A DNA stretch of 31,218 nt from Opitutales bacterium (GTDB lineage Bacteria; Verrucomicrobiota; Verrucomicrobiia; Opitutales; UBA9783): contig JAKSVZ010000010.1 in assembly GCA_024407725.1 (NCBI GenBank), forward strand, positions 1 to 31,218, given 5' to 3'. A program made the translations under genes and the position numbers. Within the stretch, counting starts at the first letter, position 1. Each line of letters begins with the position of its first letter. The notes under the pieces were generated by a model. It was given only the letters and a program-made list of their open reading frames with translations, searched no databases and had not been told where the DNA came from. Below are positions 1 through 31,218 of the stretch, in pieces.

Positions 1-1339
1 CATTAACGCTCGTACGTACCATAAACGGTAATTTGCGCACCGCATAGGCAATGATCAACAACCACGTTGGGTTTTTCGTCTTTTTTAAGGCTGAGAACCA
101 CTGACCCTCTTGGGAAATGGCAAGCAACCCAAACGCAATGACCAAACTAGGAACCGCTAAGGGCAACATGGAGCATAAATCCAGTAAATTTCTTCCGAGT
201 AATTTGCTGCGTACAATAACAAATGCAATTCCCAACCCCAATATCATAGCGATAATAGTAGCGCTGGATGCATAAATAATGCTGTTTTTAATGGCAGGAA
301 TTGCAACCGAATCCCCCAAAGCCTCCCAATAATTTTGGATGGTAAATGCATTGGGCAATAAGGATTGATACCAATCCGTTGCGAACGAGAACAAGATGAC
401 TACAAAATGAGGACTTAACGCTACAAGCAGCACTCCTGCAAAAACCGAAAAACACGCAATATTACCTAGAAAACTGGGCTTTTTGCATACGTGCACATGC
501 GAAGCTTTGCTATTTGCCTGATAATCGTTTTTCCTGAAGAAAACCTGCATTAAGAAGTAAAATATAAGCACTACCGTTAGCATGATGATGACCAAATCAT
601 AAGGTAGGGTACTGCTACTGATTTCGTTTAATGCACGATAAATATGTACCGAGGTAATACGGTTAAAGTTGAACATCAAGGGGATACCTAACTCGGTAAA
701 GGACCAAATAAAGACCAACGTACATCCTGAAAAAATTCCTGGACGAATGAGCGGCAGGATAATCGACCAAAACTTGCGCCAAGGCTTATTGCAAAAATTA
801 TTAGCAGCTTCGATTAACGTTGGATCTAGATTAGCCAGCGCTGTAATAATATTGAGGTAAATAATAGGGAATGAACTTAATGCGTTTAAGAGGATAATGC
901 TGGTCATTGGCGCAACTCCCACCCAATCAATTGGGTTGGTAATCCATCCTAAACGCAGCAACAACGCATTAAGAATGCCGTAAGTCCCAAATAAATGCAA
1001 ATACCCATTGGCGGCAATCAAAGAGGGCAAGATGATAGGGAATAAAATGACTTTAGTCAGGAGTGATTTACCAAAGAAATCATACTTGTGAGCTACAAAG
1101 GCTAAAATGAGCGAAACAACCAAGCTTAAAAAAGTAGCCCCAACGCCTATGATAAAGGCGTTCAACAACCCGCGCATATATACGGGATTTCTGAAAATAA
1201 TTTGGAAAAACTCTAATGTAAATCCGTGCGCGCCATCAGAAAAACCACCCTTGATAACTACGCTTAATGGTAATACAAAGAAAAAACCTAAAAATGCAAA
1301 TGCGCTAATGTAAATGAGAGTTGCTAACCGCTTACTCAT
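1..1339 (-). CDS. ABC transporter permease with two tandem transmembrane modules (FbpB/ThiP-like, iron(III)- or thiamine-type importer). The C-terminus is cut by the left window edge.
   Basis: The minus-strand frame is open from the ATG at 1339..1337 to position 2. It is absent from the ORF track because no stop lies in the window. My translation starts MSKRLATLIYISAFAFLGFFFVLPLSVVIKGGFSDGAHGFTLEFFQIIFRNPVYMRGLLNAFIIGVGATFLSLVVSLILAFVAHKY. It has an internal EAA loop LDPTLIEAANNFCNKPWRKFWSIILPLIRPG. A second module ends ...KNPTWLLIIAYAVRKLPFMVRTSVN at the edge. Confidence 0.8.
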   Translation of the reverse strand, partial: MSKRLATLIYISAFAFLGFFFVLPLSVVIKGGFSDGAHGFTLEFFQIIFRNPVYMRGLLNAFIIGVGATFLSLVVSLILAFVAHKYDFFGKSLLTKVILFPIILPSLIAANGYLHLFGTYGILNALLLRLGWITNPIDWVGVAPMTSIILLNALSSFPIIYLNIITALANLDPTLIEAANNFCNKPWRKFWSIILPLIRPGIFSGCTLVFIWSFTELGIPLMFNFNRITSVHIYRALNEISSSTLPYDLVIIMLTVVLIFYFLMQVFFRKNDYQANSKASHVHVCKKPSFLGNIACFSVFAGVLLVALSPHFVVILFSFATDWYQSLLPNAFTIQNYWEALGDSVAIPAIKNSIIYASSATIIAMILGLGIAFVIVRSKLLGRNLLDLCSMLPLAVPSLVIAFGLLAISQEGQWFSALKKTKNPTWLLIIAYAVRKLPFMVRTSVN

Positions 1340-1342
1340 ATT

Positions 1343-1435
1343 ATCACACTCATTAGATACGATTTTCTAATAAAAAACAACTGAAATAATAAATGTTTTT
1401 TATTTTTAATAACCATCGTCCTAATGAGTGCTGAT
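1343..1435. promoter_or_regulatory. Long-range imperfect inverted repeat of about 20-bp arms around an AT-rich 53-nt spacer. It lies between the asmA-like stop and the ABC permease start.
   Basis: Arm 1 is ATCACACTCATTAGATACGA (1343-1362). Arm 2 is TCGTCCTAATGAGTGCTGAT (1416-1435). The perfect 10-bp core is CACTCATTAG (1347-1356) paired with CTAATGAGTG (1421-1430). It is flanked by 4-bp extensions with small bulges. Confidence 0.45.
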
Positions 1436-1452
1436 CTATCCTTGTTCTATCT

Positions 1453-4400
1453 TTAAAACAATTTTAAAAGATTTTCTATTTTATTGATCGGATTTGAACT
1501 GTCCTTTTGGGTCGCTTTCCCCTTTTTTGTCTTAGTCTGTTGTAACTTTGCATGATTTAATAGCTCCGTTAACCCTCCATAATTGGGTTTGCCGAGCGTC
1601 CCATCGATGGTACAACGCGGCCCAATGCCATAACCCAATTCCGTACGATTATTGGCATCAAACGTAAAATGATCGTTAAATGGACTTTGTTGCGGCGCGC
1701 TGAATTGAACTTTGCACAATAAGTTTTGTTGCTCCATTGGACGCGAAAAATCCGTACTTACTTGACCGTCAACATCAATTGCCAAATCAGCATTGGTTAC
1801 ATTGCCCTGAAATACGATTGGCTTTGCGGATTCCCGTTGTAGATTCAATGCGAATTTAGAAAAATCTATTGTTTTCGCATAACTAGACAAAAATTCAATA
1901 GCTCCTGTTCCCGGTACGGTTATATCGGTCGCAGATTGCAACAAGGAAGTAATACCCGATACCGCTTGAGTTCCGGTAGATACAGTTTTGCTCGGTATAA
2001 ATCTTCCATTGGTAGCTTGAACGGATACATGAGTGGTTGCATTTTGTAGATGCTCCAAATCACCGTTAACATCCGCGTTAAACCCCGCCGTTCCACTCAA
2101 TTGCCCATATAGCGATAGGGGATATTGGAAATAAGCTGGAATGTTCCACATCTTGCTCAATTGCATACGATCGGCTAACAATGAGCCTTCAACATGCTGT
2201 TGATTGAGATCATACAATGCGTGCCCTTGAACGTTACCCTCACAGCATTGCATACCTAGATTCTTAACCGCAATAGCCGTTGGAGTAATATTAATACTGC
2301 TGGAGAAGTTTTGGAGTTCTAAATCCGGAATGGACTTTAGCTGAACATCCACATTGCCTTGAATGGGCAACGTAAATTTAGCTTTTGCTTCTGGAGTCTT
2401 CGACGTACTCGCCGTTGATACAGCCGATGAATTCGATACCCTACTGCCAACAGCTTTTGTTTGGGTCGTTTTAAGTGCATCTTGAATGTACTTTATCAAC
2501 GCCATCCAATCACTTGCCCATAGCTTATCGCTGGTAATTTTACCCGACAACTTATTCTGTTGGGTTAACGTTTGCTGAAAGCTTAAATCACTGGTGTGAT
2601 TTTCATGCTTTAAAACAATCGATCCTTCTAATTGATGGCTTTGCTTTGAACCTTGGGTATAGTGGTTCTTTAACGATAAATCAAATGGTACCGATGACAA
2701 CGATAGATGAGCTGATGTATCTGCAGATTTGTTCTTAGCTTCCCATTGCCATTTACTCTGGATATTACCGAAAAACCCTGGGTATTTTAACGCAAAAGGT
2801 TGTACGCTTAACGCATCTAGTTTTGCTTCCACCGATCCATGAGTGGTTTGAATTTGGTCATCATACCCACTAACATCAGCATCCACTAATAACAGAGGCT
2901 CGTTTTGCTGAGGAGCATCAATCCGTAAATTTTTAACCCCAAAATGCCATTTGTGTAGTTGATATGTCCCACAATTCAATTGATCAATAGTGATACCTTT
3001 CAAACACAGCTGTTCCTGATTTTCAAGATATAGAGCGAAATTATCCACCTTTAGAGGTTGCGTTAATTCAAATTCAAACCCTCCTGGTGCTGCTTTAATA
3101 TGTCCTTGAGTCGAAAATGTTCCTTCTGTTCCAATACCTTGATACTGTACTAAATCTAAAGGACATTGATTTACTTGAAACTGAACCAATGGGTCGGTAG
3201 AAACATTAATCAAAACTCCCTTAAGAACGCTAAAATTTTTTAACAATTTGAGACGTATCCAATCGTTTTTCTTAGAATTACCATAAAGTTCACAAGCAAA
3301 TTGATAAAAATCACAGCACTCAGATTTTAATGTATATATAAAATTGTGTGAGCATTTTAAATGTAGTTCTGAATTTAAAGAACATTTTAACGAACTTAAA
3401 TCCAAATAAGATTTAGATAAATTCTGATTAAATTCTAGATTCCCAATACACGTATAGTATGAAACATTTGTTAAGAGAAATTTTCCCTCTCCTTTGGCAG
3501 TATAATGTAAGAAAGGAGTATCCTCATTTTTTCCCTGAACTGCTAAGTCAGCTTGATAATTTAAAGAAGAGGAATCACTTTTAATAGCACATTGGCCTTT
3601 AAAGCGAGCAAGTGTGTTGGTTAATAATTTTTGATGATTGATTGCGATTTGATCGCAATAGATTGAAATAGGTTTGGTGGTATCGATGACCAATTCCTGT
3701 TTTTTATCATCAAAAGACACTTGGATTGTTCCTTCGGTAATATGAGCGCCAATAAAATGACCTTGTGATGCAAGATAGGGGTTAATAAACCCAAACGGTA
3801 GGTTTTGATATTTTAGTTCAACCAGAAGTGGGTTATCCTTTGAGTGGCATTGAAGCGCTTTTTTAGCGTAACAATAGGTTAAGGGTTGGTACATCTTGGA
3901 TTGGAAAAAGATACGACCTTGTTCTTTATCATCGCCCAATAACGCATCACATTTGTTTAACGTAAATTGTTGCGCATTAAATTCTGCATTAAATTGAGCA
4001 GTGCCTTTAACGACAGGCAAGTTGATAGCTTCAGGGTATAAATTGTAAGCTGTGCCATTCAGCAAACCATTTAACTGCCACAAATGGGTATCACGCTTTA
4101 AATTACACGTTCCTTCTGACTGAATGGATACCGTAGGAATATGAGCTAGTGGAAGCATTTGTAACCAATTTTGGTCTAAATTCGCATTCCACTTGATATT
4201 AACGAGATGATTGGCGCTCTTACCCGTTTCTCCAACGAGCGAAACCTCATTGTTAGCGCCATATACAATATTCAATTGTAAATGTTCATTGGACGAATCC
4301 TTAACCTTTGCTAACGACCCTTTATAATCAATGGCTGGATAATTGACAGAGCCCTTATTGAGCTTTGCGCACCCTTTTAAATCGATTTGGGTGAAATTGG

Positions 4401-5028
4401 AACTTTCATTAAGATTAAGTTTAACGTTTCCTTCGAGTTGATTGCTCAAAACTTCCGAACCTATTTGGGTATTTATTTGAGCTCTGTATTCTAATATACC
4501 ACAGTTGTTAGCTGATAAGTTCTTGAGGGTAATATGTCCACCGAGAACATCTACCTGCGGAACATGTGCTTCCAAGTGGATATCGCAACTTTCGATATCC
4601 AATTTAACCGGTAATTTTAAAGAATCAAAAAACGAAAAAGTGTCTGAAGTTTTGGAAGAATGAGTAGAAAATCCTGCAGTTTGAGTAACTTTTTCTGGAA
4701 GCGGCTCATTTAAATCAACGGATACGACCGCTTGAAAGTTTTTGACGTGTAATTTGCGTCCAAAAATCAGGCTCCAAGGAGTCCATTGCAAATTTAATTG
4801 GCGAATAGTAATACTTTGGTTGGGATTTTTGACCTCGATGGCATCAGCGGTTATAGAAGTTGAGGAACCAATATAACGTTTAAAATGCACTTCTTGAAAT
4901 TGACTGCGTAACGCAAGTTTTAAGCTTGTTTCCTGTACCCATGAACACTGCAATGCAATGATTAACAAAGCAAACAATCCTAGGATGCTTAAAGTACTAT
5001 AGATGCAAAATTTTTTCCAAAACTTCAT
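1453..5028 (-). CDS. Giant AsmA/TamB-like envelope protein (N-terminal membrane anchor, long beta-rich body)
   Basis: 1191-aa ORF. The N-terminal anchor is MKFWKKFCIYSTLSILGLFALLIIALQ. The long Ser/Thr/Asn/Gln-rich body resembles AsmA-family proteins. The C-terminal ...CTIDGTLGKPNYGGLTELL resembles the GTLxxPk tail of AsmA-like C-terminal domains. The family assignment is by architecture and weak motifs only. Confidence 0.5.
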   Translation of the reverse strand: MKFWKKFCIYSTLSILGLFALLIIALQCSWVQETSLKLALRSQFQEVHFKRYIGSSTSITADAIEVKNPNQSITIRQLNLQWTPWSLIFGRKLHVKNFQAVVSVDLNEPLPEKVTQTAGFSTHSSKTSDTFSFFDSLKLPVKLDIESCDIHLEAHVPQVDVLGGHITLKNLSANNCGILEYRAQINTQIGSEVLSNQLEGNVKLNLNESSNFTQIDLKGCAKLNKGSVNYPAIDYKGSLAKVKDSSNEHLQLNIVYGANNEVSLVGETGKSANHLVNIKWNANLDQNWLQMLPLAHIPTVSIQSEGTCNLKRDTHLWQLNGLLNGTAYNLYPEAINLPVVKGTAQFNAEFNAQQFTLNKCDALLGDDKEQGRIFFQSKMYQPLTYCYAKKALQCHSKDNPLLVELKYQNLPFGFINPYLASQGHFIGAHITEGTIQVSFDDKKQELVIDTTKPISIYCDQIAINHQKLLTNTLARFKGQCAIKSDSSSLNYQADLAVQGKNEDTPFLHYTAKGEGKFLLTNVSYYTCIGNLEFNQNLSKSYLDLSSLKCSLNSELHLKCSHNFIYTLKSECCDFYQFACELYGNSKKNDWIRLKLLKNFSVLKGVLINVSTDPLVQFQVNQCPLDLVQYQGIGTEGTFSTQGHIKAAPGGFEFELTQPLKVDNFALYLENQEQLCLKGITIDQLNCGTYQLHKWHFGVKNLRIDAPQQNEPLLLVDADVSGYDDQIQTTHGSVEAKLDALSVQPFALKYPGFFGNIQSKWQWEAKNKSADTSAHLSLSSVPFDLSLKNHYTQGSKQSHQLEGSIVLKHENHTSDLSFQQTLTQQNKLSGKITSDKLWASDWMALIKYIQDALKTTQTKAVGSRVSNSSAVSTASTSKTPEAKAKFTLPIQGNVDVQLKSIPDLELQNFSSSINITPTAIAVKNLGMQCCEGNVQGHALYDLNQQHVEGSLLADRMQLSKMWNIPAYFQYPLSLYGQLSGTAGFNADVNGDLEHLQNATTHVSVQATNGRFIPSKTVSTGTQAVSGITSLLQSATDITVPGTGAIEFLSSYAKTIDFSKFALNLQRESAKPIVFQGNVTNADLAIDVDGQVSTDFSRPMEQQNLLCKVQFSAPQQSPFNDHFTFDANNRTELGYGIGPRCTIDGTLGKPNYGGLTELLNHAKLQQTKTKKGKATQKDSSNPINKIENLLKLF

Positions 5029-5115
5029 AGCATCTATTTACGATATTTATCATAACAATTGCAAATCTTTATAAAAAAGTTGCTAAAATTAGGTTCAATT
5101 CTTACAAGAAAAGGT

Positions 5116-5859
5116 ATGAATCTCTTGAAGGAACGTGTAGCATTAGTTACTGGAGCGGGTCGTGGTATTGGAAAAGCAATTGCAGAAGCCTTTGCAAAAG
5201 AAGGAGCAATTGTATTGTGTGTAAGCCGTACTGAAAGTAACTGTAAGCAGGTTGCACAATCTATTGTAGAGCAAGGTGGACGTGCTGAAGCGTTTGCGAT
5301 GGATGTTGCGGATAAGCTTTCGATCGCTACGGTTTGTAAGACCATCTTAGAACGTTACCCAAAAATTGATATTTTAGTAAACAACGCGGGGATTACTCGA
5401 GACCAACTATTTTTGTTAATGAAAGAAGATGATTGGGAGCAGGTGTTGTTTACTAATCTCTTTAGTGCGTTTTATCTCACAAAAGCCGTTGCGCGTTCTA
5501 TGGTATCGAACCGCTGGGGACGTATTATCAACATGTCTTCGGTTTCAGGAGTTTCGGGAAACGCTGGGCAAGCCAATTATTCTTCAGCAAAAGCCGGATT
5601 AATTGGATTTACGAAATCGTTAGCGAAAGAACTAGCAGGACGTTCGGTAACGGTTAATGCGATTGCGCCTGGGTTTATTGATACCAACATGACTCAAAGC
5701 TTGGATGCCAAAATTGTCGAGCAAGCGAAAACTGTTATTCCTATGAAACGTCTAGGAAAGCCGGAAGATGTGGCAAATCTTGCTGTATTTCTTGCTTCGG
5801 AACAGTCTGGGTATATTACAGGGCAAGTAATCAACGTTGATGGTGGATTGGTGATGTAA
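5116..5859 (+). CDS. fabG: 3-oxoacyl-[ACP] reductase FabG (classical SDR)
   Basis: Contains MNLLKERVALVTGAGRGIGKAIAE (TGxxxGIG), NNAG, and S...YSSAKAG (YxxxK). It ends NVDGGLVM. I moved the start from 5059 in the ORF track to the ATG at 5116, which is preceded by aagaaaagg, to match the usual FabG N-terminus. Confidence 0.9.
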   Translation: MNLLKERVALVTGAGRGIGKAIAEAFAKEGAIVLCVSRTESNCKQVAQSIVEQGGRAEAFAMDVADKLSIATVCKTILERYPKIDILVNNAGITRDQLFLLMKEDDWEQVLFTNLFSAFYLTKAVARSMVSNRWGRIINMSSVSGVSGNAGQANYSSAKAGLIGFTKSLAKELAGRSVTVNAIAPGFIDTNMTQSLDAKIVEQAKTVIPMKRLGKPEDVANLAVFLASEQSGYITGQVINVDGGLVM

Positions 5860-5883
5860 TTCACCGGTTGCTCATTACCTCAA

Positions 5884-6807
5884 TCATGCTTCAACCGAAC
5901 GCTCGGAGTAGCGTAATCTTTCAATGCGTTCGTTGAATGCAGTTGGCAAAGGTGCGGTGATTATAAGCTCTTTTTGCGTAATAGGGTGCACAAAGGCAAT
6001 TTGATAGGCGTGTAAGAACAAACGTACATCGGATTTCCCATATTTTTCATCTCCGACAATAGGATGACCTATGTGTTTTAGATGCACGCGGATTTGATGC
6101 GTACGTCCGGTAATGGGATAACAGGCTAATAAAGTTTGGTGGGCTTTGGAGAAAGCTTCCAAACGTTCCCATTGGGTACAAGCGCTTCGGCCGGTAGGAA
6201 TGACGCACATAGCGGTTCGATCGCGTTGATTTCTGCCTATAGAAGCCTGAATTATCCCAGATTGGCATGCAAAAACGCCTTCGACCAAAGCATAATAGGT
6301 TTTGTGAATCCGGCGTTCTGCAAATGCTTTTGTTAACAACCAGTACGCTTGATCTGTTTTAGCAAAGATAATAACCCCTGAAGTTGCTTGATCGAGCCGG
6401 TGAACAACCCCAGGTCGTTGAATACCCGCTGCAGTACTTAACGGGGTATGCGACAGTACGTTTTCGACCAACGTAGTGCCCGGCTTTACTTGATTTCCTA
6501 GGTGGACGACTTGCCCCTCTGGCTTATTAAGAACAATAACGAATTCGTCTTCGAATAGAATATCCAAATCTCCCTGAGTCGGAATCAGGGTAGTGGGGGG
6601 TAGATCCGGAAGACAAAACGCACACTGATCGTCAATTTTTATCCGATAATTGGGGTCAACAACGGTTTGGTTGTTGATTTGAAGCGAACCGGATACAATC
6701 GCTTGTTGGATACGTGTACGGCTCGGATGATTATCTAAATGTTCTGCTAAAAACTTGTCGATACGCTGACCAGCCCATTCGCTTGGGACAACGAATTGGG
6801 TATTCAT
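5884..6807 (-). CDS. rluD: RluA-family rRNA pseudouridine synthase, RluD-type (N-terminal S4 domain)
   Basis: 307 aa. The S4-like N-terminus is RIDKFLAEHL...SRTRIQQAI. The catalytic motif is HRLDQATSGVIIFAKT. The downstream motif is GRTHQIRVHL. Confidence 0.88.
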   Translation of the reverse strand: MNTQFVVPSEWAGQRIDKFLAEHLDNHPSRTRIQQAIVSGSLQINNQTVVDPNYRIKIDDQCAFCLPDLPPTTLIPTQGDLDILFEDEFVIVLNKPEGQVVHLGNQVKPGTTLVENVLSHTPLSTAAGIQRPGVVHRLDQATSGVIIFAKTDQAYWLLTKAFAERRIHKTYYALVEGVFACQSGIIQASIGRNQRDRTAMCVIPTGRSACTQWERLEAFSKAHQTLLACYPITGRTHQIRVHLKHIGHPIVGDEKYGKSDVRLFLHAYQIAFVHPITQKELIITAPLPTAFNERIERLRYSERSVEA

Positions 6808-6817
6808 AGGTTACAAC

Positions 6818-7654
6818 TTAACTAGGCAATTGGATTTCTGGGTGATGCGAACGGATATACGCAATGTATTTCCCTTCAACATAATTCCAGATGTCGATAA
6901 TCGATTTGATGCGCTTTAAATCCAGTTTTTTACCCATAGTCTCTTCATAAGCCTTAACTAGGGGTTCTTCGAAGGTGGCATCTGAGCGGCCAATAATCCG
7001 TGCGATATCGCAATAATCTGTGGAAATACCGGCAAAAGCAAAATCGATTACGCCAATCATCCGGTCGTTTTCATCCAATAAAATATTTCCTGGATTTAAA
7101 TCCCCATGAACCACATGCGGATCTTGTTCCAATTCACGTAACAAATTGTGTTGGGACAAATCGTACGGTTGTTCCGTAACCTCAGATACTTCATCCAAGA
7201 ATTTCGAAACGTACATGTTGCAAGAATTGGGTAAGCTTTTTGGGTCAATTGCCTCCAAATCCTTAAGGAATTGGGCGATATCAAACGCAACATTGGTAAG
7301 AGCCTGACGCGATAAAGACTTAAAGCGTTCGGTCAACGACCATCCCTTGATCTTTTGGTGCATACTAAAGGGGCGATCTTGGTCGTAAAATATTTGTAAA
7401 TTCGGCAGTTTGAACCGAACTTTATCCTTAATAAAGGTGCAAAAAGAATAATCTTTGAGCATCATTCTGGAGAAAAAGTCATTTCTCGGGAACCGGAAAA
7501 TATAGGAATCCTTATCATCGGATGCCGAAATCACGATGTTAGTCCATCCCGTTTGAATATGATGGACAGAAGAGGGAACAACATCCGGTAAATGTTGGCT
7601 GATGATTTCCAAAAAATTATCTTGAGGGGAAAAATGACTTTGCATTAATCCCAT
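6818..7654 (-). CDS. APH/ChoK-family phosphotransferase (small-molecule kinase, substrate unknown)
   Basis: 278 aa. The Brenner/catalytic-loop plus DFG-equivalent region is VVHGDLNPGNILLDENDRMIGVIDFAFAGISTDYCDIA. The N-lobe motif is YIFRFPRN. Confidence 0.75.
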   Translation of the reverse strand: MGLMQSHFSPQDNFLEIISQHLPDVVPSSVHHIQTGWTNIVISASDDKDSYIFRFPRNDFFSRMMLKDYSFCTFIKDKVRFKLPNLQIFYDQDRPFSMHQKIKGWSLTERFKSLSRQALTNVAFDIAQFLKDLEAIDPKSLPNSCNMYVSKFLDEVSEVTEQPYDLSQHNLLRELEQDPHVVHGDLNPGNILLDENDRMIGVIDFAFAGISTDYCDIARIIGRSDATFEEPLVKAYEETMGKKLDLKRIKSIIDIWNYVEGKYIAYIRSHHPEIQLPS

Positions 7655-7696
7655 CCAACGACTTTTTGCCCCTTATGTCAATGGGAATTAGGAGAC

Positions 7697-8608
7697 CTAA
7701 CAAGTTGGCAATTCAAACGCCTTTATGGGCAATAACGGATTGTTTTTGGCTCCCAACAAAGCAAAATTACGCTGCGTACGGCTTAAATAAGAAACAATTG
7801 CGCTTTGGGTTTTCGAAGTCAAAGAATCGAATCCGATGAATGAATAATGGGTTACATCAACCTGATTGAGCAATCCCGAACGATTGATAGGGGCTTCATT
7901 GATATTTGTCTGATATCCCCATAGCAAGGAATCAGAAATGCTATCCGGAAGATCAGCACACGCGATCGATTGCTGAACTTTGTTTTGTGCGCTTAAGTAA
8001 GAAGTAATCGTACCCCTTAAGGCATTTTGTTGCTGCTCTGTAGGCACCGCCAAACTAAATTCTGGTTCTTTGTCCAATATCCCATAAACGTAGGTCAATT
8101 GATTTTGCGATAAGCAAGCAGGCTGCTCATCAATAACATAATCGTTAAAGGCCATAACATTTGAGTTTTGGATGGCAGCCAATGGCTCTAATGGCAAATC
8201 AATGTGTAAAATACGGTAAGGAATTGCCCAAGTTAGCAGCAATAACAGATAGCAATCGAACAAGCAGGTATAAAGCGTCGGCGGCAGTAAAATTTCATAA
8301 CTGCAGTCATTGGGCGAACCCTGCTCAATTAATAAATTTTGTAACCCATTTAACGCATTCCAATTTTCAGCGTAAGACGAAACATGCTCAATCGGTAATG
8401 AAAAAACCTTAATCTGAACATGGGGGAATTTTGCCTTAATGAATTGTTGCGTCGATAAGACGTTGAGCTTCCAAGGCTTTAACTCCAACAGGATAACTTC
8501 ATCATAAGTATCCTGCTCCAAAGCACATAATACAGAACCTTTTATACTCCGTTCGAGAGAAAGTTCAGGATCGTAATCACAAGGAATGGCTACCAACACC
8601 TGTTTCAT
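7697..8608 (-). CDS. Hypothetical protein. It looks like a degenerate, truncated RtcR-like regulator (CARF-like N-domain plus a remnant sigma54-type AAA+ core lacking its ATPase motifs).
   Basis: The ORF is 7697..8665, but the 8665 start is TTG. An ATG at 8608 gives MKQVLVAIPCDYD.... By-eye alignment to E. coli RtcR recalled from memory gives these pairs. DEVILLELKP...YEILLPPTLYTCLFDCYLLLLL aligns to DRLELLHDA...YLIHITTGTHVAQICWFLL. IACADLPDSISDSLLWGYQ aligns to VNCATLRGDTAMSTLFGHV. RSGLLNQVDVTHYSFIGFDSLTSKTQSAIVSYL aligns to REGLLRSANGGMLFLDEIGELGADEQAMLLKAI. Confidence 0.4.
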   Translation of the reverse strand: MKQVLVAIPCDYDPELSLERSIKGSVLCALEQDTYDEVILLELKPWKLNVLSTQQFIKAKFPHVQIKVFSLPIEHVSSYAENWNALNGLQNLLIEQGSPNDCSYEILLPPTLYTCLFDCYLLLLLTWAIPYRILHIDLPLEPLAAIQNSNVMAFNDYVIDEQPACLSQNQLTYVYGILDKEPEFSLAVPTEQQQNALRGTITSYLSAQNKVQQSIACADLPDSISDSLLWGYQTNINEAPINRSGLLNQVDVTHYSFIGFDSLTSKTQSAIVSYLSRTQRNFALLGAKNNPLLPIKAFELPTC

Positions 8609-8709
8609 AGCAAATAACAAATCAATAAGGTAACCACTTTGTGCCCTTTGTAAAACATAAAACAAATAAAATTTTGCCTTTAACCCGACATTCGTGGTTT
8701 AATAAATAT

Positions 8710-9243
8710 ATGTTGGTCGCTTGGTTAAGTGCCGGAATAATTGCAATGGGTTTGTTTTGCCTATGGACACGCGAATCCCATCTGCCTATTGTTCAGAAAC
8801 TTCTGCGCAATGACCGATTGGGTAAGTTGGTTTTTGGCCTAGCAAGCGTAGTTTTTTTAATCAAAATCCTTCAATTGGGCGAAGCAGATTTTGGCCGGTA
8901 TAAATTTTTATTGGTGCTCATTTTTGGATTTTCTTTATTGGGATGCGCGCTTTATTGGCAAGATTTCCTGATCGTGCGCGGAATGGTAGTCCTCGGATTA
9001 ATAGGAATTCAAGCAGCATTGGATATCAATTTCGCAACCCCCAACTTGGTTCGCCCATGGGTATCGGCTTATTTGTATCTATGGATTTTGTTGATGATCT
9101 ATGCAGGGGTTTGTCCTTACTGCGTACGTGATATTTTGCCGTATCTCTATCAGTCCAAGGCTTCCAAAATGAAACAGTTGGGCATAGCACATTTACTATA
9201 CGGCGGGTTATTAATCACCCTAATGCTTTGTTGTCATGAATAA
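8710..9243 (+). CDS. Hypothetical multi-pass inner-membrane protein
   Basis: There are about 5 hydrophobic helices (LVAWLSAGIIAMGLFCLW, LVFGLASVVFLIKIL, FLLVLIFGFSLLGCALYW, MVVLGLIGIQAAL, WVSAYLYLWILLMIYAGV, LLYGGLLITLMLC). The stop overlaps the gmk start by 8 nt. The start is ambiguous: GTG at 8641 in the ORF track versus ATG at 8710. I chose 8710 to leave room for divergent promoters. Confidence 0.55.
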   Translation: MLVAWLSAGIIAMGLFCLWTRESHLPIVQKLLRNDRLGKLVFGLASVVFLIKILQLGEADFGRYKFLLVLIFGFSLLGCALYWQDFLIVRGMVVLGLIGIQAALDINFATPNLVRPWVSAYLYLWILLMIYAGVCPYCVRDILPYLYQSKASKMKQLGIAHLLYGGLLITLMLCCHE

Positions 9244-9811
9244 ATTACTGTTGGTATTAACAGGCCCTTCGGGAGTCGGAAAAACTACTTTGTGTACGCA
9301 ATTTCTAAAAACTTACCCCCATGCAAAACGCGTTGTAACTTCAACCACACGCCCTCCTCGTTACACGGAACGGTATGGCGAAGATTATTGGTTTGAAACA
9401 GACGAATCGTTTCATCAAAAACTAGAAGCTAACGAATTTTTGGAACATGCTCAAGTGTACCAATATCATTATGGGGTATCACGCAAAGCAATTACAGGGT
9501 ATAACGACCGCGACCTAATTATTTGCCTAGATGTACAAGGAGCACAAACCTTCCGTACAACTTACCACGAGGAAAATTTAGGGCATCGTCTGGTGATTGT
9601 TTTTGTTACCCCTCCAACTCTCGAGGAATTGGAAAAACGCATTAAGCATCGGGGAACCGATAATGAACGGACGATCCAAACCCGTCTTGAAATCGCGAAG
9701 AAGGAACAGAGTGCCGCATCTTCGTTCGATTACTGTCTATACAGCGGGACTCAAGATCAGGATTTCCTAAACCTCCAGCACATTTATGAGGCGGAAAAAA
9801 TGCGTAGTTAG
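9236..9811 (+). CDS. gmk: Guanylate kinase
   Basis: 191 aa. It has the P-loop LTGPSGVGKTTL, the motif TTRPPRYTERYGEDYWF (TTRxxRxxExxGxdY.F) and the motif EHAQVYQYHYGV. Confidence 0.92.
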   Translation: MNKLLLVLTGPSGVGKTTLCTQFLKTYPHAKRVVTSTTRPPRYTERYGEDYWFETDESFHQKLEANEFLEHAQVYQYHYGVSRKAITGYNDRDLIICLDVQGAQTFRTTYHEENLGHRLVIVFVTPPTLEELEKRIKHRGTDNERTIQTRLEIAKKEQSAASSFDYCLYSGTQDQDFLNLQHIYEAEKMRS

Positions 9812-10215
9812 GCAACGAATTCAAGCGGAATCTCCTTTGCGCTAACTGGGGCTTCAAACTGTAACAAATTGTAGTAGGCGAGGCATAATTCACCCAAAGC
9901 TGCATCGCGTGAGCAAGTTAACAATACCCGTCCGTTTTCTTTGATAATGCAACGACCTTGGTCATCAATTTCAAGATTCAAGGTGGATTTTGCATCCGAA
10001 CGAAATTCACTGAGCAATGGATTGTTGTGGATATCCGTTAAAATGGAAGTTTTCATTTCCTGCATAACTTCCTGCAAACAGCCTTTCTTGGCTAAATTAT
10101 CCATAATGGGTTTAAAATGGAACGTTCCTTTTTGGTCGCTTTTTGCACGACGTATGGCTTGTTCTAAAAACGGTACTCCTATATCCGACAGACTTCTAAT
10201 AGCTAATTTATGCAT
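9808..10215 (-). CDS. Hypothetical protein (135 aa), no recognisable motifs
   Basis: This is the only long ORF in this interval. It converges on gmk with a 4-nt stop overlap. I could not assign a family by eye. Confidence 0.45.
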   Translation of the reverse strand: MHKLAIRSLSDIGVPFLEQAIRRAKSDQKGTFHFKPIMDNLAKKGCLQEVMQEMKTSILTDIHNNPLLSEFRSDAKSTLNLEIDDQGRCIIKENGRVLLTCSRDAALGELCLAYYNLLQFEAPVSAKEIPLEFVA

Positions 10216-10382
10216 GGCACCTTTATTACAAGCATAAATCGTGCCATTTTTAATAAAGTACCCCCGTTTTGCGCGCGAATAACGGTTATTTTTCGCTACA
10301 GATGCTAAACATTACTAATTGTGCAATTTTTTCTAAAAAATGATCGATAGGTAATTTTTACCGATTTAAAGCGGAAATTTTT

Positions 10383-11003
10383 TCAATTATGGAAAGCTTT
10401 TCCTACCTGATAGTGAAAAATTTTCTTAGTTTGCGCGTATTGCCCCTTGAAGAATTGCTCTAAATCAAGGACAGTTGTGGATTTAGCGACTGTTTTGTCA
10501 TCTATGAAAAAATTTCCACCTGACCAATAAACCACCATGCCTCGTTTTTTATTCAAGTGGGGTTTGGCTAACGATATAAAATCGGCAAACGCAGTGACTC
10601 CGCGCCCGACACAAGCATCACCGACCCACTTTAATTGTTCAGAACGCTCACATACCACCTGAACGTTTTTCAAATGTAAGTCTTGTACGATAGCCTCAAC
10701 CGCCCGCATTTTTTTGTGAATCGAATCCATCAACGTAAACGACGTATCGGGAAATAAAATAGCCAAAGGAATACCGGGGATACCCCCGCCGGTGCCAATA
10801 TCTAAAACAGTACGCATTTCAGGATCCAAAAAGCCCTGAGCAGGCAAAATTGGTAAGATGTGGCGTTCAAAGGTATGTTCTGGGTCAACACGGGATATTA
10901 AGTTAATCTTTTGATTCCACTCCAAAAGCAACTGTTCGTAATGGAACAGCTTTTGCCATTGCTCATCGGTAATATTGGGCAAAAATGCTTGGTAGGGATT
11001 CAT
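10383..11003 (-). CDS. rsmG: 16S rRNA (guanine527-N7)-methyltransferase RsmG (GidB)
   Basis: 206 aa. The SAM-binding motif is VLDIGTGGGIPGIPLAILFPD. The N-terminal LLLEWNQKINLIS is typical for GidB. Confidence 0.9.
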   Translation of the reverse strand: MNPYQAFLPNITDEQWQKLFHYEQLLLEWNQKINLISRVDPEHTFERHILPILPAQGFLDPEMRTVLDIGTGGGIPGIPLAILFPDTSFTLMDSIHKKMRAVEAIVQDLHLKNVQVVCERSEQLKWVGDACVGRGVTAFADFISLAKPHLNKKRGMVVYWSGGNFFIDDKTVAKSTTVLDLEQFFKGQYAQTKKIFHYQVGKAFHN

Positions 11004-11054
11004 ATTTGGTTTGTATTAAGCCCCAAACTTCGCTTTAATGCAACTTAACTAACA

Positions 11055-11081
11055 TAAAAAAAGCGCCTTTTTTTAGGCGCT
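11055..11081 (-). terminator. Rho-independent terminator-like hairpin, oriented for minus-strand transcription
   Basis: The plus strand reads AAAAAAA-GCGCC-TTTTTTTA-GGCGC-T. On the minus strand this becomes AGCGCC-TAAAAAAA-GGCGCT followed by a run of 6 T. The stem is 11062-11067 paired with 11076-11081. There is no T-tract on the plus-strand side. Confidence 0.4.
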
Positions 11082-11196
11082 CAAAATGAGAAATAAAAAT
11101 GAAGTGAATAAATTTTTGTTGGTATCAATAAGTAAGACAGCGATTTTTCATAAACGTTCACTGTTTTTTTAAAAAAAATAATAAAAAATTTTCCTT

Positions 11197-12018
11197 ATGC
11201 ACTTTTCTTTGACCTCTCTTCAAGTAGGATGGCTTATAGGCGTGGGGATTTGCACGCTAGGAGGAACGTTCTTTTTTATCAGGGAATGGACTAAACGCAA
11301 GCCATTGAATCCTTTGCCGCCGCTCCAGATGCACTGGTTAAAAATCATTGGGTGCGGATTAATGTTTGTTGTGGTTCCATTGGGAATCCATTGTGTACTC
11401 AAATACATCCTACATGCTCCCAACAAAGGTAATTGGATCTATGGGTATTCCTTTATAACCGAAGGCATTTTGGGGCTATTTTTCCTAAAAATCATGCGTC
11501 AGCGTGCATTCGCCATGAATGCCAATCGGTATAAGCTATCCCATATAGGGCTTACCATTCACGGGTTTTTGCAATTACTGCCTATCGTTATTGTTAGCAT
11601 GATAGGGTGGGGGATTGTGCTGTACGTACTCAAACGCTTAGGGTTACCGATTCGTATCGACCCACAGCCGGTTGTCCAATTGTTATTAGCCCATAATCCT
11701 ACGCCCTTTAGTATGGCGGCTATTATCCTAACCATCGGGGTATTCGCTCCCATTTGCGAAGAAGTTTTTTTCCGAGGCATTCTGCTGCGCTTTTTCTGCC
11801 GTTTTGCATCGTTGAAAGTCAGTCTGTGGGTCGATGCATTCATTTTTGCTCTGGTGCATCACCATCTAACAACCTTTGTTCCGCTTATGTTGTTGGGATA
11901 CTATTTCTGCAAATACTACGCACGCGGAGGAAATTTGTGGGTTAATATAGGGATGCATGCGCTATTTAACCTAGGGAATTTGGCAAACATTTTCATTTTA
12001 AAGTCGCTTGTCCTATGA
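11197..12018 (+). CDS. CPBP-family intramembrane glutamic endopeptidase (CAAX protease-like)
   Basis: 273 aa and polytopic. Motif 1 is PICEEVFFRGILL (EExxxR). Motif 2 is FALVHH. Motif 3 is GMHALFNLGN. Confidence 0.85.
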   Translation: MHFSLTSLQVGWLIGVGICTLGGTFFFIREWTKRKPLNPLPPLQMHWLKIIGCGLMFVVVPLGIHCVLKYILHAPNKGNWIYGYSFITEGILGLFFLKIMRQRAFAMNANRYKLSHIGLTIHGFLQLLPIVIVSMIGWGIVLYVLKRLGLPIRIDPQPVVQLLLAHNPTPFSMAAIILTIGVFAPICEEVFFRGILLRFFCRFASLKVSLWVDAFIFALVHHHLTTFVPLMLLGYYFCKYYARGGNLWVNIGMHALFNLGNLANIFILKSLVL

Positions 12019-12416
12019 AACAGGAATGGAAGCTTTCCTGTGAATCATATTTAGAAACCGTTGCGCAAACGATTGCGAAACAAGCGGGAGAACAGTATTT
12101 CATCGCGCTGCAGGGAGAATTGGGCAGCGGAAAGACCACCTTTGTTAAGTATTTGGGGCGCATTTGGGGTATCGCAGACGTGAAAAGCCCATCGTACGAT
12201 ATTATGCATGTGCATCGGGGAACACAAAGAACCCTCATTCATATCGATGCCTATCGTTTAAAAGGGAAAAGCGAACTTTTTTTGGATGACGTATGCAAAC
12301 CACCGTTTTGTTTGGTAGTTGAATGGCCTGAGTGCTTATCGTTAAGCATTCCCTTTGATATCCATTTGCAGTTCTCCATCAAAAGCGCCACTGAACGATG
12401 GATTCAAGCAACTTAA
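12015..12416 (+). CDS. tsaE: tRNA t6A37 biosynthesis ATPase TsaE (YjeE)
   Basis: 133 aa. The P-loop is LQGELGSGKTTFVKYL, followed by SPSYDIMH and the HIDAYRL motif. The ATGA overlaps the upstream stop. Confidence 0.87.
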   Translation: MKQEWKLSCESYLETVAQTIAKQAGEQYFIALQGELGSGKTTFVKYLGRIWGIADVKSPSYDIMHVHRGTQRTLIHIDAYRLKGKSELFLDDVCKPPFCLVVEWPECLSLSIPFDIHLQFSIKSATERWIQAT

Positions 12417-12922
12417 CAGTTTTATACCCTGCGCCGATTGGGGTGCTTCAATTAGAGGCGAACGAACAGGGAGCGTTAACGCATATTCAATGGCAGCCGC
12501 CGGTACGGTTGATTCCCAAAGCTCTACCTATGTGGCATTCCGACCAACACAGTTTTTCGGCAGGCAGTTGTGCATCGGAGGTACTCAAAACCCTCTGTGA
12601 GCAATTGGATACTTACTTTTTTGGCAGCCGTACTCCATTTACCCTGCCCATTGCTTATGAAGGTAGCGCGTTTGAACAAGCGGTGTGGAAGGCGTTAACC
12701 TTAATTCCTTACGGAACGGTTCGGACTTATAAACAAATCGCGTTACAGTGCGGTCATCCCCAAGCGGTACGCGCGGTAGGGCAAGCGTTGCATCGAAATC
12801 CATTGCTCATTGTTATCCCGTGCCATCGGGTGATTGCTTCTGATGGGACACTTGGGGGATTTGCGTGCGGAGTGGCAGTTAAACAGTTTTTGTTGCGCCT
12901 TGAGGGAGTAACGTTATTTTAG
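12398..12922 (+). CDS. ogt: Methylated-DNA--protein-cysteine methyltransferase (Ogt/MGMT)
   Basis: 174 aa. The active site is IVIPCHRVIASDGTLGGF (PCHRV). The helix-turn-helix region is IPYGTVRTYKQIA. Confidence 0.9.
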   Translation: MDSSNLTVLYPAPIGVLQLEANEQGALTHIQWQPPVRLIPKALPMWHSDQHSFSAGSCASEVLKTLCEQLDTYFFGSRTPFTLPIAYEGSAFEQAVWKALTLIPYGTVRTYKQIALQCGHPQAVRAVGQALHRNPLLIVIPCHRVIASDGTLGGFACGVAVKQFLLRLEGVTLF

Positions 12923-12938
12923 CCCTAAAATTATAAAA

Positions 12939-14360
12939 TTAAAGGGGTTCTACCCTATATCCTTGAGCGTTATCTAAGACACGCCACCCTTTATCCATCA
13001 ATGCTTTTCGCAGGTTATCCGCTTCTTGATACTCACCGGAGCGCTTACACTGCCAACGTTTTTCAGCAAGTTCCTGAATTTCTGGGGGAATGCTAACACG
13101 TTGCTCGACCGGTTGAATACCTAAGGCATATAGCATTGCAAGCCATTCAGGGAACACCGTTTTCGCTTCATCCAACGATAACTGGGGATGTTGCCCCATA
13201 AACGAAAACAAGCAACCTAAGGCTTTTGGGGTATTGAGGTCGTCATGCAGCAACGCATCAAAAAACGGCTGAAGCCACTGCAGATGATCCGGCAAAGTTG
13301 CTTGTTGAATCAAGGTGGACAGGGTAGCGAAATCAACGCTCAATTGCTTACATAATGCCTGAGTGTACGCATAGATTTTATGCAATGCGCTTTGGGCAGC
13401 ATTCAAATTTTCAAACGTAAAATTCAACGGCTTGCGGTAATGGCCTGCGATTAAGGCATAACGAACGGTTGATGGTTCATAATGCTGCTCTTGAAGGGAA
13501 TCTAACGTATATAAATTCCCCAGTTTTTTGGACATTTTTTGCCCATTTACCCGCAGGTGAGCAATATGCAGCCAATGGTTAACAAAAGGCACTTTGTAAG
13601 CCGATTCGGACTGAGCAATTTCATTTTCGTGGTGAGGAAAAACCAAATCCACTCCTCCGCTATGCACATCCAAGGTTCCCCCTAAATACCGATGGGTCAT
13701 TGCGCTGCATTCCGTATGCCATCCAGGGCGTCCGCGTCCCCAAGGGCTATCCCAAGCAACTGCACCATCTTCGGGCTTATAGGCCTTCCAAAGCGCAAAG
13801 TCGGCTATTTGATCGCGTTCGTACTCATCGGCATCATTGGATTGCTCCGCGCTATTAAGATCCTGAGTTTGTAATTCGCGCTCATTTAAATGCGAAAGTT
13901 TACCGTAATCCTTGCAGGCTGAAATGCGGAAGTAAACAGAGCCGTTACGTGCATAAGCGTATCCATTATCCATCAACAATTGAATCAGAGCCAATTGGTC
14001 ATCAATGGTTTCGGTCGCTTTTGGTTCAACCGTGGGAGGTAATAAATTCAAACGCTCGCAATCATTATGGAAGCGTTGAGTCCAATACGTGGTAAATTCC
14101 TGCAAACTTTGATTGTTTTGATGAGCGCCGCGAATGGTTTTGTCATCCACATCCGTAATGTTGCGCACATAGCAAACAGCTACCTTAAGCAGCTTCAATA
14201 ACCGCACCAACACATCCTGTACGACATAAGTCCTAAAATTACCGATGTGAGCAGGTCCGTAAACAGTGGGTCCGCAACAATAGGTTTTAAACGGTTTCTG
14301 GGGCTCCAAAACAATAGCTTCGCACTGGCGTGATTGGGTATTGAATAGATTCAGTTCCAT
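12939..14360 (-). CDS. cysS: Cysteine--tRNA ligase
   Basis: 473 aa. It has GPAHIGNFRT (HIGH), the zinc/Cys-site WHTECSAM, and KMSKKLGN (KMSKS). The start overlaps the clpC stop by 1 nt (TAATG). Confidence 0.95.
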   Translation of the reverse strand: MELNLFNTQSRQCEAIVLEPQKPFKTYCCGPTVYGPAHIGNFRTYVVQDVLVRLLKLLKVAVCYVRNITDVDDKTIRGAHQNNQSLQEFTTYWTQRFHNDCERLNLLPPTVEPKATETIDDQLALIQLLMDNGYAYARNGSVYFRISACKDYGKLSHLNERELQTQDLNSAEQSNDADEYERDQIADFALWKAYKPEDGAVAWDSPWGRGRPGWHTECSAMTHRYLGGTLDVHSGGVDLVFPHHENEIAQSESAYKVPFVNHWLHIAHLRVNGQKMSKKLGNLYTLDSLQEQHYEPSTVRYALIAGHYRKPLNFTFENLNAAQSALHKIYAYTQALCKQLSVDFATLSTLIQQATLPDHLQWLQPFFDALLHDDLNTPKALGCLFSFMGQHPQLSLDEAKTVFPEWLAMLYALGIQPVEQRVSIPPEIQELAEKRWQCKRSGEYQEADNLRKALMDKGWRVLDNAQGYRVEPL

Positions 14361-16915
14361 TATTTAGCCCCAGCAGTTGTGGTTCGACGCGTTGACTTCG
14401 ATACTTTGAACTCCAACCCGTCCGAACCTTTACGTTTATAAAGGGTAACCGTTTGATTTGGGTGAATATGACCCATTAATAGCCCATCTGCCAATCGATT
14501 TCCTACATGGAATTCAATTGCATGCTTTAACGGACGCGCACCCATCTTTTCATTAAATCCTTTTTCGATTAAAAATGCTTTAACCGACTCATCCCATTTT
14601 AACTGAATACGTTTATCAGCCAAGCGCTTCCGTACGGTTTCCAGTTCTAATTGGACAATGGTATCCATATCTTCGCGCGCCAAGGGATGGAACACAACCA
14701 CTTCGTCGATACGGTTTAAAAATTCCGGCTTAAAGGTGGTTTTTGCCGCATCCATCACCAAAGATTTAAGCTGTTCAAACGCTCTATTCGGATCTTCGAC
14801 GGTAAAACCAAGCCCTGAATCCCGCTGAATGCTCTGAGCACCCACGTTGGAAGTCATCACCAAAATAGTATTTTTGAAATCCACACGGCGTCCCGCTGTA
14901 TCCGTTAAATGACCTTCCTCCAATACCTGCAACAGCAATTGGATGACATCTGGGTGAGCCTTTTCAATCTCATCCAGCAGCACAATAGAGTAGGGCTTGC
15001 GGCGTACTGCTTCGGTCAACTGTCCACCGTTTTCATAACCAACATACCCAGGAGGCGAACCAATTAAGCGCGAAACCGTATGTTTTTCCATGTATTCCGA
15101 CATATCGAGTTGGATAACCGCATCACGATTACCAAACACCTCTTCGGCAATCAACTTAACTAAGTAGGTTTTGCCAACTCCGGTTGGACCTAAGAACAAG
15201 AACGAACCATTCGGACATGCAGGATTTTTCAAATCCGTACGAGAACGTTTTAAAATTTGAGCAATTGCGCTTACCGCCTCTTTTTGACCAACAATCTGCT
15301 TGTTTAACCGCTGTTCTATCTGCATGTAGTGGTTCAAAGCGCCGCGTTCAATTTTTTCAATAGGAATACCGGTCCAATCAAAAATAATCTTTTGTAGGGT
15401 GTTTTCTTTAACCGACAAACGCTTACTGGAGGTTTTTTTCTTCCAATCCTCCAACAATTGTTCGCGTTTTTTCCGCAATTCCTGCTCTTCATTGCGCCAA
15501 TGAACTGCTTCTTCAAAGCTTTGGCGGTTAATCGCAAGGGATTTTTTGGTACGCGCTACCTGAATTGCCTGATCTAAATTGTCGACCGATGGCAACTGAC
15601 GTTTTTGGTCAATCCGTGTGCGCGAACCTGCTTCATCCATCAAATCAATGGCTTTATCGGGGAAATACCGATGGGGGATATAACGCTGCGTTAATTGTAC
15701 CGCTTGACCTAAAATCGCATCGGAATAAGTAACGTTGTGGAACGCTTCATAACGGTCTTTAATACCGCGTAAAATTTCAACGGTTTCCGCGCAGGAAGGC
15801 TGCTCCATGACGATCATTTGAAAACGACGGCTTAAAGCGCTGTCTTTCTCAAGATACATACGATATTCGTTCAAGGTCGTGGCACCAATGCATTGCAATT
15901 GCCCACGCGCTAAAGCAGGTTTGAGGATATTGGAAACATCCATAGAACCTTCGGCAGAACCCGCACCCACAATGGTATGCAATTCATCCAAAAATAAAAT
16001 GACCGAAGATCGTTGAACTTCAACCAACAAGCGTTTAATCCGTTCTTCAAACTGACCTCTGTATTTCGTTCCCGATAACAACAGAGCCAAATCTAAATTA
16101 ATAACCCTTTTGTCCAGCAAGATATCCGGAACCTGTTGGCGTACAATACGTTGCGCCAGCCCTTCAACCACCGCTGTTTTCCCAATACCGGCTTCCCCAA
16201 TTAACACCGGATTGTTCTTGGTACGACGGCATAAGATTTGAACCAATCGATCCAATTCCTTTTCGCGTCCAACCACAGGATCTAATTCATCATTGCGCGC
16301 TTTTCGCGTTAAATCCTGACCAAAAGACTCCAAAACACTATTGGACGATGTAGCATTAGGGGTTAGGGATACCGTAGGTTGCTCTTCATTTTCTTCCGTT
16401 TCATCATCCCCATCGTTATTCGCAAAAATATCTTCGTCGTCATCCCCATCGTCCTCATCGTTCTCAGAGTTTAACTCGAGCAGGATTTGCCGACGATACG
16501 TATTCAAATCAACGTTAAAGGAATGCAATAGGTCAATGCCCAACCCTTGTCCTACTTCCAACAATCCCAACAGCAAGTGTTCGGTACCGATATAGACATG
16601 ATGGAACTGCTGAGCTAACGACTGGGCTGATTGAAAAATCTTACGGATGCACGGCGTTTCGGTAACACATTGCGTTGAGGATACCGGAACCGTATACGTT
16701 TTGGAGTCTTCCTGCATCTTATTCCATAAACAGGAACGTATTTGGGTAGTATCGACTCCCATGCGCTGCAATAATTTTACTGCAATGCTTTGATCGATAT
16801 CCAACAGACCTAACAGCAAATGGTCACTGCCGACATGCGTTTGTTGCAAATCAGACGCTAATTGTTTAGCGATTGCAATCACTCGAACGGCTTTTGGGGT
16901 AAATTTACTTGGCAT
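14360..16915 (-). CDS. clpC: ATP-dependent Clp protease ATP-binding subunit ClpC (class I AAA+ unfoldase)
   Basis: It has a duplicated N-domain repeat ([10 protein letters not shown] and [10 protein letters not shown]). D1 Walker A is [15 protein letters not shown]. It has a short middle domain. D2 Walker A is [15 protein letters not shown]. The ClpP-docking tripeptide is in [10 protein letters not shown] moved the start to [12 protein letters not shown] (ATG at 16915). The 22-codon extension in the ORF track overlaps the mcsB-like C-terminus. Confidence 0.93.
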
Positions 16916-17978
16916 GACGCGCCTTTCTTTCGGAGACCCAATGAATGTTTTTCGAGCAATACGACTTAAGCAATTGAGCACGTACCCGCGAAGCCTGTTC
17001 GGGGGTTAATTGCTTTTGCGTAAACGCTTGCAGGTACTCATTTGATAACGAGCGCCATAATAACTTCAACGCGGTTGGATGTTGATGCGACAAAAGGTTC
17101 GTATGAATCCCCAATACAACCACGGAAACTAACTCAGTTGCTTCATCATAGGACAATTCGCAACAATTTTGCAATAATCCCAAGGCGCGTCCAACGCTAT
17201 CCTTAATAAATACTGAGCGCTTGGAAACCAATTCTTTGCGCGCTTGTAATTCATCCATTACCATTTTGGCACACATAGCTTCAACTTGGGTAATTAATTG
17301 GGATTCGCTGCATCCAAGCCCACTATCGTTTGCCAAATAAAATAAATGACCGACCACCTTGCTTTGCGCCGTATCCGCTGGAGTTAAACACAGGTTAGTC
17401 TTCTTAAGCGTTTGAACCCAATCGGCTACCTGCTGCTTCAAGCATAATCCAGGCAAATGAAGCAATGCCCACGCGCTTAAACCAGTACCGGTTGCAAATG
17501 GTGCACTGTTCACATAACCGATTTGCGGATCAAACGCAAAATCCAAATGTGTGTCCAAAGCCGATTCCAACTGCATGAGTTCATCCGCACAACGCTTTAT
17601 GGTGCCATCAGGGCGTGTAATACGCAAACGTATGTGGTTGATATCATGAGCAATAATTTGAGTAAAATGCTTCTTGTGATACCAAATGGTGGTTTCTTCG
17701 CAGGGAACCTGTAGGCCACAAGCCTTCTTTAACAGCGCACGTTCATCGTGAGAGCAATCTTTCCAAGACAATTCGACCCAATCATTAGGGAATCCCGAAA
17801 GTTTATGCAAAGCAGCGCGTAGGATATCTAAAATTTCCATGCGTTGCTGCAAATGGGTATGAGAGGTGAATGGATAACCCGCTAAATTTCGGTACAAACA
17901 AGCGCCTTTGCTCACACAAACCGTTTGTTTGCTAGAGCGTACTTGTTGTTGCCACAATAGACGGATACCTTCTAACAT
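16905..17978 (-). CDS. McsB-like protein (ATP:guanido phosphotransferase fold) with degenerate catalytic motifs. Predicted pseudokinase or ClpC adaptor.
   Basis: 357 aa, collinear with B. subtilis McsB as I recall it. DFAFDPQIGYVNSAPFATGTGLSAWALLHLPGL aligns to [33 protein letters not shown]. The canonical motifs are altered (see findings). Confidence 0.8.
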   Translation of the reverse strand: MLEGIRLLWQQQVRSSKQTVCVSKGACLYRNLAGYPFTSHTHLQQRMEILDILRAALHKLSGFPNDWVELSWKDCSHDERALLKKACGLQVPCEETTIWYHKKHFTQIIAHDINHIRLRITRPDGTIKRCADELMQLESALDTHLDFAFDPQIGYVNSAPFATGTGLSAWALLHLPGLCLKQQVADWVQTLKKTNLCLTPADTAQSKVVGHLFYLANDSGLGCSESQLITQVEAMCAKMVMDELQARKELVSKRSVFIKDSVGRALGLLQNCCELSYDEATELVSVVVLGIHTNLLSHQHPTALKLLWRSLSNEYLQAFTQKQLTPEQASRVRAQLLKSYCSKNIHWVSERKARHAK

Positions 17979-18036
17979 GAATTTGAAATACGATCGTTTC
18001 CCAACTACTTATCGTTATTTAATATAACGACCGTTT

Positions 18037-18066
18037 ATTATAATTTATGGGACCAAATTGCTTCAA
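18037..18066 (-). promoter_or_regulatory. Candidate sigma70-type promoter for mcsB-like/clpC/cysS
   Basis: On the minus strand the -35 is TTGAAG (18066-18061), followed by an 18-nt spacer and a perfect -10 TATAAT (18042-18037). It lies immediately downstream of the rmuC stop and about 55 nt upstream of the mcsB-like ATG. Confidence 0.4.
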
Positions 18067-18073
18067 GCGATTT

Positions 18074-19357
18074 TTAATTTTCGCTCGAATCCCCTGAATC
18101 AGAAAGCGGCAACCGACCCTCCCGATTAACATCCAAAAGCGGTTGTTTCATAGGTGCCTCGATGGGTTTCAACAAAGGCATTTCTTTGTTTTTTTTCGAA
18201 CAAATCTGCAATTTTTGTGCAGGAGGTAATACCATACGCTCCAATGAACCAATGGCATCGTTATACCCATTAAGTGCTTTCGAAAGCCCATCGCCTATGG
18301 TTTTTAAATGCTGCTGCCAAGTACAAATCCGGTCATACAACTCGCCGCCTAATTTCGCAATTGTTTGGATTTCGCGTATCATTTCGTTTTGCTTCCATCC
18401 ATAATGAATAGCTTTCAGCAGGGACATTAAGGTAACGGGTGAGGCTAACATAATATTTTTCGCGCAACTATAGTCCAACAGCTGCGGATCCCCTAAAATC
18501 GCGTCTCTTAAAATCCACTCTCCCGGCAGAAACAAAATGAGGCAATCGATACTTTTATCAACATGCTTTTGGTAATCCTTGGCGCTCAATTGATCGATTA
18601 AGTCCTTTACGTGCTTAGCCATTTCCTTGCGCGAAACCTCATCAGAGGTAGGCACATTTTCGGAGCCAAAGTTATCCCACTGAGGAGTTTTGGCATCAAT
18701 GGCAACAGAACGTTGATCCGACAGATGCACAATAATATCAGGGCGGAATGACCCATCGTCGCCCGTTACCGACGCCTGACATTCGTAATGAATGCCTTTT
18801 TGTAGTCCCGAATACTCCAGCAAACGCTCAAGCTGCAATTCTCCCCATCGTCCCCGTTGACGACTATCACTAAACGCATGGCTGAGTTGCTGCGTTTCTT
18901 TACTCAACTGTTCCAGTTGGTTTTCGACCTTGCCGCTTGTGGTATTATGATGCTCGGCTATTTTCGTCAATTTTTCCCCAAAATCCTTTAAATCCTTAGC
19001 AATGGCTTTTTGTTGCTCGGTTAAGTCATTCTTTTGATGCTCATAACTTTTGTTCGCAGCATCCTGAAACGGTTTTATGCTGGCTTGAGCTGCTTCGGTA
19101 ATTTTTTGCGTGTTTTCTTTGAATAACGAATCGGAAATGGACTTAAATTTTTCACTTAATCGCTCATCTAGACCATCGTATAACTTCTGACGCTCTTGCA
19201 ATTGGGTTTTAACGGCTGTTAGTTCGTTTTTTAACTGCTCGTTTTCGCTCGTTAAGCCATCACAGCGCTTGGCACGTTCTAAAGCATCGCGATTAGCCCA
19301 TTTAACGATGAATCCACCGATAACTCCCCCAACCAAAAGACAAAGTACACCCATCAT
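18074..19357 (-). CDS. rmuC: DNA recombination protein RmuC
   Basis: 427 aa. It has an N-terminal TM helix, a long coiled coil (ENEQLKNELTAVKTQLQERQKL...) and an RmuC nuclease-like core with RPDIIVHLSDQRSVAIDAKTP. Confidence 0.85.
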   Translation of the reverse strand: MMGVLCLLVGGVIGGFIVKWANRDALERAKRCDGLTSENEQLKNELTAVKTQLQERQKLYDGLDERLSEKFKSISDSLFKENTQKITEAAQASIKPFQDAANKSYEHQKNDLTEQQKAIAKDLKDFGEKLTKIAEHHNTTSGKVENQLEQLSKETQQLSHAFSDSRQRGRWGELQLERLLEYSGLQKGIHYECQASVTGDDGSFRPDIIVHLSDQRSVAIDAKTPQWDNFGSENVPTSDEVSRKEMAKHVKDLIDQLSAKDYQKHVDKSIDCLILFLPGEWILRDAILGDPQLLDYSCAKNIMLASPVTLMSLLKAIHYGWKQNEMIREIQTIAKLGGELYDRICTWQQHLKTIGDGLSKALNGYNDAIGSLERMVLPPAQKLQICSKKNKEMPLLKPIEAPMKQPLLDVNREGRLPLSDSGDSSEN

Positions 19358-20277
19358 GGCGTTTGCGTTAATAAACCTTCAATATAAGCGTTAAGCGAAA
19401 AGGGCTGTAAGTCTTCCGCTTGTTCTCCTAATCCAACGAAATAAATGGGCACGTGCAGGGTGTTGAAAATGCTTACCAATGCGCCGCCTTTGCTGGTACC
19501 GTCCAACTTTGTTACGATTAAGCCGGTTAAAGGAACCGCTTCATTAAACACCTGAGCTTGCTGTAACGAATTGGTACCCAAAGACCCATCAATGACCAAC
19601 CAACGATGTTGAGGGAACGCAGGATTGCACTTTTGCAGCACCCGCACCATCTTTTTGATTTCCTCCAACAAAGCACCTTTGTTATGCAAGCGTCCGGCAG
19701 TATCTAAAATAATCCGTTCGTATCCCCGATGCAATCCTGCTTGGCACGCATCGAATGCAACTGCTGCTGCATCAGCTCCTTGTTGGCTTCCAATGCAATC
19801 CAACTGTAAACGATCCGCCCAAGATTTTAACTGTTGATTGGCGGCAGCACGAAAGGTATCGCACGACCCTAACAACACTTTGCGGTTTTGTTGCTTCCAA
19901 TAATGAGCAATTTTAGCAGCAGTCGTGGTTTTTCCAGCTCCATTCACCCCTAACAACATAACCACTTGCGGCAGAGAATTATCGGCCGTTTCGTTTGAAG
20001 CAAGCGATACATCACCTTCCGCACCCTCCAACAAGTCTAATAAGGTACGCTTAAGCGCCTCCGTTGGGGTAGCGTCCGACGATTTTAAGGCTTTAAGGGA
20101 TTGCATCAACTGAGCAACGGTTGCGCTTCCAAAATCCGCTTTGTAAAGCTCTTCCTCTAATTTCGCCCAATCAGCCGCAGAAAAGTTATTACCTGAAAAG
20201 ATACTGGCCAGCCGCTGCGTAATCGCTTGGCGCGTTTCAGACAACCCAGACTTAAAGCGCTTAAATAAGTTCAACAT
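19354..20277 (-). CDS. ftsY: Signal recognition particle receptor FtsY (short form, NG domain only)
   Basis: 307 aa. The motifs are GVNGAGKTTTAAKIA, DTAGRLHNK and TKLDGTSKGG. Confidence 0.93.
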   Translation of the reverse strand: MLNLFKRFKSGLSETRQAITQRLASIFSGNNFSAADWAKLEEELYKADFGSATVAQLMQSLKALKSSDATPTEALKRTLLDLLEGAEGDVSLASNETADNSLPQVVMLLGVNGAGKTTTAAKIAHYWKQQNRKVLLGSCDTFRAAANQQLKSWADRLQLDCIGSQQGADAAAVAFDACQAGLHRGYERIILDTAGRLHNKGALLEEIKKMVRVLQKCNPAFPQHRWLVIDGSLGTNSLQQAQVFNEAVPLTGLIVTKLDGTSKGGALVSIFNTLHVPIYFVGLGEQAEDLQPFSLNAYIEGLLTQTP

Positions 20278-20729
20278 ACGTTCTGGGGTATTTGTGAAGC
20301 TTTGGCGATGTGATCCAGAATTCCATTGATAAAGCGTTTAGAGTCATCCGATGCATACGCTTTGCTTAACTCAATTGCTTCGTTGATAACAACCGGCTTC
20401 GGCGCCTTTTGAGAAAATTGCATTTCGTAAATAGCAAGGCGTAAAATCGCTAAGTCGATTTTGCTAATCCGCGAAAATTCCCAATGTTCTGCCTCTTGCG
20501 CTATCAGTTGATCAATCTGTTCGTAATGCGTTACTACACCGCGTAGGGTTTCCAACACAAAGGTTCCATTCAAAACCTCAGGAGCAATATCCGCCTTTTC
20601 TTTGCAGTAACGGGTATAAAGATTTTCAATGGAAATATCCTTTTGCACATCCCACATGTATAAACATTCCAAGATGCATTGACGCTGTTGATGACGGGTT
20701 GCAAATTTATGCGTGGGTTGAGCGACCAT
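20271..20729 (-). CDS. nusB: Transcription antitermination factor NusB
   Basis: 152 aa. It has ...DLAILRLAIYEM...VVINEAIELSKAY...FINGILDHIAK, which is typical for NusB. Confidence 0.88.
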   Translation of the reverse strand: MVAQPTHKFATRHQQRQCILECLYMWDVQKDISIENLYTRYCKEKADIAPEVLNGTFVLETLRGVVTHYEQIDQLIAQEAEHWEFSRISKIDLAILRLAIYEMQFSQKAPKPVVINEAIELSKAYASDDSKRFINGILDHIAKASQIPQNVC

Positions 20730-20775
20730 AAAAATCTATCAAAGATTTCCCTACAGTAGTGCTTAATCCTCGCGG

Positions 20776-20836
20776 TTGTCAACTGTATTACGCAGGGAGT
20801 TGCAACGTTGACAAGAGAAATGCCTCCTGTTGTATT
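20776..20836. promoter_or_regulatory. Divergent nusB/fabV control region with back-to-back TTGACA boxes and GTTGnCAAC-type palindromes
   Basis: TTGTCAAC (20776-20783) and GTTGACAA (20807-20814) form an inverted repeat, and each strand reads TTGACA. The perfect palindrome GTTGCAAC (20799-20806) abuts the second arm. On the plus strand the layout is TTGACA (20808-13), 17 nt, TGTATT (20831-36), 6 nt, then the ATG of fabV. Confidence 0.3.
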
Positions 20837-20842
20837 AAGCGT

Positions 20843-22036
20843 ATGATCATTGAACCAAAGGTACGTGGGTTTATCTGTATTACAGCGCACCCAACAGGAT
20901 GTTCAGCGCATGTTCAACAACAAGCTGATTTTGTACGTTCTCAACCAAAACTCATTAATGCCCCCAAACGGGTATTGATTATCGGTGCTTCTACCGGTTA
21001 TGGGCTTGCAAGCCGTATTGTCAGTGTTGCAGGAGCGCACGCTAGTACCTTCGGTGTATTTTTCGAACGCCCAGCAGATGGCGACAGAACTGCTTCTGCC
21101 GGATGGTACAACACGGTAGCATTGGAACAAATCGCGGACAAAGAAAACATTCCGTTTTACTCAATGAATGGCGATGCGTTTTCAGCCGAATTTAAGCAAA
21201 AAGCACTAGAAGCCATCAAACATACCTTAGGAACCGTTGACTGTGTCATTTACAGCCTTGCTGCACCGCGTAGAACGGACAAGGATGGTAATACCTACAA
21301 GTCGGTTTTAAAGCCGATCGGAAAGCAATTTACCGGCAAAACGGTCAATACGGATAATGGTAAAGTATACGATGTGAGTATCGATCCTGCGACAGAAGAC
21401 GAATTAAAAGCTACTGTTAAAGTAATGGGGGGAGAAGATTGGGCGGACTGGATGCATGCGTTAGCAGATGCGCATTTATTGGCACCTAATGTTACCGCCT
21501 TAGCATATTCCTATATTGGCCCTGAAGTAACGTGGCCGATTTATAAATCCGGTACGATTGGACAAGCCAAAGCACACCTGATGAAAACCGCGCAGGAGTT
21601 AAATGAATTTTTGGGTAAAGAGCTGCAAGGGCGGGCATTGATTTCCGTTAATAAAGCAGTTGTCACTCAAGCAAGCTCAGCCATTCCGGTTGTTCCCTTG
21701 TACAATTCCATTCTGTTCAAAATTATGAAGGCAAAGAGGCTGCATGAGGATTGCATTCAGCAAATGTATCGCTTATTTGCAGGACTTTTTGATCAGAAAC
21801 CGTTGCAAGTAGATAATGCTACCTGTGTGCGTTTGGATGACTGGGAATTGAATGAAGCAGTGCAAACGGAAGTTCGTACTATTTGGTCGCAAATTTCCAC
21901 CGAAAACCTAAAGGATTTAAGCGATTTTGAGGGTTATCAAAAAAGTTTTCTGCAGCTGTTTGGTTTCGAATGCGATGGGGTAGATTATGGTAAAGATGTC
22001 CCCATCGATTGCCTCATGAACCACCTAATGAGTTAA
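20843..22036 (+). CDS. fabV: Enoyl-[ACP] reductase FabV (trans-2-enoyl-CoA reductase family)
   Basis: The canonical FabV N-terminus is MIIEPKVRGFICITAHPTGC, followed by VLIIGASTGYGLASRI. The length from the ATG at 20843 is 397 aa. The ORF-track start at 20759 adds 28 atypical residues. Confidence 0.9.
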   Translation: MIIEPKVRGFICITAHPTGCSAHVQQQADFVRSQPKLINAPKRVLIIGASTGYGLASRIVSVAGAHASTFGVFFERPADGDRTASAGWYNTVALEQIADKENIPFYSMNGDAFSAEFKQKALEAIKHTLGTVDCVIYSLAAPRRTDKDGNTYKSVLKPIGKQFTGKTVNTDNGKVYDVSIDPATEDELKATVKVMGGEDWADWMHALADAHLLAPNVTALAYSYIGPEVTWPIYKSGTIGQAKAHLMKTAQELNEFLGKELQGRALISVNKAVVTQASSAIPVVPLYNSILFKIMKAKRLHEDCIQQMYRLFAGLFDQKPLQVDNATCVRLDDWELNEAVQTEVRTIWSQISTENLKDLSDFEGYQKSFLQLFGFECDGVDYGKDVPIDCLMNHLMS

Positions 22037-22881
22037 TGACCACCGAAATCGACGCATTAATCCAACAAGTGCTGTCGGCGCAACAAGCTCTTGGAGAAGA
22101 GTTTTCGCAGTTATCGCCTGACACCTTAAAGGAATTTCTGCGCAACGAACAAGCGTTGTTATCAGGCGATAATAAGGCTCAACAGAGCACCGTTAAGGCT
22201 GAAAAAGCCAAAGCCAAGGCCAAAGAAACTCCCTTAGTAGACAAAATCAAATTACCCGACGGGTCTAAAGAGGAGCAATGGCGTTGGTTAAAAGAGCAGG
22301 TTTTGTCCAATCCTGATTGCTTAAAGCATGTTTATCCCGGCAAACAATTGGTGTTTGGCAGCGGAAATTTAGATGCCGACTTGTTCTTTTGCGGCGAAGC
22401 ACCCGGAGCCGATGAAGAAGAGCAAGGGGAGGTGTTTGTCGGACGGGCAGGACAATTACTGACCAAAATTATTGCGGCTATGGGGCTAAAGCGCTCGGAT
22501 GTCTACATCGGGAACATCATGAATTGGCGCCCTGAAACCCCAGGGCACGTAGGCAACCGTCCACCGACACGCGAAGAAATGAAGTGGTGTTTGCCTTATC
22601 TTATCGGCCAAGTGGATATTGTACGTCCAAAAGCGATTGTTGCGTTGGGATTGACCGCTGTTAATGGCCTGCTGGGGTACGATCCCGATCGCCACATGAG
22701 CGATTGCCGCGGACGTTGGTTCCAGTTCAACCAAATCCCCCTGATGATCACCTACCATCCGTCGTATTTGCTCCGCAATGCAACCGCGAATTCCAAGCGC
22801 ATGGTATGGGAAGATATGCTGCAAGTAATGGAATTTTTAAAAATGCCTATATCAGAGCGGCAACGGCAGTATTTTTTATAA
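22036..22881 (+). CDS. Family-4 uracil-DNA glycosylase with an N-terminal extension of about 100 aa
   Basis: The motifs are FFCGEAPGADEEEQGEVFVGRAGQLL (GEAPG..E) and ITYHPSYLLRN (HPS.LLR). The ATG at 22036 overlaps the fabV stop (TAATG). The extension contains KAEKAKAKAKE. Confidence 0.85.
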   Translation: MTTEIDALIQQVLSAQQALGEEFSQLSPDTLKEFLRNEQALLSGDNKAQQSTVKAEKAKAKAKETPLVDKIKLPDGSKEEQWRWLKEQVLSNPDCLKHVYPGKQLVFGSGNLDADLFFCGEAPGADEEEQGEVFVGRAGQLLTKIIAAMGLKRSDVYIGNIMNWRPETPGHVGNRPPTREEMKWCLPYLIGQVDIVRPKAIVALGLTAVNGLLGYDPDRHMSDCRGRWFQFNQIPLMITYHPSYLLRNATANSKRMVWEDMLQVMEFLKMPISERQRQYFL

Positions 22882-22943
22882 CATTCAGATAAACTTTTAT
22901 TGGCTTTTGTCACTAATCGCACTACCATTAATCCAATTTATTT

Positions 22944-23609
22944 ATGAGTACGCTAGATAGCTATTTAAAACAACTTGAGCAAAATGATGCATTTTTCATG
23001 CACATGCCTAAAAAATTAATTTGGTTAAGTGGAGCCCCCGGAGCAGGAAAGGGAACGAATACCCAATATATTATTGATAATGCCCATTTGTACAAAGAAC
23101 CCGTTGTGGTAAGTTCATTGTTAAAAACGCCTGAGATGCGCGAAAAAATCAACAAAGGGATTTTGTTGGACGATGAAGTAGTAACCAAAGCACTATTTGA
23201 AGAATTGCAAAAACCCATCTATCAACAAGGCATAGTGGTTGACGGGTTCCCGCGCAAAGAGGGACAAGCGAAATGCATAGAGTGGTTATATCAAAACCTA
23301 AAAGCGCGTAATTTGAATCCCCAATTTTCCATTATCACGTTAATGGTTTCTGAGGAAGAAAGTGTTAAGCGTCAAATACACCGCGGTCAATTAGCTCAAC
23401 AACAGGCTAACGGTAAGGAAGAAGTACGTGCAACCGATCTAGATCCAAAGCTGGTTCGTGAGCGCTACCAAACTTTTATGAAAGAAACCTATGGTGCGTT
23501 GCAATTATTAGAAGGGAAAATCCCATTTTCAACGATTGACGCCGGCGGCACGTTTGACGAAGTAAAGCAGCACGTTTTGGATGCATTACACACATTAAAG
23601 TTGATGTAA
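22944..23609 (+). CDS. Adenylate-kinase-family nucleoside monophosphate kinase-like protein (cytoplasmic copy)
   Basis: 221 aa. It has the P-loop LSGAPGAGKGTNTQ, the motif VVDGFPRKEGQA (DGFPR) and a short LID-like HRGQ...RATDLDP. The NMP-site motif is SSLLK instead of the canonical sTGdllR. Confidence 0.8.
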   Translation: MSTLDSYLKQLEQNDAFFMHMPKKLIWLSGAPGAGKGTNTQYIIDNAHLYKEPVVVSSLLKTPEMREKINKGILLDDEVVTKALFEELQKPIYQQGIVVDGFPRKEGQAKCIEWLYQNLKARNLNPQFSIITLMVSEEESVKRQIHRGQLAQQQANGKEEVRATDLDPKLVRERYQTFMKETYGALQLLEGKIPFSTIDAGGTFDEVKQHVLDALHTLKLM

Positions 23610-24476
23610 TCCCAACCTAAGTTTCAATAATCGATATGCATTACAAAAAATTAATCTTATTAGGCGCTATCATGTTTCAGGGACTTTGCGGATTTGGAGA
23701 ATCCACAAACCAAAACACGTTAGAAACCTATTTAAAACGACTCGAACAGGATGATTCGTTTTTTACACGCATCCCTAAGAAGATAATTTGGTTAAGCGGA
23801 GCTCCTGGAGCCGGTAAAGGAACCAACACACAAACGATTATCGAAAACGCTCATTTGTACAAAGAGCCCGTTGTGGTAAGTTCGTTGCTAAAAACGCCTG
23901 AAATGCGCGAAAAAATCAACAAAGGGATTTTGATAGACGACGAAGTTGTTGTAAAAGTCTTATTTGCAGAATTGCAAAAACCTATCTATCAACAAGGCAT
24001 TGTGATTGATGGATTTCCTCGCAAAGAAGGACAAGCGAAATGCATAGAGTGGTTATATCAAAACCTAAAAGCGCGTAATTTAAACCCGCAATTTTCTGTT
24101 ATCACGTTAATGGTTTCTGAAGAAGAAAGCGTTAAACGTCAGTTGCACCGCGGCCAATTAGCTCAACAACAGGCTAACGGCAAGGAAGAAGTACGTGCAA
24201 CGGACTTAGACCCTGAATTAGTCAGAAATCGTTACAAAACCTTCATGAAGGAAACCTACAGCGCCTTGCAATTATTAGAGAAAAAGATCCCATTTGTAAC
24301 GATTGACGCCAGCGGGTCGTTTGATGAAGTAAAACAGCAGGTTTTGGATGCATTACACACTTTAAAGTTGATGTAATCCCAACCGCGTTTTAAACAATCA
24401 GGGGTATATGCATTACGGGTGGGTCGTCTTATGTGTCGTTACCCTGCTTGAGGGATTAAGCGGATTCGGACGAACC
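22950..24476 (+). repeat. Tandem direct duplication with a unit of about 767-772 bp (kinase body + short spacer + first ~23 codons of the MFS gene)
   Basis: Copy A is about 22950-23704 and copy B about 23717-24476. Both kinase stops are followed by TAATCCCAACC, then a 15- or 20-nt spacer, then ATGCATTAC. The downstream 69 nt encode MHY+11aa+(Q/E)GL(C/S)GFG in both copies. Confidence 0.8.
23636..24376 (+). CDS. Adenylate-kinase-family kinase-like protein, a paralogue carrying an N-terminal signal peptide or signal anchor
   Basis: 246 aa. Residues 28-246 differ from copy 1 at 27 of 219 positions by my manual count. The additional N-terminus is MHYKKLILLGAIMFQGLCGFGEST (KK, then a hydrophobic core). 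Confidence 0.8.
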   Translation: MHYKKLILLGAIMFQGLCGFGESTNQNTLETYLKRLEQDDSFFTRIPKKIIWLSGAPGAGKGTNTQTIIENAHLYKEPVVVSSLLKTPEMREKINKGILIDDEVVVKVLFAELQKPIYQQGIVIDGFPRKEGQAKCIEWLYQNLKARNLNPQFSVITLMVSEEESVKRQLHRGQLAQQQANGKEEVRATDLDPELVRNRYKTFMKETYSALQLLEKKIPFVTIDASGSFDEVKQQVLDALHTLKLM

Positions 24477-25613
24477 ATAGCTCTCAGCCCGTTATTGCAA
24501 GACCTCTGTAATGATTTATCCCTGTCTATGACGCAAATCAGCAGTGGGTACGCCTTATCCCACTTGTGTGCTGTATTTGTGCTCCCTTTTATCGGAAAAC
24601 TGTACGATAAAATCCCAACCTCAAGATTCCTGCTATTCTTTGTCTTGTTGTTTGGTGGATCGTTCATCTTACTCAGCCAAATCGCCAACCTCGCGCTGTC
24701 CCCATTAGGTTCGGTGGGGATGATTTTGCTTGGTTACATAGGGATTCGCTTGTCGGTACATTCGTATTCCATTGCCGGACGGTCAACCATTGCCGTGTGG
24801 TTTTCGCATCAACGAGGAATCGCGGTCGGTTGCTACGCGTTATTTACCATGTTAATTGGATCCATGGTTCCCTCGATCATCTATGGGCTGCGGCAACGTT
24901 ATCATTGGTCTCATATATGGCTAACCATAGGACTGTTGTGGTTTTTAATGGGCAGCATCTGCTTTTTGGTCAAATCACACAATCGCGTTGTAGATAACAC
25001 CAGTTGCTCTTCAAACGAACCAACAATGGGCACTTTAAGGCCGTTTTTGTTTATATTTGTCATGATTACGCTGTTCTTTAAGGCCTTTCAAAACAGCGGT
25101 ATTATGCTGCACCTATTTCCTATGTGCACCGATTTTGGGGCAGATAAAAAACTCATCTCCTTGTGCTTCATGCCCATCTACATAGTATCTAGCCTATGCA
25201 CGTTTATATTTGGGCATATTTTTAAGCAAAACAAGGCCAAAGGAGCACTATTTCTCTTTATTTTTGCGGACTTAGGAATGCTGATTGCACTTAAAGGAAT
25301 TGCTCATACAAGCGCCATCATCGCCTTTGTGCTATTTACCAGCATCTATTGGAGCATGAATAACATTGTAGCCACCTTGGTACTGCCCATCTTATTTGGG
25401 GTTAGGAAAATTGGCGCGCTACATGGATGGGCGTACGCTTTTGTTAGTTTGGGAAGCGCGGTTGGCTCGCTTTATTTTGGCCTTATGAAGGATTACGGTT
25501 CCTATCAACTCGGATTGTCGCTTTGTGTAGGATTTTCGCTGTTATTATTGCTCATTTTGTTGTGTTTAAAACCATCAAATTTTGTTCCTAATAACCCAAA
25601 TAATTTATCATGA
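24408..25613 (+). CDS. MFS transporter (12-TM type, substrate unknown)
   Basis: 401 aa and hydrophobic throughout. The TM2-3 loop is PFIGKLYDKIP (a G-x-x-x-D-[KR] motif-A remnant). There is a central hydrophilic loop (KSHNRVVDNTSCSSNEPT). It is a paralogue of the next gene. Confidence 0.8.
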   Translation: MHYGWVVLCVVTLLEGLSGFGRTIALSPLLQDLCNDLSLSMTQISSGYALSHLCAVFVLPFIGKLYDKIPTSRFLLFFVLLFGGSFILLSQIANLALSPLGSVGMILLGYIGIRLSVHSYSIAGRSTIAVWFSHQRGIAVGCYALFTMLIGSMVPSIIYGLRQRYHWSHIWLTIGLLWFLMGSICFLVKSHNRVVDNTSCSSNEPTMGTLRPFLFIFVMITLFFKAFQNSGIMLHLFPMCTDFGADKKLISLCFMPIYIVSSLCTFIFGHIFKQNKAKGALFLFIFADLGMLIALKGIAHTSAIIAFVLFTSIYWSMNNIVATLVLPILFGVRKIGALHGWAYAFVSLGSAVGSLYFGLMKDYGSYQLGLSLCVGFSLLLLLILLCLKPSNFVPNNPNNLS

Positions 25614-26791
25614 AAGCTTGGTGGACGTTAGCCATAGTGGTACTGATTGAAAGTGCCAGTATGTTTGGACGGAGTTCCGCAGTTAGTCCATTTTTAAACG
25701 CCATTCATCAAGATTTATCGCTATCCGTTACCCAAATCAGTGGCGCATATTCCTTAGGGCATCTAGCAGCAAGTTTTCTATTACCGTATATCGGAAGATG
25801 GTACGATAAAACCTCACTTTGCGGATTCATGCGCTTTTTTGTGCTGTTGTTTGCGGGAACTTGGATGCTATTTGGGGCAGGATTAATCCAACTAGCCAAC
25901 CAAAGTTATCTATGTTTAGGAGCTCTAGGAGGGTGTTTCATTATCATTCGTCTATGCATTCAAACCTTCCATTTAGTCGACAGTGCGGTATTAGCTTCTG
26001 AATTCGATAAGTACAAAAAGCTAGCGATCGGATGCAGTGCCATTGCGAGTGCTCTTGTAGGTGCTTCATGCCCCTATATTTGTTATAGCATTAGCCAACA
26101 TATTAATTGGCAACGAGCGGCTTTTGGGTTAGGAACATTGTGGTTGGTATTTTTGATTCCAGCCGGATGGCTTATCAAAACACGGGAACGCGTATCGGCT
26201 CAACCTGTTAAGATGGATAATCCATCAAAGCAAGGGATTCTGTTTTATACCGTCCTATTCGCTCTTGGCTTTAAACATTTTCAGGAAAGCGGCATTGCCT
26301 TCCATTTGGTCCCCATATGCACCGAATTGGGAATCAACATACGCTATATGTTGATGGGAATGTTTATTATGACCTGCGTATCGTTAGGAATAACCTTTTT
26401 TGCCGGTCATATATTCTCTCGTTGGGGATGGAAAACAACGTTAGTTCTATTCTCCTTAACGGATATAGGCATGCTGTATGGGATTCATTCGATACACCAA
26501 CTGGGAATCTTACCCGTGCTAGTTGTTTGTACCGGATTATACTGGGGAATTAGTACCATCTTACCTCCTTTAGTGCTTCCAAAAATGTTCAGCGATAAAA
26601 AACTGGGGGCGCTTCAAGGAATGGCTTATTCGTTTATGAGCTTAGGAAGCGGACTTGGACCGTTTTATTTCGGTTGGATCAAGGATGTATCCTCTTACCA
26701 AACGGGACTGCGCATATGCATCGGCGTTGCGCTCTTAATGCCCCTTGTATTCCTTTACTTAAAGCCAACAAAATCCAACACTAATGGCTAA
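25610..26791 (+). CDS. MFS transporter, a divergent tandem paralogue of the preceding gene
   Basis: 393 aa. It is collinear with the upstream MFS. FGRSSAVSPFLNAIHQDLSLSVTQISGAYSLGHL aligns to FGRTIALSPLLQDLCNDLSLSMTQISSGYALSHL, and LGALQGMAYSFMSLGS aligns to IGALHGWAYAFVSLGS. The ATGA start overlaps the upstream stop. Confidence 0.8.
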   Translation: MKAWWTLAIVVLIESASMFGRSSAVSPFLNAIHQDLSLSVTQISGAYSLGHLAASFLLPYIGRWYDKTSLCGFMRFFVLLFAGTWMLFGAGLIQLANQSYLCLGALGGCFIIIRLCIQTFHLVDSAVLASEFDKYKKLAIGCSAIASALVGASCPYICYSISQHINWQRAAFGLGTLWLVFLIPAGWLIKTRERVSAQPVKMDNPSKQGILFYTVLFALGFKHFQESGIAFHLVPICTELGINIRYMLMGMFIMTCVSLGITFFAGHIFSRWGWKTTLVLFSLTDIGMLYGIHSIHQLGILPVLVVCTGLYWGISTILPPLVLPKMFSDKKLGALQGMAYSFMSLGSGLGPFYFGWIKDVSSYQTGLRICIGVALLMPLVFLYLKPTKSNTNG

Positions 26792-27404
26792 TAAACTCCA
26801 AATTATCCTGCATTATTTGGATCAAGCTTTTCCGAACCCCGAGCCTTCGCTGCAAGCCTCAACGCCCTTTGAAATCCTAATCGCGACGCTGTTATCGGCT
26901 CAATGCCATGATGAACAAGTAAATCGCGTGATGCCGAACTTAATGAACGCAGCCCATACTCCTCAGGAAATGCGCAAAGTGCCGGAAGCAACCCTCCAGA
27001 AGCTCATTTACTCCTGCGGATTTTTCAGAAACAAAGCGCGCGCCATCAAAGCCTTATCGGAACAATTGTGCGAGCGTTTTAATGGAGAAGTACCGTGCAC
27101 GTTTGACGACCTCGAAAGTTTACCGAGAGTAGGGCATAAAACCGCATCGGTGGTTATGGGGCACGCATTCGGACAATTTGCGTTTCCCGTGGATACCCAC
27201 ATTCATCGTTTGGCATTAAAGTGGGGGCTTAGTAAAGGCCCAAATGTTGAGCGAGTGGAACGCGATTTAAAGCGCATTTTTCCTCAAAATGATTGGTTTA
27301 AACGCCACTTGCAGCTGATTCTTTTTGGCCGCGCTTATTGCAACCGAACACAATGCAAACCAGAGCATTTGTGCTGCATCTGTAAAGCGTTGCAGGAGTT
27401 ATAA
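26784..27404 (+). CDS. nth: Endonuclease III (DNA-(apurinic or apyrimidinic site) lyase)
   Basis: 206 aa. It has the HhH-GPD motif LESLPRVGHKTASVVM, then FPVDTHIHRL, and a C-terminal Cys cluster CNRTQCKPEHLCCIC. The start overlaps the MFS stop by 8 nt. Confidence 0.92.
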   Translation: MANKLQIILHYLDQAFPNPEPSLQASTPFEILIATLLSAQCHDEQVNRVMPNLMNAAHTPQEMRKVPEATLQKLIYSCGFFRNKARAIKALSEQLCERFNGEVPCTFDDLESLPRVGHKTASVVMGHAFGQFAFPVDTHIHRLALKWGLSKGPNVERVERDLKRIFPQNDWFKRHLQLILFGRAYCNRTQCKPEHLCCICKALQEL

Positions 27405-27416
27405 AGAGGGTAGGGG

Positions 27417-28526
27417 TTACCCAATCGCTTGATAAATTCCGCCGCCAATTAAGCAATTTTTTCGATAAAATGCGATGGCCTGACCAACTGCCAAGGCACG
27501 TTGGGATTGATGAAACTCAATTGCTGCGGTAGTTTTATCCTTCCACTGCCACGTAATGCTTTGGGCACTATCGCGATAACGCGGCTTTGCCAATAGCACT
27601 TCGCCGTCGGTTGGCGGTTCCTCCAGCCAATTCAAAAAGCCAATCTGTGCGTTGGTAGCATAAAGTCCTTGGGTTGTTGGATGGTCAAACCCTACCACCA
27701 ACTGCCCATTGGTGTAATCTTTTGCAACCACAACGTAATGCTCAAAATCATGGTTCGACGGTAGCCCTATGCCCTTGCGTTGACCGATGGTATAACGATG
27801 CAAACCGCGATGAGTACCCAACACACGTCCATCAACATGGACAATTAGCCCTTCCTGATCCGGAATGTATTTCTCCAAAAAGGTTTGAATAGGGACATTG
27901 CTGCTACCGAGAAAACAAATTCCTTGGCTATCCTTGCGCTGAGCATTGGGCAAGCCTATCTCCTGCGCAATTTGACGTACCGTTTGCTTAGTTAAAGTCC
28001 CCAAAGGAAAATGCACGCATTCCAAATTGCTACGCTGTACCAAGCACAAAAAATAACTTTGGTCCTTCGTAGCATCGATGCCTTCATAAAGCGAAAAATG
28101 GTTCGAAACGGTGGATTTTTGGCAATAATGGCCGGTTGCTAGACCATCAAAACCTGCTTGGCGCATGTGTTCTACCAAGATACCAAATTTGATATATCGA
28201 TTGCACATAACATCGGGATTGGGCGTCTGTCCTGTGCGATAGCCTTCAATGAGGTAATCCACAACCTTTTGACGGTACACATCGATAAAATTGATGACCT
28301 GAAAGGGAATTTGTAGGTGTTCAGCGACCGAACGAGCGGACGCCAAATCCTCTTTCCATGGGCATTCTTTCCATAATTCCGTTTCGTTTTGCCACGAGCG
28401 AAAAAATACGCCTTCAACCGCATATCCTTCGCGTTTCAATAAATAAGCGGAAACGGCGCTATCCACGCCGCCCGATAAAGCTACTAAGATTTTTTTATTC
28501 GGTTGCAAGCGCTTCAGAAGATTCAA
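27417..28526 (-). CDS. mnmA: tRNA-specific 2-thiouridylase MnmA
   Basis: 369 aa. It has the PP-loop VALSGGVDSAVSAYLL, NPDVMCNRYIKF and ATGHY. The catalytic Cys context is DSQGICFLG. Confidence 0.93.
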   Translation of the reverse strand: MNLLKRLQPNKKILVALSGGVDSAVSAYLLKREGYAVEGVFFRSWQNETELWKECPWKEDLASARSVAEHLQIPFQVINFIDVYRQKVVDYLIEGYRTGQTPNPDVMCNRYIKFGILVEHMRQAGFDGLATGHYCQKSTVSNHFSLYEGIDATKDQSYFLCLVQRSNLECVHFPLGTLTKQTVRQIAQEIGLPNAQRKDSQGICFLGSSNVPIQTFLEKYIPDQEGLIVHVDGRVLGTHRGLHRYTIGQRKGIGLPSNHDFEHYVVVAKDYTNGQLVVGFDHPTTQGLYATNAQIGFLNWLEEPPTDGEVLLAKPRYRDSAQSITWQWKDKTTAAIEFHQSQRALAVGQAIAFYRKNCLIGGGIYQAIG

Positions 28527-31218
28527 CCTGTTCGGTTTTTACGAAACGATCCATGAATAGGTAAATAACAGGCGTTACGTAAAGCGTCATAATTTGGGCG
28601 AAAATCAAACCACCGGCTACGGATAATCCCAAAGGAATACGCGAAGCACCATCAGCTCCCATTCCGCATGCAATCGGCAAAATTCCAAGAACTGTACAAA
28701 CCGTTGTCATCAAAATAGGACGGAATCGTTCACAACAGGCATCCAAAATGGCTTTTTCTGGCTTTTCTCCTTGTTTTTGCTTCATAACCGCAAAATCGAC
28801 CAAAATAATACCATTTTTCTTAATAATACCCATCAACATGAACAAACCAATAAAGGCGTACAGTGAGCATTCTTGATGGAAAATGAGCAGGGTTAGCAAT
28901 CCACCGGCTAATGCAACTGGTAGAGTAGATAACACGGTTAATGGATGGATCCAGTGTTCATACAAGCATCCCAATACGACATACATAACGAACACCGCAA
29001 CGCACAATAGGAAGGTTAAACTACTCATGGATTCCATGAATTCTTTGGATTCACCCCCTAATTCTCCTTCAACACCGCTTGCTGCTAGGTCTTTTGCACT
29101 AGCCTCAATAGCCTTTAACGTATTACCTAATGCCATTTTTCCGCTCAAGTTGAAGAAAATATCTGCTGAAGGGAAATTGTTTTTGTGGAACACGCTGATC
29201 ATTCCCGATGACTTTTTGAAGCTCGCTAAAGCATCCATGGGAATCATTTTACCCGCTTGGTTTCTAACCTGCATGTTCGCAATATCTTCCATGGACATCC
29301 GCTGATCTTGTTGCGAAGCAACAATAACCTTATATTGTTCGCTATCACTCTTAATCAGGTAAGAATAATTGAGGGATAAAGAATTGGCGATAATCCCCTC
29401 TAAGTTATAAGGAGCAAGCCCATATTGGAACAAACGCCGACGGTTATAATCGAGGTTAACCATCGGATTGTTGGAATCGAAATTACAGTTGATGGAAGCA
29501 CGATCGATTCCGGAAATCATCGCTAATTTCTGCAACATAGTTCGAGCCGCTTTTTTCACTCGTTCCGAATCCATCCCCGTTAATGTATAGACGTACTTAC
29601 CGCGATTACTAGAGGACGAACTGGTTTGTATATTCAACACAGGCATCGGCTTAATCAACGGCAGAATACCGGGCACCTGTAACATCATCCCTTGTAATTC
29701 TTTGCAAATCGTATCGATGGATACATCTTTTAGCCCCCGAATGGATTTACGATGCTTTAAGTCCTTTAAAACCACGACCACAATCCCTTGGTTATCCGGC
29801 AACCATTCGGATATTCCTGATGCCATAATTGCAACCTTGGTCGCAGGATGCTTATTAATAACCGCCTTTATCTGTTCCTGATAACGGTGCATCCGAGTAG
29901 GCGAAACGCCTGTTTGCGCCATAAACACCCCCATAATCGCTCCGCTATCACCTGCCGGCAAAAAGCTTTTGGGCAAGGTTACGAACAGATAGATCATGCC
30001 AATAATGCACGCTCCCCAAATTCCCAAAAACAACGGTCTGCGTTGGAATACCCACTGTAACTGTTTGCGGTATATCTTGATAAAACTCTGCTCTAAATAA
30101 TTGGCAGTTTGCTCAATGATACTCTTATCGTTGCGCTTGTGGCGTCTTAAGAACCGCGAACACATAACGGGCGTTAGGGTTAACGATACAATACCGGATG
30201 CAAAAATCGAAACAATGATGGTAATTGAAAACTCTCTGAAGATTCGCCCAATTTGACCATCCATGAACACAATCGGCAAGAAGGTAGCCATCAAAGAAAA
30301 CGTCATGGATAAAATAGTGAAACTAATCTCCGATGCTCCTTTGAAGGATGCTTCTAATGGAGTCATTCCACCTTCCATGTGACGCACCACGTTTTCCAAG
30401 AACACAATAGCATCATCAACCAAGAAACCAATAGCCAACGTTAAGGCCATTAAGGATAAGTTATCCAAACTATACCCCAACCCCTTCATCACCACAAAGG
30501 TAATGAACAATGATAGAGGAATAGCTACGATTGGAATGATGGTTTCGCGCACGCGTCCTAAAAACAAGAAGATAACAATTGCTACCAGAATAAAGGCAAT
30601 AACAATGGTTTCTTTTACCTCATTGATGGAATCCAAAATACTTGAAGCCTTATCATAGATAGGAATCATTTTAATGGTAGGGGGCAATGAAGCCTCAACG
30701 TGCGGCAATAACGCTTTAATACGGTTGGATACTTCAACGGTATTTGCTCCGGAAGCCTGATTAACAGCCAATACAACAATAGAGTTTGTATTAACTTTTA
30801 CCTGACTGACCCACAAAGTTACTTTGGTATCTTCTGATTCCGATGCATCTTCGCATTTAGCGATGTCTTCTAAATACACAGGACGCCCGCGTTCTGATTT
30901 AACAACAATCGAACGGTAATCCTTAGCGCGCACCAATTGCCCATTGGAGGTCAAAGTTAGGGTGTGCGTTTTCCCCTTTAACCGCCCCATACTTAAAATC
31001 ATGGAGTGGCTTTGTACCGCCTTAACAACATCATCCGGGGATAAATGGAATAGCTGCAATTTACGGTTATCTAAATGGACGCGAACGGCTCGCGGTACCC
31101 CGAATACCTGAACTTGCGAAACCCCATCGATTTTGCTTAATTGCTGCCCGATTTTAATGTTTGCGTAATCATACAACTCAGAACTGCCATCATTAAAATC
31201 AATTCGCTTAAGTTTGTT
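28495..31218 (-). CDS. RND efflux transporter, AcrB/HAE1-type inner-membrane subunit. The N-terminus lies beyond the right window edge.
   Basis: The frame stays open upstream of the TTG at 31176 listed in the ORF track. It reads ...NKLKRIDFNDGSSELYDYANIKIGQQLSKIDGVSQVQVFG. AcrB-like motifs include LVDDAIVFLENV and GIIKKNGILLVDFA. Roughly 130 N-terminal residues are missing. Confidence 0.9.
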   Translation of the reverse strand, partial: NKLKRIDFNDGSSELYDYANIKIGQQLSKIDGVSQVQVFGVPRAVRVHLDNRKLQLFHLSPDDVVKAVQSHSMILSMGRLKGKTHTLTLTSNGQLVRAKDYRSIVVKSERGRPVYLEDIAKCEDASESEDTKVTLWVSQVKVNTNSIVVLAVNQASGANTVEVSNRIKALLPHVEASLPPTIKMIPIYDKASSILDSINEVKETIVIAFILVAIVIFLFLGRVRETIIPIVAIPLSLFITFVVMKGLGYSLDNLSLMALTLAIGFLVDDAIVFLENVVRHMEGGMTPLEASFKGASEISFTILSMTFSLMATFLPIVFMDGQIGRIFREFSITIIVSIFASGIVSLTLTPVMCSRFLRRHKRNDKSIIEQTANYLEQSFIKIYRKQLQWVFQRRPLFLGIWGACIIGMIYLFVTLPKSFLPAGDSGAIMGVFMAQTGVSPTRMHRYQEQIKAVINKHPATKVAIMASGISEWLPDNQGIVVVVLKDLKHRKSIRGLKDVSIDTICKELQGMMLQVPGILPLIKPMPVLNIQTSSSSSNRGKYVYTLTGMDSERVKKAARTMLQKLAMISGIDRASINCNFDSNNPMVNLDYNRRRLFQYGLAPYNLEGIIANSLSLNYSYLIKSDSEQYKVIVASQQDQRMSMEDIANMQVRNQAGKMIPMDALASFKKSSGMISVFHKNNFPSADIFFNLSGKMALGNTLKAIEASAKDLAASGVEGELGGESKEFMESMSSLTFLLCVAVFVMYVVLGCLYEHWIHPLTVLSTLPVALAGGLLTLLIFHQECSLYAFIGLFMLMGIIKKNGIILVDFAVMKQKQGEKPEKAILDACCERFRPILMTTVCTVLGILPIACGMGADGASRIPLGLSVAGGLIFAQIMTLYVTPVIYLFMDRFVKTEQVESSEALATE

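Follow-up and report, generated by a model that had tools for sequence, protein, structure and literature searches.

The window, by which we mean the whole 31,218-nt stretch of DNA that was analyzed and which belongs to an Opitutales MAG, carries two adjacent kinase genes followed by two genes for MFS transporters, all on the forward strand:

22944..23609, + strand: kinase copy 1 (c1), ORF of 221 aa, leaderless, with the ancestral-type N-terminus MSTLD...
23636..24376, + strand: kinase copy 2 (c2), ORF of 246 aa (NCBI MCQ2956078.1), chimeric, leader plus full kinase domain
23636..23707, + strand: c2 leader, codons 1-24, MHYKKLILLGAIMFQGLCGFGEST, from MFS1 codons 1-24 (TM1)
24408..25613, + strand: MFS transporter 1 (MFS1), 401 aa, Pfam MFS_1 58.2 bits
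24408-24479, + strand: MFS1 codons 1-24, TM1, donor of the leader, MHYGWVVLCVVTLLEGLSGFGRTI
25610..26791, + strand: MFS transporter 2 (MFS2), 393 aa, older tandem paralogue that keeps the TM1 motif E..S.FGR

The two kinase proteins are identical at 192 of 220 residues (87%) with no gaps (BLASTP, E=2e-150), close to the 27 differences in 219 residues counted in the original prediction, and their cores share 83% nucleotide identity. Both transporters exceed the MFS_1 cut-off of 33.4 bits, MFS2 scoring 66.8 bits, and MFS2 is 39% identical to MFS1 (tblastn). Since a scan for promoters and terminators across 20500-27600 returned counts not above those of shuffled sequences, and nothing between the kinase copies, we make no claim on separate regulation of the two.

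Both kinase stop codons are followed by the 11-mer TAATCCCAACC, a partly similar spacer and then ATATGCATTAC. The repeated elements are located as follows:

22950..23716, + strand: tandem repeat unit A, 767 nt, from kinase codon 3 to the stop and through the spacer to leader codon 27 (direct-repeat family D1, alignment, codon register)
23717..24488, + strand: tandem repeat unit B, 772 nt, from c2 codon 28 to the stop and through the spacer to MFS1 codon 27 (alignment, direct repeats, codon register)
23607..23635, + strand: post-stop segment, copy A, TAATCCCAACC plus an 18-nt spacer
24374..24407, + strand: post-stop segment, copy B, TAATCCCAACC plus a 23-nt spacer with GGGGT, which is missing from copy A
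23708..23722, + strand: junction zone, c2 codons 25-29 (N Q N T L), where donor and acceptor are alike (AGY NCG YTA)

The units lie head-to-tail, spaced by 767 and then 772 nt, and their boundaries fall inside two adjacent co-oriented genes, in agreement with the tandem duplication of about 770 nt that had been proposed. The duplication of the sequence after the stops and the 5-nt difference between the spacers also hold; the spacers, however, measure 18 and 23 nt instead of the 15 and 20 nt first given. In c2, MFS codons 1 to ~24/27 are joined in frame to kinase codons ~2/3 to 221, while c1 and MFS1 are both full length. Similarity to the MFS gene runs through codon 24 and is back in register at codons 27-29 (MFS AGC CCG TTA, kinase AGT ACG CTA), where a register table gives matches of c2 to MFS1 at 7 of 9 positions and to c1 codons 2-4 at 6 of 9; similarity to the kinase is unambiguous from codon 28 onward. 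The join is therefore placed within c2 codons 25-29, so that the in-frame fusion of the original prediction is retained but not its exact position at codon 23. c2 is a genuine chimeric gene born at a tandem-duplication junction.

The leader was compared with the MFS1 start in a register set beforehand by the stop-proximal 11-mer and ATATGCATTAC, and 47 of 72 nt were identical, or 38 of 63 when the shared ATGCATTAC was left out (binomial P = 3e-9 at an expected rate of 0.25), the match being highest at third codon positions (15/21). Among 9,975 other in-frame 63-nt windows taken from the window's ORFs the best value was 30, and 778 hydrophobic control windows gave a mean of 17.6 (sd 3.6) and a maximum of 29, so the similarity surpasses that of random hydrophobic segments, as the original prediction demanded. 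The motif E..S.FGR / EGLSGxGR is present in MFS2 as well as in the MFS genes of the distant relatives L021, L026 and L027, and in the form EGLSGxGR(T) it is kept in MFS orthologues and in distant L021-type genes; it thus belongs to the transporter family and not to the kinase, as had been suggested.

Kinase family and fold

Both kinases belong to the Pfam family ADK (PF00406; c1 54.7 and c2 61.3 bits, cut-off 26.8) and carry the P-loop GAPGAGKGT (GxPGxGKGT) and the DGFPR motif; residues G55-T63, D125-R129, R168, R172, R187, D190 and R199 are invariant in 43 homologues. The AlphaFold model of c2, for which the alignment was made without the L006 sequence row, has a mean pLDDT of 86.9 and a pTM of 0.82, the kinase fold being confident from residue 22 onward. 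Its best Foldseek matches are AK1, UMP/CMP kinase and M. tuberculosis Adk (E ~1e-10), with target-normalised TM-scores of ~0.78-0.80 to AK1 and UMP/CMP kinase, and the predicted structure has the three-layer NMP-kinase fold with NMP-bind and LID segments.

The window kinases thus share P-loop, DGFPR, LID-side Arg/Asp residues and fold with adenylate and UMP-CMP kinases of the short-LID AK1 type (PF00406), but differ from canonical Adk both in scores and in the AMP site. Assignment to the housekeeping Adk equivalog was rejected, because the best NCBIfam scores were 76.5 and 85.6 against a cut-off of 187, and those of TIGR01351 73.5 and 81.6 against 168; all NCBIfam adk models remained far under their cut-offs (76-86 bits, equivalog cut-offs at least 154). 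The AMP-site sequence TGDxLR is not conserved, KEPVVV facing TGDMLR in the HMM alignment to AK2.

In this analysis, members of the family came mainly from Opitutales, Puniceicoccales and other Verrucomicrobia; many are ~405 aa long and extended at the C-terminus. Several other members have signal-like N-termini, canonical lipoproteins among them, which makes an extracytoplasmic location of such a kinase less odd than it had seemed at first. P0015 is a third signal-bearing member, with a 92-aa leader; a homologue search with this leader gave no match, and no co-oriented downstream donor was seen on its contig (L007).

Relatives, a second capture and the age of the tandem

The arrangement UDG - one kinase - MHYGW... 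MFS is found in four independent related assemblies, L001/L002, L005, L013 and L014 (UBA3869), so the unduplicated state exists, with a single kinase directly before the MFS gene as the original prediction expected. The full order FabV-UDG-kinase-MFS-MFS-Nth is seen in L001/L002, L013 and L014, the L005 stretch being too short. The window's c1 is 86-89% identical to the single-copy orthologues of L001, L005 and L013, and the MFS1 start is conserved in L001, L005, L013 and L014. The same single-copy order, in part on shorter stretches, occurs in the distant relatives L021, L023 (MFS located by tblastn), L026 and L027; all distant relatives being single-copy, this state is ancestral at depth. 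Among the relatives examined, no leader-bearing kinase was found that lacks an adjoining donor gene. The window-type fusion itself is present in one MAG only (cluster P0001, n=1): a protein search, an exact-protein look-up, a metagenome scan and a GTDB genome scan, whose returned genomes did not include the window's own MAG, yielded single-copy relatives only.

An analogous arrangement was detected in a sister clade (clade B). There, the first 57 codons of kinase 2 (k2, 279 aa) of L006 match the start of the adjacent SBP_bac_5 gene at 135 of 171 nt (79%) and 38 of 57 aa, and the same tandem k2 state is seen in L011 and L012, which come from two other assemblies; k2 of L006 and L011 carries a canonical LLGC lipobox. 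A lone kinase precedes the SBP gene in the relatives L010, L015, L016, L017 and L018. Kinase pairs are 83-87% identical within genomes and at most 55% between clades, from which it follows that the pairs arose separately. These comparisons indicate that clade B represents an independent second capture, of the start of the downstream SBP_bac_5 gene by a tandem k2, and the values for L006 against L011 k2 (dS 0.71, dN/dS 0.09) that k2 is held under purifying selection across species-level divergence.

In the window, c1 and c2 differ with a dS of ~0.98 and a dN/dS of 0.08, and have accumulated 9 c1-specific and 13 c2-specific changes. Given this dN/dS, the mostly conservative amino-acid changes and the invariant P-loop, DGFPR, Arg and Asp residues, both copies are judged to be under selection. 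One stretch stands out from this divergence:

23262..23314 (c1) and 24029-24081 (c2), + strand: 53-nt tract, 100% identical in c1 and c2, probable gene-conversion tract

This is the longest identical run between the copies (permutation mean 26, P=0.0017) and in this region each copy departs from L001 and L005 at several positions, so that gene conversion is its probable origin. Moreover, an N-terminal patch is mosaic, c1 resembling L005 and c2 resembling L001. Dating of the duplication by dS was rejected in view of the dS of ~1, uneven rates along the gene, the identical tract and conflicting quartet patterns (27/7/13); the description of the event as clean and datable had to be abandoned.

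The dS between the copies also exceeds the 0.24-0.28 obtained for FabV and UDG, which flank the locus, when the window is compared with L001. The single-copy neighbours may for this reason be revertants, or the segment may have been moved by recombination, in which case they would not be direct ancestors; copies have probably been lost secondarily. Hence the tandem, leader-bearing state may be older than the lineages compared, with the single copies of close relatives produced by recombination collapses between the repeats, a reading to which we give a little less than even chances. Besides the dS contrast and the mosaic patch, it would account for clade B, where the single-copy L017 and L018 nest between the paired L006 and L011 by SBP and k1 distances. 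Against it, distant relatives of both clades are single-copy (L021, L023, L026 and L027; L010, L015 and L016), and the L017 kinase is 97.9% identical to L006 k1 over its full length, with no k2-derived part. A greater age would in any case alter the timing of the duplication, not its mechanism.

Nature of the leader and proposed mechanism

By simple heuristics, the leader has the composition of a Sec-type (SPase I) signal: an n-region MHYKK with a charge of +2, a core LILLGAIMF of 9 residues (Kyte-Doolittle 2.94), within the 7-15 residues of an h-region, and small residues at -3/-1 of candidate cleavage sites after positions 18, 19 and 21 (GLC|G, LCG|F and GFG|E). Residues 6-21 are free of charge, an uncharged run of 16 residues, and on these heuristics the leader is on a par with clade B's bona fide lipoprotein signals. 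Residues 1-22 have a pLDDT below 50 in the AlphaFold model, which places the leader outside the kinase fold. A lipoprotein (SPase II) leader was also considered for c2 and dropped, as the lipobox [LVI][ASTVI][GAS]C is missing: the sequence there is F-Q-G-L-C, so that -1 is Leu and -3 is Gln. Judged from its sequence, the leader thus looks like a cleavable Sec signal peptide and not a signal anchor.

The original prediction had taken the leader for a TM1-like signal anchor. Left uncleaved, it would hold the kinase on the inner membrane facing the periplasm or, with the topology inverted, facing the cytoplasm beside the transporter. Descent from a true N-in TM helix, an N-terminal KK that fits the positive-inside rule and the uncharged run speak for such an anchor, but the 19-residue Kyte-Doolittle maximum of the leader is 1.36, lower than the 1.60 of MFS1 TM1, and the strong core spans just 9 residues before giving way to Q and G-rich small residues. 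Together with the +2 n-region and the three candidate -3/-1 sites, these values favour a cleavable peptide, and we regard an anchor as unlikely.

It is also rather improbable that the leader is an evolutionary leftover, c2 being translated from Met13 or not exported and both copies being cytoplasmic and kept for dosage or subfunctionalisation. An in-frame internal ATG at c2 codon 13 could give a leaderless product, the fusion is known from one genome only, and no Shine-Dalgarno-like motif lies ahead of the c2 ATG at 23636, whereas GGGG precedes the MFS start; c1 likewise has no such motif, so its absence at c2 is not diagnostic. When the inferred ancestral MFS start was subjected to 28 random substitutions in a neutral simulation, the 24-codon frame stayed open in 38% of trials, which would fit such a leftover. 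The actual leader, however, has kept its hydrophobic core though 8 of its 9 residues changed, has gained two lysines and has lost the intramembrane Glu, and simulated leaders that also had a charge of at least +2, a core Kyte-Doolittle of at least 2.94 and no charge at 6-21 arose with a joint probability of 7e-5, by criteria set after the leader had been seen. In addition, the captured signal of clade B is a conserved canonical lipobox with a pN/pS of 0.41 over the signal region.

Finally, that the likeness of leader and MFS start is convergence of hydrophobic N-termini, or the tandem an artefact of MAG assembly, is extremely improbable: both segments are indeed hydrophobic and the contig is metagenome-assembled, but 38 of 63 nt agree in a pre-fixed register in which none of the 778 hydrophobic controls exceeds 29 and third positions match at 15 of 21, an assembly artefact is unlikely since 17% of sites distinguish the copies and the junction ORF has over 60 nt of diverged sequence that would be missing from any single-copy haplotype, so that misassembled single-copy strains could not yield this unique junction, and an analogous fusion is present in three independent assemblies of another clade.

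The account that we prefer, and consider very probable as a whole, combines a join-point chimera, remodelling of the leader, export of c2 and an independent replicate in clade B. The repeat units demonstrate a duplication step with a chimeric in-frame gene at the join; the ~770-nt duplication had its ends near codon 3 of the adenylate-kinase-like NMP kinase gene and near codon 24-27 of the MFS gene immediately downstream, fusing the MFS start codon and TM1 in frame to a complete kinase and leaving the original kinase and MFS genes intact. We infer that selection then reshaped the captured helix into a Sec-type signal peptide, in which GW would have become KK (positive n-region) and the intramembrane Glu a Gln, while the hydrophobic core was kept, as was the small-residue GLxGFG tail, now with signal-peptidase-like sites. 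Sec would carry c2 across the membrane, to be freed into the periplasm or tethered there, and c1 would remain cytoplasmic, so that relocalisation of a duplicated enzyme to the periplasm is the most likely outcome. Independently, k2 of the sister clade took the lipoprotein signal and ~35 mature residues of the downstream SBP_bac_5 gene, and its retention under purifying selection argues that an extracytoplasmic kinase is useful to these gut Opitutales, where its likely role would be the interconversion of extracellular or periplasmic nucleotides. More tentatively, and with the chances somewhat against it, gut and rumen Opitutales may experience recurrent selection for an extracytoplasmic form of this non-canonical NMP kinase, answered by tandem duplications that copy the export signal of the gene that happens to lie downstream, MFS TM1 in one clade and an SBP lipoprotein signal in the other.

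Significance and comparison with known systems

It is seldom possible to trace how a bacterial protein came by its export signal, since the donor and the recipient have as a rule diverged or moved apart. Here a donor that is still adjacent, unduplicated relatives and a replicate with a different donor make up a natural before/after/replicate series, which bears on gene birth at duplication junctions, on how a transmembrane helix can turn into a signal peptide and on relocalisation as a way to retain bacterial duplicates. The locus also draws attention to an uncharacterised family of kinases, seen here mainly in Verrucomicrobia, several of whose members bear signals. This suggests that gut-associated bacteria may carry out nucleotide phosphotransfer beyond the cytoplasm, in surroundings where extracellular ATP serves the host as an important signal. 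If recurrent selection is the true reading, there would be an undescribed periplasmic or surface step of nucleotide phosphorylation using extracytoplasmic ATP or ADP, and the first helix of a polytopic transporter could become a cleavable signal peptide in nature.

ATP occurs in the periplasm and extracellularly. Pseudomonas aeruginosa has a secreted adenylate kinase. The Ndk of Porphyromonas gingivalis is cited in PMC7432876 as an extracytoplasmic nucleotide kinase of a host-associated bacterium. Like these secreted kinases of host-associated bacteria, the leader-bearing copies described here are predicted to be phosphotransferases outside the cytoplasm; unlike them, their export would depend on a classical N-terminal Sec or lipoprotein signal of traceable origin.

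The neolocalisation (protein subcellular relocalisation) of duplicated genes has been described in eukaryotes (PMC2790464, PMC4202327). There, as here, one duplicate stays in its old compartment, and its partner acquires an N-terminal targeting sequence and, presumably, a different location; in the present case, however, the organism is a bacterium, the predicted destination is the periplasm or outer membrane, and the signal was copied from a neighbour and neither arose de novo nor was exon-shuffled. A narrow literature search for a bacterial equivalent of such a relocalised duplicate returned eukaryotic or unrelated cases only.

Join-point fusions of Salmonella tandem duplications were reportedly described by Anderson and Roth. 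Chimeric genes at tandem-duplication join points are also known from population surveys of Drosophila (PMC4069613). These chimeras have the same layout, A - (5'B::3'A) - B with parents intact, as the window locus, which differs in being fixed, old (dS ~1), selected and bacterial, and in that the captured piece is a targeting signal whose donor still adjoins it; moreover, capture took place twice at an orthologous locus, from different donors. The mechanism is already known, and the recurrent bacterial case is new.

Duplicated kinase genes and the origin of the copy 2 leader

The two NMP-kinase genes lie in a densely packed block running from FabV to Nth, in which no internal terminator-like signal was found above background; FabV and a family-4-type UDG precede the kinase pair, and Nth follows two MFS transporter genes. 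The genes and repeat units are as follows.

22944-23609, co-oriented with copy 2: kinase copy 1, ORF of 221 aa, adenylate-kinase domain PF00406
23636-24376, co-oriented with copy 1: kinase copy 2, ORF of 246 aa, adenylate-kinase domain PF00406
24408-25613, 3' of the kinase pair: MFS1 transporter gene
25610-26791, 3' of MFS1: MFS2 transporter gene
22950-23716: tandem repeat unit A, 767 nt
23717-24488: tandem repeat unit B, 772 nt

The kinase proteins are identical at 192 of 220 residues with no gaps, and their coding cores share 83% nucleotide identity; the copy 2 protein is NCBI MCQ2956078.1, from the Opitutales MAG GCA_024500545.1. MFS1 and MFS2 are old tandem paralogues (~39% identical; 24408-26791) whose stop and start overlap as ATGA (25610-25613), and 8 nt are shared by MFS2 and nth.

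The original observation that the repeat runs through the stop codon and spacer into the MFS start was confirmed. TAATCCCAACC, a partly identical spacer (18 nt after copy 1, 23 nt after copy 2) and ATATGCATTAC follow both kinase genes; the ATG of ATATGCATTAC is the start of MFS1 3' of copy 2 (MHYGWVVLCVVTLLEGLSGFGRTI) and the start of copy 2 itself 3' of copy 1 (MHYKKLILLGAIMFQGLCGFGEST). A Shine-Dalgarno-like GGGGT stands in the spacer before MFS1 (24396-24407) and, because of a 5-nt indel, is absent before copy 2 (23624-23635). Codon 13 of copy 2 is itself an ATG in frame (23672), from which a leaderless product could be made.

In fixed register, the leader (codons 1-24 of copy 2) and the start of MFS1 are identical at 47 of 72 nt, and at 38 of 63 nt when ATGCATTAC is left out, third codon positions matching best (15/21). 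Among 9,975 other in-frame 63-nt windows from the 32 long ORFs of the window, the best match to the leader was 30/63 (binomial P = 3e-9 for the leader/MFS match), and the 778 hydrophobic ones averaged 17.6 (sd 3.6, maximum 29). Since the observed score exceeds all controls, the leader is homologous to the MFS 5' end beyond mere shared hydrophobicity.

A codon-by-codon table shows MFS similarity reaching codon 24 of copy 2 and unambiguous kinase similarity beginning at codon 28, equivalent to copy 1 codon 3, which places the join within 23708-23722. The in-frame MFS-kinase fusion thus stands as predicted, while MFS codon 23 as its exact end does not. Codons 27-29 are alike in all three sequences (AGC CCG TTA in MFS, AGT ACG CTA in the kinase, AAC ACG TTA in the chimera), and the join is possibly a microhomology site.

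Single-copy relatives support the proposed fusion by tandem duplication. In four independent related assemblies (L001/L002, L005, L013, L014 (UBA3869)) UDG is accompanied by a lone kinase that has no leader (85-89% identical) and by an MFS gene whose product begins MHYGW, and the order FabV-UDG-kinase-MFS-MFS-Nth is complete wherever the relative's contig is long enough. At three distant loci (L021, L026, L027; kinase ~50% identical) a single kinase likewise stands before an MFS gene of the same family, and a fourth, L023, shows MFS similarity by tblastn. Found in close and distant relatives alike, single-copy kinase-MFS adjacency is ancestral at depth; the presence of EGLSGLGRT in the MFS of the three distant loci also bears out the assignment of this motif to the transporter. 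No leader-bearing kinase apart from its donor gene was found among the related loci examined.

Fate of the leader and nature of the enzyme

Compared with an ancestral MFS start inferred from three orthologues, the leader is substituted at 28 of 63 nt, and its frame is still open. It gained KK at positions 4-5, lost the helix's sole charge (E15 to Q), kept a nine-residue core of Kyte-Doolittle 2.94 with 8 of 9 residues replaced, and preserved GLxGFG, its tail of small residues. The frame stayed open in 38% of 200,000 neutral simulations, and all leader properties arose together in 7e-5, the criteria being textbook signal-peptide features picked post hoc with the leader already known. The 19-residue hydrophobicity maximum is lower in the leader than in MFS1 TM1 (1.36 against 1.60), three sites, following residues 18, 19 and 21, agree with the -3/-1 rule, and no lipobox was found in the window leader. 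In the AlphaFold model of copy 2 (mean pLDDT 86.9) residues 1-22 are without structure, and the kinase fold, predicted with confidence, begins at residue 22. From the leader features, hydrophobicity, -3/-1 sites and AlphaFold picture, copy 2 is read as a pre-protein with a predicted cleavable Sec signal, and not as the TM1 signal-anchored protein first proposed.

The predicted fold resembles those of AK1 and UMP/CMP kinases with a short LID. The P-loop, DGFPR and the Arg/Asp residues on the LID side, all invariant across 43 family members, are present in both copies. A dN/dS of 0.08 between the copies indicates purifying selection; the changes specific to copy 1 (9) and copy 2 (13) are mostly conservative. 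Identity of either copy as housekeeping Adk was rejected, both falling far under the NCBIfam adk cut-offs with the AMP-site motif region not conserved.

The family comprises 2,105 representatives at E <= 1e-3, with Opitutales, Puniceicoccales, Coraliomargarita and other Verrucomicrobia among its named sources and forms of ~405 aa frequent. Predicted extracytoplasmic members recur in it, as several representatives have signal-like N-termini (P0015, P0126, P0130, P0153, P0159, P0208, P0218), three of them at these loci:

L007:241-1128: P0015, signal-peptide-like N-terminus, unrelated genomic context
L032:5001-5861: P0153, signal-peptide-like N-terminus, unrelated genomic context, type III secretion SctD-like gene on the contig
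L034:5001-5882: P0130, signal-peptide-like N-terminus, unrelated genomic context

The P0015 leader, used as a homologue query, gave 0 matches. Long Ser/Thr/Arg-rich N-terminal extensions resembling organellar transit peptides are found on P0148, P0164, P0165, P0167, P0185, P0192, P0193, P0206, P0213, P0216, P0230, P0232 and P0261, which are possibly eukaryotic homologues. At L008 (2754-6711), nrdD-nrdG, the genes of the anaerobic ribonucleotide reductase, precede the kinase in place of FabV-UDG, an adjacency that hints at a tie to (deoxy)nucleotide metabolism; similar termite-gut Puniceicoccales loci (L020, L022, L024, L025, L030) also lack FabV-UDG neighbours.

The adenylate-kinase-type reaction, 2 ADP = ATP + AMP, needs no ATP supply. 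Measurable periplasmic ATP has been reported in E. coli, and the ATP-consuming Ndk of P. gingivalis modulates host ATP signalling (reviewed in PMC7432876), so that a periplasmic nucleotide kinase is unusual yet not implausible.

A second event in the sister clade and the age of the tandem state

Kinases of a sister clade (clade B) are ~53% identical to those of the window and are followed by an SBP_bac_5 lipoprotein gene, not MFS. Five species-level relatives (L010, L015, L016, L017, L018) have a single kinase before the SBP gene; tandem kinases, k1 and k2, occur in L006 (= L019; GCA_046881885.1; L006:7303-10437) and in two further assemblies, L011 (L011:3-2678) and L012. Clade-B k2 is 279 aa long, with N-terminus MKNKLVYIVLVSFLGLLGCSKK...GILFIGTGADSESLDPHCIS, and its first 57 codons match the adjacent SBP gene at 79% (135/171 nt; 38/57 aa), canonical LLGC lipobox included. 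Its leader is thus a lipoprotein signal plus ~35 mature residues, both taken over from the downstream gene, kinase similarity beginning at k1 codon ~20. Because kinase identity is 83-87% for within-genome pairs and at most 55% between clades, and each leader matches its own neighbour, the two duplications are separate events with the same architecture. Between L006 and L011, k2 shows dS 0.71 and dN/dS 0.09, and in the leader the signal part is under more constraint than the linker (pN/pS 0.41 vs 0.69); by these rates, the clade-B copy of predicted exported type is old and under selection.

The window duplication had been taken for a clean, datable event, a view that the divergence data do not support. 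Copies 1 and 2 differ by dS 0.98 +/- 0.16, against 0.24-0.28 for FabV and UDG between the window and L001; in the same comparison dS is 0.68-0.79 for the kinase and 0.56 for MFS1, and amino acid identity is 49.5% for MFS2 and 74% for Nth. Divergence is strongly mosaic across the syntenic locus (window 20759-27404, L001 5812-11704), and the right-hand part seems to have had a separate history, by recombination or replacement. Quartet site patterns favour copies 1 and 2 together, apart from L001 and L005, at 27 sites (vs 7 and 13). A patch at kinase nt 33-63 (window 22976-23006) is at odds with the overall tree, copy 1 being of L005 type (AFFMHMP) and copy 2 of L001/L013 type (SFFTRIP). A 53-nt run is identical in copy 1 (23262-23314) and copy 2 (24029-24081; permutation P=0.0017), both departing there from single-copy orthologues at several sites, which suggests gene conversion between the copies. 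Separately, 12 copy-1-specific substitutions are packed into 40 nt (23439-23477, nt 496-534).

In clade B, SBP and k1 synonymous distances nest the single-copy L017 (915-3167) and L018 (2957-5252) between the tandem L006 and L011 (L006-L017 0.17-0.20, L006-L018 about 0.5, L006-L011 about 0.8), implying secondary loss of the second copy or its recombinational transfer. Taken together, dS, site patterns, the conversion tract and the nested single-copy genomes make the tandem state old; some lineages have probably lost it secondarily, or homologous recombination has moved it, which bears on its history, not on the mechanism.

Comparison with known join-point chimeras

As judged from sequence, the same solution arose twice, each time at the orthologous locus and with a different donor; in one case this was TM1 of a polytopic transporter, remodelled into a predicted signal peptide. 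Chimeric genes at the join points of tandem duplications are known from laboratory Salmonella duplications. They are also well known from Drosophila surveys (PMC4069613), and in both systems the mechanism is that of window copy 2; for relocalisation of duplicated genes, eukaryotes provide well-documented cases (PMC2790464, PMC4202327). What is new is the combination, in one fixed bacterial case, of a captured predicted export signal, a donor still adjacent and two separate origins.
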